Assembly (NCBI GenBank): GCA_964641255.1
Contig: CAZXMM010000001.1
Span: forward strand, 143,757 to 207,756
DNA from: an uncultured Gammaproteobacteria bacterium
GTDB lineage: Bacteria; Patescibacteriota; Microgenomatia; JAMCZE01
Direction: 5' to 3'
DNA length: 64,000 bases
In this document: one piece after another, positions 1-64,000 of the stretch
Layout of the letters: the number at the start of each line of letters is the position of its first letter
Numbering within the stretch: the first letter of the stretch is position 1
Program-made: the position numbers and the translations under genes
The notes under the pieces: model-generated
The model's database searches: none
What the model was told of the DNA's origin: nothing
The model's input: only the letters and a program-made list of their open reading frames with translations

Positions 1-100
1 ATGATCAGATTAGCCTTGGGACCTGTAACTTTGACCGGAATAATAGGACGACGAATAGTTCTGGTGGCAGCCGGGTAAGGAGTCTTTTTGAACGGGAAGA

Positions 101-319
101 TCATTTCACTTTCATTAGCGGCACGCTTATGAGGGGATAAGGAGCGTTTTTATAAAATGTGTGTTTTTTTCCGGTTTTATCTGCCTGTTTTTTTGCTTGG
201 GCCAAAGTAGTCCCCGAACCCAACACCTTTTTATAATCCATAGAAAGCGCTACCCACTTGTCTTTAAAAGGGAGTAGCACTTTTGTTAGGTCAATGGGCT
301 TTAACTTTTGAGTATTCAT
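101..319 (-). CDS. small hypothetical protein (possibly DUF5678-like)
   Basis: 72-aa ORF; pattern KWVAL..D..KVLGSGTTLAQAKKQA resembles small DUF5678-type proteins; by-eye similarity only. Confidence 0.3.
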   Translation of the reverse strand: MNTQKLKPIDLTKVLLPFKDKWVALSMDYKKVLGSGTTLAQAKKQADKTGKKHTFYKNAPYPLISVPLMKVK

Positions 320-694
320 ACCTATATTATATAGTATAAAAGCAATTTCCCTTTCCCAGCCGTACGCAAACCTTGTCGCATCTGGTAAAAAAACTCTTGA
401 AACCAGGAGGTGGGCTACTTCCTTTCGGGGAGACCTACTAATTTGTTCCTCAAAGACTGTTCCTACCGAACCCGCGGGCTATGCCTTGTGTGTTGTTGAG
501 CTAGCAGCAATTGAGCCAATGCAGCGAAAACACGAGAGAGACGCCTGCATAAAACTATATGACAGAGCGAAGGTTTGGCATCTGAAAAACCTTCGCTTAG
601 TGGACCCTATTTTTAAAGTCAAAGGAAAACTCAGCCTGTTTGATGTCAAGCTTCCTAAAAACACCCGTCTTCTCCCTGTTGGGAAAGGGTATAA

Positions 695-1432
695 TTGCCA
701 AAATATAAAACTATGATTACACTTCCTGGTGCAGTCTTTGCTAACAAACACGCTATTTTATCCCTCGGTGGTTCGCTAGTTGTCCCAGATGAAGTAAATG
801 TTACTTATCTTAAAGAATTTCGTTCCTTCATTCTTTCCAAAATTACCGAGGGCTGGAGCTTTGTTTTGGTGGTGGGGGGAGGAGCCCAAGCCAGACGCTA
901 TATTGACGCTGCTACTCAAATTCTTGATAAAGAGATTACAAAAGATGATCAAGACTGGTTAGGCATCCACGCCACTCGCTTTAATGGCCATTTGGTTCGT
1001 ACTATCTTTCGCTCCCACGCCCAGCCGGCCCTCGTAACTCATCCAGAAGATGACGAGATTGATAGTAGTTGTAAGTTGGTGGTGGCCTCTGGGTGGAAAC
1101 CAGGGTGGTCAACTGATTATGTGGCCAGCAAACTTGCCCATAGACTTAAAGCCAAGTTAATTATTAACCTCACGAATATTAGCCAGGTCTTTACGGCAGA
1201 CCCCAAGAAAGATCCCGGCGCTAAACCACTTGATCAAATGTTGTGGAGTGATTTTTGTGCCATGGTGGGAGACAAGTGGGTTCCGGGCATGAATGCACCC
1301 TTTGACCCTGTTGCTGCTAGTCTTTGTTGTAAAGAAAATATCGCAGTGGCAGTAATGGCGGGAGATAACCTCGCCAACCTTTCTGATTGTCTCAGTACAA
1401 GACCTTTTTTGGGAACGCTTCTTACAAACTAA
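695..1432 (+). CDS. pyrH: UMP kinase (archaeal/short type amino-acid-kinase fold)
   Basis: 245-aa ORF with the motif VVGGGAQARRY and overall amino-acid kinase family pattern. Confidence 0.7.
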   Translation: MPKYKTMITLPGAVFANKHAILSLGGSLVVPDEVNVTYLKEFRSFILSKITEGWSFVLVVGGGAQARRYIDAATQILDKEITKDDQDWLGIHATRFNGHLVRTIFRSHAQPALVTHPEDDEIDSSCKLVVASGWKPGWSTDYVASKLAHRLKAKLIINLTNISQVFTADPKKDPGAKPLDQMLWSDFCAMVGDKWVPGMNAPFDPVAASLCCKENIAVAVMAGDNLANLSDCLSTRPFLGTLLTN

Positions 1433-1434
1433 AG

Positions 1435-2643
1435 CTACTCTTCAAAGCCGTCACGCTTTACCGGTGAAAAGATAAACACTAGTAGAGCTAAGGCACTTAA
1501 AAAGAACAAGGGGATGGCAAGTGACCGGTCAGCCATAAGACCAATTACGGGATTGAGAAATACAAGCACCACTCTTCTAAACATTGAGATGGACGACAAT
1601 ACAGTTGCTCGCTGCTCGGATTGAATAAATTTGTTCATATAAGAGCTCATTAGTTCCATTCGTGTCAAACCAAAGCCGCCAGCAGTAACCAGAAAAATAA
1701 TTACAGTAATTGGACTGGGGAAAAGTGCGACAATTAAAAACCCAACAGCCACAATTCCAGCGGAAATTCGCAAATAATTTTTTGCCCCACCCACCAGTCT
1801 TTCCAAAAAAGGAAAATTGGCTGCAATGATTATTTCAGAAACGATCAAGGTAACACTAAACCAACCGAAAACATAAATAGACACTCCAGCTTTTTCCAAG
1901 AGAGGCTGACTTAACCACAGAACAAAATAACCCACTGCGGCAATGCCAATGGCGTCAATGGCCAGGCTGCGGAGTTTTTTGTGACCCAGAAAAAACCGGA
2001 CGCCACTTTTGGCGATGAGTAAATAACGTTTGCGCTCTGGGATTTTGTCTTTGGTGCCTGGCTCTTTAAGTGACCAGGCTACCATAGTGGCTAAGAAAAT
2101 CGGAACAGCTGTCAAAATAATCGGCCAGTTCAGTCCCAATCTGGCGGCAATCAAACTGCCGATCGGGGCGGCCACGGCAATACCAATTAAATGCAACGAG
2201 TGGGCTCGAGCAAACACCGCCTTGCTTTCGTCCTCTCTGCCTAATTCTTTTAAGCTGTCGTACAGTAGCGCATCGTCAGCGCCAGATAGCAAAGCGGTAC
2301 CAAGGGCAAACAAGAATTCTCCCACCAGAAAGATTTCAAATTTGGGTACCAGTCCGTAAATGACGGCAGCCACCGCTATGACTAGCGCTCCCAAAGTTAA
2401 AGAGTACTTGCGGCCAAAAAAGTCGGCAATCGTCCCCGTGGGAATTTCTAGAACAAAGATCCAAAACATGAACCAGGATTGTAGAAACTGCACTTGGGCC
2501 AAAGACAGATTTCCCCAATGAGTCAACATTGGTACAAGTACCGCCCCGAAGAAGGTCAGGCTTACGAGAAACTGAAAGGCATAATAACGCCAGACCACAC
2601 TGTGGATACTATTTCTAATTGATGAGATAGGTGGTTGTTTCAT
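1435..2643 (-). CDS. MFS transporter
   Basis: 402 aa, about 12 predicted TM helices, MFS-type loop motif (GRKYSLTLGA). Confidence 0.75.
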   Translation of the reverse strand: MKQPPISSIRNSIHSVVWRYYAFQFLVSLTFFGAVLVPMLTHWGNLSLAQVQFLQSWFMFWIFVLEIPTGTIADFFGRKYSLTLGALVIAVAAVIYGLVPKFEIFLVGEFLFALGTALLSGADDALLYDSLKELGREDESKAVFARAHSLHLIGIAVAAPIGSLIAARLGLNWPIILTAVPIFLATMVAWSLKEPGTKDKIPERKRYLLIAKSGVRFFLGHKKLRSLAIDAIGIAAVGYFVLWLSQPLLEKAGVSIYVFGWFSVTLIVSEIIIAANFPFLERLVGGAKNYLRISAGIVAVGFLIVALFPSPITVIIFLVTAGGFGLTRMELMSSYMNKFIQSEQRATVLSSISMFRRVVLVFLNPVIGLMADRSLAIPLFFLSALALLVFIFSPVKRDGFEE

Positions 2644-2648
2644 AGATT

Positions 2649-2680
2649 AAAAAACCAGCCGTCTTTGGCTGGTTTATGGT
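2649..2680 (-). terminator. intrinsic terminator (8-bp GC-rich stem AACCAGCC/GGCTGGTT followed by T6 on the minus strand)
   Basis: hairpin plus U-run read on the minus strand, downstream of the 2825..4228 gene. Confidence 0.55.
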
Positions 2681-2824
2681 TTAAATGCTAGGTAATGTGC
2701 GTCAGTGTTCTAAACCATAACCAGCCCTCTCGGCGTTGCCAAGGGTGACGGGGTATTGGTTAATAAAACTACCACAGTTCATAGATAGTATTTTAAAGAG
2801 GGGTCGGGGGAAAGTCAATGGGAA

Positions 2825-4228
2825 CTATAGGGTTGTCGAAAAAGTTTGGATGCTGTCTTTCCTAAGGGTAATGAGGTGACGCCTAAGAATTTTGTAAGTA
2901 TCCAGGTCAAAAGTTACATCATCCATCGAGTCTTTGGTAACGCCTTCGTCTCCATAAGTTTCTTTCCCAAGGTAACACCACTGATCAAAGATGTGCCGCT
3001 CTCCCAAATTCGTTTCCGGATCTTTCTCATCAATGGCAATCGCTCCGGAAAAAGGCCACTGTTTAATTTTGGCAGCCGACAGGGCAATAAACAGGCGACT
3101 ATTATAAAGAGCCGGATTTTCCTTCCCTACACACCCGCCTTTACATCTTCCTAAACGATACCCAAAGCAAGCGACTTTACTGTGATCAATGCCAAGTAAC
3201 TTCTCACATAGCTGTTGGTCCTTGGCAATCTGAGTAAGAAACGTAGTTGCCTGCTTTTTGTTTTTAAACACTCCCATGACCGAGGCTACTTCTGTAGGAG
3301 TAATATGATCGACATCCTCGAGGTAGGGCTGCAAGTAACCTTGTTCATTTGTTTTTGTCTTAAGTATCAGGAGTTTTTTAGTGAGTCGTAACTGGCGATT
3401 ATAAAGGGGTTGCAGTTTCTTGACGAGCTGAGCTTCTTTAAACAGGGCTCCCAATTCACCGGTGGTGGGAATAGTTTCAATCGAGGTAACTTGCTGGGAT
3501 AGCTGCATTTCTTTAGATGAGAAATGATCCGAGGAGAAGTGGTCTTTTACTCGGGACTGAATATTAATACTCTTACCTACATAAAGCGGTGCCCCGCTTT
3601 CCCCGTAAAAAATGTAGACTCCGGGGCATTCGGGGAGACTGTCGAGGAGTTCTTCTGATAGGTTAATAGGGACGGTGGGTCGTTGCATCACCTTCATGAT
3701 GGTCTGCTCGAGTTTTTTCTGGGGGAAGAGTGTAAACAGCTGTTCGTAAAATTGCCAACAGACCCAGGCATCATCAAAGGCGCGGTGACGATGCTCACAA
3801 TTAAATCCAAAGCGCTTAATAACCGCATCAAGACTATGCCGCTTAAACTTAGGAAATAGTGCCCGGGACAGTTTTACCGTACACAAATTTCTTGCTCGGT
3901 AGGAAATATCTTGACGGGCTAACTCTTGTTTAACAAATCCGTAATCAAAGCGAACGTTGTGAGCAGAAAAAACGCAGTCTTTAAGAAGGCCAGAGATATC
4001 TTTGGCGACACTCGAAAAGCTTGGAGCTCTTGAGAGTAGCTCTGTACTGATTCCTGTCAGGGCTGAAATTTCTGGCGGAAGGTAGGAGTCTGGATTAACT
4101 AGTGTCTGGAACTGTTCAACCACCTGATTATGTTCTACGCGAATGATACCGATTTCAATGATGCGATCGGCTCTAGTGGAGGTACCAGTGGTTTCAATAT
4201 CAACAAAGGCAATTTTTGAGGGAAGCAT
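2825..4228 (-). CDS. DnaQ-like 3'-5' exonuclease fused to a GIY-YIG nuclease domain (Cho/UvrC-homologue-like)
   Basis: N-terminus FVDIETTG and SAHNVRFD exonuclease motifs; C-terminal half GVYIFYGESGAPLYVGKSINIQSR GIY-YIG motif. Confidence 0.75.
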   Translation of the reverse strand: MLPSKIAFVDIETTGTSTRADRIIEIGIIRVEHNQVVEQFQTLVNPDSYLPPEISALTGISTELLSRAPSFSSVAKDISGLLKDCVFSAHNVRFDYGFVKQELARQDISYRARNLCTVKLSRALFPKFKRHSLDAVIKRFGFNCEHRHRAFDDAWVCWQFYEQLFTLFPQKKLEQTIMKVMQRPTVPINLSEELLDSLPECPGVYIFYGESGAPLYVGKSINIQSRVKDHFSSDHFSSKEMQLSQQVTSIETIPTTGELGALFKEAQLVKKLQPLYNRQLRLTKKLLILKTKTNEQGYLQPYLEDVDHITPTEVASVMGVFKNKKQATTFLTQIAKDQQLCEKLLGIDHSKVACFGYRLGRCKGGCVGKENPALYNSRLFIALSAAKIKQWPFSGAIAIDEKDPETNLGERHIFDQWCYLGKETYGDEGVTKDSMDDVTFDLDTYKILRRHLITLRKDSIQTFSTTL

Positions 4229-4248
4229 AATAGTGGTACACTAGGCAA

Positions 4249-6003
4249 ATGATTGTACTACTTCTTTTTGCATTTTTGTCAGGGTTGGTCACACTTCTGG
4301 CTCCCTGTATTTGGCCGCTTCTACCGATTATTCTTTCCTCATCAGCTACCGGTGGATCAAGAAAGCCTTTAGGAGTGACCTTGGGAATAATGGTGAGCTT
4401 TGGTTTTTTTACTCTTACCCTAACTTATCTAGTCCGGCTCTTCCACTTTGACCCGGATATTTTAAGACTCGGTGCGGTCGCAATTATTATTGTTCTAGGA
4501 CTATCTCTTATCATTCCAAAGCTTTCGGCCCAATTGGAACTGCTGGTTAGTAAATTAAGTAGCAAGTTTGGCGGGGCAAGTGGTGTCAAGCGTGAGGGAT
4601 TTGGAGGCGGATTTTTAACCGGTTTGGCTCTGGGGGTAGTCTGGACACCCTGTGCCGGCCCGATTTTAGCTACTATCACTGCTTTGTCTGTTACCGCTTC
4701 GGTTAATTGGCAACTGGTTTTAATTGTAGCCGTGTATGTTACCGGCGTGGGAATTCCTCTTTTTGTCTTTGCCAAGCTAGGTAATCATTTTTTTAGTAAA
4801 GCGAGAGCCCTCAATAGGTACACGGGAAGAATCCAGCAAATCTTCGGGATCATCATGATTGTTACGGCCCTAGCAATTCTCACTAATGTTGATAAACAGC
4901 TCCAAGCAGGGCTCCTCGATAGAATCCCAGCTTACGGCACCTTCCTTATTAAGCTTGAGAGTAATCCCCAAGTCACCTCCGCTCTTAATGGACTAAAAGG
5001 TGGGACCAATCCCACTTCCATGGTTGGGAAACCCGTGGGACCCAGGAATGACGCTCTCAGTGCTCCCCTGGCTCCCGAGTTTAGTGGCGGGACAATGTGG
5101 CTTAATACAGATAAGCCGCTTACCCTTAGCGACTTAAAAGGGAAAGTAGTCTTGGTAGATTTTTGGACTTATACCTGTATCAACTGTATTCGTACCCTAC
5201 CTTTTGTTACTGGTTGGGACCAAAAGTACCGCGATCAAGGACTAGTGGTAATCGGAGTCCATAGTCCCGAGTTTGAGTTTGAAAAGAAAACGACCAATGT
5301 TGAAGATGCTATTAAACGTTTTAAGATTAAGTACCCCGTGGTGCAAGATAACGACTTTGCGATTTGGCGCAGTTACAATAATCACTATTGGCCGGCCAAA
5401 TATCTGATCGACAGTCAGGGAAGAATTCGCTATAGCCATTTTGGAGAAGGTGCCTACGAGGAGACGGAGAGAATTATACAGGAGCTTCTCAGAGAAGCAG
5501 GAAGAAAAGTTGACGATGAGGTGGTTAGTGTTACTAACGAAGCACCAAGAACACCGTCCACCCCGGAAACCTACCTAGGCAGTAACCGCATGCAATATTA
5601 CTATCCCAGTGGCCAGCTTTCGGTGGGGAAGAAAAATTTGACTCCGTCTTTAGCCCTTCCTGTTAACACCTTTTCCTTAGGGGGAGCCTGGACAGTCAAT
5701 GAGGAAGAATCCATTGGGGGTAAAGGATCTACTCTGATTCAACATTTTGTCGGGAAAAAAGTCTTTCTTGTCATGCGTAAAGTGGATACCACCGATGCTA
5801 GCCCAGCAGTGACAGTCAGAGTTCTTTTGGACGGAGTAGTAATCACCCCTGAGGCAGCGGGAAGCGATGTAGTAGACGGGAGAGTCACAGTCACCGAAGA
5901 TAGGCTCTATACCTTGGTCGAACTAGCTAGCCCGGGTCCCCACAGTCTCACGTTAGAGTTTGAAACCGGTGGGATAGCTGTTTTTGCCTTTACCTTCGGC
6001 TAA
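4249..6003 (+). CDS. DipZ-like protein: CcdA/DsbD-type membrane domain + thioredoxin-like domain + C-terminal beta-rich domain
   Basis: N-terminal multi-TM region with conserved Cys pair (LAPCIW, TPCAGP); central WTYTCINCIRTLP redoxin motif; about 200-aa C-terminal extension. Confidence 0.7.
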   Translation: MIVLLLFAFLSGLVTLLAPCIWPLLPIILSSSATGGSRKPLGVTLGIMVSFGFFTLTLTYLVRLFHFDPDILRLGAVAIIIVLGLSLIIPKLSAQLELLVSKLSSKFGGASGVKREGFGGGFLTGLALGVVWTPCAGPILATITALSVTASVNWQLVLIVAVYVTGVGIPLFVFAKLGNHFFSKARALNRYTGRIQQIFGIIMIVTALAILTNVDKQLQAGLLDRIPAYGTFLIKLESNPQVTSALNGLKGGTNPTSMVGKPVGPRNDALSAPLAPEFSGGTMWLNTDKPLTLSDLKGKVVLVDFWTYTCINCIRTLPFVTGWDQKYRDQGLVVIGVHSPEFEFEKKTTNVEDAIKRFKIKYPVVQDNDFAIWRSYNNHYWPAKYLIDSQGRIRYSHFGEGAYEETERIIQELLREAGRKVDDEVVSVTNEAPRTPSTPETYLGSNRMQYYYPSGQLSVGKKNLTPSLALPVNTFSLGGAWTVNEEESIGGKGSTLIQHFVGKKVFLVMRKVDTTDASPAVTVRVLLDGVVITPEAAGSDVVDGRVTVTEDRLYTLVELASPGPHSLTLEFETGGIAVFAFTFG

Positions 6004-6017
6004 ACTGAGATGTTATC

Positions 6018-6368
6018 TTGACACACTCCTCACTTGGCAGTACCCTTCTTATATTCATGAGGATTGTTCTGTCCATCGCAATTCTTCTCCTTTTGATCTT
6101 AGTCGCCGTAGGGGGTTATCTCTACTTTACTGGTCGGTTACCTATGCAGCAGTCTGCTCCCTCAGATGCTCTTAGTTCTACAGAGGAGAGTGGCCTCTCT
6201 AGTGACTACCCGACAGACAGTAGCGATACCGCTCTTACTGATGGTACGGGTGACAGCGATTTAGAAGAGGACGATCAACTTATTGAAATGAAACTAAAGC
6301 AGTTAGATGCTAAAGCTGGGGATGTAGAAGTAGGACTAAATGATAAAGAGCCAGATTTGAATCCGTAG
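6018..6368 (+). CDS. hypothetical membrane-anchored protein with acidic C-terminus
   Basis: single N-terminal TM helix, Asp/Glu/Ser-rich tail. Confidence 0.4.
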   Translation: MTHSSLGSTLLIFMRIVLSIAILLLLILVAVGGYLYFTGRLPMQQSAPSDALSSTEESGLSSDYPTDSSDTALTDGTGDSDLEEDDQLIEMKLKQLDAKAGDVEVGLNDKEPDLNP

Positions 6369-6378
6369 CTAAAACACT

Positions 6379-7131
6379 ATGAAAGCAAAATTTCTTTTAA
6401 GCTTCTTAACTATCTTCCTTTTGACACTCACCCTCGCTGAGAGTGTTTATGCAGTTAACGAACTTAGGGTTAAAAAAGCCGCTTCGTCTGCTGCTCAGAA
6501 ACAAATGATCAGACAAGAAGATAAAGTGGCCAATCTCAAAAAAAGAGCCACCAGTGAAATTGATCGCAGGGTAAAAGCGCTTAACGCCTTAAAGGAACGA
6601 GTGAGTGGGCTAAAGCGTCTTAGTGATAGTCAGAAAGCGGAATTCGCTGGAAAGATTCAAACAGAGATTGATGGTCTGACTGCCCTTAAGGCTAAGATCG
6701 AAGCTGAGACCGATTTGGAAACCCTTAAGGCTGACGTTCAGTCCATTGTTAAGTCCTATCGTATTTTTGCTTTCTTTATGCCCCAGATCCAAATCTTAGT
6801 GGCCGCCGATTCTCTGGGAGAAGCCGCTGATCTTTTGGTGGGACACGCGGATAAGTTGACTCTGCGTGTTACCGAAGCCAAAACCGCGGGACACGATGTT
6901 ACTGGCCTAGAAGCTAAGCTTAGCGACATGAGAAGTCAAATCGACCTGGTCAAAAACATCAATTCACAAATTGAGTCGTCAGTAGTCGTCCTGACCCCTG
7001 AGGGGTTTCCAGGTAATAAAGCGGCGTTACAGGTTGCTAGATCTTCTCTGGGGACAGCCCGCAAGGCGCTTGATGCTACCCGTCAAGACGCAGCCTCAAT
7101 TCGTAATGGTCTATTAGTGTTAAAAAAGTAA
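6379..7131 (+). CDS. hypothetical secreted coiled-coil protein
   Basis: signal-peptide-like N-terminus (LLTLTLAESVYA), heptad-rich sequence. Confidence 0.45.
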   Translation: MKAKFLLSFLTIFLLTLTLAESVYAVNELRVKKAASSAAQKQMIRQEDKVANLKKRATSEIDRRVKALNALKERVSGLKRLSDSQKAEFAGKIQTEIDGLTALKAKIEAETDLETLKADVQSIVKSYRIFAFFMPQIQILVAADSLGEAADLLVGHADKLTLRVTEAKTAGHDVTGLEAKLSDMRSQIDLVKNINSQIESSVVVLTPEGFPGNKAALQVARSSLGTARKALDATRQDAASIRNGLLVLKK

Positions 7132-7137
7132 GAGGCG

Positions 7138-7401
7138 GTGAGTAGTATGTCAATTCTGGCTTGGATTGTCTTTGGTTTGATCGCCGGATCGATCGCCAAT
7201 TTTGTTAGTCCCAATTCTGCAAAAGGAGGAATTCTCGCTTCGATCATTTTGGGTGTGGTAGGAGCGGTAGTTGGTGGGTACCTAGGAGAAATGTTTTTTG
7301 GAGTGGGAGTAACTGGCTTTAATGTCACCTCTTTTATTGTGGCTGTTTGTGGATCGCTCCTGGTTTTATTTGTGGGAAGAGTGTTATCGCGTTCCAGCTA
7401 A
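7138..7401 (+). CDS. GlsB/YeaQ/YmgE family stress-response membrane protein
   Basis: LAWIVFGLIAGSIAN...GILASIILGVVGAVVGGYLG family signature. Confidence 0.75.
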   Translation: MSSMSILAWIVFGLIAGSIANFVSPNSAKGGILASIILGVVGAVVGGYLGEMFFGVGVTGFNVTSFIVAVCGSLLVLFVGRVLSRSS

Positions 7402-7498
7402 GAGGACAATAACTCTCCTGGCTGTTTTTAGGGCGGTCGATTTTTCTTTTCGTGGTTGGCGGGTGCCTACGTAGGTGCTAAAATTGAGTAACCATTAA

Positions 7499-7570
7499 TC
7501 CCCTGTAGCTCAATGGTAGAGCGCTTCGCTGTTAACGAAGATGTTCTAGGTTCGAGTCCTAGCGGGGGAG
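7499..7570 (+). tRNA. tRNA-Asn (anticodon GTT)
   Basis: 72-nt cloverleaf folded by hand: acceptor TCCCCTG/CGGGGGA, anticodon loop CTGTTAA, T-loop TTCGAGT. Confidence 0.85.
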
Positions 7571-7622
7571 CTGCGTTCCAAAACTCGTCCTGTCTGCACC
7601 AGTCTTCTGATAGAATTCATTA

Positions 7623-8333
7623 ATGTCAGCCGAGCAAATAAAGGTACTTCTAGATAAGGGTGTTCAGGCCCGAGAGGCTGGCGACTATATAACTGGGTTA
7701 CAGGATATTCAGAGAGCCTTCACTGATTCAATAGGTTTAGATGATCAGAGTAGGATAGTTGAATCGGGTAATCAATTATCTATTCAATTACGTCTTCTCG
7801 CGGGAAGAAGCAGTAGGTCTGGTAACAAAGATGAGGCCACCAGATTTAGTAACGAATCATTGGCGGTCTATAACAAATTGGAAGAACTGGGATTATTAAA
7901 CCTCCAAGATCCTAACATAGCTCGTAATTGGGCCCATTCCTTATTGTATGCAGGCAAATACGAAGAGGCGGTCAGGGCTTTGGAGCAATCAGCTAGGATA
8001 CAAACAAATCAGGCTGCTCAAGGTGATGAAATGTGCCACCTTGCATCAGCTAAACTAATTCAGGGAGATATTAATGGAGCCACAGATCTCGTTGATAAGG
8101 GAACCAAACTGATACAGGACAATAATGGGTCAAATATTTGGCTAACCTTTGGCTACATGACTCTTGCAACCCTGCTTGCTAAAAAAGCTGAGTTCACTAG
8201 GACCAGCGCTATTTTACGGGAGGCGTTAGTAATTGCTGAAGAGAATGGCCTAATGGTTGGTGAGGAGGAGATAAAATACTTGCTGACACTCCCGCCAGCC
8301 GAAGTCAATGTTCTAAAAGCCGTGGGAATTTAA
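7623..8333 (+). CDS. hypothetical helical-repeat (TPR-like) protein
   Basis: 236 aa, alpha-helical repeat composition, no catalytic motif. Confidence 0.35.
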   Translation: MSAEQIKVLLDKGVQAREAGDYITGLQDIQRAFTDSIGLDDQSRIVESGNQLSIQLRLLAGRSSRSGNKDEATRFSNESLAVYNKLEELGLLNLQDPNIARNWAHSLLYAGKYEEAVRALEQSARIQTNQAAQGDEMCHLASAKLIQGDINGATDLVDKGTKLIQDNNGSNIWLTFGYMTLATLLAKKAEFTRTSAILREALVIAEENGLMVGEEEIKYLLTLPPAEVNVLKAVGI

Positions 8334-8400
8334 TAGTCTAGAACTCATTCGTCCTGGCGAGCTAAGCTCAGCAGTCCGTTAATTATGATAATATCTATAT

Positions 8401-8574
8401 ATGGCAACCATTACCATTGAAGATTCAGTAGAATTTCCCAGGTGCCCACACTGTGATAAAGAAATAAAAACCATTCTTAAGCAGCAGGTTGGTTCACTTC
8501 AAGTCCATATTATCTACTTCTGCCCCGAGTGCAGGAAAATCTTAAACGTAGTATCTGAAGTCTACGGTTTTTAG
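8401..8574 (+). CDS. small zinc-ribbon protein (57 aa)
   Basis: ORF below the track threshold; two CxxC pairs (CPHC ... CPEC); translation checked codon by codon. Confidence 0.35.
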   Translation: MATITIEDSVEFPRCPHCDKEIKTILKQQVGSLQVHIIYFCPECRKILNVVSEVYGF

Positions 8575-8633
8575 ACATAATAAGTCCGAACTTCATCCAT
8601 TACCCGGAGCCAAGAACATATTAAAAACTGATA

Positions 8634-8900
8634 TTGTATAATTACATGACTATGTGGATGATCGGAGATATCATTTCCGCACTATTTATTCCTGTAGGTA
8701 AAAGATATTTAGAGTTAACTTCAGATCGGAAGTTAAAATTTAAACGCAATTGTTTTGTTTATCTACTGGTTTTGTTCGTCGGGTCTGTTTTATGTATTGT
8801 AGATTTTGCATACGATAAGAACTCATTGTTTTTCTTACCGGGTATTATTGGATTAGTTTTAACTGCGATTTTCTTCTTCAAACTTAAAGGAATTAAATAG
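8634..8900 (+). CDS. small hypothetical membrane protein
   Basis: 88 aa, two hydrophobic helices. Confidence 0.3.
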   Translation: MYNYMTMWMIGDIISALFIPVGKRYLELTSDRKLKFKRNCFVYLLVLFVGSVLCIVDFAYDKNSLFFLPGIIGLVLTAIFFFKLKGIK

Positions 8901-8920
8901 TTTACCAAGCGTAGGAAAAA

Positions 8921-9346
8921 TTAAATTCGTGTGTAAAAGTTTCGGATGGTGTCAACTGCTCGGAGCCACAGTTGACGACCAGCGAAATTTGCGATGGTGT
9001 CAAAGGGTTTTGTCGCTTCGTACTGCAACGTTTTACCCTCTAGTCTTAGGTTCTGAAGTGTCAGCTTGATGAGTTGTCTCTTTTCCTCGACTTCCGAACT
9101 TTGGAAAAGCTCATAGGCTCGTTTAGCCAGCTCCAGTATGTAGTTTGCCGTAACGTAGTAATTGTCTTCGGCATCCTGTAGCAGGGCAAGACGGGCATCA
9201 AAATCAGCTATTTTGCCTCGAAAGGATTGAAAGAATTTGTCATAGCCATCCTCAGTAATGCACCATAGTTTTAGTAGAATATGAGTGTGTATACTCCTAG
9301 CGAAGAGATCAGATTGAAGATTAGGGCACTGTTTGAGCCCCGCCAT
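8921..9346 (-). pseudogene. C-terminal remnant of a large serine recombinase
   Basis: the terminal segment KRQLIKLTLQNLRLEGKTLQYEATKPF resembles the conserved C-terminal segment of large serine recombinases, including the intact one at 49199; no catalytic N-terminal domain upstream. Confidence 0.35.
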
Positions 9347-9489
9347 GGGCGCAGATTAAGGGAGTCAGAAGTATTAGAGATTGCCCTTAATCTTGCTGGC
9401 TTTGCGGAAGTCGCAATTGAAGCAGCGTTGGATAAGAAGGTTAAAAATAAACGTGTTCTAGGTAAGGCTCGGTCTGGTAGAATGGCTAA

Positions 9490-10203
9490 ATGATCAAGCT
9501 GATAGTAAACGGTGATGATTTTGGCATAACAAAGGGAGTTAACAGAGGTATTCTCGAAACGGCTAAAAAGGGCATTTTGACCTCAACTTCGGTTATGGTC
9601 AATCGCCCATACGCCGCAAAAGTCAAAGAGTTTCATCAGACAGTCCCACAAGTAGGTATAGGCTTACACGTTGAGTTCGCAAAGGGGTTTCTTGATCGAA
9701 CTAAGAATCAAGGCGAGGTTGGACAAAGCGAAATCTTGCAGACTATCGAGGAGCAAATTACCAAGTTCAAGGATATGGCCGGATTTATGCCCGATCATAT
9801 GGACTTCCACAAGGTTGCTATTCGTCCGACCAAAACGTTTGTTATTGACGATATTTCCTTATTTAAGAATCCAGTTAACGCTGTCTCAGAGAAATATAAT
9901 CTTCCGTGGCGTGGAATAGATGAAATTACAGTTATTGATACCTTCCATGGAGCTATCTACGATTCGCAAAGTCATAAAAAGTCGAGCATGAATTTGGAAA
10001 GAATTTCTCCGGCTGCACTTATCAAGGTTTTAAGGTCGCTGAAAGATGGAACATACGAACTTATGACGCATCCTGGCTATGTTGATGAAGAATTAACCAG
10101 CAGCTATGCGCAAGAAAGGGAAGTAGAAGTAGCTACCCTTTGTGACCCAAAAGTTATTGAGGAGATTAAAAGATTAGATATAAAGCTCGTCCCATATGAG
10201 TAA
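9490..10203 (+). CDS. ChbG/YdjC-family carbohydrate deacetylase
   Basis: N-terminal NGDDFG motif and conserved His/Asp positions of the YdjC-like family. Confidence 0.65.
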   Translation: MIKLIVNGDDFGITKGVNRGILETAKKGILTSTSVMVNRPYAAKVKEFHQTVPQVGIGLHVEFAKGFLDRTKNQGEVGQSEILQTIEEQITKFKDMAGFMPDHMDFHKVAIRPTKTFVIDDISLFKNPVNAVSEKYNLPWRGIDEITVIDTFHGAIYDSQSHKKSSMNLERISPAALIKVLRSLKDGTYELMTHPGYVDEELTSSYAQEREVEVATLCDPKVIEEIKRLDIKLVPYE

Positions 10204-10783
10204 AAAATCAAAAACAGAAAAAGGTGGACAGCGCTTAGAACCTGCCGGTTCAGGTACTGTTCAAATAGTGCAATTGTCTCCTAACGACTGGACCGTGCTT
10301 CGTGATCTGAAATTAAAATCAATTGATCAAGAGCCAATAGCTTTTGCTGATCCCGGACCAGAGCGAAATAAGTATGTTGCTAGAACGGAGGATGAATGGC
10401 GAGATATTCTTGCCGGCAAAATGTCGAATGGCGAGCCTGGCGAAACAGTCATGTTCTTTGCCAGAGTTGGTAATGAATATGTTGGTATGGTATCTGCGAT
10501 AGTGCCAGCTGATAGATCAAGGACGGCAACAATTCAGCATATGTTTGTCGACAGAACCCAGCGTGGACGTCATATTGGGCGACAGCTTCTTGAACATTTA
10601 GTCGTTGAACTAAAAAGTAAGCCAAATCTTGATAAGGCAGAGCTTCAAGTTGTGGCAACGCAGACTCCGGCGGTTATGCTCTATCAAAGTCTGGGCTTCC
10701 AGCAAACTAAAGTATTTGAAGGTGAAGCGGTTCGAGATGGCATATCTTATGACGAAATCGAAATGGAACTAGACTTGAGGTAG
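10196..10783 (+). CDS. GNAT family N-acetyltransferase
   Basis: QRGRHIGRQLLEHL acetyl-CoA-binding motif. Confidence 0.75.
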   Translation: MSKKSKTEKGGQRLEPAGSGTVQIVQLSPNDWTVLRDLKLKSIDQEPIAFADPGPERNKYVARTEDEWRDILAGKMSNGEPGETVMFFARVGNEYVGMVSAIVPADRSRTATIQHMFVDRTQRGRHIGRQLLEHLVVELKSKPNLDKAELQVVATQTPAVMLYQSLGFQQTKVFEGEAVRDGISYDEIEMELDLR

Positions 10784-10978
10784 TTCTATTTGTAAGAACG
10801 AATAAGATCGCAAAACTTCCAAGCTAGCTAGTGATATTTCTCGGTTAAGAAATGCGTCCTTCAAGGGGAGCCAGATTTTTGAAATTTCTTGATAATCACC
10901 CTAGGACAAAACAAGATAGGGAAGCGGGGTAGGTTATAAAAGTGGTAGGTGAGACTCACTCCACCCGGCGAGTAGTGA

Positions 10979-11185
10979 TTACATTAGCTGGGTATAAACC
11001 ATTGTCCCGAAGATAGCACCAATTACCGTAAGAACAAACTTTAGGATTTTATTACTCTCGCTTTTCTTAAAAAGAAGGTAAAGGCCAACAATCGGGATGG
11101 CAAAGACCATAAAGAAAATCCCAGGAACCAGGTAAAGAAGCGTTGCAGTGTCACTGTTTGCTTTTACTGGTTTGCTATCTGCCAT
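10979..11185 (-). CDS. small hypothetical membrane protein
   Basis: 68 aa, two TM helices. Confidence 0.3.
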   Translation of the reverse strand: MADSKPVKANSDTATLLYLVPGIFFMVFAIPIVGLYLLFKKSESNKILKFVLTVIGAIFGTMVYTQLM

Positions 11186-11189
11186 ATGT

Positions 11190-11723
11190 CTACCAAATTT
11201 CTACCGTGTCAAGCATTGCTTGAGCTTGCGGGAGATATTGGTCATAGGTTTCAGGGAAAGCGGTGTAAGAGAAGGCGTATGACTTTCCGTTTTTAAGGTT
11301 CCAAACTTGAAGGTTTTTGTATTGGTTGCCGTCCACAGCGTTCATGTAAACTACTTTGTGGTATTGCACTCCGTTTAGGGTAATATCTGACTGTTCAACC
11401 AGTTTATAGCCAGGAATCTGAGTTACTGCAGCCATGGCTAGCTTGGTATAAGTGGTTAAGGTCATGCCTTCATCAATTTGATCGTCAATTAGGAACTTAA
11501 ATTCTGCCTCTTTGCCTTTTGTGAAGGCCACTTTTATGATTGTAGGCTCTTTGTACTCGGTCTTTACCCAATCGGATGGGTATTTGAACTTCACTTTCAG
11601 AACTGGATTGTAGTAATCTTTTGTCCCTGCAACTGTTTTTTGGGTGTTGACGTTAGTCGTTGGGAAGATACCATTTGGACGAAGAAGTTTAAGACAAGCT
11701 ACACCAACTACAGAAGGCTCCAT
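11190..11723 (-). CDS. hypothetical protein
   Basis: 177-aa ORF, beta-rich, no recognised motif. Confidence 0.35.
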   Translation of the reverse strand: MEPSVVGVACLKLLRPNGIFPTTNVNTQKTVAGTKDYYNPVLKVKFKYPSDWVKTEYKEPTIIKVAFTKGKEAEFKFLIDDQIDEGMTLTTYTKLAMAAVTQIPGYKLVEQSDITLNGVQYHKVVYMNAVDGNQYKNLQVWNLKNGKSYAFSYTAFPETYDQYLPQAQAMLDTVEIW

Positions 11724-11744
11724 ATTTTGTGATAGAATTTATCT

Positions 11745-12419
11745 GTGAACCCCTACGTAGTCTTCGCTTTATTGTTTCTGGGTTTAAGTAATTGGATCCA
11801 ACTTCGTTATCTTCTCGGAAATTTATTTGTACACCACAAACTTAGCAATACGGATGGAAAAGGGTTACTTGCCTCATTGAACAGAAAAACTGGATTGAAT
11901 TTATCAATTAAATTAATAGATGGACGAGATAAAGCAATCGGATTCATGGTTAGTAGTCCTCCATTTAAACCTGTGATGATATTTTCGGAAAAACTATATG
12001 AATTACTGAATAAGGATGAGTTTGAGTGGGTGGCCTTACACGAGTCTGGCCACTATTTAATGTGGCATAACTTGAAAATGGCCCTAACACAATTGGCTGT
12101 CGGCACGCTTGGAATAGCGCTTCTAAGTTTATTGCCGAGTTCCTTATTAACTCCAGCATTACTATCGGTGATTCTTAGTATTTTGTATATCCAATTAGCA
12201 AAGATTTACGAATATCAGGCAGACAATTATTCTGTTACCAACATGGACAATCCAAAAGGAATGATATCTGGAAACATTAAAATGAAAAAAGCAAATATGA
12301 CTCTAGGTGGTAATAAAATTTTACAGTTGGTATGGGTCATCGCTGTTCCCTACGAGAAACGGATAGCGATGGCAGAGAAGGAGATTGATCGGAGAGAGGG
12401 TAAAGGACAAAAATCTTAA
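11745..12419 (+). CDS. putative membrane zinc metallopeptidase (HExxH)
   Basis: ALHESGHY HExxH motif next to TM helices (M48/M56-like arrangement). Confidence 0.45.
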   Translation: MNPYVVFALLFLGLSNWIQLRYLLGNLFVHHKLSNTDGKGLLASLNRKTGLNLSIKLIDGRDKAIGFMVSSPPFKPVMIFSEKLYELLNKDEFEWVALHESGHYLMWHNLKMALTQLAVGTLGIALLSLLPSSLLTPALLSVILSILYIQLAKIYEYQADNYSVTNMDNPKGMISGNIKMKKANMTLGGNKILQLVWVIAVPYEKRIAMAEKEIDRREGKGQKS

Positions 12420-12598
12420 ATCTGTGCGCAAAAGTTCCAAACTCCATCTTTTAGTCTACCGAAGCTGAAGGCGAAGGGGACCGCCAGGGCGGTCTCTATC
12501 CTATAGTTTGGTTACCTTCTTGTTTTGCGACAAAATACAAGCATGGGTAAGGAAGATGACGAAAATCTGCCGTACGAATCCCTACTTTATTTGCCCTC

Positions 12599-12646
12599 TT
12601 GACATATTAGAACATGTGTTCTATTATAACTAGAACATCTGTTCTA
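12599..12646 (+). promoter_or_regulatory. sigma70-type promoter (TTGACA, 17-nt spacer, TATTAT) overlapped by two palindromic TetR-type operators TAGAACAnnTGTTCTA
   Basis: -35 at 12599..12604, -10 at 12622..12627; operator copies at 12608..12623 and 12631..12646. Confidence 0.6.
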
Positions 12647-12649
12647 TAT

Positions 12650-13225
12650 ATGAGAGTTAACACCAAACAAATTATTCTTCAAAAGGCAACCCGAGTATTT
12701 GCTAAAAATGTGTATCAACATTTCAGCATAAGAAATGTTGCTAAAGAAATTCCACTGGCTCACTCTGTTTTATATCACTATTTTAAGGACGAAGAAGAAT
12801 TATTGAAGGAGATGTATGAATCTTTGAACAGTGCCCTTGGTGAAAAGAGAGCAAAATTGCCAAAAACTAAAACTGCGTCTGAAATGCTCAAACAACGTAT
12901 TAAATTTCAGATTGAGAATGAAGAAGAAATAGTTGCTGTTTTAAAGTATTACCTTTCTCATAGAAAGAATTTTAAAAGATTTAAAAATGGCTTTGTTCCT
13001 GACAAAAGCTCACTACATATAGAAGAGGTTTTACGATTTGGAATGGAAACGAAAGAATTTTTTGTCGAAAATCTGGATGATGATGCAAAAGTAATAACAC
13101 ATGCAATTAATGGCTTTCTACTTGAATACTATCCTCATATCCCAACGGGGAAAGAAAAAAACGAACTCGTTGATAGAATCTTTAACTTTTTAATAAGAGC
13201 CTTGAAGGGAGGTGAAAACAAATGA
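12650..13225 (+). CDS. TetR/AcrR family transcriptional regulator
   Basis: N-terminal HTH (RNVAKEIPLAHSVLYHYF) typical of TetR; start chosen at the ATG after the operators (MRVNTKQ). Confidence 0.8.
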   Translation: MRVNTKQIILQKATRVFAKNVYQHFSIRNVAKEIPLAHSVLYHYFKDEEELLKEMYESLNSALGEKRAKLPKTKTASEMLKQRIKFQIENEEEIVAVLKYYLSHRKNFKRFKNGFVPDKSSLHIEEVLRFGMETKEFFVENLDDDAKVITHAINGFLLEYYPHIPTGKEKNELVDRIFNFLIRALKGGENK

Positions 13226-13419
13226 AATTGATAAATATTTTAACTTTAGTACTTGTTGTTGTAGGGGGTCTTAACTGGGGTCTTGTTGGATTATTCAAAT
13301 TTAATCTAGTAACTACTTTATTCGGTGAAGCATCAATACTTTCAAGTATAGTTTTCGTTCTTGTTGGTCTTTCTGCTGCTTACGTTGCAGCTATTATGTT
13401 GCCAAAAGAGATGAAGTAA
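13222..13419 (+). CDS. DUF378 family membrane protein
   Basis: VVGGLNWGLVGLF signature; ATGA overlap with the tetR stop implies an operon. Confidence 0.7.
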   Translation: MKLINILTLVLVVVGGLNWGLVGLFKFNLVTTLFGEASILSSIVFVLVGLSAAYVAAIMLPKEMK

Positions 13420-13845
13420 TTACAACTTAGGTGGCACAGTCCTTGTGCCACCAGTAGTGATAGGTACCAATAGTATTTCTTTTGAGGGTGTAGAGTTGGG
13501 GAAGCTAGGCTGCAGACTAGCTTCCCTATATAAAGATTTGTTACAAACTAGATAAAAAAGGTTTCAAAAGCACTATCAATTTTGCTATTAGCATTAATTA
13601 TCTTTATTCCCCATACCGATTATGCACACCAGCCCGTCTTACAGAAACAAACATACTCTAGTGACTGATTCGAAAATTTCTAAGACATATTACGACAAGC
13701 TCAGTAGTAAGCGGAATACGTACTTCTCTTGGGGATCCTTTACTTATTTTTTGGGGCTTTGCTCTTTTCGGAGCATTAGTTAGCATTTTATACTGTGTTT
13801 GGCAAAAAATATTCGTCCTATAAATAATTAAGGTATAATTTAAAC

Positions 13846-14244
13846 ATGAATACTGCCTATAATTGGTATCAACAATTAATAAAGCCTTCATGGGCGCCCC
13901 CGTCTTTTCTTTTTGGACCCGTATGGACAGTACTTTATATTCTCATAGCCGCTTCATTTGGTAAGGTATTTTTGATGGCTTTTCAAAAACAGATACCTTT
14001 AATAGTTATTTTGCCATTTGTGCTGAATCTTATATTCAATTTTGCTTTTACACCGATTCAATTTGGTCTAAAGAATAATTTTCTTGCCAGTATTGATATT
14101 TTGCTTGTGCTTATAACCATTATTTGGACAATTTTTGTAATTTATCCCCATGCTCGTTGGCTTGCCTACCTACAAATTCCATATCTATTTTGGGTAGTTT
14201 TTGCAACCTGCTTACAACTGACAATTACTTATTTAAACTGGTAA
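13846..14244 (+). CDS. TspO/MBR family protein (short, apparently lacking the first TM helix)
   Basis: WYQQLIKPSWAPPSFLFGPVWTVLY signature motif at the very N-terminus; stop codons upstream in frame. Confidence 0.7.
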   Translation: MNTAYNWYQQLIKPSWAPPSFLFGPVWTVLYILIAASFGKVFLMAFQKQIPLIVILPFVLNLIFNFAFTPIQFGLKNNFLASIDILLVLITIIWTIFVIYPHARWLAYLQIPYLFWVVFATCLQLTITYLNW

Positions 14245-14586
14245 ATCTACGAATACGGGGTAATGCCTAATTGTAATTTATTTTTCTCCATTCTGGCTGT
14301 GTTCTAAAACACTCATGTAAGCTAGTTTCTAAATTGCGCCAAAACCTTAGGGTATAATAAGTCGAGGCTCGGAGAGCTAATGAAAGTGGGCACGAGCCTT
14401 TCCTGTTCTCGGCAGAATATTGGGACTTTTGTAGAATCTAGATATGAAGGTAAAAGACAAGGCAGGAAATATCTATAACAAGTCGGCAAAATTGTGGCAT
14501 CAGACCAGAGCGGCAACGCTGGAGCGAACTAATGATCCCAAACTACCGAAACAGAATCGCCCCCATTTGTTTATAGAAAAGCCAGC

Positions 14587-14943
14587 GTGTATTCCAAAGT
14601 ACCAGACTTAAGTGGGAAGAGGGTTTTGTGTTTGGGGTGTGGTTCGGGGGGAGAAACTGAATTTTTACTTACCAAGAAACCAGCCGAGCTATTTGGAGCC
14701 GATATTTCGGAAAAATTAATTAAGTTTGCTAAAAAAGCGTACCGGAGGACATGTTTTTCAGTCATCGATGTGGAAAGCTTGATCTTCCCAAGTAATCGAT
14801 TTGATTTTGTCTATTCCAGCTTGCGGGTTGACTGTTTTGAGAGTTGGGAGAAGATGCTTTCGGAAGTAAGAAGGGTCTTAATGCCAAATGGAATATTCCT
14901 TTTTTCAGACAGTCACCCTGTTAAAATGACGCAGAAAGTATGA
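14587..14943 (+). CDS. class I SAM-dependent methyltransferase (short, possibly truncated)
   Basis: VLCLGCGSGGE motif I; GTG start; only 118 aa. Confidence 0.5.
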   Translation: MYSKVPDLSGKRVLCLGCGSGGETEFLLTKKPAELFGADISEKLIKFAKKAYRRTCFSVIDVESLIFPSNRFDFVYSSLRVDCFESWEKMLSEVRRVLMPNGIFLFSDSHPVKMTQKV

Positions 14944-15055
14944 CATCGATTATTGGGAAGTCAATAAAAAAATCCCAAATTTTATAATTTTCGAGCGTCA
15001 GAAAATTTATGAGTAAGTACCTAAAACAATTTCTATTACTCAATACAATCAACTT

Positions 15056-15406
15056 ATGACTTTAAGTACTTCTTGGTTTGAGATTTCTGTGACTGACTTA
15101 ACAAGAGCCATGAATTTTTATAGTCATGTTTTTGGAGTTGAGTTTCGAGTCGAAAGTATTCACAGAAATGAAATGGCCATATTCCCTGATAGGGTTGGTG
15201 CTCTTGCGAAAGGAGCTAGTTATAAACCGTCAAAATATGGAACCAGGATTTATCTTAATGTTGAAAACATTGACAAGGTTTTAAAAAGGGCTATAGAAAA
15301 GGATGGCAAAGTATTATTTCCCAAAACGGCTGTTGGGGTGTATGGATTTGTGGCAGAAATCGAGGATTCGGAGGGCAATTGCATCGCTTTAAGTTCTACG
15401 TGTTAG
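15056..15406 (+). CDS. VOC (glyoxalase/bleomycin-resistance fold) family protein
   Basis: FEISVTDLTRAMNFYSHVFG N-terminal VOC pattern. Confidence 0.55.
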   Translation: MTLSTSWFEISVTDLTRAMNFYSHVFGVEFRVESIHRNEMAIFPDRVGALAKGASYKPSKYGTRIYLNVENIDKVLKRAIEKDGKVLFPKTAVGVYGFVAEIEDSEGNCIALSSTC

Positions 15407-15416
15407 AATAAATTAA

Positions 15417-15917
15417 ATGAGTAAACTAATTAGCTGCATCTGGTTTGCTAATAATGACGGAGAAGAGGCAGCTAAATACTACCTCGATACTTTCAACTCA
15501 GCCCCCGGTGACCATAGTGCAGAAATGGGAGACATCACAAAAACCCCTAAAGCAGTAGAAGAGGTGGGGGGAAGACCAAGGGGATCTGTTTTAACTGCCG
15601 AATATGAACTTGATGGAATAAGCTTCATGGCTCTTAACGGGGGTCCCGTTGATCAGTTCAAGCTTAATGGTGCCACTTCATATATTGTTGAGTGTGAGAC
15701 ACAAGAAGAAATTGATTTCTTCTGGGAAAAACTCTCAAGTGTTCCCGAAGCGGAGCAGTGTGGCTGGTGCACGGATAAATTTGGGGTAACGTGGCAAATA
15801 GTACCCAGAATCCTAGATGAGTTAATGCGTAATCCCGAAAAGGCCGAAGCCCTAACAGCTGCTTTTATGCCTATGAAAAAAATTGATCTTGAAACAATTC
15901 GAAAAGCTGGCGAATAA
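15417..15917 (+). CDS. VOC family protein of the 3-demethylubiquinone-9 3-methyltransferase-domain (PhnB-like) type
   Basis: CGWCTDKFGVTWQI C-terminal signature. Confidence 0.6.
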   Translation: MSKLISCIWFANNDGEEAAKYYLDTFNSAPGDHSAEMGDITKTPKAVEEVGGRPRGSVLTAEYELDGISFMALNGGPVDQFKLNGATSYIVECETQEEIDFFWEKLSSVPEAEQCGWCTDKFGVTWQIVPRILDELMRNPEKAEALTAAFMPMKKIDLETIRKAGE

Positions 15918-16031
15918 ATTTGACAAGATTTTACAAAAATAATTTAAGACAGTTTTAAAGTAACCCATATTGTTTTCGGCACTTCGGCAAAGAAATCATC
16001 ACCGACTTTGGGATTTTGATTAAATCAATTT

Positions 16032-16778
16032 ATGAATAAGAAACGAGGAAATGTGTTAGTCATTATTCTCGGAGTGTTGCTAGTTGTTGCCGTTTCCGTA
16101 GGGGGATATTTTTATTGGCAAACTCAATCTTTATCCAAGGATACAGATTTGGTTTCAATCGTAAAAGAGACAAAGCCAATTCAGACGCTTGAGCCCAAAG
16201 GGTCAGAGCCGCCTGCTAATCGAAGAGCTTTTGAAACTGCGGTTTTAAAAGTGGTTGCCCAAGGAGGCCTGGACCTAGATCTGTATGAAGTCTCAGTCAC
16301 TTTTACAAAAGAGGAAGGCGAGATGGTGGCAGTAGTAAAGAGGGTCGATGCTGATAACCCCTTCTATCGAGGGGCGGGAGATGAAAAATTAGTTATCCAG
16401 AGAGGAAAAGACCAATTGACAGTTAGACCAGTGTTTGAGGGCGTGGGATCGGCTCTTTCTAAAAAACTAACCACAGAAGTTGTTTATAACAATAGCCTGA
16501 CGAGGAAACCCATTTATCGATTAGTGGAAAAGGATGTAAGCGGCAATAATGGTCTGAGGGGGTCTGTGTATACAACACAATACACCGATGATCCCGAAAT
16601 ATGTAGTGCATTCCAGTCTATTGATGTAAAGGCTTATCCCGCCTGTATTCCTGGGGGATTGGATATTTTCCTCCAAGACGGAAACCACGTGTCGATTCAT
16701 TGCTCGCTAGAAAGAAGTGATGCAATGTGGTGTGATGATAAGGTTAAAAGTCTAGCCGTTTCTGTAAGGAAGCTATAA
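16032..16778 (+). CDS. hypothetical membrane-anchored protein
   Basis: N-terminal TM helix, no recognised domain. Confidence 0.35.
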   Translation: MNKKRGNVLVIILGVLLVVAVSVGGYFYWQTQSLSKDTDLVSIVKETKPIQTLEPKGSEPPANRRAFETAVLKVVAQGGLDLDLYEVSVTFTKEEGEMVAVVKRVDADNPFYRGAGDEKLVIQRGKDQLTVRPVFEGVGSALSKKLTTEVVYNNSLTRKPIYRLVEKDVSGNNGLRGSVYTTQYTDDPEICSAFQSIDVKAYPACIPGGLDIFLQDGNHVSIHCSLERSDAMWCDDKVKSLAVSVRKL

Positions 16779-17078
16779 CATTGTCTGAGACCAAGGCTCT
16801 GAGAGGTTGCGCAGACGATAGAGACGGACCTCCATATACTACTTAGAATAGAATCCCAAAATTCATTCGCCCCGCACAGTCAAGCCGCTGAGAAAGGATT
16901 TGGTAAGCTTACATCGTTGTTCTGTTCGTAAGAATTTTCCTGAAATCCTAGGTTATACCGAGCCGGATCAGAGAAAATACGGTGAGACCAATGACGATTA
17001 CAGGATTAGTGAATGATAAGAGGTTGATAGGAATCGAAATTGATATAGGTCCGAGCCCTCCCTTGGTATAATTTAGTT

Positions 17079-17565
17079 ATGAGTCGGCAAAACGGGGCGT
17101 TTTTGATTTTATTCAAGGACGACTTAAGAAAGGAGGTCTTTTTGGTGTTGCGGACAGATTATCCTGTTTGGGTTCTAACTGGTGGAGGAATTAAACCAGG
17201 AGAAACACCAGAAGAAGCTGCTTTTGAGAGAGTGTTATGAAGAAACAGGTTTTAAGGTTAAGTTAGTTGGACCAATTGGAAAATATGTTTATCCTGATAA
17301 AATAAGCTTTATTTTTTAAGGTCGCCATATTGCTGGCTCTTATAGAGCAGAGTTTGTTGGCAATATCGGCAAGTGGTTTCCTGTAAATAGTCTGCCGCCA
17401 GAGATTATTGGCACACCACGGCAGATAATATTGGATGCAGTTTCTCATAAAGATAAGCCGATCATAAAAAATATCAGTTGGTGGCAAGCCTTTATCTTTA
17501 CTAAACTCTTGGCTATTCGCCACCCCAGGATTTTCTTAAAATATCTTCTAAGGAAGAGTAAATAA
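17079..17565 (+). pseudogene. NUDIX hydrolase pseudogene (frameshift + in-frame stop)
   Basis: the NUDIX box GGGIKPGETPEEAAF|RECYEETGF is split by a +1 frameshift near 17227..17240; in-frame TAA at 17317; the downstream frame continues to a stop at 17563. Confidence 0.55.
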
Positions 17566-17569
17566 TCTT

Positions 17570-17824
17570 ATGGCAAAATATATAGTTTCTGGCGGTGTAG
17601 TCCACGCCACCCCACCCGATTTGAGCAAAGCTTTAGCTGCCGACTTGAAGGCGTGGGAGATTTGGGAGAATCTTACCCCGCTGGCCCGCAACGAATGGAT
17701 CTGTTGGACGACCTCTGTTCAAAAAGATAAGACGAGGGGTGAGCATATAAAAAGGGTAGTTGGTGAACTTAAAGAGGGCATGCGGCGGCCGTGTTGTTGG
17801 GCCGGTTGCCAACATCGGCAGTAA
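17570..17824 (+). CDS. YdeI/OmpD-associated family (DUF1801-like) protein
   Basis: 84 aa; TPLARNEWICWTTSVQKDKTRGEHIKRVVGEL family pattern. Confidence 0.45.
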   Translation: MAKYIVSGGVVHATPPDLSKALAADLKAWEIWENLTPLARNEWICWTTSVQKDKTRGEHIKRVVGELKEGMRRPCCWAGCQHRQ

Positions 17825-17842
17825 GCATCGAGTAACCTTTGA

Positions 17843-17865
17843 CATATACCCCCCCAGGGTATATG
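17843..17865 (+). promoter_or_regulatory. CsoR-type operator: perfect 9-bp inverted repeat CATATACCC-N5-GGGTATATG
   Basis: palindrome 10 nt upstream of the csoR ATG; resembles known GC-core CsoR boxes (TACCC...GGGTA). Confidence 0.55.
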
Positions 17866-17874
17866 ATTACTACC

Positions 17875-18153
17875 ATGAAGTCTCACTATCAAGATGGCAA
17901 AGTTCAGGCTCAAAAGAGAGTCAATATTATTAGGGGCCAACTGGACGGACTTCTTAAAATGATCGAGAGAGATGAATATTGTGTCGACCTTCTTAACCAA
18001 AGTTTAGCCATTCAAAATTCTCTTCGCAGTCTGGATTCTGTACTTTTTGAACGCCACGTGTCCACTCACGTTCCACACCAATTCCACACTGATCCCAATA
18101 AAGCCAGTCATGAGCTAGTTGCCCTCTTTAAACGGATTAATAAAAAAAGCTGA
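17875..18153 (+). CDS. csoR: CsoR/RcnR family metal-sensing repressor
   Basis: conserved Cys...His...Cys arrangement (YCVDLL ... [11 protein letters not shown]) of the DUF156/CsoR family; immediately upstream of copA. Confidence 0.7.
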
Positions 18154-18155
18154 CT

Positions 18156-20462
18156 ATGACCCGAACATTTCCTGTGATTGGCATGCACTGTGCTTCTTGC
18201 GCCGCAGTTATTAAGCGGAAACTGGAAAAAATTGACGGGATTGACTCTTGTGTCGTTAACTTTGGAACAGAAAGGGCTGAAGTTACTTTTAATCAAGCGA
18301 AGACCTCAGTTTCTAGGATGAATGAAGAGATCGGTCAACTGGGATACTCCCTAATGGATGCAGACATAACGATCGGTATGGATGACTCAGGCAACGTGGA
18401 CTACGCCTCAATGACACCCGTCTCTTCAGGCGTAAAGATCAAGGAACAAAAGCTCCGTGAGCTCACTAAGCTGAGGCACTACATTCTAATCGGCTTACCA
18501 ATGGTAGCCATAAGTGTGATTGTCATGGTGGCGGAAATTGGCGCTGAGCCTTTAAGACTATGGCCAAAGTTGCCAGAAATGGTGATGATTTTTTTTCACC
18601 ACCTGCTCCCGATTTTGGCTACTTATGCACTTTTTGTGGTTGGTGCTCCGTATCTTCGGGGGGTAGCGAGGTTTCTTAAATACCGAGTGGCCAACATGGA
18701 TACACTCGTTGGGATAGGAACGGCGGTGGCATTTTTTTATAGCTTTATTATTACTGCTTTTGAAGGCATTTTAGCGCCATTTATTAATACCCAACAAAAC
18801 TACTATGACGTTACTATCGTAGTTATTGGCTTTATTACCTTGGGTAAGTTTCTCGAGGCCAGATCAAAACTGCAAACTGGGGAGGCGATAGAAAAGCTCC
18901 TCGGATTACAAGCGAAAAATGCACTGGTACTTCGGGAAGGAAAAGAAATCGAACTTCCCATAAATCGGGTAGCGGTGGGTGATATCGTCATTGTTAAGCC
19001 CGGCCAAAAAATTCCGCTTGATGGAATAATTGTAGGGGGGAGATCTGCGGTTGACGAGTCCATGATTACCGGAGAATCGCTTCCTGTTGACAAGGAAGTA
19101 AATGACATGGTGATTGGGGCGACGCTGAATAAGCAGGGATCTCTTCGAATCAAAGTAACTAAAGTAGGTGGCCAGACAGTGTTGTCACAGATTATCACCA
19201 TGGTGGAGCAAGCCCAGGGTTCAAAAGCGCCAATAGAACGACTCGCAGACCAGGTGTCAGCTATCTTTGTCCCCATTGTCCTAGTGTTGGCTATTCTCGT
19301 TTTTACCATTTGGTTGGTAGTGGGTTCCCAGTTCCTACCTTTCTCTCAGGCCTTTACACTGGGGATTTTAAGTTTTGTTGGCGTTCTTATCATTGCCTGT
19401 CCTTGCGCCATGGGACTGGCTACCCCGACTGCTATTATTGTTGGAGTCGGTAAAGCGGCCCAAAGTGGCATTCTCATTAAAAACGCTGAAAGTCTGGAAA
19501 AGTTTAGCGGAGTCAACTTTGTAGTCATGGATAAGACCGGAACCCTAACTAAGGGTGAGCCACAACTAACTGATATTCGAGGGGTTAGTGAACAGTCAGA
19601 AGAAAAAGTATTGCAACTACTCGGTTCTTTAGAAACCCACTCCGAACACCCTCTAGCTAGGGCAATAGTGAAGAGGACGCAGGAGGTCAAAACTAAACTT
19701 CTAAACGTACAAGACTTTGTAGCACTGGAGGGAAGAGGACTCAGAGGGATAATTGGCAAAACAGAGTACTATGCAGGCAATCTTAAACTAGCAGCCGATC
19801 TTAAACTCCAAGTGGACGAAGATATAATCACAGAACTCGTCGGGGAGGGTAAAACTCCAGTCTTACTTTTGACTAAAAAAGAGATTCTAGCCTATGTTGG
19901 CATCGCCGATATTATTAAAGACGACGCAAAAACTACTGTTGCCCAGCTCCATAGTAGTGGAATCAAGGTGGCTATGCTCACTGGTGACAACAAAAAAACC
20001 GCTCAGTACATTGCCTCACAAGTGGGTATTGACCGAGTCATTGCCGAGGTGTTGCCTGGCGACAAAGCGAATGCAGTCAAGAAACTTCAAACCGAAGGCT
20101 TTAAAGTCGCCATGGTGGGTGACGGTATTAATGATGCCCCCGCCCTGGCCACGGCTGATGTAGGGATTGCGATGGGCACGGGGACTGATGTCGCTATTGA
20201 ATCAGCCGGCATTACACTTTTAGGTGGCCATATCTCTAAGCTTCCCAGAGCTATTAAGTTGGCTCGTGCCACTATGCGAACCATCAAAACTAATCTTTTC
20301 TGGGCCTTTTTCTATAATATTATTGGCATCCCTGTTGCGGCGGGGCTGTTGTATCCAGTCTGGGGAATCCTACTCAATCCTGCCGTAGCGGGGGCAGCGA
20401 TGGGACTGTCCTCAGTCTTTGTAGTTGGCAATTCACTCTTACTTAAAAGAGTTAAAATTTAG
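18156..20462 (+). CDS. copA: copper-translocating P1B-type ATPase
   Basis: N-terminal HMA domain [19 protein letters not shown] motif [18 protein letters not shown] phosphorylation site, GDGINDAP hinge. Confidence 0.95.
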
Positions 20463-20465
20463 GCT

Positions 20466-21446
20466 ATGGATTTTTGGGCCATTTTTATCACGGGATTAAC
20501 AGTTGGAGGATTGACCTGTCTGGCTGTTCAGGGGGGATTATTGGCCTCAGTCATTGCGGTTCGAAAAGAAGAAACTTCCGCCAAGTCTAGTGGTGGGTTT
20601 TTCCTAGCTACAGGGGCCTTTTTAGTAACCAAACTGATTGCCTATGTAGCTTTGGGTTTTATTCTCGGGTGGTTTGGAGGACTAATTAACATTAGTAGTA
20701 GCGTACAGATTACCATGCAGCTGGCAGCCGGCATTTATATGCTGGCCGTAGCGGGTAACCTTCTTAATCTTCACCCCCTCTTTCGTTACGCAATTATTCA
20801 GCCTCCACGGTTTTTAACCCGGTTAGTAAGGAATCAATCAAGATCAAAAGATATTTTTGCTCCGGCTCTTCTTGGAGCAATGACTGTTTTTATTCCCTGC
20901 GGCACCACCTTAGCAATAGAAGCCCTCGTTATTAGTGGCGCCAATCCGTGGGTGGGTGCCACTATTATGGGAGTATTTGTAATGGGGACAATTCCGTTAT
21001 TTTTTGGTATCGGTTTTATAACTTCACTACTGGGAGAAACGTTTAGAGCTAAATTTTTTAAGTTAGCTGCTTTAGCCGTGATTTATTTGGGGGTGACCTC
21101 GATTAGTGGTGCCCTGATCGCCTTGGGAGTACCACTATCCTTATCTTCCTCACCAAATAAGCTTTACAGTGAATCACCTACCACCCAGAGTGCCGAGATT
21201 TTTATCACCTCGAGTGGATATTCTCCCAGCTATCTCCGCGTAAAAAAGGATTTGCCTGTCACCCTTAAATTGGTAAGTAGAGATGCTTATAGTTGTGCCT
21301 TGGCATTTCGCATTCCCTCGCTTGGTATCAGTCGAGATCTTGGGGCGAATGAAACGCAAACTATCACTTTTACTCCCACTAAAGCAGGTAAGATTCCGTT
21401 TTCTTGTTCGATGGGGATGTACCGGGGTGTAATTGAAGTTCTGTGA
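20466..21446 (+). CDS. multi-TM membrane protein fused to a C-terminal small Cys/Met-rich beta domain (cupredoxin-like), probable copper homeostasis
   Basis: about 230-aa polytopic N-terminal region; C-terminal about 90 aa with SCALAF ... FSCSMGMYRG; position between copA and copZ. Confidence 0.45.
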   Translation: MDFWAIFITGLTVGGLTCLAVQGGLLASVIAVRKEETSAKSSGGFFLATGAFLVTKLIAYVALGFILGWFGGLINISSSVQITMQLAAGIYMLAVAGNLLNLHPLFRYAIIQPPRFLTRLVRNQSRSKDIFAPALLGAMTVFIPCGTTLAIEALVISGANPWVGATIMGVFVMGTIPLFFGIGFITSLLGETFRAKFFKLAALAVIYLGVTSISGALIALGVPLSLSSSPNKLYSESPTTQSAEIFITSSGYSPSYLRVKKDLPVTLKLVSRDAYSCALAFRIPSLGISRDLGANETQTITFTPTKAGKIPFSCSMGMYRGVIEVL

Positions 21447-21658
21447 CTATGATCAAAATCAAGAAAAAATATAAAGTGGAGGGCATGCACTGTGCCAGTT
21501 GTGCCATGCTTATTGAAGGTGAATTAGAAGATATCGGGGTCTCGGCGAAATGCAGCTATGCGGCACAATTACTTGAGGTCGAAATTGAGCCGACTCAAGT
21601 TAGTGAGGACACAATCAAAGAAGCGGTTCATAAAGCCGGGTATAAGCTAGTTATTTAG
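21443..21658 (+). CDS. copZ: copper chaperone (HMA domain)
   Basis: [16 protein letters not shown] MxCxxC motif, 71 aa. Confidence 0.8.
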   Translation: MTMIKIKKKYKVEGMHCASCAMLIEGELEDIGVSAKCSYAAQLLEVEIEPTQVSEDTIKEAVHKAGYKLVI

Positions 21659-22111
21659 ATTGGCCTGTCCACCATTTCCGTATTTTAGGCGCCACACATT
21701 CATTAGCTCACAGAGTTGTTCTAATTTCATCCCATAGCCACTTTCCAAGGCGGCTTCGTATCCAGTCATAGCTTTTGCTAATTTTCGGGTAGTCACCAAG
21801 TCAGGATACGAATCGATGTAATCATAAAAGATTGCCCTCACACTACCGCTTGCCCCTGGCATTTTGTCGACTGTAAACTCCTTTACCTCTAACCATTTGG
21901 TAAGTTTTGTTCTAAACAGGCTTTTGACAGTAAAACCTTCTGGGGTGAGGAGGAGATAATTACTATCAGGAAAGAGCATTACTAAAAAAAGCAACGTACC
22001 AGATCCGAAGCAGATGAGATCGGCCCATACCCACCAGGATCTTTCGTTGCTGAAAAAAGCAACCAGACCGAGAGTAAAAAAATCAGACAGAAAGCTAGCA
22101 TTGATAGCCAA
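21647..22111 (-). CDS. hypothetical membrane protein
   Basis: 154 aa, three TM helices. Confidence 0.3.
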   Translation of the reverse strand: MAINASFLSDFFTLGLVAFFSNERSWWVWADLICFGSGTLLFLVMLFPDSNYLLLTPEGFTVKSLFRTKLTKWLEVKEFTVDKMPGASGSVRAIFYDYIDSYPDLVTTRKLAKAMTGYEAALESGYGMKLEQLCELMNVWRLKYGNGGQANLNN

Positions 22112-22149
22112 AACCAGGGGCTGTTTTTTAGTTTTAATCTCTCAGTCAT

Positions 22150-23073
22150 TTAAATTATCCCTGGGCTAGGGAGTCCCTTTAAATCTAAAATGCCCTGCTC
22201 AAGAGAGATTTTTGGTTGCCAACCCAACAGTTTCCTAGCCTTACTATTATCCGCTTGAGTAATAGGATATTCACCTAAACGTTCGGTAATATGGATATCT
22301 GGTCCGCCGATTAGCTGCGCTATTTCATTAATACTATAGTTTTTGCCTGTTCCTAGGTTAATAACTTCACCGGGAGGAATAACCTTTTGCCAAGCCAAGA
22401 TATTGGCTTCGACAATGTCAGACACGTGAGTGAAGTCGCGTCTTTGTTTACCATCGCCCACAATGGTCATGGGCCTACCCTCTCTGGTTTGTTTCAAAAA
22501 GATTCCGATGACCGTAGCGTAGGATCCCTCGGTTAACTGTCTGGGACCATAAACGTTAAAGTAGCGAAAGATTACGGTGGGCAAGCCATAGAGGCTACTA
22601 AACAGTTGGCAATATTGTTCGCCAACTAACTTTTGTAGCGCATAGGGGCTACTGGGATGGGTGGGAAGGGTTTCTTTAAGGGGAAAATTTTCGGTCGGTT
22701 GTAAACCATAAGCTGACGACGATCCGGAGTAAATTACTTTGGTGACTCCGTGTTTTTTTGCCGCCCAAAGAACATTCAAGGTGCCTGTTACGTTAGTGTG
22801 ATTGGCCGGAAGCGGGTCTTTAATTGAGGGTTGAATTCGGGCTAGGGCGGCGAGGTGAAATACTACCTCTACTTCAGCAAAGTGTTTTTCAATAACTGTA
22901 AAATCAGCGATGTCACATTCAATCAGCTTGGCTTTTGAGTTAAGATTATCCCGCTTGCCAGTAGAAAGATTGTCTAAAACAACAACTTCGTGGCCGTCAG
23001 TTATCAAGCGGTCAACGAGGTGAGAGCCAATGAATCCAGCTCCACCCGTGACTAATACTTTAGCTTTACGCAT
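22150..23073 (-). CDS. NAD-dependent epimerase/dehydratase (UDP-sugar 4-epimerase/decarboxylase family)
   Basis: VLVTGGAGFIGSHLVDRL Rossmann motif; YxxxK SDR catalytic pattern. Confidence 0.8.
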   Translation of the reverse strand: MRKAKVLVTGGAGFIGSHLVDRLITDGHEVVVLDNLSTGKRDNLNSKAKLIECDIADFTVIEKHFAEVEVVFHLAALARIQPSIKDPLPANHTNVTGTLNVLWAAKKHGVTKVIYSGSSSAYGLQPTENFPLKETLPTHPSSPYALQKLVGEQYCQLFSSLYGLPTVIFRYFNVYGPRQLTEGSYATVIGIFLKQTREGRPMTIVGDGKQRRDFTHVSDIVEANILAWQKVIPPGEVINLGTGKNYSINEIAQLIGGPDIHITERLGEYPITQADNSKARKLLGWQPKISLEQGILDLKGLPSPGII

Positions 23074-23134
23074 AAATAGTTAGATTAATAATAGCGCAAA
23101 GACCGAATAATGGGAACACCGCCTGGGAGTATAA

Positions 23135-23719
23135 TTGGGTATGGTTCGCAACCACAAGGTTTTTAGGGGAGATGAGCTCAAAGGAGCGGAACTGAGGGAC
23201 ACGACGTTTGAATGTTGTCAATTTCAGGATTTAAATCTCCATTTCACTTCGTTTAACAATTGTCAATTCCACAGCTGTGATCTGTCTGGTTGCAAATTTG
23301 ACCTTACCAGTGTTAACAGTTGTACTTTTGCCGAGAGCAAACTGAGTAATCTTGATTTTGCCGACCTAGTCGTAAGGGACTGTGACTTTTCTCGGGCGAT
23401 AATGGCCAATTGTGTTTTTGCTCAGTATAAATCTGGTAGCCATCAGGAAAAGAAGCTGTTTAAATTAGCAAATACTAGGTTTGATTATGCTGACTTGTCC
23501 CGATCAGTCTTTTCTTGGTGCGACCTAACTAGTAGCAGCTTTGTGGGAGCTAATTTGACTGAGGTGGTTTTGGAAAACTGCATACTGGTTAAGGCCGATT
23601 TAGCAAAGGCGGTCTTAGATAGAGTCACTATTACTGAGTGCAAAATTGATCAGACTAAGCTGGATTTGGGAGGGTTTATTACTTACGGCCGTTCCAAAGG
23701 TTTTAGTCTTGTTAGTTAA
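23135..23719 (+). CDS. pentapeptide-repeat protein
   Basis: tandem A(D/N)LxF-type pentapeptide repeats throughout. Confidence 0.7.
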   Translation: MGMVRNHKVFRGDELKGAELRDTTFECCQFQDLNLHFTSFNNCQFHSCDLSGCKFDLTSVNSCTFAESKLSNLDFADLVVRDCDFSRAIMANCVFAQYKSGSHQEKKLFKLANTRFDYADLSRSVFSWCDLTSSSFVGANLTEVVLENCILVKADLAKAVLDRVTITECKIDQTKLDLGGFITYGRSKGFSLVS

Positions 23720-23773
23720 ATTCTTGCAAAAGTTTAAAAAAGAAATATTATTAGTTAAGAGTATACTACTAGT

Positions 23774-24217
23774 ATGGGTAATTTCTTTTTAGTTTACGTC
23801 AACTACCTGGCTGTTCTTCTTGGAGGGATAGCGGCAATGGTAATTGGGGCGCTATGGTATGGTCCTCTCTTTGGTAAACCTTGGATGAAGCTAGTCGGTT
23901 GGGAGGAAAAGAAACAGGCTAAGGAAAGCAGTGACATGACCAAAACCTATGGGGTGATGTTTCTCGCCTCACTAGTGATGGCCTACACTCTAGCTCATTT
24001 TGTTTGGTACGCGGCTCCCGGGTCACTGACGCTAGTCATCTCCCTTAAAACAGCCGTTTGGTGTTGGGTCGGTCTAATTTTCCCCTTTGCCCTGTCTCGG
24101 TATCTATTCTCACCACAAAAGCGCTCACTCAAACTACTTGCTATTGATACCGGTTACTATTTAGTAACGCTTCTAATTATGGGCGTTATCTTTGCATCTC
24201 TCCAGTCTGCTCCCTAG
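23774..24217 (+). CDS. DUF1761 family membrane protein
   Basis: VNYLAVLLGGIAAMVIGALWYGPLFGKPW signature. Confidence 0.55.
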   Translation: MGNFFLVYVNYLAVLLGGIAAMVIGALWYGPLFGKPWMKLVGWEEKKQAKESSDMTKTYGVMFLASLVMAYTLAHFVWYAAPGSLTLVISLKTAVWCWVGLIFPFALSRYLFSPQKRSLKLLAIDTGYYLVTLLIMGVIFASLQSAP

Positions 24218-25581
24218 TCAACAAGACTAGTAACTTCGTTCATTTGTGGGGTGTGGATGAGATCGATTCCCAGGTCAGTTTTAATTTTTTGAGCCAGTAC
24301 CTGTCTGGGTCCATCATCTCCGTGGGTGAGAAATACTTGCTTAACACCGGAAATTGCCCCGAGCCAATTAAGCAGTCTGGGTTGGTCGGCGTGGGAACTT
24401 AGAGCTTGGGTTTCGTTAATACTGGCGTGAATCGGGACAAAGCGTTTGTCGATTTGGACTCTTTTCGCCCCCTCAAGAATTTCTCTCCCTAGAGTTTCTT
24501 CTCCTTGGTAGCCCACCAAAAGAAGTCGAGTAGTGCGCAGTGGTAAAAATTCCGCAGCGTGGGCGAGAATTCTACCTCCCGTCATCATGCCGGCCCCAGC
24601 AATAATCACTTTGGGGCCACTAAATTTTTTAATTCGCTGACTTAGTTTGTAGTCTTGGACAATTTCCAGGCCGGAAAAATCAAACACATTATCCACTGTT
24701 AGGCGTTTTTTAAAATCAGCATTAAAAAGATCTGGATAGTGGAGGTAGACCTCGGTCGCTCGAATGGCTAGTGGGCTATCTAAGAAAAAAGCGACTCGAG
24801 GGCTGACTCGGTTGCACTTTACTAGATCTCCCAGTAGCACTAAGATATCCTGAGTCCTCTCTAGTGCAAAAGCGGGGATCAGTAGTGTTCCTTCTGTCTG
24901 CTCAATAGCAGCAATTTCTTGGGCGAGAATATCCGACGGATTGTCTGTAGGATGAGCGCGGTCTCCATAGGTCGATTCCATGATTACCGTCTCGGCCTGG
25001 TCTAGTAGTTCAGTGGGTCGAAGAATCAGTTGGGGGGTGTTACCTAAATCGCCACTAAAGACTACGGTTTGTTTGTTGCCAGTGTCATCTCGTTTATCAA
25101 TTGTCACACTCGCTGATCCGAGTAGGTGGCCGGCGTCGTAGAAGGTAGCGGTAAAATCTGCCACCTTAAATTCTTCGTGGTAGCCAATCGTCTTAACTTG
25201 GCGAAGGATTTGGTCGACATCCTCTTCTGTATACAAAGGGCGATTATTATCCTTATGGCCACTTTTAGCGATTTTCGCTGAGTCCATTAGGATGAGTTCT
25301 ACTAAATCATAGGTGGCGGGAGTCATAAATATCGTTCCAGTAAAACCCTGGCGGCTAAGAAGTGGCAAGCGGCCACAATGGTCGAGATGGGCGTGGGTCA
25401 GGATAACAGCGGCAATGTTTTGAGGATTAAACTGTAGGGGTTGAAAGTTCCAAGCGGCCTCTTTTGCTGTCCCCTGAAACATTCCCATATCAATTAGAAT
25501 GCTGCTGTTTGGGCTACTGGTCAGTTGGTAACAAGAGCCGGTGACCATCCCGGCAGCACCTAGAAATTTAAGGTCCATCAT
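24214..25581 (-). CDS. MBL-fold metallo-hydrolase, beta-CASP RNA-metabolising family
   Basis: HAHLDHCG motif and downstream beta-CASP Asp/His positions. Confidence 0.7.
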   Translation of the reverse strand: MMDLKFLGAAGMVTGSCYQLTSSPNSSILIDMGMFQGTAKEAAWNFQPLQFNPQNIAAVILTHAHLDHCGRLPLLSRQGFTGTIFMTPATYDLVELILMDSAKIAKSGHKDNNRPLYTEEDVDQILRQVKTIGYHEEFKVADFTATFYDAGHLLGSASVTIDKRDDTGNKQTVVFSGDLGNTPQLILRPTELLDQAETVIMESTYGDRAHPTDNPSDILAQEIAAIEQTEGTLLIPAFALERTQDILVLLGDLVKCNRVSPRVAFFLDSPLAIRATEVYLHYPDLFNADFKKRLTVDNVFDFSGLEIVQDYKLSQRIKKFSGPKVIIAGAGMMTGGRILAHAAEFLPLRTTRLLLVGYQGEETLGREILEGAKRVQIDKRFVPIHASINETQALSSHADQPRLLNWLGAISGVKQVFLTHGDDGPRQVLAQKIKTDLGIDLIHTPQMNEVTSLVD

Positions 25582-26714
25582 GAGTTAGTGGCTACTGCCG
25601 TAGCGACAATTTCTGCTAGATTGGGAGTAAATGGACCAGGAATGATTAAATCGGGAGTCGGATCACTAATGGTTTGCGCAATAGCTTTAGCGGCAGCTAC
25701 TTTCATGGCTGGACTAATTTTACTGGCTCGACAGCGTAGCGCTCCCAAAAATATTCCCGGGAAAGCCAAACTATTATTGATTTGGTTGGGAAAATCTGAC
25801 CTACCGGTGGCCACAACATATGCTCCTCCTTGTTTGGCCATTTCGGGCATAATTTCGGGAGTAGGGTTGGCTAGGGCAAAAATAATTGGCCTACTAGCCA
25901 TCAAGGTAATAGCCTCGGGTTTTAGCACATCAGGCTTGGACACTCCAATAAAGACGTCAGCTCCCTTAAGAGCGGCGTTTAAGTCGCCTTGTAAGTTGCC
26001 TTTATTAGTAAATTCGGCGAGTGCCCTCTTGTAGGGATGTAGATCATTTCGCGCTTTACTAATAATTCCCAAACTATCCACCAGAATGATGTTGTTAACC
26101 AGTGGTTCCAAAATCTTGGCAATGGCGCTACCTGCCGCACCGGCGCCCGAAATTACTACTGTTAAACTGGCTAAATCTTTTTGGGTCACTTTACTGGCAT
26201 TGATTAATCCGGCTAGGGCGACTACCGCTGTCCCGTGTTGGTCATCGTGCATGATTGGTATTCCCAAGTTCTGGAGCCGGTCTTCGATCTCAAAACAGCG
26301 TGGGGCGGAGATGTCTTCCAGGTTGATTCCCCCAAAGACTGGAGCGAGTAGCTTAACGGCTTTAATAATTTCCTCACTATCTTGGCTATCAAGACAGATG
26401 GGGAAGGCATCAATATTGGCAAACGTTTTAAATAGCGCCGCTTTTCCTTCCATAACTGGTAAGGCGGCTTCGGGGCCAATATTGCCCAGTCCTAGAACCG
26501 CCGACCCATCGGTAACTATGGCTATAGTGTGGCTTTTGATCGTTAAATCGTAAGCGGCTGCTTTATCCTTCGCAATTAGTTGTGAAACTGCGGCAACACC
26601 AGGGGTATAGCTTAGAGCGAGCTCTTCTTTGGTGGTAATTGGGACTACGACCGCTGTTCCAATTTTCCCTCGATATTTTCGGTGTAGCGAGACTGCTTGC
26701 TCGTCAATTGTCAT
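25578..26714 (-). CDS. NAD(P)-dependent malic enzyme (short form)
   Basis: strong match to the malic enzyme N-terminal and NAD-binding regions (VVTDGSAVLGLGNIG, GAGAAG). Confidence 0.85.
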   Translation of the reverse strand: MTIDEQAVSLHRKYRGKIGTAVVVPITTKEELALSYTPGVAAVSQLIAKDKAAAYDLTIKSHTIAIVTDGSAVLGLGNIGPEAALPVMEGKAALFKTFANIDAFPICLDSQDSEEIIKAVKLLAPVFGGINLEDISAPRCFEIEDRLQNLGIPIMHDDQHGTAVVALAGLINASKVTQKDLASLTVVISGAGAAGSAIAKILEPLVNNIILVDSLGIISKARNDLHPYKRALAEFTNKGNLQGDLNAALKGADVFIGVSKPDVLKPEAITLMASRPIIFALANPTPEIMPEMAKQGGAYVVATGRSDFPNQINNSLAFPGIFLGALRCRASKISPAMKVAAAKAIAQTISDPTPDLIIPGPFTPNLAEIVATAVATNS

Positions 26715-28176
26715 TAGGACTCGGTTGGTTCTTAATCCTCAAACGACCCTTTTCTTGATATTCCTCTTCTGACCCTACGGCGTCGAAATCAACTGGTGTT
26801 TTGGTTACAACAGCTGTAGCTGCTGCTAATCCCATCTCAAGTGAATGATCCTGATTAGTATAGCGAAATCTGCCAGGTCTGCCAATATTGGCAAGATTAG
26901 TGAAATGGTCGAGATATTTATTGATTGCCTTAAGGTGTTTTTTGTAAGCTAGATCATAGACGGGGTAAACGTTAGGTTGTCTAAAGATATAACTAGCTAT
27001 AACCTCGCTTTTTTGGATGAAGCCTAATTTTTCTAACCAAGTAACGGTCAGATCCTCTAGTTCGTTCTTGGACATTGTCCAGGTAGTATCACCTTCCCAA
27101 CAAAAATATTCGACAAATAAGGATGTTTTTGTTTTGGGTGCCATTAGGGGAGAAAAATTTTTCATTTCCGAGATCCGGCCAAAAGGGATGTCCTTATCAG
27201 GAAAATAAATCCACTGGTCAAGACTGACTGACGGTTTATCAATAGTTAAAAATAAGTAGACCTGAGCTCTAAAGCGCAGTTTAGTAGTAGCGGTTTGGAT
27301 GTCTTTGGGGGCGGGCGGGTCGAGTAGGGAGACTAAAGTAGTAATTGGGATAGAGGTGATGACTGCCTCTAAGTTAGAGTAGGTAACTTTATTACTGAGC
27401 GTAACACTGGTAATTTTTCTGCCATCATGTTTAATAGCGGTGGGGGTGGTGTTTAGCAAAATGGGGTTATCATTTTTGATTTTAGCCGCAATGGTGTCAT
27501 AAATTAAACCAGTACCTGATTCCGGGTAGTAAAATTCATCAGTCATGGTTCTTGGGGAAAACTTTTTAAGTAGCGTTCCCTTAATTAGCGAGGTGATTGA
27601 GAGGTTGGGTATTCGTTGGGTAGACCAGTCAACAGACATTTGTGTTGGGGGGATGCCCCAAATTTTGGCATTATAATGAAGCATATTAAATTCAGCTAGG
27701 GACCGGCCAAATGTGCTGACGGCGAATTCCTCAAAATTTTTGGGCTTACGAGGAGTAATTTTATTGCGTACCCTTTCAATTAAAAAATCACCAATAATGC
27801 GCACCATCCGCATTTTTTCCATAGTCAGTAAAACATTACCGGGTTTAATGGGCCAATGGTAAAAGCGTCCATTAATAAAGAAGCGGGTATGGCGCTTTAC
27901 TCGGATCCACTTTTCGTTTAACAGCCCTTCAATAAACTCGTAAAGTTTGGGATTTTTTGAAAAGAAGCGGTGGGGGCCATTATCGGTGCGAAAATTTCCA
28001 ATTTGATAGGTTTTAGATAGACCGCCAACCCTAGTGTCTTTTTCAACTACAATAAACTTTCTCCCTTGTTGGCTGAGTCCCATTGCCGCGGCCATACCGG
28101 CCGGACCAGCTCCAATAATGAGGATTTGTTTTTTAGTGTCTACTTTTTGCTTCATTTGTCTGACAGATTTTAGCAC
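26704..28176 (-). CDS. FAD-dependent oxidoreductase (amine oxidase/protoporphyrinogen oxidase-like family)
   Basis: ILIIGAGPAGMAAAMGL...VVEKDTRVGG dinucleotide-binding motif. Confidence 0.65.
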   Translation of the reverse strand: MLKSVRQMKQKVDTKKQILIIGAGPAGMAAAMGLSQQGRKFIVVEKDTRVGGLSKTYQIGNFRTDNGPHRFFSKNPKLYEFIEGLLNEKWIRVKRHTRFFINGRFYHWPIKPGNVLLTMEKMRMVRIIGDFLIERVRNKITPRKPKNFEEFAVSTFGRSLAEFNMLHYNAKIWGIPPTQMSVDWSTQRIPNLSITSLIKGTLLKKFSPRTMTDEFYYPESGTGLIYDTIAAKIKNDNPILLNTTPTAIKHDGRKITSVTLSNKVTYSNLEAVITSIPITTLVSLLDPPAPKDIQTATTKLRFRAQVYLFLTIDKPSVSLDQWIYFPDKDIPFGRISEMKNFSPLMAPKTKTSLFVEYFCWEGDTTWTMSKNELEDLTVTWLEKLGFIQKSEVIASYIFRQPNVYPVYDLAYKKHLKAINKYLDHFTNLANIGRPGRFRYTNQDHSLEMGLAAATAVVTKTPVDFDAVGSEEEYQEKGRLRIKNQPSPNDN

Positions 28177-28234
28177 CTTCCCAGTTCAAAAGTTAGTGAT
28201 AGAATAGACTGACAAGCACTCAAATATATATAGT

Positions 28235-29237
<1,003 letters not shown>

Positions 29238-29290
29238 CGGAGTCTGAGATAAACTTGCTCAGACTTTGGGCTGAATAATTTGTATTTCCT

Positions 29291-29797
29291 ATGGAGGCAC
29301 TTGGAATTAACCCGATTTATATTATCGCCCAGCTGATTAGCTTTGGAATTTTGTTTGCGGTTCTGGGGAAATTTCTTTATCCCCAATTAAGAAAAGCGCT
29401 CGAAGAGCGTCGGGCGCGAATTGCTGCTGCCATTGAAAAGGAGCAGGAACTAACAAAAAAAGTGGAAAAGCTGGCCCTTGAGAGTAAGAAGCGTCAACAA
29501 GAATCCCAGGCTGAAGCTCGGGCTGTTCTGGCAGAGGCCAAAAAAGCCACCGAGGAGCTTAGGAAACAAATTTTGGCAGAATCGGAAGAAAAGAGCCAGC
29601 GGATTGTTGAAGAAGCTAAGGTGCGCATTGAAGAAGAAAGAAAGCAAGCCGAAGTTGCTCTTAGGGGGCACGCAGCTGCCTTGGGCCGTCAGATGGCGGA
29701 GCAGATTTTGGCAGAAAACCAAACAACCGCTAAAGGTCGCAGAACTGATTTTGAAAACACGCTTAAGAAATTAAAAAAACAAAAACCTAAGGAATGA
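29291..29797 (+). CDS. atpF: F0F1 ATP synthase subunit b
   Basis: single N-terminal TM helix then charged coiled-coil; operon position. Confidence 0.8.
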   Translation: MEALGINPIYIIAQLISFGILFAVLGKFLYPQLRKALEERRARIAAAIEKEQELTKKVEKLALESKKRQQESQAEARAVLAEAKKATEELRKQILAESEEKSQRIVEEAKVRIEEERKQAEVALRGHAAALGRQMAEQILAENQTTAKGRRTDFENTLKKLKKQKPKE

Positions 29798-30123
29798 AGC
29801 AAGCCGAAGCGTTATCATTAGCTGATGGGATTTGGCGAGTGCTAGTTAAGCATCGGCAACAGCATTTGCTTCCTCAAGTCACCGCTTTACTGGAACAAAA
29901 ATTTACTGCCTGGCAAGGGCAGGTAGTAGTGGAAAGCGCCCATAAATTAAGTATTTCCGAGCAAAAAAAACTAATGGTTCTTCTTAAGAAAAACTATGGT
30001 ATCACTGAAGCCATCTTTACTGTTGAACCAAGCTTAATTGGAGGTATGAAGGTGCATTTCGGGGATAAAATTTTAGATTTGTCAACGAAGTTAAAATTAG
30101 AACAATTAGCTAATAGTTTCTAG
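29794..30123 (+). CDS. atpH: F0F1 ATP synthase subunit delta (unusually short, 109 aa)
   Basis: operon position; C-terminal OSCP-like segment [23 protein letters not shown]. Confidence 0.6.
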
Positions 30124-30125
30124 CT

Positions 30126-31667
30126 ATGGACATAACCAAAATTGCTTTGGAACTGGAAAAAGAACTGCGCGGAGCTGCTGGGAAATTTGCTGACGAAGCA
30201 GTTGTTTCTGTTGGTACAGTTGAGTCAGTCAGTGATGGAGTGGCGACTCTAAGCGGTCTGTCAGCAGGTATGGTTGGAGAACTGATTGCTTTCCCTCATA
30301 ACATTATGGGAATGATTCTGAATTTAAGAGACCAAGAAGTGGGGGCAATTATTTTGGGCGATTACACGAAAATTCATCAAGGGGATGAAGTTAGAGCTAC
30401 CGGAAAAGTTCTTAAGATCAGGGCGTCATATAGCCTCTTGGGGAGAATTGTCGATCCCCTAATGCGTCCCCTAGATGGTAGAGGAGTAGTGGCGAGTAAA
30501 AAAGAAGACCAAGAATTACCTATCGAAAAAGTGGCCCCCGGAGTGATTGAACGCCAAGACGTTCATGTGCCGCTGCAAACCGGCATTAAAGCGATTGACG
30601 CTCTCGTTCCCATTGGTCGGGGCCAGCGTGAACTTATAATTGGCGACCGGGGCATTGGTAAGACTGCTCTAGCCGTTGATAGTATTATCAATCAGGCCAA
30701 GATTAACAAAACACTGGGTAGCGGTGAAAAACGGGTCCTTTCTATTTATGTGGCTATTGGTCAGAAGCAATCAAAAGTTGCTCAGGTGGTTGCCAAGCTG
30801 ACTGAAGCCGAGGCCTTAAAAGATACAATTATTGTCAGTGCGGCTGCTTCTGACCCCGCCAGTCTGCAGTATTTAGCCCCGTTTGCCGCTTGTGCTGTAG
30901 CTGAATACTTTATGTCTCTGGGGGAAGATGTCTTAATAGTTTATGACGATTTGTCCAAACACGCCTGGGCTTACCGAGAGATTTCTCTACTACTTCGGCG
31001 CCCGTCAGGCAGAGAAGCTTATCCAGGAGACATTTTTTATCTTCATAGTCGTCTTCTTGAGCGTGCCGCTCGTATGAGCGAAGAGAATGGTGGGGGGTCA
31101 ATTACTGCTCTGCCTATTATTGAAACACTAGCGGGGGACATTTCAGCTTACATTCCCACGAATGTTATCTCAATTACTGACGGCCAAATTTATCTTGAGC
31201 CCGATCTTTTTTACTCGGGTATCAGGCCAGCCATTTCTGTAGGACTATCGGTGTCTCGGGTGGGAGGCGATGCCCAGGTGAAAGCTATGAAGCAGGTAGC
31301 CGGAACCCTAAAGCTGGATCTGGCCCAATATCGTGAGTTAGCTGCTTTCGCACAATTTGGTTCAGACTTAGATGAAGCCACCCAAAAACGTCTTAATCGG
31401 GGGGTTAAGGTGACGGAAATCCTAAAACAACAGCAATACGCTCCGTTAAGTTTAACAGAGGAAGTGGCTTCACTCTGGTTGGGGGTTCGTGGTCATCTAG
31501 ACGATGTAGCGGTAGCACAAATTGCGGAATTCCTCCCGACTTTCCTGGAACAAATTAAAAAAACTACTTTTGCCAAAGATTTGCAAAAAGCCGGCAAGCT
31601 CACCGAGGAGATCGAAAAGCAATTAACCAGTGAGGTTATAACCCTAAAGAAGAAATATCTCAGTTAG
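30126..31667 (+). CDS. atpA: F0F1 ATP synthase subunit alpha
   Basis: Walker A GDRGIGKT; full-length alpha subunit similarity. Confidence 0.95.
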
Positions 31668-31679
31668 GATAATAAAACT

Positions 31680-34041
<2,362 letters not shown>

Positions 34042-34046
34042 CTCCT

Positions 34047-34481
34047 ATGAATACCTTTACTGTTTCTGTTCTTTCTCCGGAAAGACAAGTGGCCAAAGTC
34101 GATTGTGTTGAGGCGATTATCCCCACCGAGATGGGTGTAATTACCGTTTTATCCGGCCACTCGCCACTCGCCACCCTTCTTAAAAGTGGAACGGTAGAAC
34201 TAAAACAAAAGGACGCTAAATCACTTTTTGTCGTAGTCAGTGGGGGCTTTGCCACTGTTGAGAGTAGTACCCTGACTTTACTGACAGATTTTGCAGCCAG
34301 AGACGACGAAATTGACGAGAAAGTAGTGCGAGCGGCCAAGGCGCAAGCTGAAAAAACCCTGGAAGAGATTAAGCACGGGGAGGTAGACTTGGCTAAAGCT
34401 CGCACTGAGCTGATGCGAGCTTCGCTGCAACTTGGTCTGATTGAGAAGCGGCGTCACCACCATTCTTCCCCCACTCCTTAG
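34047..34481 (+). CDS. atpC: F0F1 ATP synthase subunit epsilon
   Basis: operon position and N-terminal beta-sandwich pattern. Confidence 0.8.
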   Translation: MNTFTVSVLSPERQVAKVDCVEAIIPTEMGVITVLSGHSPLATLLKSGTVELKQKDAKSLFVVVSGGFATVESSTLTLLTDFAARDDEIDEKVVRAAKAQAEKTLEEIKHGEVDLAKARTELMRASLQLGLIEKRRHHHSSPTP

Positions 34482-34496
34482 AGTATACTTATTCAT

Positions 34497-35255
34497 ATGC
34501 TTGATCCTAGTATTTTGGTCGTGTTTTTAGCCGGTCTCATCTCTTTTTTTGCTCCTTGTTTTGTCCCCCTACTGCCGGTCTATATGAGCACTCTCACTGG
34601 CCTGTCGATTCGCGAGCTTAAACAAGTGAAAACAAAATCACGACAGTGGCAAATTCTTGGCACTAGCGCGCTTTTTATTCTGGGGTTTTCCTTGGTTTTT
34701 GTGACTTTAGGACTCAGTGCTAGTGCTATCGGACGCTTTTTCATCAGTAATCGCCTTCTTTTCTCCCAGCTCAGTGGTCTAGTACTCATAGGGTTTGGGC
34801 TCTTTATGTTGGGAATTTTTCGGGGGACTGCTTTGGGGTCGAGGCAATTTGGAGTGGCCCTGCCGAAGGGTTTGATTCATTTCCACTTCCTCGGTCCAGT
34901 TTTTATGGGTGTTGCTTTTGGCTTTGCTTGGACACCTTGTGTTGGTCCCATTTTGGGTTCGGTGCTCACTCTTGCAGCTAACTCTGCTAGTTTGGGGGCG
35001 GGAGTGAAACTGCTGCTTGTGTATAGTTTGGGCATTTCCCTGCCTTTCCTAGTCGTGTCACTGTGTATACACCGGGCTCTGAGCTGGATAGGTCGGTTAC
35101 AGGGTCTTTTGACACTTATAGCTGCTTTGGGCGGTATTTTTACTATTATCCTTGGGGTACTACTTCTTTTGGGACAGTACCCAACGATTATAGGTTCAGT
35201 GACGACAAGATTTTACCCTTCCTTTCTCTATAATTTCATTTTGGGTAGCGTGTAA
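34497..35255 (+). CDS. ccdA: cytochrome c biogenesis/thiol-disulfide transfer protein CcdA family
   Basis: FFAPCFVPLLPVYMS and WTPCVGPILG conserved Cys motifs in a 6-TM protein. Confidence 0.8.
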   Translation: MLDPSILVVFLAGLISFFAPCFVPLLPVYMSTLTGLSIRELKQVKTKSRQWQILGTSALFILGFSLVFVTLGLSASAIGRFFISNRLLFSQLSGLVLIGFGLFMLGIFRGTALGSRQFGVALPKGLIHFHFLGPVFMGVAFGFAWTPCVGPILGSVLTLAANSASLGAGVKLLLVYSLGISLPFLVVSLCIHRALSWIGRLQGLLTLIAALGGIFTIILGVLLLLGQYPTIIGSVTTRFYPSFLYNFILGSV

Positions 35256-35655
35256 AAACAGTTGATCCCGAATAAATCGGGATCAACTAGGCTCAAAATT
35301 GAGAAAGACCAAGCCCAACTTAGGGCGGCGACCGTGATTGCCAAACAATCATATTAAGAATTAAAATGGATAATGCTTCTGATCAGTCCAAAAGGAATGA
35401 ACAGCAAAAAGACGTATGCCTCCATCAGGGTGAGCATGGCCGAAAGAGTTTTTTCTTTCATATCTAATTTTGGCTCACAACTAAGGAGGAATCTCTAAAA
35501 TCAGCTAACCGCTGTGTGGTATTCCTCCTTAGTCTCTTGAGCTTTCCTGGTGTAATGATAAGGGAGAAAGTTGTGCCTAGCTTGAGTATAGGCTGCAAAT
35601 AACCTAGTAACTTAGGCACAAGTTTTCTGAGTTTCCTGAGTAACATCAAGGCGTG

Positions 35656-35684
35656 CGGTTTGCTTGGGGAATAAGCTTATAGTA
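35656..35684 (+). promoter_or_regulatory. sigma70-like promoter (TTGCTT, 17-nt spacer, TATAAT) for the 35696 gene
   Basis: hexamers and spacing read directly. Confidence 0.45.
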
Positions 35685-35695
35685 TAATCAGCTCT

Positions 35696-36109
35696 ATGGT
35701 TGACTCTGAGTTTGAACATCTAGATGAAGCGGTCAGGGAGATCACTCATGATATCCCGGCAAGGTTGTTATTGGGAATGTCTAGGGACGGAAAAGAAACT
35801 CATATAGTTTGTACCAAAGCCGAACTTGACGATTTTGATATTGATTATTATCGCATTGCTATATCCCCTAACGAGATTACGGTTTGGCAACAGCGCCACT
35901 TTTTTTACTGCGAACAAGTGCGACGGCGGACTGTACGAGTAGCCCAAAAAACATTTGGTGGAGCTCTTAACCTTTACCACGACAGTCATGGCTCATCTTT
36001 TGGGTCTTTGCGTAGTAACGACTTGACCCAAAGCAGAGCGGAAACTGGGCCTCATGGCGGACTTCGTCCAGCAGCTAAACCAGAAGAATATATCAACCAT
36101 CATCCCTAG
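35696..36109 (+). CDS. hypothetical protein (no recognisable domain)
   Basis: 137-aa ORF preceded by a good promoter. Confidence 0.35.
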   Translation: MVDSEFEHLDEAVREITHDIPARLLLGMSRDGKETHIVCTKAELDDFDIDYYRIAISPNEITVWQQRHFFYCEQVRRRTVRVAQKTFGGALNLYHDSHGSSFGSLRSNDLTQSRAETGPHGGLRPAAKPEEYINHHP

Positions 36110-36153
36110 GGATATCTATAAACATCGTTTATCTGCCTGAGAGGATTTTTACT

Positions 36154-38046
36154 ATGGCAGGTAAAAAGGCAGAAACAAACCCAAATGGAGGGCTTCTTGG
36201 CAGAAAGCAGGCCCACACTTTAGTAGGAGCTGATACTGATAGACGCCAGCTCAAGAGGATGTTGCACGAAAATCGCGCTACGAGCTCGAGAGCTGCCAGA
36301 GATCTTAGGCTTCAGGCAGCTGTCCAAAACAATATCTTTAATCTTGTCGACTCTATAACCTTCCTGATGCAACAGCCTTCAAATAGTTCAGTGTCCTTAG
36401 CTAATCAGCTTGGAGGCATAGCTGCGCTTCACTCGTTATCTTTTGATCTAACCACACTCGACTCATTAAAATGGCTGGCTAGTCATGTTAAAACAGCCAA
36501 TAGAACCAGTGTCTATGGCCAGGAAGGTTTAGCGGGGGGACTACTAGCGCAAGAGTTGGCATCGGCCCAGATGAATTTAATCAAGCGGGGATTTAGTGAC
36601 GACACAGTTATCGTGGGAACAGATCGGGGACTAAATTCAATACGGGGAGCGATTGTGACTGGAGATACAACAACTCGTTCACTTCTCTATGAGCTTGTAA
36701 CTGGTTCCGCGCTACCCGACTTAACAGAGTTAGGAAGTGTATGCGGTTATGCTGCCGTTTGTATTCATCCCGAAACTGGGGGGTTGGGAAATTATGGCAA
36801 TCTTAGGACTGATGTAGCTGAGAAACTAGCTAAACGTTTAGCGATAAGACTTTTGGACCTAGAGAGGTTTATTAAAGTTGCTAATAATACACGAGTTGAA
36901 AATGTTAGGTCTCCTTTTACACCAGATGCCGCTAAGATTCTAGCGAGTAATGCAGAAACTAACCGGAGAGCACTTGTTAATATGCTAGGAATAATGGGAG
37001 CAGAGTTTTTAGATCAAAATTTGACCTCTTTTCTTACTAGACCTAATTCTCAAAACGTCATTACCAATAATGCGACAATAATCATTGAAACTCTCATTAG
37101 TCGGGGGGTTCATTGGGTAAAGCCTTTAGAAACCATTCGGGATCTGTGCCAGTACTTTTTAGCCGCGGGTAGAGAAGAGCAAGCAAGAGAAATTATTCTT
37201 CAGGCTGCCAAGTCTGGGCTCATTAAGCTGTCGAAGTTTTCTCTAAAGGACTATCAGGATATTGGTTTTCCTTCAAGAAATGCAAAAGAGCATTTCGACT
37301 TTAACCGCGTTTGGTATAAGCATTTTACTAAGCATTGGGACTTTTCCGAAGACCCTTTTAGACATGGATTTGAGAATTTGAGTCATGTCCGTGTTTTTCA
37401 AGGGACACTTTTCCCAACCCATGATGGTCATCGAGCTATAGTTGCAGGAGATATGTTTCAGGGTGTTCGTAGAAGGGGGGTACGAACCGAACTGGTCCCT
37501 CCGGGAACCACATATTTAGTTTCAGTCAATACAACGAGGCCAGAAGGAGATTTTGGCCACACTAACGAGATAGCGCACGTTAATCATCGTCGACGGATCG
37601 CATTGCGGGGCTTTTCGGGGTTGCCCGTGAGGATAACCAGTCTCCCCGGGCGGGGTCCGCTAGCTAACCAAGAGTTAGTGCTGCAAATGGCTGGCGGGGC
37701 ACAAGAATCTAGAGCCTGTGGCCTAGATAGAATAGAAAGCACTTCATCCCTAGTTGCTGATTTAGTGGTGGCTATGAGGGATACTGATTTAAGACGGTTT
37801 CTAGATGATCCTGATAGAGTCCTTAACTTAAGACAAGCGTTTTCAAACGCAAAACAGCTTACTGGACTTGTTCTAAATGGTGTAGAAAGGGCAAGGGGCC
37901 AAAATACTTGGTTCTTGTTTGCCCAATCTCAACGCAGTGATTTGCCGGGAGATGTTAGGGCAGCATACAGAATTATGTTGCAACACGTTATCCACCCCAA
38001 CTCTCTAGCTTATCTCGAAGAGCATGCTGAGGAACTACTTGCCTAG
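36154..38046 (+). CDS. large hypothetical protein (630 aa, no recognisable motifs)
   Basis: long uninterrupted ORF with balanced composition; no nucleotide-binding or known catalytic motif found by eye. Confidence 0.4.
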   Translation: MAGKKAETNPNGGLLGRKQAHTLVGADTDRRQLKRMLHENRATSSRAARDLRLQAAVQNNIFNLVDSITFLMQQPSNSSVSLANQLGGIAALHSLSFDLTTLDSLKWLASHVKTANRTSVYGQEGLAGGLLAQELASAQMNLIKRGFSDDTVIVGTDRGLNSIRGAIVTGDTTTRSLLYELVTGSALPDLTELGSVCGYAAVCIHPETGGLGNYGNLRTDVAEKLAKRLAIRLLDLERFIKVANNTRVENVRSPFTPDAAKILASNAETNRRALVNMLGIMGAEFLDQNLTSFLTRPNSQNVITNNATIIIETLISRGVHWVKPLETIRDLCQYFLAAGREEQAREIILQAAKSGLIKLSKFSLKDYQDIGFPSRNAKEHFDFNRVWYKHFTKHWDFSEDPFRHGFENLSHVRVFQGTLFPTHDGHRAIVAGDMFQGVRRRGVRTELVPPGTTYLVSVNTTRPEGDFGHTNEIAHVNHRRRIALRGFSGLPVRITSLPGRGPLANQELVLQMAGGAQESRACGLDRIESTSSLVADLVVAMRDTDLRRFLDDPDRVLNLRQAFSNAKQLTGLVLNGVERARGQNTWFLFAQSQRSDLPGDVRAAYRIMLQHVIHPNSLAYLEEHAEELLA

Positions 38047-39408
38047 TTTGTATCCCCGTCCTCTAATGGTGGTAATTGAAGAATCTTTCAACCCAATCTT
38101 GGCGAGTTTTTTACGTAGTTTACTCATCAGCTGATCAATGGCCCAATCAGAGTACTTTTCGTATGATTCCTTTCCCCATAACTTTTCTGCCAACACATCA
38201 CGAGAATGAATCTTATCGGGCTCTTGCAAAAAATAAGCGAGAATCTCGTATTCTTGTCTTGTAAACTGATCTTCTATGGATTTGCCGTTAAAGGTTATTG
38301 CTCTAGTATTTTCATCAAACGAAAGCCTGGTCTGTTTTTCATCAACTAGCACTTCCGGCAAAGCTCTTTTGAGGACGGCATCCCTAAATAGTTGACAAAA
38401 AAGCTGATAGTAACCTTCGGGAGACGTGCGTATGATACCCAAGGCTAACAAGGCGTTAGTCTCTTCGTCGTTAGGAAGGTTTACTATTTGTTTGGACGCG
38501 ACTTCATGGAGGAGTTTTTTCATTTTCTGGGTAAAAATTCCTAACATCAGATCTGAGGTGGCGCGAATCTCATAGTTGGAACGAAAGAGTTCTTTGATCT
38601 TATCTACGGTAAACGGTCGGTCTGACGAGTCAGTTTTAGCCAGGGTTTCAAAGGCCAGCTTAAGTAGATAGGGGTGTCCGTCACACATTTCGGATACAAG
38701 CTGTTTCTCGAGAGGGCTTAAAACATAGTCGTACTTCTTTTGGAAAAATTCTAGAAGGTACTCTTCGTTGTCTTTGGAAACAGGAACGAAAAGTAGGTTC
38801 TGGAAAAAAAGATAACCCAACTCTTCCCCGTAGGGATTCTTTTCAAACAACAGCCTTAAATCTTTTATGAGAAAAACATAGTGCAGTTTATCGTCAAAAC
38901 TGTTCCACAGGGAACGAAGATTATTAGAAAATACATTGTTAACAAAGCCTAATTCGTCGATCTCTCCTAAAAAGAGAACCACCTTCATACCAGATTTTGT
39001 AGCTTTACTGATCAGGATCTTAAGGTGTTCGAGCAGTTTAGGATAAGCCAGGAGTTCGTTATCGAATGGAGCAAGGTCGGCTTCGCCAATATCACAATCC
39101 AAATTTTGATTCTTTTGACAAGCCTCAATGAAGGTTTTCCCAATGAGTCTTAGGTATCCAGCCTGACTTTCTTCGGTGAGGTCGAGCGGTTCAACGTAAC
39201 ACAGGAGGTACTTTTGGTAGTCAGGTAAGAATTTACTGAAGAGGTGGATATTATCGATTATAAATCTGTCGACAACCCTCCTCCCTGCTGTAGCGACCCA
39301 TACCGGGGTAACACATTCTCCTTTAGCTATCGCCCTAAAAAGTCTTGCCGCATATTGATCGACATAGTCCTGGGGGAACGGATAGCGAGGATTTACCCCA
39401 TCGCTCAT
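38035..39408 (-). CDS. transcriptional regulator with C-terminal OmpR/PhoB-type winged-helix DNA-binding domain and an uncharacterised about 350-aa N-terminal domain
   Basis: C-terminus RDVLAEKLWG...TIRGRGYKL matches the trans_reg_C wHTH; the N-terminal region lacks receiver-domain Asp/Lys and Walker motifs. Confidence 0.6.
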   Translation of the reverse strand: MSDGVNPRYPFPQDYVDQYAARLFRAIAKGECVTPVWVATAGRRVVDRFIIDNIHLFSKFLPDYQKYLLCYVEPLDLTEESQAGYLRLIGKTFIEACQKNQNLDCDIGEADLAPFDNELLAYPKLLEHLKILISKATKSGMKVVLFLGEIDELGFVNNVFSNNLRSLWNSFDDKLHYVFLIKDLRLLFEKNPYGEELGYLFFQNLLFVPVSKDNEEYLLEFFQKKYDYVLSPLEKQLVSEMCDGHPYLLKLAFETLAKTDSSDRPFTVDKIKELFRSNYEIRATSDLMLGIFTQKMKKLLHEVASKQIVNLPNDEETNALLALGIIRTSPEGYYQLFCQLFRDAVLKRALPEVLVDEKQTRLSFDENTRAITFNGKSIEDQFTRQEYEILAYFLQEPDKIHSRDVLAEKLWGKESYEKYSDWAIDQLMSKLRKKLAKIGLKDSSITTIRGRGYKLGK

Positions 39409-39479
39409 ATTGGTTTGCTTCGGTCAGGATACTCAGATTCTAGTCAGGAAAGAAGGGTCTGTCAACGGGGAGGTTGGGA

Positions 39480-40601
39480 TCAGTCCAAATAGTCTTTGAG
39501 CTTTTTACTGCGACTTGGGTGCTTGAGCTTACGAATAGCCTTCGCCTCGATTTGGCGGATGCGCTCCCGAGTCACTCCAAAAGCTTTGCCGACTTCTTCC
39601 AGGGTTCTGGGTCGTCCGTCTTCCAGCCCAAAGCGCATAATTAAGACTTTTTTCTCCCGGTCGTTGAGGGTAGCTAAGACTTCTTCTAGTTGCTCTTTAA
39701 GCAGGGCCTTACTGGTTTGTTCGTAGGGACTGGGAATGTGTTCGTCGGGCACAAAGTCCCCGAGCTGGGAATCGTCTTCATCACCAATTTTAGTTTGCAG
39801 GGAAGTCGGTTCCTGAGAAATTTTTTGAATCTCGTGGACCTTAGCCACGTCAATTTCCAGCTCTTTGGCAATTTCCTCGGGGAGAGGATCACGCCCCAGT
39901 TCGGCAGTTAGCTTATTACGCAACCTAACGTAGCGATTGATGGTTTCGACCATGTGCACTGGAATCCGAATCGTGCGAGCCTGGTCAGCGATGGCCCGGG
40001 TAATAGCTTGACGAATCCACCAGGTGGCATAGGTGGAGAATTTAAAGCCCCGACGCCAGTCATATTTCTCCGTGGCGCGGATGAGTCCCTGGTTGCCCTC
40101 TTGAATAAGATCGAGCATGGTCATGCCTCGACCCAAGTATTTTTTAGCAATTGAGACAACCAGGCGCAAGTTGGAGGAAATGAGCTTGTCTTTAGCTTTT
40201 CGCTCTCCCTTTTCTGCCCGTTTGGCCAGGTCAACTTCTTCTTTAGCGTTAAGTAGGGGGATGCGGCCAATTTCTTTAAGATACATGCGGACCGGGTCAG
40301 TAACACCGCTTTCATCTAGTCCGGCGATTCCTTCCAGTTCTTTCTCTAAATCGGAGACAGTTTTCTGTCCCTCTTCCAAATCCTCAGCTGTAGTTTCAAA
40401 AATGTCGACCTCAGCGTTGATGAGCAGGTCATAAAATTCGTCCAGTTCTTCTAGATGATCCTCAGCTTTGGGAAAGACTGCTAAAACTTCTTCTTGGGTG
40501 ACAAAACCGGCGGACTTACCTCTTTTGATCAGATCCAGTGCCGCGGGGGGAAGACTGACTTTCGTGGGAAGGACTTTTTTGTTAACCATAATCAGTAGCA
40601 T
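39480..40601 (-). CDS. rpoD: RNA polymerase sigma factor sigma70
   Basis: region 2 [18 protein letters not shown], region 2.4 [13 protein letters not shown], region 4.2 HTH. Confidence 0.95.
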
Positions 40602-40823
40602 GAATCTTGAGATAATCGAAGCCTGGTATCTTCGTCCGTCTCTTGAAATGCTTAGGGGATTTTAAGTTCACCCAGCTTCTATGTCAAGCTGTAACGAGAG
40701 TCAGTCACTTTAAGAATAAGGAGTTGATGATTAAAACCACATGTTTCCTTGTGGCACATTACTAATTTCGGCTGAGACAATTTGCCACTTGACTTTTCCT
40801 ACGGGCGTTTAATACAGTAAATC

Positions 40824-41708
40824 ATGGGTAGGATATTTACTCTCCTGGTAGTGGCTGTTTTAGTCATTGGTGGAGTCTACGTAGCGGTTGGTGCTGCCTC
40901 CGGAAATTCCCCCCTAGTTTTATTAACTCGTGCCTCGACTGGCAATTCAGTTACCATTAACGGTGGTGCAAAGTCTACCGACTCTCTCAATGTCTCTCTT
41001 GCTCTATCGGCAAAACCCGAAGCCACAGAGATGAAGATAGCTAATAGTCTTGTTGAATTGAAAGTAGCTAAGCCCACGGATTTCACGCCACAGGTCAAGT
41101 GGACACTAGCTAAAGGAGAACCAGGCAAGAGGACGGTGTTCGTTGTCTTTAATAACGGTGCTGAAGAGAGGGTGCAGCCGATGATGCCTGACACTTGGTC
41201 TGCTCCGGTCCTTGCGTCTATTCAATATAGTAATGAAGAGGCGCTCTTGTACCGGGAATTTTACTATACATGTCAGGGGCAGAAACAAAGATCAGGAATC
41301 TCGGAGTGCTCTTCATCTACTCAGTTAAAGACAGTGGCAGTTAAAATTTGTCGAGACAAATTTAGCGCACCGCTTACTGATTTCTCGGTTAATAAAGAAT
41401 CTCTATGCAACAAGAAGCCACCAAAGGAATCTTACCGAGTAGCCTTTTATACCTGCTCAGACAACCATTCTGGGAAATTCGATGCCAACGCCTGCCTAAG
41501 TGAAGAGGCATTAATGGATGGAGCAACAAAATTGTGCAAAATGAGACAAGCAGATTTAGCAAAATTTACCCCCGATACGTCTACCCGGTGTGAGACCGTA
41601 AAGCGAGGACTGGTCTGTATAAACCGTGCTTGCGTCTACGCCGAGGGTGCGGAGGATGATCAGTATTGCAAAAGTAAAAAACCGGGAGAGATTTGTAACC
41701 CCAAGTAA
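40824..41708 (+). CDS. hypothetical secreted cysteine-rich protein
   Basis: signal/anchor N-terminus, 18 Cys in repeated YTC/CxxK contexts. Confidence 0.4.
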   Translation: MGRIFTLLVVAVLVIGGVYVAVGAASGNSPLVLLTRASTGNSVTINGGAKSTDSLNVSLALSAKPEATEMKIANSLVELKVAKPTDFTPQVKWTLAKGEPGKRTVFVVFNNGAEERVQPMMPDTWSAPVLASIQYSNEEALLYREFYYTCQGQKQRSGISECSSSTQLKTVAVKICRDKFSAPLTDFSVNKESLCNKKPPKESYRVAFYTCSDNHSGKFDANACLSEEALMDGATKLCKMRQADLAKFTPDTSTRCETVKRGLVCINRACVYAEGAEDDQYCKSKKPGEICNPK

Positions 41709-41740
41709 TCTCGACCCCTTAAGACCGTGTGGCCTCGTTA

Positions 41741-43573
41741 TCAGGGTATAGATGCCGTAATGAGCTGGCGCTCCTCTTTTAGCTGGGCACCCTCATTTAA
41801 GAGCTCGGTTAGTTGTTGCTGTAATTGTTCGTTGTCCCCATCCCTTTTGATTTGCTCTCTTAGTAAATCTTGTTTTCTTTGAAGTGACAACTGCTTGATA
41901 TCCCAGGCCTTTTTTTGCACCTCCTCAAGGACTAAAGCTTCGTCTTCTATGTTGATATCAATTTCTTTGAGAAACAGCCGGTCAACAGTATCAATAAGCT
42001 CGGGAGGGACGAAATTGATAAAAGTTTTAATATCAAATCTTTGGGTTGGTAGAGTGACATCAGATTTGGGATTGGCTACCAAGGAGAGTAGCAGCTGATA
42101 GATTTTCCCCAAGCCTGGGTCGGTGAAATCTTCTACAAGTAGCCGGGGAGCGATTAGGAGTAGATAGTCCTCAGGTTTGGGTGATTGCAAGAGTAGTTCC
42201 AATAAGTATTCCTGAGATAGTTCTAACTGAGTGAGTTTTTTCTTGAAGTCAGTTGCCGGTGGCGCGATTTGTGTTGGTGTAGGCAACTGTTTTTTGCGCC
42301 AGTCCTTAAATAACTGTCCCTCAACGTCACTTTCCCTGACACCTAATTCTTCAGCTAGTCGTTTTACATAATGGTTTTTGACGACCAGGTTATCAATGGG
42401 AGCCAGAAAACGAGCGACGTCACTGATAATTTTCTTCGCGCCTTCTGCGGTTTTGGAGTCACTTTTAGTTAGCGCCGAGTCAATAACAAAGTCATAAAAG
42501 TTCCCCGCTTCTTTAACTGCCTTATGCCATAGGGCTGGGTCTTTTTTTATCAGCTCATCGGGATCCTTGCCTTCCTTAAAGGAGACGACTTTAATGCCTA
42601 GCCCTGCCTGGTCGGCGATTTCTATTCCCCGGTGGGCGGCAGCGTCGCCGGCAAAGTCAGCGTCAAGTGATAAGTAAATCACCTCAGTGTAGCGTCTTAA
42701 CAGGTTTACTTGGCCCAAGGTCAGGGCCGAGCCTTTGATGGCGACTACGTTGCGCACGCCAGCTTGATAGGAAGCGATAGCATCGATTTCTCCCTCTACC
42801 ACCACAGCGAAGCCACTTTTTTTAATCTCTTCTTTGGTGACATCGAGTCCGTAAAGAGTATTACCTTTTGTGTAGGCCGGGGTTTCGGCAGTGTTAATAT
42901 ATTTGGCTTCTTTTGCCTCTGGATCAAGTAGTCTGCCGGCAAATCCCACTACACTACCATAATGGTCAAAAAGGGTAAAAATCACTCGGCCTCGAAAGCG
43001 GTCAAAAATATTGCCAATACTTGATTTTGAGACTACACCAGCTTGCAAAAGGTCGGCATCACTATAACCTTTTTTGCGCAGAAAATTAGTTAGGGAATTC
43101 CAGGAATTGGGCGCAAATCCTAACTTAAACAGTTTAATCGAGGAATCACTAATGCGGCGCTCCTTAAAATAATTACGGCCTATTTGTCCCACCGGGTGGG
43201 TAGTAAGAATAAAATGAAAATATTCCGCAGCCAAGTGATTAATCTCAAGGACCTTTTCTTTAATTTCGCTTTGTTTACTGCTTTGAAAACTGGTAGATAC
43301 CGGTACCCCGGTGCGTTTGGCTAAAATCTTGACTGCCTCGGAAAACTCGATGTTTTCCAGACGCATCAGGAAACGAAAGATATCTCCCCCATCCTGACAA
43401 CCGCCGAAACAGTGCCAAATTTGTCGCTCAGCCGAGACAACAAAACTAGGAGTTTTTTCGCTATGGAAGGGGCACAACCCTTTAAAATTTGCCCCAGTTT
43501 TTTTTAGGGGGACATACTCTGAGATTAGGGTGACAATATCCAGGCGTTTTTTTATCTCTTCAAGATCGGTCAT
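41741..43573 (-). CDS. dnaG: DNA primase
   Basis: zinc finger CPFHSEKTPSF...WHCFGCQ, TOPRIM VVVEGEIDAIAS...D. Confidence 0.9.
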   Translation of the reverse strand: MTDLEEIKKRLDIVTLISEYVPLKKTGANFKGLCPFHSEKTPSFVVSAERQIWHCFGGCQDGGDIFRFLMRLENIEFSEAVKILAKRTGVPVSTSFQSSKQSEIKEKVLEINHLAAEYFHFILTTHPVGQIGRNYFKERRISDSSIKLFKLGFAPNSWNSLTNFLRKKGYSDADLLQAGVVSKSSIGNIFDRFRGRVIFTLFDHYGSVVGFAGRLLDPEAKEAKYINTAETPAYTKGNTLYGLDVTKEEIKKSGFAVVVEGEIDAIASYQAGVRNVVAIKGSALTLGQVNLLRRYTEVIYLSLDADFAGDAAAHRGIEIADQAGLGIKVVSFKEGKDPDELIKKDPALWHKAVKEAGNFYDFVIDSALTKSDSKTAEGAKKIISDVARFLAPIDNLVVKNHYVKRLAEELGVRESDVEGQLFKDWRKKQLPTPTQIAPPATDFKKKLTQLELSQEYLLELLLQSPKPEDYLLLIAPRLLVEDFTDPGLGKIYQLLLSLVANPKSDVTLPTQRFDIKTFINFVPPELIDTVDRLFLKEIDINIEDEALVLEEVQKKAWDIKQLSLQRKQDLLREQIKRDGDNEQLQQQLTELLNEGAQLKEERQLITASIP

Positions 43574-43624
43574 AGCTTAGGAGCAGTAAAGCGATAATAC
43601 CACGGTGGGTGTATACTTAGGTAT

Positions 43625-44065
43625 ATGGTTGGAAAATTTCCCCCGGTAATTTTTCTCTACGGCGCGTTCCTGATTTCTTGGCTGGCGATGCTCGGCAGTC
43701 TGTTTTTTAGTGAGATTTGGCACTACCCACCCTGCGTACTTTGCTGGTATCAACGGATTTGCATGTATCCCTTAGTAGTCATTCTGGCTGTGGGTATTTG
43801 GCGAAAGAACAAGGAAATTCACCTCTACACTCTGCCCTTGGCCCTAATCGGTCTCCTAATCGGTGTCTACCACAACCTTCTTTACTACCGGCTCATTCCC
43901 GAGGCGATCGCTCCCTGTGTGGCGGGGATTTCCTGCACTACTAAATTTATTGAATGGTTCGGTTTTATTACTATTCCCCTTCTTTCTTTACTAGGGTTTG
44001 TTGCCCTGACCTTTTGTCTTCTGGTGTACTGGTGGGTAGTGGCAAAGAAGAAAACAGTCAAGTAG
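43625..44065 (+). CDS. disulfide bond formation protein B (DsbB/BdbC family)
   Basis: PCVLCWYQRICMYPL motif and 4 TM helices. Confidence 0.7.
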   Translation: MVGKFPPVIFLYGAFLISWLAMLGSLFFSEIWHYPPCVLCWYQRICMYPLVVILAVGIWRKNKEIHLYTLPLALIGLLIGVYHNLLYYRLIPEAIAPCVAGISCTTKFIEWFGFITIPLLSLLGFVALTFCLLVYWWVVAKKKTVK

Positions 44066-44076
44066 CGCTAAGTTAG

Positions 44077-44161
44077 CGGAGGGGGCGAGATTCGAACTCG
44101 CGGTATCTTGCGACACGGCGGTTTAGTAAACCGCTGCACTAGGCCACTATGCGACCCCTCC
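44077..44161 (-). tRNA. type-II (long variable arm) tRNA-Ser-like gene with anticodon loop UUACUAA (apparent anticodon ACU)
   Basis: hand-folded 85-nt cloverleaf: acceptor GGAGGGG/CCCCTCC, D-stem GCA/TGC, anticodon stem GCGGT/ACCGC, variable hairpin GTGTC-GCAA-GATAC, T-arm GCGAG-TTCGAAT-CTCGC. Confidence 0.6.
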
Positions 44162-44940
44162 TATTTATTTCGTTCGTGTCTGACAAACAGAAATGTTCCC
44201 ACAACTATAAACAGAGTTCCGGTAATTACCACGACCGCGATATCAATCATTGGGCTAAAAAGTACTGTTCTAGAATAATATGGTGTACCGAAGTAATAGA
44301 TACTGCGTAGCAAATCAACTGCGTAGGTCATGGGGGCAATCCGAGAAGCAATAAAGATGGGTAGGGGAAGATTGTGAATGGGATTAAATACCCCGGCCAG
44401 AAAGAATTGGGGGAAAAGCAGGAAGGGGAATATCTGATTGGCGGATTTTTGGTCGGACAGAGTGGACATGACAATAACCCCAAAAGCGCCGCCAAAGAGG
44501 GCCACTAAGAGGAAAAAGGGTAGCAGTCGGATCAGCGCTATCCAGTCCAGGGGGACACCTATTAAAATTCCCAGAGCAATGACTCCCACGATTTGGAGTA
44601 AGGAAACGCAGGTTTCCCCCAGAATCTTACCCAGTAAAATAGCATAGCGGGAGATAGGAGCAATAAACATTTCTTGAGCGAAGTCGTTTTGTCTATCCTC
44701 CACGAGAGAAATAATTCCTCCAGCTGTTGACTGAAACAAGGTCTGAGCAATCACCCCAATAAAAACGAATTCTAAAAAGTTATAGCCTAAATTCTCGCCC
44801 AAATTAGCCTGAAGACTGGTTCCTAAGACGCCAATGAAGATAGCTGGAAACACTAGACTAAAGGCGATTCGAGTTCTATCCCGCAACAGTTTGATTACGT
44901 CACGGCCGGCGATGGTAATAATGGCGTTAAGTAGTTTCAT
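44161..44940 (-). CDS. ABC-2 type transporter permease
   Basis: 259 aa, 6 TM helices, adjacent to ABC ATPase. Confidence 0.75.
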   Translation of the reverse strand: MKLLNAIITIAGRDVIKLLRDRTRIAFSLVFPAIFIGVLGTSLQANLGENLGYNFLEFVFIGVIAQTLFQSTAGGIISLVEDRQNDFAQEMFIAPISRYAILLGKILGETCVSLLQIVGVIALGILIGVPLDWIALIRLLPFFLLVALFGGAFGVIVMSTLSDQKSANQIFPFLLFPQFFLAGVFNPIHNLPLPIFIASRIAPMTYAVDLLRSIYYFGTPYYSRTVLFSPMIDIAVVVITGTLFIVVGTFLFVRHERNK

Positions 44941-45886
44941 GGTGCTGTCTGATTATTTGCACGTAAGCACTTTCCAGAGTGGGACTATGAATTTCCAAGT
45001 GGGTCAGTTGGGTTTTAAGGCCAGCTATAATTTCCTGTCCGGTATTTTCTCCGGTATTAATTTTAAATGGTCCATTCCCTTCAAAAGTCAGCCCTTTTTG
45101 GTTTAACTCTTTTGTTAAGCCCATTCGATCCTTGGCATCAAGCACAAGGTGGTTTTGGATCAGGGTTTTTTTGATTTCACTAGGAGTGCCTTTGGCTACA
45201 ATGGTCCCTTCATCCATAATGCAGACATAATCTGAAGCCTCAGCCTCCTCTAGGTAATGGGTAGTTAAGAAAATTGTTATCTCTTGGGACTTACGAATAT
45301 CTTGAAGATATTTCCAAAGATTTTGCCGGCTGATTGGGTCGAGTCCGGTGGTTGGTTCGTCGAGAAATAACACTTTGGGTTCGTGCATCAGGCTACGGAT
45401 AATCTCTAACTTACGTTTCATTCCCCCAGAGAGAGTTTTGACCGGCTTATGGAGATCCTTTTCCAGCCCTAGGACTCTGGCTAATTCGGCCACCTTGTCT
45501 TTATAGGCTTGGGGCATGAGGGTGTAGCTAGGCAGATAGGGATAGAGATTATAGAGATTAGCGTGGAAGCGAATATTTTCTTCGGCGGTTAGATTGAGAT
45601 CTAAACTGGGATTTTGAAAAATTACGCCAATTTGTTGTCTGACAGCGGCGGGATTTTTACTGACATCGTAGCCGGCGATAGTTACAGTGCCTGCACTGGG
45701 GGAAAGGATAGTTGTTAAGATAGAAATAGTCGTGGTCTTTCCGGCTCCGTTGGGGCCCAGCAGGGAAAAGAATGAACCCTCCTCGACATAAAAAGAAACC
45801 GCCTTAACGGCATCAGCAGGCGCCTTTTTGTAACGCTTGGTTAAATTAGTGACTTCGATAATTCGAGATTTAACTTTCTTGGCCAT
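44927..45886 (-). CDS. ABC transporter ATP-binding protein
   Basis: Walker A GPNGAGKTTT, signature LSGGMKRKL, Walker B LFLDEPT. Confidence 0.9.
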   Translation of the reverse strand: MAKKVKSRIIEVTNLTKRYKKAPADAVKAVSFYVEEGSFFSLLGPNGAGKTTTISILTTILSPSAGTVTIAGYDVSKNPAAVRQQIGVIFQNPSLDLNLTAEENIRFHANLYNLYPYLPSYTLMPQAYKDKVAELARVLGLEKDLHKPVKTLSGGMKRKLEIIRSLMHEPKVLFLDEPTTGLDPISRQNLWKYLQDIRKSQEITIFLTTHYLEEAEASDYVCIMDEGTIVAKGTPSEIKKTLIQNHLVLDAKDRMGLTKELNQKGLTFEGNGPFKINTGENTGQEIIAGLKTQLTHLEIHSPTLESAYVQIIRQHHETT

Positions 45887-45924
45887 TGGCTACTTTCTCA
45901 TTGCTAAAAATAACTACTAGCTAG

Positions 45925-46114
45925 GCGGTATTCATTGTACAAAATTCGAACCTTTTTTGAAACCAATCCTGACGAAGAAATCTGAACTGCACCCCGCCAC
46001 AATATTTCTGGGGCAAAGGAGGCGGGGTGATGGACTCGCCCGCGCGGAGGAGGGGTCTGGGGAGGAATCCGCGCGGGCTTCGGCTTTTTGTTTTGGCGAA
46101 ATTCTGGCGGGCTA
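45925..46114. repeat. IR-A left copy (190 bp, GC-rich, internal hairpin GCCCGCGCGG/CCGCGCGGGC)
   Basis: base-for-base reverse complement of 48866..49055, verified over the full length by hand. Confidence 0.85.
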
Positions 46115-47941
46115 TTAAAACTTGCCTTCTATATTCTCAAACAATTTGGTTAAATTATCTTTCGTCGTTGTGTCCAAATTGATTGAGGTTCCATTTTGGC
46201 AAGTTTCTAAAAATTTCTTTGCGAGCAAAACCTTATCCAGTTTACTCTTTTTTACATACTCCGAATTAGATTCCGTATAAGTTTTGCTCGTATCATTCAA
46301 CACAAATTCTTGAAAATTAGCCGGCGAGAAAATATCCTCCACACTCCCTGCGGTACTTAGCACAGCAAGAACTAAATCTTTTGTAACTAACCAATTGTCT
46401 TTTAGATTTTTCTCGCCATCCTTTTTCCCTTTGTCGTTGTCGTAGAGATATACAACCTTTCCACCCCAACCATGCAATATAGTACCTACAACTGGCATAT
46501 TTCCAGCTCCACCACCGAAAATAAAGTTCACGCTGTCTTTGCTAAGGATTTTCTTAAACGCATTTAGATAGTAGAGATCGGAAGCTCCCTCAACTACAAT
46601 ATTATTTACTTTATCTAAAGCCGTAATTCCTACACTTAATTCCAATCCAATGGCAGTCATAATAGGAGTTAAGGTTTCTTTATCCGCCAAAGCGTGAACT
46701 TTATTTTCTATTTTCGTTCCTGCTTTTTTTGTACGATGAATCAATCTAATTCGATTTAGCTTGTCGGCTTCCAAAAGATATGGCGAATGCGTTGAAAATA
46801 CTAACTGGACTTCTTTCGCTGAATCTTCAAGTTTGCTCAAAATATCTTCTTGAGCTTTGGCGTGGAGAAATAAGCCTGGTTCGTCAATCAAAATAATGTT
46901 TGGGACATCCTCATTTGCTCTTGCTGACACTTTTATATAAAACGCGAGGTGCCATTGTCTACCTTTACTTCGCAAACTTGGCTCATACGGGTAGCCGTCT
47001 TCTTGAATCCAAAACTGGAGGTCTTGAGAATCCCAATCAACGCTCAAACTTGAAACATCTTGCGTCCAAAACTTTTTGTAATCGTCATTGAGGTTGATAT
47101 TTATATCTGTTTTATGTTTCTGCTTATCGCGAGCAGTAGAAGTTTTGATCGTGGCAACATTCAAATCGCTGATTACTGACAAATCCTTAATCCATTCATT
47201 GGTTTCAAGTTCCGCAAAAGGTATCTTGTTTGGAAAAATATCTTCAAACGAATTAAAGAACACGAAATTTGGAATCCATCGTTTTAGAGCTTCTAAAAAC
47301 TTTTCCTCTATTGCAGTTAAATTTTCAAGATTTTGAATTTCTGTTTCTATCTCGGCTAAAAGTTTTGGCAAATTCTCACGATCTTTTTCATCTATTTGTG
47401 GGATATTTGGTGTAGTAGCAGTTTTGAAAGCAGTAAGAAGGGTTTTCTCATTCGTTAAATCAGAAAATTCAAAATCAAAGAAAGTTCCTCCTAACTGTGG
47501 ATATTTCGTGTGCAATGCTTTTACTTTGCCCCACTTGTCCTTGATTGATTTTTGAATTTTCTCAATTTCCTTTGCTCCAAAAAGGTCATTCTTCAGAGTA
47601 TCTTCTCCAAAAGTGTAGGTATCAGGAAAAGTTTTTATGATTTCGAGTTCAATATTGGCGATTGCTTTTTGGGTGCTACCTATCTCGGTTAAAACTTCTT
47701 TAACGGTATCTCTTTCAACGGTAAAAGTTATAGAGATTTCAGGTATCGCTTCTGGTGATTTAATAGGTTTAGCACTCTCTCTTATTTTTCCGTCCGTATC
47801 AAAATCCTCTAATGCTTCAAGAATAGAAGTTTTCCCAGATTCGTTTTTCCCAGCAAGAATGGTAATTGTATCCGTTAAATAGCAATCGCCGCTGTCGGTT
47901 ATGGACTTAAAATTTTTAATTCTAAATTTCTTAAGTTTCAT
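46115..47941 (-). CDS. OLD-family nuclease: N-terminal ABC-type ATPase + C-terminal TOPRIM domain
   Basis: Walker A LAGKNESGKTSILEAL, Walker B ILIDEPGLFLH, FSTHSP; C-terminal TOPRIM-like NIVVEGASDLYYL ... YLYDNDKGKKDGE. Confidence 0.7.
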   Translation of the reverse strand: MKLKKFRIKNFKSITDSGDCYLTDTITILAGKNESGKTSILEALEDFDTDGKIRESAKPIKSPEAIPEISITFTVERDTVKEVLTEIGSTQKAIANIELEIIKTFPDTYTFGEDTLKNDLFGAKEIEKIQKSIKDKWGKVKALHTKYPQLGGTFFDFEFSDLTNEKTLLTAFKTATTPNIPQIDEKDRENLPKLLAEIETEIQNLENLTAIEEKFLEALKRWIPNFVFFNSFEDIFPNKIPFAELETNEWIKDLSVISDLNVATIKTSTARDKQKHKTDININLNDDYKKFWTQDVSSLSVDWDSQDLQFWIQEDGYPYEPSLRSKGRQWHLAFYIKVSARANEDVPNIILIDEPGLFLHAKAQEDILSKLEDSAKEVQLVFSTHSPYLLEADKLNRIRLIHRTKKAGTKIENKVHALADKETLTPIMTAIGLELSVGITALDKVNNIVVEGASDLYYLNAFKKILSKDSVNFIFGGGAGNMPVVGTILHGWGGKVVYLYDNDKGKKDGEKNLKDNWLVTKDLVLAVLSTAGSVEDIFSPANFQEFVLNDTSKTYTESNSEYVKKSKLDKVLLAKKFLETCQNGTSINLDTTTKDNLTKLFENIEGKF

Positions 47942-47948
47942 AATCTTT

Positions 47949-48560
47949 TTAAGTATTTCTTGCCTTTCTTTCTTGAATACTTTTTAGTAGGAAGGGTGCG
48001 GCTTCTTCCTGCGTTTTACCCGATTTGATGCTATTACAAATCAGACAACTTGTTTTTAAGTTTTCTTTTGTATGCTTTCCACCCTTGTATTGAGGAGTTA
48101 GATGGTCAAGCGTTGCGTTTTCTGTAGTTACTTTCTCTCCACAATAAAAACAAGTGTATTTATCACGCTCAAAGATTTCTTTTCGTTTTTCTGCGTTGGT
48201 AAAATAATCTTCTTCAATAGGGTCAGCAGTGATTGAAAGTTTTTCTTTTACCAATGGAATTTCTTCTGGCAGAAAAATACTATAGAGCGTTCCCTCGCGG
48301 TTAGTGTCGCCAATCTTAATACACGATTTTTCTTCTAGTCCAGATACAAGTTTTGTAATATGAGCGTAATTCGATTTTTCACCGCGAGAAGAACCAAGAT
48401 TGTCAGCAATAGTCCTTTTACCAATTCGTATTTCTGCTGAACCATTTTTTATATACGAATTACGCAAAAAGAAAATGTAAAGTCCCGCTTCGTATGGAGT
48501 TAAGGATGGTAAGAGTAGATCAGTATATTGCTCAATAATTTTTTGTAAATCTTCTTTCAT
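47949..48560 (-). CDS. HNH endonuclease domain protein with N-terminal wHTH-like region
   Basis: C-terminus CFYCGEKV...LDHLTPQYKGGKHTKENLKTSCLICNSIK HNH motif. Confidence 0.7.
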   Translation of the reverse strand: MKEDLQKIIEQYTDLLLPSLTPYEAGLYIFFLRNSYIKNGSAEIRIGKRTIADNLGSSRGEKSNYAHITKLVSGLEEKSCIKIGDTNREGTLYSIFLPEEIPLVKEKLSITADPIEEDYFTNAEKRKEIFERDKYTCFYCGEKVTTENATLDHLTPQYKGGKHTKENLKTSCLICNSIKSGKTQEEAAPFLLKSIQERKARNT

Positions 48561-48563
48561 AAT

Positions 48564-48761
48564 TTATTTCACTATTTCCTCCATCGGAACGCCTAGCGAC
48601 TTGGCGATTTTTTGAATTGTTTGAACGCTTGGCTTGGTAACGACACCACCCTCAATTTTTGTAAGGGTAGAGTATTTGATATTGGCTTTTTTCGCCAAGT
48701 CGTCTTGCGTTAATCCTTGTTTTGCTCGTATCCTCTTTATGTTTTCAGATATAGTTGCCAT
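48564..48761 (-). CDS. XRE-family helix-turn-helix transcriptional regulator
   Basis: 65 aa; IKRIRAKQGLTQDDLAKKANIKYSTLTKIE HTH_3 pattern. Confidence 0.75.
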   Translation of the reverse strand: MATISENIKRIRAKQGLTQDDLAKKANIKYSTLTKIEGGVVTKPSVQTIQKIAKSLGVPMEEIVK

Positions 48762-48865
48762 AGTATGCTACTTTTGATAGTATATAAATATGAGCCATTA
48801 CTTTCTTTGCTCACAAAACAAGGATAGCAAAAATCAGAGATTTTTTCAAGGTGTATTTTTTATTT

Positions 48866-49055
48866 TAGCCCGCCAGAATTTCGCCAAAACAAAAAGCCGA
48901 AGCCCGCGCGGATTCCTCCCCAGACCCCTCCTCCGCGCGGGCGAGTCCATCACCCCGCCTCCTTTGCCCCAGAAATATTGTGGCGGGGTGCAGTTCAGAT
49001 TTCTTCGTCAGGATTGGTTTCAAAAAAGGTTCGAATTTTGTACAATGAATACCGC
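48866..49055. repeat. IR-A right copy (inverted, 190/190 identical to 45925..46114)
   Basis: see IR-A left. Confidence 0.85.
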
Positions 49056-49057
49056 AA

Positions 49058-49171
49058 ATTTTCGAAAAGGGTTTCGGAACCAAAAATATGGTCGGCGCGA
49101 AGCGCCGACTGTTCTGCATTCCCCCCACAAAATCCTGATTCTGCAAGGATTCGCCACGCTCCGCGTGGCTC
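49058..49171. repeat. IR-B left copy (114 bp)
   Basis: exact reverse complement of 50601..50714; with one mismatch the match extends 6 nt further on each side. Confidence 0.85.
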
Positions 49172-49198
49172 CTCGTTTGCCAATACAATTTCAATTTT

Positions 49199-50815
49199 AT
49201 GAATAATCACACCAGAAAGTTTTTTATATACACTCGCAAATCAACCGATACAGAGGATCGGCAAGTGAGAAGCATTTCAGACCAACTGGCCGAACTAAAA
49301 CAATTGGCGATAAAAGAGGATATTGATGTCGTTGATATTTTCGTGGAAAAACAAACCGCTAAAGCTCCGGGTCGGCCAGTATTTAATGAAATGCTTCTCC
49401 GTATCGAGCAAGGTGAGGCAAATGGAATTTTAGCTTGGCACCCCGACAGGTTAGCGAGGAATAGTGTTGACGGTGGAAAAGTTATTTACTTGCTCGATAC
49501 GGGAAAGATTGCCGAGCTGAAATTTCCAACTTTCTGGTGTGATCCGACACCGCAAGGCAAATTCATGCTCTCAATCGCTTTTTCGCAATCCAAGTATTAT
49601 GTTGATAACCTGTCGGAAAATATCAAGCGTGGTCATCGCAACAAAGTGAAAGACGGAATATGGCCTCAAATGTCTCCGCTCGGATATGTAAATGTGAAAG
49701 GTGCTGGAATTATTCCCGATATTGAAATTGCCAAACTGATTAAAAAGACATTTGAGGCATATTCGTCTGGGTCTTTCACTTTGCGACAACTCCGGGACAA
49801 GTTTAATGGACTTGGATTGAAGCGAAAAAGCGGAAAGGAACTTGCGGTGTCGAACTATCAGCAAATCCTCAAAAATCCTATCTACACAGGACTAATGAGA
49901 TATAACGGAGAGATTTTTGAGGGGAAGCACGAACCGATTATCACAAAGAAACTTTTTGATTCCGTTCAAGAAGTGATGATGAAAAAGAGCAAACCACATT
50001 CCAAAGGCCTAAAACCATTTTTATACAGAGGATTTTTCCGTTGCGGAGAATGTGGATGTTTCATCACTACCGAAACGCAGAAAGGTCATAATTATTTGAG
50101 GTGTACCAAACGGAAAAATCCTTGTGAACAAAAATATGTTCGTGAGGAAATCATCACTTCTAAAATCAGAACGGAATTACAAAAAGTTTCTTTGCCACTC
50201 GATTGGGCAAATTGGATGATTGTCGAAAACGAGAAAGATCGGCAATCAGAAACCCAATCGAGTGAGATTTTTTCTCAAAAAACAAAAGACGAAATTTCTC
50301 TTTTGGATTCCAAAATTGAGAAGCTGATGAACGCATATCTTGAAAACGCACTTTCGCTAGACGAATATCGTGATTCTAAAAACAAGTTGGTAAGCTCAAA
50401 ACAGCTTCTCAAAGAGAAATTATCAGCTTTTGAGAAAAAATCTCATAATCGGTTCGAACTTGCTGATAGATTCATAAAATCCAGTATAAACAATATGGAA
50501 TTGGCAAACGAGGGAATTCCCGAAAAGATTTTTCGGGAATTCAAAAAAGTCGGTTCGAACTTTCAAATTAAGGACCGAACCGTACTTTTTGAGCCACGCG
50601 GAGCGTGGCGAATCCTTGCAGAATCAGGATTTTGTGGGGGGAATGCAGAACAGTCGGCGCTTCGCGCCGACCATATTTTTGGTTCCGAAACCCTTTTCGA
50701 AAATCTGCGGAGGAGGCGAGATTCGAACTCGCGCGAGCTTGCGCTCAATTGCTTTCCAAGCAATCGGAATGGGCCACTATCCGACTCCTCCAACTTTAGA
50801 ATTCTATCAAATTGA
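49199..50815 (+). CDS. large serine recombinase (resolvase catalytic domain + recombinase domain + zinc ribbon + coiled coil)
   Basis: N-terminus YTRKSTDTEDRQVRSISDQ (catalytic Ser context), zinc ribbon CGECGC...C...C. The annotated 3' end runs through IR-B and into tRNA-Ser without a stop, so the functional C-terminus probably lies before about 50600. Confidence 0.8.
   Translation: MNNHTRKFFIYTRKSTDTEDRQVRSISDQLAELKQLAIKEDIDVVDIFVEKQTAKAPGRPVFNEMLLRIEQGEANGILAWHPDRLARNSVDGGKVIYLLDTGKIAELKFPTFWCDPTPQGKFMLSIAFSQSKYYVDNLSENIKRGHRNKVKDGIWPQMSPLGYVNVKGAGIIPDIEIAKLIKKTFEAYSSGSFTLRQLRDKFNGLGLKRKSGKELAVSNYQQILKNPIYTGLMRYNGEIFEGKHEPIITKKLFDSVQEVMMKKSKPHSKGLKPFLYRGFFRCGECGCFITTETQKGHNYLRCTKRKNPCEQKYVREEIITSKIRTELQKVSLPLDWANWMIVENEKDRQSETQSSEIFSQKTKDEISLLDSKIEKLMNAYLENALSLDEYRDSKNKLVSSKQLLKEKLSAFEKKSHNRFELADRFIKSSINNMELANEGIPEKIFREFKKVGSNFQIKDRTVLFEPRGAWRILAESGFCGGNAEQSALRADHIFGSETLFENLRRRRDSNSRELALNCFPSNRNGPLSDSSNFRILSN
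50601..50714. repeat. IR-B right copy (inverted), inside the 3' end of the recombinase ORF and abutting the tRNA-Ser(GGA) 3' end
   Basis: see IR-B left. Confidence 0.85.
50718..50801 (-). tRNA. tRNA-Ser (anticodon GGA)
   Basis: 84-nt type-II cloverleaf; anticodon loop TTGGAAA; T-arm GCGAG-TTCGAAT-CTCGC. Confidence 0.85.
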
Positions 50816-50830
50816 TGATACAATTGAGCT

Positions 50831-51235
50831 ATGAATGCAAAAGTTAATCATCTCCAGTTAAACATAGATTACAAAAATGCCCAATTCTATAAGGATCTAA
50901 TGGTGTTTCTTGGCTGGAAGGTGATTGGGGAGTGGGGTGACATTATGGGTTGGCAGGGCGAGGGGGAGGTGTCACTGTGGTTTAGCCAGAGTAAAAACGA
51001 GACGAAAAACGATCGTGACGGCCAGGGACTTAACCATGTAGGTCTTAAGGTGAAAGCAATTAGTGATGTTGACAAAGCCGCTAACTATTTAAAAGAGCAA
51101 GGGGTGGAGCTCCTCTATGGCACACCGCAGCATCGTCCCGATTTTACTCACAGTGAGGATACGACATACTACCAGGTCATGTTTGATTCTCCCGATAATA
51201 TCCTCTTCGAAATCATGTATACCGGCCCTAAGTAA
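50831..51235 (+). CDS. VOC (glyoxalase-fold) family protein
   Basis: 134 aa; beta-alpha-beta-beta-beta module pattern and HVGLKV motif. Confidence 0.5.
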   Translation: MNAKVNHLQLNIDYKNAQFYKDLMVFLGWKVIGEWGDIMGWQGEGEVSLWFSQSKNETKNDRDGQGLNHVGLKVKAISDVDKAANYLKEQGVELLYGTPQHRPDFTHSEDTTYYQVMFDSPDNILFEIMYTGPK

Positions 51236-51650
51236 AGGTGCTGGCTATATCTAGTAATTTTCGGTCATTAGCATGAGTTAACTTGGCTTTGGCTTCATTG
51301 GGGGGTAGCCAGAAAATGGCGGCGATTTCTTTCGGCTGGGGAGCGTCCACTCCGGAGACGTATTCCATTAAAAAATAGGTTACGATCTTAAAAATCTTTT
51401 CTCCTTTAAAGGTATAAAAAATTTTACTCTCACCCAGTTTCTTAAGCACTCGCGCCGTAATTCCTGTTTCCTCTCTCACCTCACGAATTGCTGCGTCGAT
51501 CGCTTTCTCACCGGGACCTATAAGGCCCTTAGGAAAGCCAAAGCGAATCTTGGGAAAGTCAGTACTGGGTTTGGGCTGAATCAGGAGAAATAGAGAACTA
51601 CCCCCCTGTTTTTTAAAGACTACTCCACCAGCTGAAAATTGTCTAACCAT
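51228..51650 (-). CDS. NUDIX hydrolase
   Basis: NUDIX box GFPKGLIGPGEKAIDAAIREVREETGI; start taken at the internal Met (MVRQFSAGG) so as not to overlap tRNA-Arg. Confidence 0.75.
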   Translation of the reverse strand: MVRQFSAGGVVFKKQGGSSLFLLIQPKPSTDFPKIRFGFPKGLIGPGEKAIDAAIREVREETGITARVLKKLGESKIFYTFKGEKIFKIVTYFLMEYVSGVDAPQPKEIAAIFWLPPNEAKAKLTHANDRKLLDIASTFT

Positions 51651-51667
51651 ACTTAGTACCCACAGTG

Positions 51668-51739
51668 TGCTCCTAAGAGGAATCGAACCTCCATCACAGC
51701 CTTCGGAGGGCCGTACTCTATCCATTGAGCTATAGGAGC
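51668..51739 (-). tRNA. tRNA-Arg (anticodon CCG)
   Basis: 72-nt cloverleaf; anticodon loop CTCCGAA. Confidence 0.8.
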
Positions 51740-51745
51740 AAGCGG

Positions 51746-51827
51746 CGGAGGGTAGAGGAGTCGAACCTCTTAGTCCTTGCGGACATTAGTTTTCAAGACT
51801 AACGCATTACCGCCCTGCCCACCCTCC
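51746..51827 (-). tRNA. tRNA-Ser (anticodon TGA)
   Basis: 82-nt type-II cloverleaf; anticodon loop CTTGAAA. Confidence 0.85.
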
Positions 51828-51834
51828 ACCATGG

Positions 51835-51906
51835 CGCTCCCAGACAGAATCGAACTGTCATCACTAGGTCCGCAACCTAGTACTCTATCCATTAAGCTAT
51901 GGGAGC
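51835..51906 (-). tRNA. tRNA-Arg (anticodon reads GCG)
   Basis: 72-nt cloverleaf nearly identical to the Arg-CCG gene except for the anticodon arm; loop TTGCGGA. Confidence 0.7.
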
Positions 51907-51941
51907 AGGCTCTATTTGGCTTACCAATTATAACGGTTTAG

Positions 51942-52571
51942 CTAGGAGGGTGCCACCTCGGTTGGAGTGGGGGGAGAAGTGGGTACGGTTTTTTCCGCTT
52001 TGGTAGCGAGCATTTTTTCCATAGGAAATTTTTTAGCTAACCAATCGGTCAATTTCTCGGTGGCGGATTTTTGCCAAACTTCAATAAAGGGAAGAAACTG
52101 GGCAAGGTGGTCCCTAATTACACCTTCGTCCTCACGGTGAATTAAAAAAATTAGTTGACCAAAGACGTTTCTGTAGCCCACATGCAGTAGCCGCTGATCA
52201 CCTTTATCAGAAAACCAGAACACTCCCAGCTCAATCCAGAGGTAGGTGTGGCCTTGAGAGATTATCCCCTGGGTAGTTATTCGGTGTTCCACTTCTTCTG
52301 GTTGGACTTTGGAAAGAGCAAACAGTAAAAAAACAGTCGCCCAAGATAAAACAATTAGCAACCATTCCTGGAAAAAGGCAAAAATGATGGATAACAAAAG
52401 GGCGATGGTAGCGATTGTTGTAAACGCCCCTTTGGGGTACTGCCTTTCCGGGTGGGAGAGAGACTTCCAGACAAAGAGGTCGCGAACGCCTCGTTCGGCC
52501 TTGTTAGGTCGTTGCCAAATGGAGTCACTTTCTGTTTCTGGTGTGGGACTTGGGGCAGAATTTTCCATCAA
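51942..52571 (-). CDS. hypothetical membrane protein
   Basis: 209 aa, two central TM helices, Pro/Thr-rich N-terminus. Confidence 0.35.
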   Translation of the reverse strand: MMENSAPSPTPETESDSIWQRPNKAERGVRDLFVWKSLSHPERQYPKGAFTTIATIALLLSIIFAFFQEWLLIVLSWATVFLLFALSKVQPEEVEHRITTQGIISQGHTYLWIELGVFWFSDKGDQRLLHVGYRNVFGQLIFLIHREDEGVIRDHLAQFLPFIEVWQKSATEKLTDWLAKKFPMEKMLATKAEKTVPTSPPTPTEVAPS

Positions 52572-52873
52572 GTTTAACTATACGTCCAAACCACTGGTGT
52601 GTAAAGTAAAAGAGGTCCAGAGTTTTAGTAAGAGGTTTGGCCAAGAACGGTATTGCCAACAAGTGGACTTAAGAAGTTTCCTGGATTACTGACAAGTAGT
52701 AATAAAATTACCACAACCACTAAAAGTAGCAGAAATTCGTTTTGATCGAAGTGATGGTGGTTGTTTGATCTTGGTCCACTTTTTGTCAGCCTTTTCCGTT
52801 TCATAATATTAGTATGGGATTTTGGGCGAATAATGTCAATTACCCACAAGGTTCGTTATAATAAACAATTAAA

Positions 52874-52956
52874 GGAGAGCGGGCAGGACGGTAATGCGCT
52901 GGTTTCGAAAACCAGTGCCCTAACTGGGCTAACAGGTTCGACTCCTGTGCTCTCCG
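52874..52956 (+). tRNA. tRNA-Ser (anticodon CGA)
   Basis: 83-nt type-II cloverleaf; anticodon loop TTCGAAA; T-arm ACAGG-TTCGACT-CCTGT. Confidence 0.85.
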
Positions 52957-52990
52957 CCCCAATTGAGTGTTGAGTGGATTAAGACATATA

Positions 52991-54412
52991 ATGAACCAAA
53001 TGATCGTGACTAAAAAAACTAAGATTGTGGCTACGCTCGGGCCAGCCTGTGACAGTGTCGACCAAATCAGCTCTCTTATTGGAGCCGGCGTCAATGTGTT
53101 TCGTTTTAATATGAAACACAACGAATACGCTTGGCACGAGGAGCGAATGATAAGAGTGAGACAGGTAGCCCAGCAAATGGCGGCGGTAGTGGGGATACTA
53201 ATTGACCTCCAAGGCCCCGAGATTAGGATTGCCACTAGGGATCAACAGGTGGTCAATCTAGCCAGTGGGCAGGAGGTAGTATTTGGTAATAGCTTTGCCG
53301 ATCCTACGGTACAAATTCAACTGTCTCACGAAAACATTCTCCATTCGTTAGTGGCTGGTGATAGTTTGTTAATTGATGACGGTTTCGTCGAGCTCGTGGT
53401 TGTCAAAAGGGAGGCTGACAAAGTTGTGGCCAGGTCTCTTGAGGCCGCAGTTATAAAAAATCACAAGGGTTTAAATATTCCCGCCAAGGAGATAGATTTA
53501 CCGTCGTTAACTGCCAGTGATTTAGAGAAACTGGAGTTAGCGGCAAAACTAAGAGCAGACTTTGTTGGCCTGTCTTTTTGCCGAACCAAGACTGACCTGG
53601 AAATCTTAAAAAAGGAAATGGCTACCCGCGGTGTTAGCGCTAAAATTGTGGCCAAAATTGAAAATCAACAGGCCCTTAACAATATTGACGAGATTATTGA
53701 AAACGCCGATGCCGTTATGGTGGCTAGGGGCGATTTGGGGGTGGAGGTGCCCATGGAACAGCTGGCTTTTTGGCAAACCGAGATGATAAATAAATGCCGG
53801 CTGGCCGGTAAGCCGGTGATTGTGGCGACCCAAATGCTTCAGTCGATGATAGATAATCCCCGGCCCACCCGGGCTGAAGTCACTGACGTTGCTAACGCCG
53901 TGTTGCAAGGCACTGACGCAGTAATGCTCTCTGGGGAAACCGCTTCCGGTAAATACCCGGTTAAAACTGTAGAGATTATGGCCCAAATTGCCAACTATAA
54001 TGAGCAAAAAGCCAAAGTTCTAGAGTTAAACCAATCGCCAACTACTATGACGCAGTTGATTGCTTTGGGTGGGGCGCAAATTTTGCGGCAAACTGGCAAA
54101 CTGGCTATTGACGCCATTTTAGTTTTCACCCAAACAGGTAGAACTGCTGAAGTGATTTCCTCCTTTAGGTCCACAGTGCCGATAATTGCGGTTACCGATC
54201 AACAGGATAGTATTGGGAAATTGACCTTGTCTTACGGGGTGAATCCGGTTTTTGAAGAATTTCCCAGTGGCGAATTCTTGACTCCCACTGCGGTGGTTAC
54301 TCGGCTGGTAGCCAAAGGGGTTTTTAAGAAAGACCAGACAATTTTAGTTGTCCACGGTCAGCACTGGAAGACTCCGGGCCTCACTAACTCACTGTCAATT
54401 ATTACAGTTTAA
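52991..54412 (+). CDS. pyk: pyruvate kinase
   Basis: KIVATLGPA, MVARGDLGVE and C-terminal allosteric-domain similarity; start at the ATG at 52991. Confidence 0.9.
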   Translation: MNQMIVTKKTKIVATLGPACDSVDQISSLIGAGVNVFRFNMKHNEYAWHEERMIRVRQVAQQMAAVVGILIDLQGPEIRIATRDQQVVNLASGQEVVFGNSFADPTVQIQLSHENILHSLVAGDSLLIDDGFVELVVVKREADKVVARSLEAAVIKNHKGLNIPAKEIDLPSLTASDLEKLELAAKLRADFVGLSFCRTKTDLEILKKEMATRGVSAKIVAKIENQQALNNIDEIIENADAVMVARGDLGVEVPMEQLAFWQTEMINKCRLAGKPVIVATQMLQSMIDNPRPTRAEVTDVANAVLQGTDAVMLSGETASGKYPVKTVEIMAQIANYNEQKAKVLELNQSPTTMTQLIALGGAQILRQTGKLAIDAILVFTQTGRTAEVISSFRSTVPIIAVTDQQDSIGKLTLSYGVNPVFEEFPSGEFLTPTAVVTRLVAKGVFKKDQTILVVHGQHWKTPGLTNSLSIITV

Positions 54413-55865
54413 AACTCAGGATCATTTCGGAGAGATAGCGGTCAGTTGGAGCGTAGTTATCAGTTAACAAAGGAACACTACTACTAGTGTAGTATTTTGG
54501 TACCGGTTGATAAAAAAGGGTAGGGTGGGCAGAAGTGACCAAGTCGGTGTCTATTGGTTTATTTCCGGCTACTATGACCACATTGACGGCGGCCGGGTTT
54601 TTCTGGCCGTTACTGATTGGCAATAAACTGATGTAGGCAAACTCCTGTTTTAAAGTCTGGTAATAGGCCTGAAGCATTGTTGAGTCGTTATTCTTGGTAC
54701 CCGAGACCATGTTAACTAACAACATTCCATCAGGTTTTAAGCCCCTTTTAAGCAGTTTAATAGACTCATGGGTCGTTAGTTGGTAGGGAAGGCTATAAAA
54801 CGAGGAAAAGGCGTCAAGGAAAATCAGATCATATTTTTGGTGATTGCGGCCCAGAAATATTCGCCCGTCTTCGCTGTAGTTCTTAACTTTGCTCGAGGGC
54901 CGATAACCCAGGTACCGTTGAGACAATTGTGGCAACTGCTCGTCAATTTCCACGATGTCAAGACTACTGAGGGGAAACTGGGCGAGGAAATATTTCGGTA
55001 GAGTGTAGCCCCCGCCACCAATAAGAAGAGCTGACTGCGGGTGGGGATGTAAGTGACTAAGAACGAGAAAGGCTTCTAAATAGGGGAAAACGATCTCATC
55101 GCTGCTGAGATTTATTGCCGAGTGCATTTCTTTGTTGATTTGTAAGTAACGAATCTTGTCCACATCAAAAATTTTTACAAAACTGTAGAGAGTTTCACCT
55201 TGAAAAATCAGTCCTGTCCCGCCCGGTTGACTTATAAACAGTCCCCCGGCTAGAAGAGTGAGTATTAGAAAAGACTTCCCCATTGTATTAGCTCGGTAAA
55301 GCACCAGAGCCAGAATAAGAAGGGAGACCGCCAAAATAGCAAGGATTTGGGTAAGACCCAAATAGCTGACTAGCACAAAGCCCGCTAAAAAAGTGCCCAC
55401 GATACTGCCGATAGTGGCAGTGGCGCTGAGTTTTCCGGCAATTTCCCCACTGTCCCCCACACTATTTATCGCTAGGCGGGTAGCGTAAGGTGAGACCATG
55501 GCCAAAAAAATACTGGCGGGAGAAAATAGCAGTAAACCGGCTAGGACGGAGGCCAGTCGTAAATCTGGAGTAACTATTAGGACCAAACTAAGCAGTGGGT
55601 CTTTCAGTAGGGTTAATAGACTAACGGCTACGGCTGCGGCTAATACCAGTTTGCTGAGGGTTATCAGACTTGGGTTGTTATTAGAGATTTTACCGCCGAG
55701 ATAGTAGCCCAAACTCAAGCTCCCTAGGATGACACCGATTAGCCCGGTCCAAGTGTACAGAGAGACACCCAGGTAAGGAGCCAGGATTCGTGAGCCGATG
55801 ATTTCTAGTATCATCACGACCGCTCCACAGACGAAGACAACTAGTTTTAAGGTAGTATTGATCAT
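54402..55865 (-). CDS. fusion protein: N-terminal polytopic membrane domain + C-terminal spermidine-synthase-like (class I MTase fold) domain
   Basis: about 200-aa multi-TM region; C-terminus LLIGGGGYTLPKYF ... DIVEIDEQL ... YDLIFLDAF aminopropyltransferase-like motifs. Confidence 0.6.
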   Translation of the reverse strand: MINTTLKLVVFVCGAVVMILEIIGSRILAPYLGVSLYTWTGLIGVILGSLSLGYYLGGKISNNNPSLITLSKLVLAAAVAVSLLTLLKDPLLSLVLIVTPDLRLASVLAGLLLFSPASIFLAMVSPYATRLAINSVGDSGEIAGKLSATATIGSIVGTFLAGFVLVSYLGLTQILAILAVSLLILALVLYRANTMGKSFLILTLLAGGLFISQPGGTGLIFQGETLYSFVKIFDVDKIRYLQINKEMHSAINLSSDEIVFPYLEAFLVLSHLHPHPQSALLIGGGGYTLPKYFLAQFPLSSLDIVEIDEQLPQLSQRYLGYRPSSKVKNYSEDGRIFLGRNHQKYDLIFLDAFSSFYSLPYQLTTHESIKLLKRGLKPDGMLLVNMVSGTKNNDSTMLQAYYQTLKQEFAYISLLPISNGQKNPAAVNVVIVAGNKPIDTDLVTSAHPTLFYQPVPKYYTSSSVPLLTDNYAPTDRYLSEMILSFKL

Positions 55866-55957
55866 AATTTTGGCGGTGTTTATTAGAAAATATTCCTATG
55901 GACCACTGGCGACTTACTATGAAATCCTAAAGGATTTAACTCGAGCAGCCGATTGTT

Positions 55958-56896
55958 TTAGTTTTTATCTATATGCCTTTCAAAATCGTTCACTAAGGTA
56001 ACTACCGAGTCGCCTTTGCCTTCTTGCTCCCAATCAATTTTTGGCGGGTGGTAATTTGGAGGACGAAAATCAGTCATACTTTTATAGTCGCTTTCTGACA
56101 TCTGAAAATCTGTTGACGCGACATTTTCGTCTATATGATTATTATTCGTAGAAAACACCATCGGACTGTATCCCAAATAGCAAATCCAATTTAATATGAT
56201 TTGGCTTTGGGTCTTACCATATTTCTTCGCGAGCTGGACAAGAAGTTGCCAATTATGTTCGAACGTCAAACTTCGCCGAAGCGGCCGCCAGATAATGTTT
56301 TTAACCCCTAACTCGTCGCAAGTAGCAAAAACTCCTTTGTCTTGCAATGCCCTGACCTCAAAACTGAGATGTCCCTCGTGTGCATAAAATTTATCACCAA
56401 ATTTTTTCTTAAAGGCTCTAAGACATTTCGGACTTGCGTTTGAAAGACTAACAAATCTTGTTTTTCCAGATTTTAGAAGTTCGTGTAAAAGAGAGAAACT
56501 TGGTTGTTCGCCAAATTTAGCTATAAAAGATTGGGTGATAAGAGTCGAATCGGCATAATCAGTTTCCATTATTTCATAAAATCTGGTGATGTCTTGATTA
56601 GCGATTTCTATTGACGCTAAATCTCTCGGATATAAAGAGTGTGTTAAAAATATATCTTGCCTATCGATAGAGCTTTCATCGAGAGCCTCTTTAAAAAGAG
56701 TGAGAGATTCGCCATGACCATACCCTAAGGCAATCTCGGTGAAATTGACATTTTTCTTGAGAGTGTGGACTAGAGCATCAACGTATTTTTTACCCCCAAC
56801 CCTTTCGGTAAGAGCCATATCTCTATGGCCTCGTCCTCCGACACCGTAAGTCCCGATACCAATTTTTGATAAATTCTTACCAGATAAAGTTTTCAT
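55958..56896 (-). CDS. aldo/keto reductase family oxidoreductase
   Basis: IGIGTYGVGG N-terminal motif and AKR-fold length. Confidence 0.7.
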   Translation of the reverse strand: MKTLSGKNLSKIGIGTYGVGGRGHRDMALTERVGGKKYVDALVHTLKKNVNFTEIALGYGHGESLTLFKEALDESSIDRQDIFLTHSLYPRDLASIEIANQDITRFYEIMETDYADSTLITQSFIAKFGEQPSFSLLHELLKSGKTRFVSLSNASPKCLRAFKKKFGDKFYAHEGHLSFEVRALQDKGVFATCDELGVKNIIWRPLRRSLTFEHNWQLLVQLAKKYGKTQSQIILNWICYLGYSPMVFSTNNNHIDENVASTDFQMSESDYKSMTDFRPPNYHPPKIDWEQEGKGDSVVTLVNDFERHIDKN

Positions 56897-57155
56897 AATT
56901 ATCTCAATAAATCTTCAACGAAAACGCTGCGGGCTTTAGCAATTTTTGTTACCATCTGTGCTCCTGACTTGGTTACACAATTGCTTTCGATCTTGGCGAG
57001 AGTGGAATACTTGTATCCGTAAGATTATGATAGCAATTTTTTTAATTCTCTCCAAGAAAGCCCAGCTTCTACCTTAGTAAATAACGGGCTGCAATATCAC
57101 AAAAAACGGCTGGGGAGTCCGCGTAGCGGCCGAGCCCATGACTCCATTTCCTAAC

Positions 57156-57245
57156 TGGCGGAGGAGACAGGATTCGAACCTGCGCGAGCCTTGCGGCTCA
57201 GAGAGTTAGCAACCCTCCGCAATGGACCAACTATGCGACTCCTCC
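57156..57245 (-). tRNA. tRNA-Ser (anticodon GCT), 3' CCA encoded
   Basis: 90-nt type-II cloverleaf; anticodon loop TTGCTAA. Confidence 0.85.
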
Positions 57246-57320
57246 CGGCAAATTTCAATTATAACAGCTACCGAAGCCCTCTTCACTTGATTGTCTGGAC
57301 TAATCTATTAAGATTGCCCT

Positions 57321-58019
57321 ATGAAAGCTACTTTGGAGGTTCACGAAATTCAGCGCCAGATTATTGTTTCCCTACTGCTTAAACCCAAGCAATCATTTGG
57401 GAAGTTGAATGCTGCCAAAATTCCTAGTGACCACTTTAACTTTCACCTTCAGTCGTTAGTAGGGTCAGGGCTAGTAAAAAAGACTGGTGATGGGTACGAA
57501 CTTAGTAGTACTGGTAAGGAATTTGGCAACCGTTTTGACACTGAGGCAGTTCAATTAGAGAAACAAGCTAAGGTCGGTATTCTCCTTGTTTGTCAACGCA
57601 AACAAAAAGGAAGCACTCAGTATCTTATTCAACAGCGTCTTAAACAACCCTATTATGGTTATTACGGATTTCCTGGGGGCAAAGTCAGATATGGGGAGAC
57701 CATAGTTGAGGCTGCCAGTAGGGAATTACTTGAAGAAACTGGACTGACTGGTACTCTTACAATTGTTGGGATCAAACATAAAATGGATTATTCACCGACT
57801 AAAGAGTTACTTGAAGATAAGATTTTTTTAATTTTCAAAGCCACCAAAGTTAAGGGTGACTATAAAACTACTTTTCGTGAAGGTCGGAATAAGTGGCTAA
57901 CAAGGCAGGAAATTTTAAGGCTCCCCAATTTGTTTGATGGGGTCAGTGAGACGATTGACATGAGTAATGCTAAAGCGCTTCAATTTGTTGAAGCTAAATA
58001 TACTGTGAGTGGATTCTAG
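57321..58019 (+). CDS. NUDIX hydrolase with N-terminal wHTH-like domain
   Basis: NUDIX box GFPGGKVRYGETIVEAASRELLEETGL in the C-terminal half. Confidence 0.65.
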   Translation: MKATLEVHEIQRQIIVSLLLKPKQSFGKLNAAKIPSDHFNFHLQSLVGSGLVKKTGDGYELSSTGKEFGNRFDTEAVQLEKQAKVGILLVCQRKQKGSTQYLIQQRLKQPYYGYYGFPGGKVRYGETIVEAASRELLEETGLTGTLTIVGIKHKMDYSPTKELLEDKIFLIFKATKVKGDYKTTFREGRNKWLTRQEILRLPNLFDGVSETIDMSNAKALQFVEAKYTVSGF

Positions 58020-58044
58020 TCGGGGAAGAAACAGTTACAATTGA

Positions 58045-58743
58045 GTGATGTGGGATTTTGTTCTCGATGTACTTTTCCCCCGACACTGCCTCTCCTGTGG
58101 TAAATTCGGCTCTTTCTTTTGCCCCCGCTGTCAGCAACTAGTGGTTAAGTACACTACGACTCTTTGCCCGTATTGCCAGCGGCCCAGTCGCTCCGGATTG
58201 ACCCACCAAAAATGTCAACCCAAAAACGGACTGGACGGCTTGTTTGTTTGGGCTCACTACCGGGGGCCAATCCCAATGTTGGTCCACGTGATTAAGTACG
58301 AGGGGGTTTATGGGGTATTAGGAGAGTTGGCCACTCTTATGGCCAAGGATTATGGTGGCGGCTTTACTTTTGACTATCTCGTCCCCATTCCTTTGGCCAA
58401 GAAGCGGCTGCGAGACCGGGGGTTTAATCAGGCCGAGGTGTTAGCTAAGAAGTTACAGCCGCTCTTAAATTCTTCGGTAGCCAGTCTGTTAAAAAGAACC
58501 AGAGAGACCGAACCCCAGTTTGATTTAGGTTACCAAGCCAGAAAGAAAAATTTAGCCAACGCTTTTGCTCTCAACACTAGTCTTTTTGTTACTCCAGTGA
58601 GCCTTTACCCCCTTGCTGGTGGCTCATTTTGTCTAATTGACGATGTGGTGACTACCGGCACCACCCTTTTTGAGTGTGCCAGTGTTTTAAAACAGGCTGG
58701 GGCCAATAAAGTCTACGCCATTGCTATTGCTAGGGGCGGGTAA
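58045..58743 (+). CDS. comFC: ComF family protein (zinc-ribbon + phosphoribosyltransferase domain)
   Basis: N-terminal CxxC...CxxC pairs, C-terminal PRTase motif CLIDDVVTTGTT. Confidence 0.7.
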   Translation: MMWDFVLDVLFPRHCLSCGKFGSFFCPRCQQLVVKYTTTLCPYCQRPSRSGLTHQKCQPKNGLDGLFVWAHYRGPIPMLVHVIKYEGVYGVLGELATLMAKDYGGGFTFDYLVPIPLAKKRLRDRGFNQAEVLAKKLQPLLNSSVASLLKRTRETEPQFDLGYQARKKNLANAFALNTSLFVTPVSLYPLAGGSFCLIDDVVTTGTTLFECASVLKQAGANKVYAIAIARGG

Positions 58744-58748
58744 ATATG

Positions 58749-59161
58749 TGGAGATGGGGGGAATGATCCCCCGTGTGAAATCACGACCTCTAAACATCTA
58801 CAAGCTTAGATGATTCTGGAATTTCAAAGCAATCAATCGAATCATCAAGAAAATTACCTCTAGATTTATTGTCTTAGTTTATTAAAGAAAATCAGCCTTT
58901 AATAACAGCGTCTTGGCTGTGTTTATGCTCCAAAGATCCCACCAAGAGAAGACCTTGGGAACAGACTTACGCTACTTGAGCGTAGGCAAAAGCAAAATTG
59001 CTTTTGCGCGTTGCGGAAAGAGCTTTTTCAAGCTTTTCGTAAAACGCGGTCAGTGTGGATTGTGTTCCAGCACTTAAGTTTTCGATACCGTCTTTTACGA
59101 TGAAGGTATCCTAATCGGCTTGCAGTTTTTAAAGTGCGACTTCGTCGATTCGTACATCCCC
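58749..59161 (-). ncRNA. ssrA: tmRNA (ssrA) candidate
   Basis: 5' GGGGATGTACGAATCGACG pairs with 3' CATCTCC to form a tRNA-like acceptor stem; G5/C5 T-arm near the 3' end; internal ORF ending GCT CAA GTA GCG TAA; immediately downstream of smpB. Confidence 0.55.
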
Positions 59162-59166
59162 ATTTT

Positions 59167-59604
59167 TTACTCTTTTCCTCTTAAAGCTTGTTCAACTTCG
59201 CGATCCTCAGTGCGTTTTTTTATGGATGCTCTTTTATCCCACTTTTTCTTACCTTTGCCAATGGCGATCTCCAGCTTGAAGAGGTTGCCCTTATTATACA
59301 GTGCCAAAGGGACTACGGTCAAACCGTCTTTAGCCACTTTGGTCGCAAGAGAGAGGAGTTGTCTTTTATGAAGAAGTAGCCTGCGGCTACGGGTAGGCTC
59401 GATGATTTGCTGCGAGTTTTGGTAAGGATGGATGTGGGCTCCTACTAAAAAGGCTCCCCCGTCTCGGAAGTGGACAAAAGCCTCTTGGAGAGAAATTTGC
59501 CCGGCTCGTACTGATTTAACTTCGGGACCCAAAAGAGCGATTCCTGCTTCCAGGGTCTCTAAAATATCATAATTAAATCTGGCGGCACGATTTTCCACTC
59601 TCAT
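59167..59604 (-). CDS. smpB: SsrA-binding protein
   Basis: full-length SmpB similarity (KSVRAGQISLQEAFV ... LLLHKRQ). Confidence 0.9.
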   Translation of the reverse strand: MRVENRAARFNYDILETLEAGIALLGPEVKSVRAGQISLQEAFVHFRDGGAFLVGAHIHPYQNSQQIIEPTRSRRLLLHKRQLLSLATKVAKDGLTVVPLALYNKGNLFKLEIAIGKGKKKWDKRASIKKRTEDREVEQALRGKE

Positions 59605-59646
59605 GAGCCTATTATCTCACAAGCACGGGGAGAAGAAGGGAAATTT

Positions 59647-60054
59647 TTAAAAGGGAAATTGGATTTTTAGCTCCTTGAAGCTTTTTAACCGCTTATCATT
59701 GGTGATAAACCTACTTGCCTTTGCGCTCTTGGCGGTTGCTAGTTGGATGGCGTCAGGTAAACGATAGGAATATTCTCTTCTAATTCTTGCTGCTTCAAGA
59801 GCGATTTCTTGGTTAACTTCCAAAGTTACTAGGTTTGGTGTTTCAAAATAAAGTGACTGTAGTTGCTTGGCTATCTCGGACGTAGTAGTGAGGGAGAGAA
59901 GTTCGATCAGGGTGATAACACTAGTGACAGCCCTAGTCTTGTTAAGGGCTAATGATGTAAATATCTTTTGGGTGGTTGGACCAAATTTTGGATGGGACTG
60001 ATAATAGTAGATAAAAATGTTGGTGTCGATTCCAACTAGACTGTCTCTTACCAT
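59647..60054 (-). CDS. vapC: PIN-domain toxin (VapC-like)
   Basis: GIDTNIFIYYY N-terminal PIN motif, conserved acidic positions, ITNDKR near the C-terminus; overlaps the upstream antitoxin gene. Confidence 0.7.
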   Translation of the reverse strand: MVRDSLVGIDTNIFIYYYQSHPKFGPTTQKIFTSLALNKTRAVTSVITLIELLSLTTTSEIAKQLQSLYFETPNLVTLEVNQEIALEAARIRREYSYRLPDAIQLATAKSAKASRFITNDKRLKSFKELKIQFPF

Positions 60055-60284
60055 TCGTTGCGCATTTTTTCTAACTGCTTAATAACATTTAGATTCTTCC
60101 AGGTTTTAGCCATAGCTCCGTAGCTGCTCTCTAGCCAACTATTCTGGCTTACTTTAAGAGCCACAGTATTTTGATCTAGGGGGTAGACAATAATTTTTCG
60201 GCCCGGTCTCATTCCGATAACCCTTTCGCGGATCTCCTTGGGAATAACAATTTGATTTTTCGACCCAATAATAGCTTGTTGCAT
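60048..60284 (-). CDS. vapB: AbrB/MazE/SpoVT-type antitoxin (VapB-like)
   Basis: 78 aa; IIGSKNQIVIPKEIRERV swapped-hairpin motif. Confidence 0.65.
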   Translation of the reverse strand: MQQAIIGSKNQIVIPKEIRERVIGMRPGRKIIVYPLDQNTVALKVSQNSWLESSYGAMAKTWKNLNVIKQLEKMRNEW

Positions 60285-60335
60285 AGTATGTCAATACTAC
60301 TAAATTTTGACATACTAGTCAAGGCTTAGTTGCAG

Positions 60336-62171
60336 CTAACGCAGATCAAATGAGAAGATCTTACTCTCAGACACCAAAAAGACTTTTTTAACCTTTTCGT
60401 CAACTAGGAGTGACCTAACAACTAAATTTTTCTTATCTGGCAACACGTATTGGGCCACATAAGTTCCCTTTTTAGTGACGACCCAGACGCGACTACTATT
60501 GTCGTCGAGAAAATAGAGATTTTCTGTCCCATCAGTGACAAAAAGATGGCTGGGATTTTTTAGTTCTGTTGGCAGTCCGATAAAGCTAAAGTCTTCCGGG
60601 GAGCCGCCACTAAATTTAACGAGTGTTCCTGATTGGGAAAGCACATAGACTGAGCCGTCAATGCCCAGAGAGTTAGTCTTAGATAGGTTAAGAGATAACC
60701 CCTTGACTAAGTAGGAGGTTAGATCGCTAAAGCCAGTCTCACTGCCTTGATATTTCCAAATTTCATTCTTGTCACTGTCCAAGAGATAAAGGTTGCCAGC
60801 AAAAGTGACCATACTCTTAATACTGCCCCAGTCACTGCTGGCGGGAATAATTTTTTTAAGTGGCCCCTCGTCTTTAAAGAGTTTGGTATAAATACCGGTA
60901 TTGCCCAGAACGTAAACGCTGGTGGGGGAAAAGTCCACTAATTGAGCCGATTTTAACTCCTCAGTCCCGCCAACAATCACCGCGTTTTTAGTGTCGGTAG
61001 TTAGCGAGTAAACCGCCCCATTTTTGGCATCAAGAGCCACAACTTTCCCATCGTGTAAGTTGGCCGAAACAATGCCGGGACCATTTCTAAGGAGAGCAAA
61101 ATCGTAAAAAGTGGTCAAACTGGCGACAGAGTGAATTTTGGATACCTGGCGTATTTGGTCATCTAATTTAGCGATCAACAAATTCACCGCTTTTTGCTCT
61201 GTTGGTCCCAGTCCCTTAGTTTGTTGTTCCAGATTTAGTTTTTGGGTGAGAAGAGCATTTCTGGCAGCCAGTTGGTTGAGTTCACCTAAGTTTTTAGCAC
61301 TAACAATACTGGTATCTACTTCGGTTGTCAGGTTGGCAATCAGTTGAGCACTACTTTCCGAAGCCCGGGAGCGGAGCTGAAAAGCGAGTAAGGACATTAA
61401 AGTAACCAATACGATGAGGGCCAGGTAAAGCGGCTTGCGCACTGACCTGGGGGCAGTTGGATCACTAAAAGAGCGGAGTAGATGGTGGGGACTAAACTCT
61501 CTTAATAATCTTTGGCTCCAGAGCGGTTTAGTGACCAAGATGTCTTGGCTAACTACTCTCTCTGGAGGAGCTGCCTCTGGTTCGGTAGTGATTTCTGCTG
61601 GTTCGTTATAATTTACAAAAAGGGCGCTTACGGGTTCGGGAGTGGTGGCTGATTCCACGAGCGCGAGTAGGCCGTCCCTCTGTTCTACTGCCGAAGCATT
61701 ATTCCCTTCAGCCAGGGTGGTTAAAACTACTAAATCAAAAAAAGCCTTAGTGCCCAGGATCAAAAGATCGTTTTTTTCTAAGGGTCCATGAAGCTCTTTT
61801 TGCTCCTGGTCGTTAAAGTCCAACAAACTAACAATTTTTTTGGCGCGAATCAGTTTGGCTCCGACTTGACCCAGCTTGCTGATTATTAAGTGTCGGCCCT
61901 CAACTTGGGTTAGAACAATACTGAGAGAGAGTTCGGGAAGTAGCGACTGCTTAACCTGCGTAATAATCTCATTAGGCGGAGGAGCTGGAGACTGAGTGAG
62001 GAAATTCTCGATGAGGCTAACAACGCCGCGACCCTGTTCAAGGTCAATGGGGGTTTCTGAGCTGAGAAGGATTAGTCCATAGTAGTGACCACTAGCGATG
62101 GTTTGAGTGTAAAATTGACTCTGCACTTTGCCGCTAAGAGCAGCATGGTCAAGCATGGATCTAGTATACAT
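60336..62171 (-). CDS. hypothetical membrane protein with C-terminal beta-propeller-like repeats
   Basis: central TM helix (LYLALIVLVTLMSLLAF), repeated hydrophobic-Y/W beta-strand motifs in the C-terminal about 330 aa. Confidence 0.35.
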   Translation of the reverse strand: MYTRSMLDHAALSGKVQSQFYTQTIASGHYYGLILLSSETPIDLEQGRGVVSLIENFLTQSPAPPPNEIITQVKQSLLPELSLSIVLTQVEGRHLIISKLGQVGAKLIRAKKIVSLLDFNDQEQKELHGPLEKNDLLILGTKAFFDLVVLTTLAEGNNASAVEQRDGLLALVESATTPEPVSALFVNYNEPAEITTEPEAAPPERVVSQDILVTKPLWSQRLLREFSPHHLLRSFSDPTAPRSVRKPLYLALIVLVTLMSLLAFQLRSRASESSAQLIANLTTEVDTSIVSAKNLGELNQLAARNALLTQKLNLEQQTKGLGPTEQKAVNLLIAKLDDQIRQVSKIHSVASLTTFYDFALLRNGPGIVSANLHDGKVVALDAKNGAVYSLTTDTKNAVIVGGTEELKSAQLVDFSPTSVYVLGNTGIYTKLFKDEGPLKKIIPASSDWGSIKSMVTFAGNLYLLDSDKNEIWKYQGSETGFSDLTSYLVKGLSLNLSKTNSLGIDGSVYVLSQSGTLVKFSGGSPEDFSFIGLPTELKNPSHLFVTDGTENLYFLDDNSSRVWVVTKKGTYVAQYVLPDKKNLVVRSLLVDEKVKKVFLVSESKIFSFDLR

Positions 62172-62190
62172 AATTTGTTAGGATTAGTGC

Positions 62191-64000
62191 ATGGCTGACC
62201 CTGCCCAAAAGGCTGCTAGTACTATTTCTCCCCCCATTCCGCTAAAAGATTTGGATAAGGCTATTCGGTTGTGGCTCTCACTTGACCCTCTAAAAGAGGT
62301 TTGGCCCATTACTGACGAAGAGCAAGGCACTCTGAACATTGTGCGGGGTGAGGCGATTAGACAAATTGACAAATTAAACTTAGGCGGGCATCTATTTAAG
62401 CGAGGAGAGCTCGATCCAGCGACTCGCACTTACTGGGAGGAGGCCGACAACTTTATAAAAATCTATGGTGATTTGCCGCAAATCTTTGATTCCAATGTTC
62501 CCGACCCCGCCCTTCTTAAAGATCTGGAAAAACAAAAAGCTGAGGCGGATGTTCGCGAGACTAGTGCCGATGACCAACAGCGAATTGCCAGACAGCTTCA
62601 GATAAAGAGATTATTAAATATGGGACTATCGATGCCTGAGGCGCTTCGGGCGGTAGAGGCTGGGGTAGCTGATACCATCATTGCTGGACAGTCCCTGTCT
62701 CCAGTAAGAAGTTCCAGCAAAACGGCTACCCAAACTAAAGCGGGAGCCCAGAAAACTGGGGGTACTAAGGCTACCACCCGGTTTGATCGGGAAATGGCCT
62801 GGCGGATTAAAAACGCTGAGCTGCAGCGGCAAATGGGCGCTTACAGCATTCTTGGTCAACCTTTGCAGTGGTTTTGGATGAGAGCGGCTGGATTGAAACA
62901 TAGTGTCATTGGTAAGTTCCAGGGGTATAAACCAGATTATTCCTCCATTAGTTCCCCAGTTCAAGATAGTGGTGGTGAAATGGTTGGTGCCGAAGGAGGG
63001 GGCAGTGAAGATAGCTCAGAGTCTCCAATGCCCCAGTCCTATGGACACCCCAGTGCCGAAATTGGTCCCAGTCAGGATCTAGTTAGTGGCCACAGTGGGG
63101 GAAGCTCGGGACCCAGCTCTAAATCCAGCTCTCATTTTACCCCCAGCTCTTTAGGGGGAATGGGTAAGAGCGTCGGCGGTAAAATTGCCGGGGCTAAAAA
63201 TTTGACTGCCAAAGCGAAAGAGGCAGTGACTGCCGCTAAAGCTATTGGTAGCGGTTTTGCTGATCTGAAGTCGGATCTGCAACTACTTAAGCAGGTACTG
63301 GGTAATAAGTACGTCCAAAAAGGACTCAAAGCTCTAAAAGTTGCTGCCTTAGGGGGAGGACTCTACGGCTGGTTACTTCTTGTTGACCTAGCTGCTAAAG
63401 TCGGAACTGTAGCTTCCATCGCCGCCGGAGCAGTGGGAGGGGCGGCGCTTGGGGCGGTGGTTGGGTCGATTATTCCTGGAGTGGGCACTCTTGTGGGGGC
63501 TGGAATTGGAGCTGTTGTTGGAGGGACGGTAGGGTTTTTTGCTGGACTAGCTGGGGGAGCAGGTATCTTTGGTTCTGGAACTGCGATTGCCGGTAGTACC
63601 AGCCTGGCTTCGATTAGCAGTGTAACTGCCGCCACTACCACCACACTAACTGCAGGTGGGATTGGAACGGCGGGTGGTTTTTTGGGGGGAGCCCTTAGTA
63701 CCTCGGCAACTGTAGCGGTGGGTAGTCTGATTCCCCTGACAGTTGGTGGAGTGGTAGGAATATCAATTCTGGGTCAACAGCAAAAAATGCTGGCCTTTAT
63801 CGCTCCTGTGGAGGACACCAAATTAATCAGAGTGCAAAAAACGGTGGACCAACCATTTTTACCCAACAATCCCAACACCAGCTTAGTCTATAAAGTAGAA
63901 GTTACTACCAATAGTGAAGATCCTCTAGTCATCACAATTGAGGAGGTGGGGATTAAAATTACTCCGGAGCAGACTGGACTGGCTCTAGTGATGCCAGAAC
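62191..64000 (+). CDS. large Gly/Ala-rich protein with glycine-zipper membrane region (partial, continues past the window end)
   Basis: hand translation from the ATG at 62191 found no stop to the window end; only short opposite-strand ORFs lie across it. Confidence 0.4.
   Translation, partial: MADPAQKAASTISPPIPLKDLDKAIRLWLSLDPLKEVWPITDEEQGTLNIVRGEAIRQIDKLNLGGHLFKRGELDPATRTYWEEADNFIKIYGDLPQIFDSNVPDPALLKDLEKQKAEADVRETSADDQQRIARQLQIKRLLNMGLSMPEALRAVEAGVADTIIAGQSLSPVRSSSKTATQTKAGAQKTGGTKATTRFDREMAWRIKNAELQRQMGAYSILGQPLQWFWMRAAGLKHSVIGKFQGYKPDYSSISSPVQDSGGEMVGAEGGGSEDSSESPMPQSYGHPSAEIGPSQDLVSGHSGGSSGPSSKSSSHFTPSSLGGMGKSVGGKIAGAKNLTAKAKEAVTAAKAIGSGFADLKSDLQLLKQVLGNKYVQKGLKALKVAALGGGLYGWLLLVDLAAKVGTVASIAAGAVGGAALGAVVGSIIPGVGTLVGAGIGAVVGGTVGFFAGLAGGAGIFGSGTAIAGSTSLASISSVTAATTTTLTAGGIGTAGGFLGGALSTSATVAVGSLIPLTVGGVVGISILGQQQKMLAFIAPVEDTKLIRVQKTVDQPFLPNNPNTSLVYKVEVTTNSEDPLVITIEEVGIKITPEQTGLALVMPE

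Follow-up and report, generated by a model that had tools for sequence, protein, structure and literature searches.

The window, the whole stretch of DNA that was analysed (64,000 nucleotides), carries on its plus strand an open reading frame (ORF) of 538 aa at 49199–50815, and its ATG lies 27 nt after the left arm of an inverted repeat. The earlier note had placed a recombinase gene between inverted repeats at this locus, and this was borne out. The repeat, IR-B, has two arms of 120 nt (49052–49171 and 50591–50710) which are complementary at 119 of 120 positions, the sole mismatch being 49057/50705, and the identity ends on either side of each arm; the coordinates proposed earlier (from 49058, and 50601–50714) needed a small shift. 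IR-B is far above chance level, and it is not an assembly artefact, since in 42 of 80 related loci, which come from many projects and many assemblers, a repeat of about 120 nt surrounds the orthologous gene. An adjoining pair, IR-A (45925–46114 and 48866–49055, 190 nt, 100%), overlaps the IR-B pair by 4 nt. Apart from IR-A and IR-B, no further repeat of at least 30 nt and comparable identity was found in the 64-kb window. The region 45925–50710 forms an integrative element of 4.8 kb that sits precisely at the 3' end of a tRNA-Ser(GGA) gene, having inserted at G73/C74. The arms are called a' and a (IR-A) and b and b' (IR-B), and the order is a', three cargo genes (an Old/PtuA-like ATPase, an HNH nuclease and an XRE regulator), the joined arms a and b, the gene for a large serine recombinase (LSR), b' and the tRNA:

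45925–46114, no strand: arm a', left arm of IR-A, 100% complementary to 48866–49055; the outer left end of the element
45925–45928, no strand: GCGG tip of arm a', abutting host DNA; attL-type junction
45926–45985, plus strand: detached 3' end of the recombinase gene (the tail), RYSLYKIRTFFETNPDEEI and a stop, in frame with the LSR if b' is joined to the a' tip
45990–46096, plus strand: two GC-rich hairpins (45990–46029 and 46038–46078), the second followed by TTCGGCTTTTTGTTTTGG; a terminator-like 3' region past the tail
46115–47941, minus strand: Old/AriA/PtuA-like AAA ATPase with a weak OLD-type TOPRIM (Pfam AAA_15 2.5e-21, OLD-like_TOPRIM 0.0047)
47949–48560, minus strand: HNH nuclease, PtuB-like (Pfam HNH_5 4e-11; PADLOC PtuB 1.4e-6)
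48564–48761, minus strand: XRE-type HTH regulator of 65 aa (Pfam HTH_3 5e-17), divergent from the LSR gene
48866–49055, no strand: arm a, right arm of IR-A; holds the tail, the stop and the terminator-like hairpins once more, as an inverted spare copy
48995–49054, minus strand: the inverted tail copy inside arm a
49052–49055, no strand: internal core CCGC, joining the a tip to the b tip
49052–49171, no strand: arm b, left arm of IR-B, ending 27 nt upstream of the LSR start; kept in relatives
49109–49091, minus strand: mirror copy in arm b of the b' hairpin; terminator-like call
49199–50590, plus strand: unique coding part of the LSR (residues 1–464), with Resolvase, Recombinase and zinc-ribbon domains and a long helical insert
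50591–50710, no strand: arm b', right arm of IR-B, equal to LSR codons 465–504; its tip is a P-type half-site candidate
50653–50671, plus strand: conserved hairpin GTCGGCGC-TTC-GCGCCGAC, then CATATTTTTG; terminator-like call
50707–50710, no strand: core GCGG between the b' tip and the tRNA-Ser; attR-type junction
50707/50708–50791, minus strand: intact tRNA-Ser(GGA) (ARAGORN; Rfam 52.9 bits); B-type att half
50711–50815, plus strand: antisense-tRNA extension of the ORF, codons 505–538 and the stop; 34 codons, fortuitous

By its domain set the predicted protein is a large serine recombinase. The resolvase catalytic domain (PF00239, 1.1e-18) spans residues 9–154 and contains the Y-x-R-x-S serine motif as IYTRKS at residues 10–15, kept in all aligned homologues. 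The DNA-binding domain DBD1 and the zinc ribbon (DBD2) were found by Pfam as PF07508 (1.8e-15) and PF13408 (2.6e-7), and the cysteines C282, C285, C302 and C309 are invariant or nearly invariant in the homologues. The closest solved structure is SPbeta integrase, matching the N-terminal half with an E value of 2.4e-7. AlphaFold2 run on an alignment of 31 sequences gave a mean pLDDT of 49.8, too poor for placing the C-terminus; this low-confidence model has long helices at 333–433 and its last strands at 455–458 and 461–464. The unique part of the gene shows a normal coding periodicity, 0.165/0.113/0.254 by codon position. Small serine invertases are about 190 aa long, with a C-terminal HTH and sites of about 26 bp in short inverted repeats. 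A small invertase of the Hin/Gin/Cin/Pin kind is ruled out by the length of more than 500 aa, the LSR domains, the lack of an HTH_7 match and the 120-nt arms. An exact-protein look-up found no identical protein on record for the 538-aa product.

The cargo ATPase is also matched in PADLOC by Old (1.4e-27) and AriA (6.6e-25). The XRE regulator is the only cargo gene kept across the family, with an orthologue in 20 of the 21 cargo modules examined, located at the a-proximal end, or a'-proximal in locus L036. The GC content of the cargo is 34–39%, as compared to 44–47% in the flanks. Pfam and PADLOC searches found no replication gene in the cargo, and no candidate for a directionality factor (RDF) was recognised in the element.

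The 3' end of the tRNA-Ser(GGA) overlaps the outer 3–4 nt of the right arm. All 84 distinct arm tips have the GCGG unchanged, and no other block is shared by every junction type. LSRs integrate by attP × attB recombination with a 2-nt staggered cut at a central dinucleotide, and the comparison of junctions gives this 4-nt sequence, at G73/C74 of the tRNA, as the candidate site of the crossover. TTCGAA is located at +19 to +24 in 25 a tips and TTCnGAA at +18 to +24 in 55 b tips, so that the shared GAA ends at +24 in both, and TTCGAA is found at +14 to +19 in 55 tRNA-Ser flanks, 5 bp closer to the core than in the a tips. In LSRs, the distance of the DBD2/ZD motif from the centre is known to be about 5 bp shorter in attB than in attP (PMC11722253). 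The 5-bp shift is this LSR signature, and we therefore assign the b and a tips as probable P-type half-sites and the T-arm of the tRNA as B-type; the half-site of the b tips is loosely conserved. In 48 related loci the b' tip borders on a tRNA-Ser, whichever its anticodon, and in six b does, and no a tip was found against a tRNA in about 55 junctions; in most of these loci the same a-type tip (GCGGTATTCATTGTACAAAATTCGAAC...) adjoins b-type tips.

A metagenome scan with a 34-mer of the tRNA-Ser(GGA) gave one contig, from another genome, with an unoccupied site and different neighbours, and no empty site from the same species. In this related unoccupied site (L081) the tRNA-Ser(GGA) is followed by its own terminator and not by b'; the empty site of this element is expected to read ...CTAGCTAG|GCGGAGGAGG... 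The distal end of the element has no tRNA fragment. Rfam 15 (E≤1) matched tRNAs only over 43500–52000, with no RNA family in the arms, and likewise tRNAs only in the odd flanks of L007, L012, L021 and L049.

IR-B exists because the b arm is carried twice, as b' at the tRNA-proximal end (attR) and as an inverted copy directly upstream of the LSR gene, where it is fused to the inverted a arm. The internal CCGC core is the reverse complement of the attP expected from joining the element ends b' and a', and the internal junction of a and b is a complete inverted copy of the attP that end-joining would create.

The layout of host DNA, a', XRE and variable cargo, joined a and b, LSR, b' and tRNA-Ser is common to more than 40 independent Patescibacteria assemblies. 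The LSR family is large and highly conserved, with the top 120 clusters 75–94% identical and 482–647 aa long. An adjacent pair of 190–275 nt brackets the cargo in 19 loci. In about a quarter of the loci the arms are clearly diverged (74–92% identity), so identity of the arms is not required. The units lie beside tRNA-Ser genes of all anticodons, some in tandem arrays (L010, L046, L083). The family is widespread in Patescibacteria and seems to be new to description; it was not found in the literature searched, an incomplete search that gives absence of evidence only. A scan of IMG/VR found no relative of the LSR, and hence no sign of a phage origin. We class the element as an LSR integrative element of a new variant type.

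The earlier note had also observed that the ORF has no stop before 50815 and crosses both the right arm and the tRNA, and this holds: codon 465 is the first and codon 504 the last inside the arm, and codons 505–538 lie beyond it. Its claim that the last 70 or so codons are probably not real protein was right for codons 505–538, which are antisense tRNA, but was not supported for the 40 codons of the arm. These are present in every homologue, always 40 and stop-free, and codon periodicity is nonetheless absent from them. The arm is exactly 120 nt in 81 of the 84 distinct arms, and in the LSR frame only two of 81 arms have stops, as compared to 31–44 in the other sense frames. That the frame lacks a stop could not be taken as a sign of coding from the window alone, since all three plus-strand frames are open through b' here, and the argument can be made only over the 81 arm variants. 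Diversity hardly varies with codon position (0.252/0.247/0.272), and the first 18 nt of the arm, a hairpin stem, are invariant, third codon positions included. The conservation of the arm is mostly at the DNA level. The homologue alignment, proposed earlier for locating the C-terminus, runs with invariant residues through about 504–510; past the arm the tails read RRxRDSNxR, which is the antisense T-arm, and then diverge with unequal lengths.

The ORF has a different end where b' joins an a arm. There it stops after a conserved tail of 16–20 codons that bears a coding signature, and a terminator-like hairpin comes next; b' joined in silico to the a' tip of this element gives an ORF of 522 aa. 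The tail is kept in 38 a tips, with the first stop at codon 17–21 in 31 of 32. Tail codons 9–16 have a diversity by codon position of 0.18/0.27/0.51, and the synonymous fraction is 0.305, as compared to 0.03–0.22 in the other frames. The two a' hairpins fold in RNA prediction into long stems of -49 kcal/mol, with a z of only -1.3 because the region is GC-rich, and the terminator scan missed them because the loop is too long; equivalent hairpins are present in L085. The native ORF, of about 522 aa, thus spans the att core, and reading through b' is its normal course: the 40-codon arm, the core, and then the end in the a arm. In the window, b' has the tRNA and not an a arm at its tip, and the tail is lost and replaced by 34 arbitrary antisense-tRNA codons. 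The tail is missing from about 70% of the database copies. The exchange can be followed in nearly identical genes. L085 and L086 are 99.88% identical over 1616 nt and split exactly after GCGG, into an a arm and a tRNA-Ser respectively, and the core of protein P0062, with the a tail, is 100% identical to that of P0043, with the tRNA tail.

Inside the arm, the b' hairpin is predicted and covarying, with compensatory changes at four of six stem pairs (40 arms), and its T-run is weak or absent in several arm variants, whereas an intrinsic terminator has a U-run directly after a GC-rich hairpin. As this hairpin and its T-rich tail lie inside the ORF, it could terminate transcripts ahead of the protein tail.

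Relatives also bear out the earlier suggestion that the segment can be inverted relative to the outside. In six of about 54 related loci (L011, L014, L060, L069, L072 and L082) the tRNA is on the 5' side of the LSR gene, the LSR segment being opposite to tRNA and cargo, a count to be read with the caveat that short-read assemblies can mis-phase orientation across perfect 190-nt repeats. Three of the six are readable at the 3' end (L011, L014, L082) and have a complete ORF of 517–522 aa with the a tail. Among the options in the earlier note, a 3' end defined in one orientation only fits best, since in flipped loci and tandem arrays the ORF runs from b' into an a arm and ends after the coding-like tail. 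The contigs of the a-tail proteins P0085, P0093, P0062 and P0012 had no terminal overlaps and gave no circular form; they proved to be an integrated copy in flipped orientation (L082), tandem arrays (L083/L084, L085) and a junction that has decayed (L090).

The best explanation overall, which we consider rather probable, is an integrative element with its att core inside the LSR ORF and a pair of arms permitting inversion of the LSR segment. The element would move by attP × attB recombination with the LSR as catalyst. With the arm pair the 1.4-kb LSR segment could invert, through the LSR itself or by homologous recombination of the two arms. The flip would connect b' to the spare inverted a arm, which would restore the 522-aa ORF, its stop and the terminator-like hairpin, and would set the gene downstream of the tRNA-Ser in the same direction. 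The orientation in the window would then be a truncated resting state. A flip of the LSR segment as a regulatory switch is plausible but unproven. To our knowledge canonical LSRs do not recombine attP with attR, and flipping driven by the LSR would therefore be non-canonical. The external promoter that the earlier note envisaged did not emerge from promoter prediction: there were 12 consensus matches as compared to 11.6 expected from shuffles, and the external candidates are weak and at chance level.

It is conceivable, but in our view rather doubtful, that the gene is a self-flipping integrase cassette that controls directionality with no RDF. The LSR would, after integration, pair the inverted attP copy with the P·B junction at the tRNA and thereby invert its own coding segment, toggling between two states. 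One would be complete, driven by the tRNA promoter, and encode 522 aa with the conserved tail. The other would be truncated and silenced, running into the antisense tRNA, as in the window. The flip could be repeated in either direction, since the product junctions are identical in sequence to the substrates. A dumbbell of single-stranded DNA folded on the arms was also considered as integration substrate; it was rejected, since double-strand exchange by a serine recombinase would leave the chromosome ends hairpin-capped.

The arrangement can also be read as two separate mobile units. The LSR segment and its two b arms would be an autonomous IS-like cassette with 120-nt terminal inverted repeats and the LSR as transposase, and the cargo with the a arms a non-autonomous one, so that an island would be a chain of such cassettes, linked at their tips through GCGG cores, and not one composite element. 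Every unique segment does have its own perfect pair of arms, and either orientation is found for the LSR segment (L014, L082) as well as for the cargo (L036). The LSR cassette also occurs alone between two tRNA-Ser genes (L002) or between host DNA and a tRNA-Ser without an a arm (L019), and the same cassette is joined to different partners. The order is nevertheless fixed, with the LSR cassette always the neighbour of the tRNA and the a and b tips strictly alternating, and an a tip is never found against a tRNA in about 55 junctions. No cargo cassette occurs without an LSR cassette, a free circle would hold a perfect palindrome of 240 nt, and the coding signal of the tail ties the LSR to the a arm, so we give this possibility limited weight. 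It is still less likely that the arms act mainly in RNA, the b leader pairing with b' of the LSR mRNA, or the hairpin terminating before any stop, so that messages would be non-stop or double-stranded and kept at a very low level and the potential for DNA inversion would be incidental. The compensatory changes, the stems of the first hairpin, invariant also at third codon positions, the terminator-like calls pointing outward on both arms, a folding better than shuffles (z -2.6 and -3.9) and the 79 of 81 arms without an in-frame stop ahead of the hairpin would all agree with this. Against it, the T-run past the hairpin is poorly conserved among arm variants, while stop avoidance and the exact length of 40 codons reach the tip and the tail beyond is coding-like, which argues for read-through by ribosomes, and the a arms and the flipped loci are left unexplained.

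That the whole C-terminal extension, residues 465–538, is a genuine conserved protein domain is very improbable, although homologues align through about 504–510 with several invariant residues. Codon periodicity is absent in 465–504, the pLDDT of the extension is about 25–30, though in a poor model, and past 504 the homologues, 500–647 aa long, have only the antisense T-arm of the tRNA-Ser hit and then diverge, so that residues 505–538 are already contradicted. Amplification chimeras can yield perfect inverted repeats and many related contigs break at the arms, which could point to an assembly artefact (a fold-back or chimeric contig); against this, more than 40 loci, obtained in many projects and with many assemblers, share the architecture and have covarying arm variants. 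A classical small-invertase phase switch on a neighbouring host gene would fit neither an LSR of more than 500 aa, not of the Hin/Gin type, nor an element that is foreign DNA at a tRNA end. We regard both of these explanations as extremely unlikely.

The element represents a very common kind of mobile element of the Candidate Phyla Radiation (CPR), seemingly undescribed so far, with hundreds of close recombinase clusters spanning Paceibacteria, Nomurabacteria, Uhrbacteria, Levybacteria and other groups. These elements carry defence genes, insert at every kind of tRNA-Ser and account for many of the contig breaks in CPR bins. The attP inside the element looks live and may also drive chromosomal rearrangements between tRNA-Ser genes, as L002 suggests. 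A compact LSR with readable attP and attB, the latter being the last 25 bp or so of the tRNA-Ser, is of interest for genome engineering. With an ORF across its own att core and an inverted spare site and gene 3' end upstream, the architecture poses the testable question of how a serine integrase might be kept under control with no separate directionality factor.

The LSR shares with the integrases of A118/LI, SPbeta (SprA), Bxb1 and phiC31 the Resolvase, Recombinase and zinc-ribbon domains with a long helical insert, short att sites of two half-sites around a small core, site-specific integration, and a DBD2/ZD motif 5 bp closer to the centre in attB (PMC11722253). It differs from them in being distantly related in sequence (best PDB match E 2.4e-7) and in targeting the extreme 3' end of any tRNA-Ser. 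The element, unlike theirs, keeps a second, inverted and complete attP beside the gene, and the ORF crosses the att core, with family arms of 120–275 nt and not of about 25 bp. Tycheposons are small integrative elements at tRNA genes with variable, often defence-related cargo and tandem arrays, and 910 of 937 have tyrosine recombinases; their att repeats are partial copies of the tRNA, many have replication genes, and long inverted repeats are not reported for them (bioRxiv 10.1101/2020.12.28.424599). With no distal tRNA fragment, no replication gene in the cargo and an LSR as recombinase, the element is not a tycheposon.

TnpX of Tn4451/Tn4453 is the recombinase of an LSR element, and its expression depends on the joint in the circular form. 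The Tn4451 joint creates a promoter, and that element has no long inverted repeats and no tRNA target, whereas in our element it is the 3' end of the ORF that the joint would complete. In Mu (Gin, G segment), P1 (Cin), Hin and the R64 shufflon, flips between inverted repeats swap C-terminal coding parts, the enzymes being small serine invertases or the tyrosine recombinase Rci acting on sites of about 26–34 bp in tail-fibre or pilin genes that belong to the host or the phage. As in these, a segment between inverted repeats can flip with the crossover within an ORF, but the invertible segment here holds the recombinase itself and inversion by the enzyme is only putative. The yeast 2-micron plasmid has FLP/FRT in inverted repeats of 599 bp, and this tyrosine recombinase serves copy-number amplification. 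An end-joined circle of our element would have the same formal geometry, two unique segments and two inverted site-bearing repeats with both isomers; the plasmid is eukaryotic, whereas the element is without a replication gene and its free circle was not observed. In SSV1-type integrases and in mycobacteriophage integration-dependent immunity attP lies inside a coding region of the element, and integration changes the C-terminus and hence the activity or stability of the protein. The window LSR family likewise has the att core inside the coding region and its 3' end replaced on integration. The resemblance is one of logic only, since those systems use tyrosine recombinases and the split gene of the mycobacteriophages is the repressor, and they are without an inverted spare copy such as the one here, able to restore the gene in situ.

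The recombinase gene and a small cargo directly upstream of it are bracketed by two pairs of inverted repeats, IR-A (arms a' and a) around the cargo and IR-B (arms b and b') around the large serine recombinase (LSR) gene, and both pairs are parts of one element.

45925-46114 and 48866-49055: IR-A, arms a' and a, 190 nt, 100% complementary
45926-45985 (+) and 48995-49054 (-): the two copies of the a tail, a conserved 3' end of the LSR reading frame
46115-47941 (-): Old/AriA/PtuA-like ATPase, cargo between the IR-A arms
47949-48560 (-): HNH nuclease, PtuB-like, cargo between the IR-A arms
48564-48761 (-): XRE regulator, cargo between the IR-A arms
49052-49171 and 50591-50710: IR-B, arms b and b', 120 nt, one mismatch at 49057/50705
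49199-50815 (+): LSR ORF, 538 aa, start 27 nt past the left IR-B arm
50708-50791 (-): tRNA-Ser(GGA), crossed antisense by the LSR ORF

The right arm of IR-A is contiguous with the left arm of IR-B, with a 4-nt overlap, CCGC (49052-49055), and a search of the 64-kb window gave no further long repeat besides these adjacent pairs. The inverted repeats and read-through ORF described at the LSR in the earlier note are thus correct, only the coordinates being off by about 6-10 nt. The cargo segment is 2.75 kb with three genes, all on the minus strand, and has a GC content of 34-39% as compared to 44-47% outside; from its gene content (XRE, PtuB-like HNH, Old/PtuA-like ATPase) it looks like a Septu/OLD-type defence module. 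Host ABC transporter genes (ATPase start at 45886) lie to the left of the element, and tRNA-Ser(GGA) followed by a glyoxalase-family gene to the right.

The protein search returned thousands of LSRs, and the best 120 clusters, 75-94% identical to the query and 482-647 aa long, are mostly unnamed or named from Patescibacteria. Related loci (80) were fetched by scanning one genome per species. In 42 of the 80 the LSR gene lies between two copies of a repeat of about 120 nt, with 97-100% identity in most cases, and a second pair of 190-275 nt surrounds a 1.5-6.3-kb cargo directly upstream in 19, the order of a unit being a' - cargo(XRE) - a.b - LSR - b' - tRNA-Ser. An assembly artefact was considered and rejected, since the same architecture is found across the family. 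Arm identity is clearly lower (74-92%) in about a quarter of the loci and is therefore not required. The XRE regulator is the only common cargo gene (20 of 21 modules examined), the other cargo being variable. The outer tip of b' adjoins the 3' end of a tRNA-Ser in 48 loci, and all five anticodons (GGA, TGA, CGA, GCT, ACT) are seen among the targets. Many related contigs have an end at about 20-300 nt from the arms, repeats at which CPR metagenome assemblies break systematically. Nine loci (L004, L007, L012, L025, L029, L040, L045, L048, L070) come from bins named Bdellovibrionales, Bacteroidota, Gammaproteobacteria or Lentisphaerae; these names probably stem from short contigs, or contigs ending in repeats, that were binned wrongly or mislabelled, and not from a real host range.

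The LSR carries Resolvase, Recombinase and Zn_ribbon_recom domains, and its nearest solved relative, the SPbeta integrase, is only distant. Its ORF enters b' at codon 465, has codon 504 as the last inside the arm, and stops at 50813-50815, the a tail being replaced by 34 arbitrary codons. Over the final 450 nt of the unique coding sequence, the diversity at the three codon positions (0.165/0.113/0.254) has the normal pattern of coding DNA. Across b' the values are flat (0.252/0.247/0.272), with the initial 18 nt invariant, third positions included, which implies that residues 465-504 are conserved at the DNA level. Of 84 distinct b-type arms, 81 have a length of exactly 120 nt, and stops in the LSR frame occur in 2/81 arms; the figures are 44/81 and 31/81 for the other sense frames and 81% for shuffles. 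Two antisense frames are stop-poor as well (6/81 and 11/81). Read in the LSR frame, the a-type tips encode R-[YC]-x-L-[DY]-[KE]-[IV]-R-x-[YF]-F-[EG]-x-N-P-..., and in 31 of 32 cases the first stop falls at codon 17-21, giving a tail of 16-20 codons. Past its first 24 nt the third positions are the most variable (0.18/0.27/0.51), and synonymous changes make up a fraction of 0.305 in the LSR frame, the other five frames having 0.03-0.22. Downstream of the tail come two GC hairpins and a T-run. A stop-poor arm of fixed length together with a coding-like a tail implies that the native ORF continues through the arm and past the att core. Joining b' to an a arm in the window would give a computed protein of 522 aa ending ...FENLRYSLYKIRTFFETNPDEEI, the same length as in the related loci L011 and L014. 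In tandem arrays of two or more units (L010 529-8509, L046 398-8447, L083 1-5188 of L083/84), the LSRs belong to different lineages, each having a separate arm type (110-156 nt), and the distal LSR regains a stop because its ORF runs into the a arm of the next unit.

Among the best 120 homologues, the 3' end is an a tail in 12, antisense tRNA codons in 79 and a contig end at the arm tip in 15. The arm-encoded part is conserved in the alignment (FEPRGAW...GGN...LRAD...), followed by RRxRDSNxR, which is the antisense T-arm of a tRNA and nothing more, and then by divergence. A conserved hairpin inside b', with compensatory changes at 4/6 stem pairs, is called terminator-like on both arms and has a variable T-run; it could act in attenuation, or as mRNA or DNA structure. 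In some homologues (P0075, P0096) the predicted ORF starts earlier, so that arm b is read as an N-terminal extension of the LSR (window equivalent 49052-49202, +).

Every arm tip ends in GCGG, and three classes of sequence lie beyond it: tRNA-Ser, a conserved a-type tip (GCGGTATTCATTGTACAAAATTCGAAC...), and host DNA of unrelated sequence, the last at the distal end and often with TGG in front of it, which corresponds to the CCA encoded at the end of the original tRNA. With the GC of GCGG as centre, TTCGAA occupies +19..24 in a tips and +14..19 in tRNA-Ser, and b tips have TTCnGAA at +18..24. The accepted LSR half-site rule places the DBD2 motif about 5 bp nearer the centre in attB than in attP (PMC11722253). 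The offset fits this rule, so that the a and b tips are P-type halves and the tRNA a B-type half; the other B half, the host flank, showed no conservation. The a.b junction inside the element (core 49052-49055) is consequently a complete attP in inverted orientation, a copy of the one that would arise if the two ends of the element were joined. Two loci from the same aquifer project, L085 and L086, share 99.88% identity across 1616 nt of b-LSR-b' and part exactly after GCGG, where an a arm follows in one and tRNA-Ser in the other. In L081, a related unoccupied tRNA-Ser(GGA), the tRNA has its own terminator downstream instead of b'. No free circular form was found among the related contigs examined, nor an empty insertion site from the same species.

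A further class of sequence joined to the b' tip (GCGGTGTACTCGGGTATGGTACCCGTGGGTGCAACCCTTGTAAGGGTATTTTAGCA...) was observed in L021 (1673-1740), L049 (about 1790-1860) and the proteins P0004, P0008, P0027 and P0094. It is shared by unrelated loci, matched no tRNA, a-type arm or Rfam family, and may be another target or another arm type. Locus L004 (1586-1814) has, next to the b' tip, 16 nt from the 3' end of a tRNA-Ser (GGAGGGAGTGAGATTC), a displaced or decayed target copy, then unrelated sequence and, about 140 nt on, a complete tRNA-Ser(TGA). The window also has a tRNA-Ser(ACT) with anticodon loop TTACTAA (44076-44161, -) besides the normal tRNA-Ser(GCT) at 57156-57245. Serine tRNAs with A34 are unusual in bacteria; this one recurs in several Patescibacteria (L006 8498-8587, L015 1786-1873, L052 8491-8578, L069 6776-6865) and also serves as an insertion target.

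For integration, the LSR would recombine attP with attB at G73/C74 of tRNA-Ser, and the duplicated, inverted attP region would let the LSR segment invert, the window orientation being the truncated state and the flipped one the complete state. In six loci (L011, L014, L060, L069, L072, L082) tRNA-Ser adjoins arm b, and the LSR is thus co-directional with the tRNA; the LSR segment alone is inverted relative to the tRNA and the a arm, and those of the loci with a readable 3' end have an ORF that terminates in an a tail, orientation across 190-nt perfect repeats in short-read assemblies being a matter for caution. Proteins with a tails are scattered among nearest neighbours with tRNA tails, one pair having 100% identical cores. 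The inversion may be driven either by the LSR or by homologous recombination between the arms; canonical LSRs are not known to react attP with attR. With the LSR segment flipped, the window would have tRNA, LSR, XRE, cargo and ABC operon all co-directional on the minus strand, with a predicted terminator-like hairpin after the LSR. A promoter scan gave no reliable promoter. The cargo leader of the flipped element in L014 has a (GA)n microsatellite of about 30 nt (7625-7655). In L036 the cargo segment is inverted, with XRE beside a'. L002 (6778-8596) has the LSR segment and two arms, without cargo, between convergent tRNA-Ser genes (GGA, GCT), which suggests a chromosomal rearrangement between two tRNA-Ser loci via the internal attP; a comparable model of integrase-driven inversion is outlined for Thermococcales (PMC5495485).

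The enzyme belongs to the LSR family, and the LSR half-site rule holds for its attachment sites. Four features are unusual: an ORF across the att core, long arms, an inverted complete attP copy, and a potential for inversion to exchange the C-terminus of the recombinase itself. Full-text literature searches found no description of the element family. An ORF crossing the att core has the logic of SSV1-type tyrosine integrases and of integration-dependent immunity. The inverted complete attP copy beside the gene is similar in geometry to the 2-micron circle, and the potential C-terminus swap by inversion is similar in logic to the Mu G segment and shufflons. Tycheposons have tRNA targeting and arrays in common with the element, but differ in enzyme and structure.
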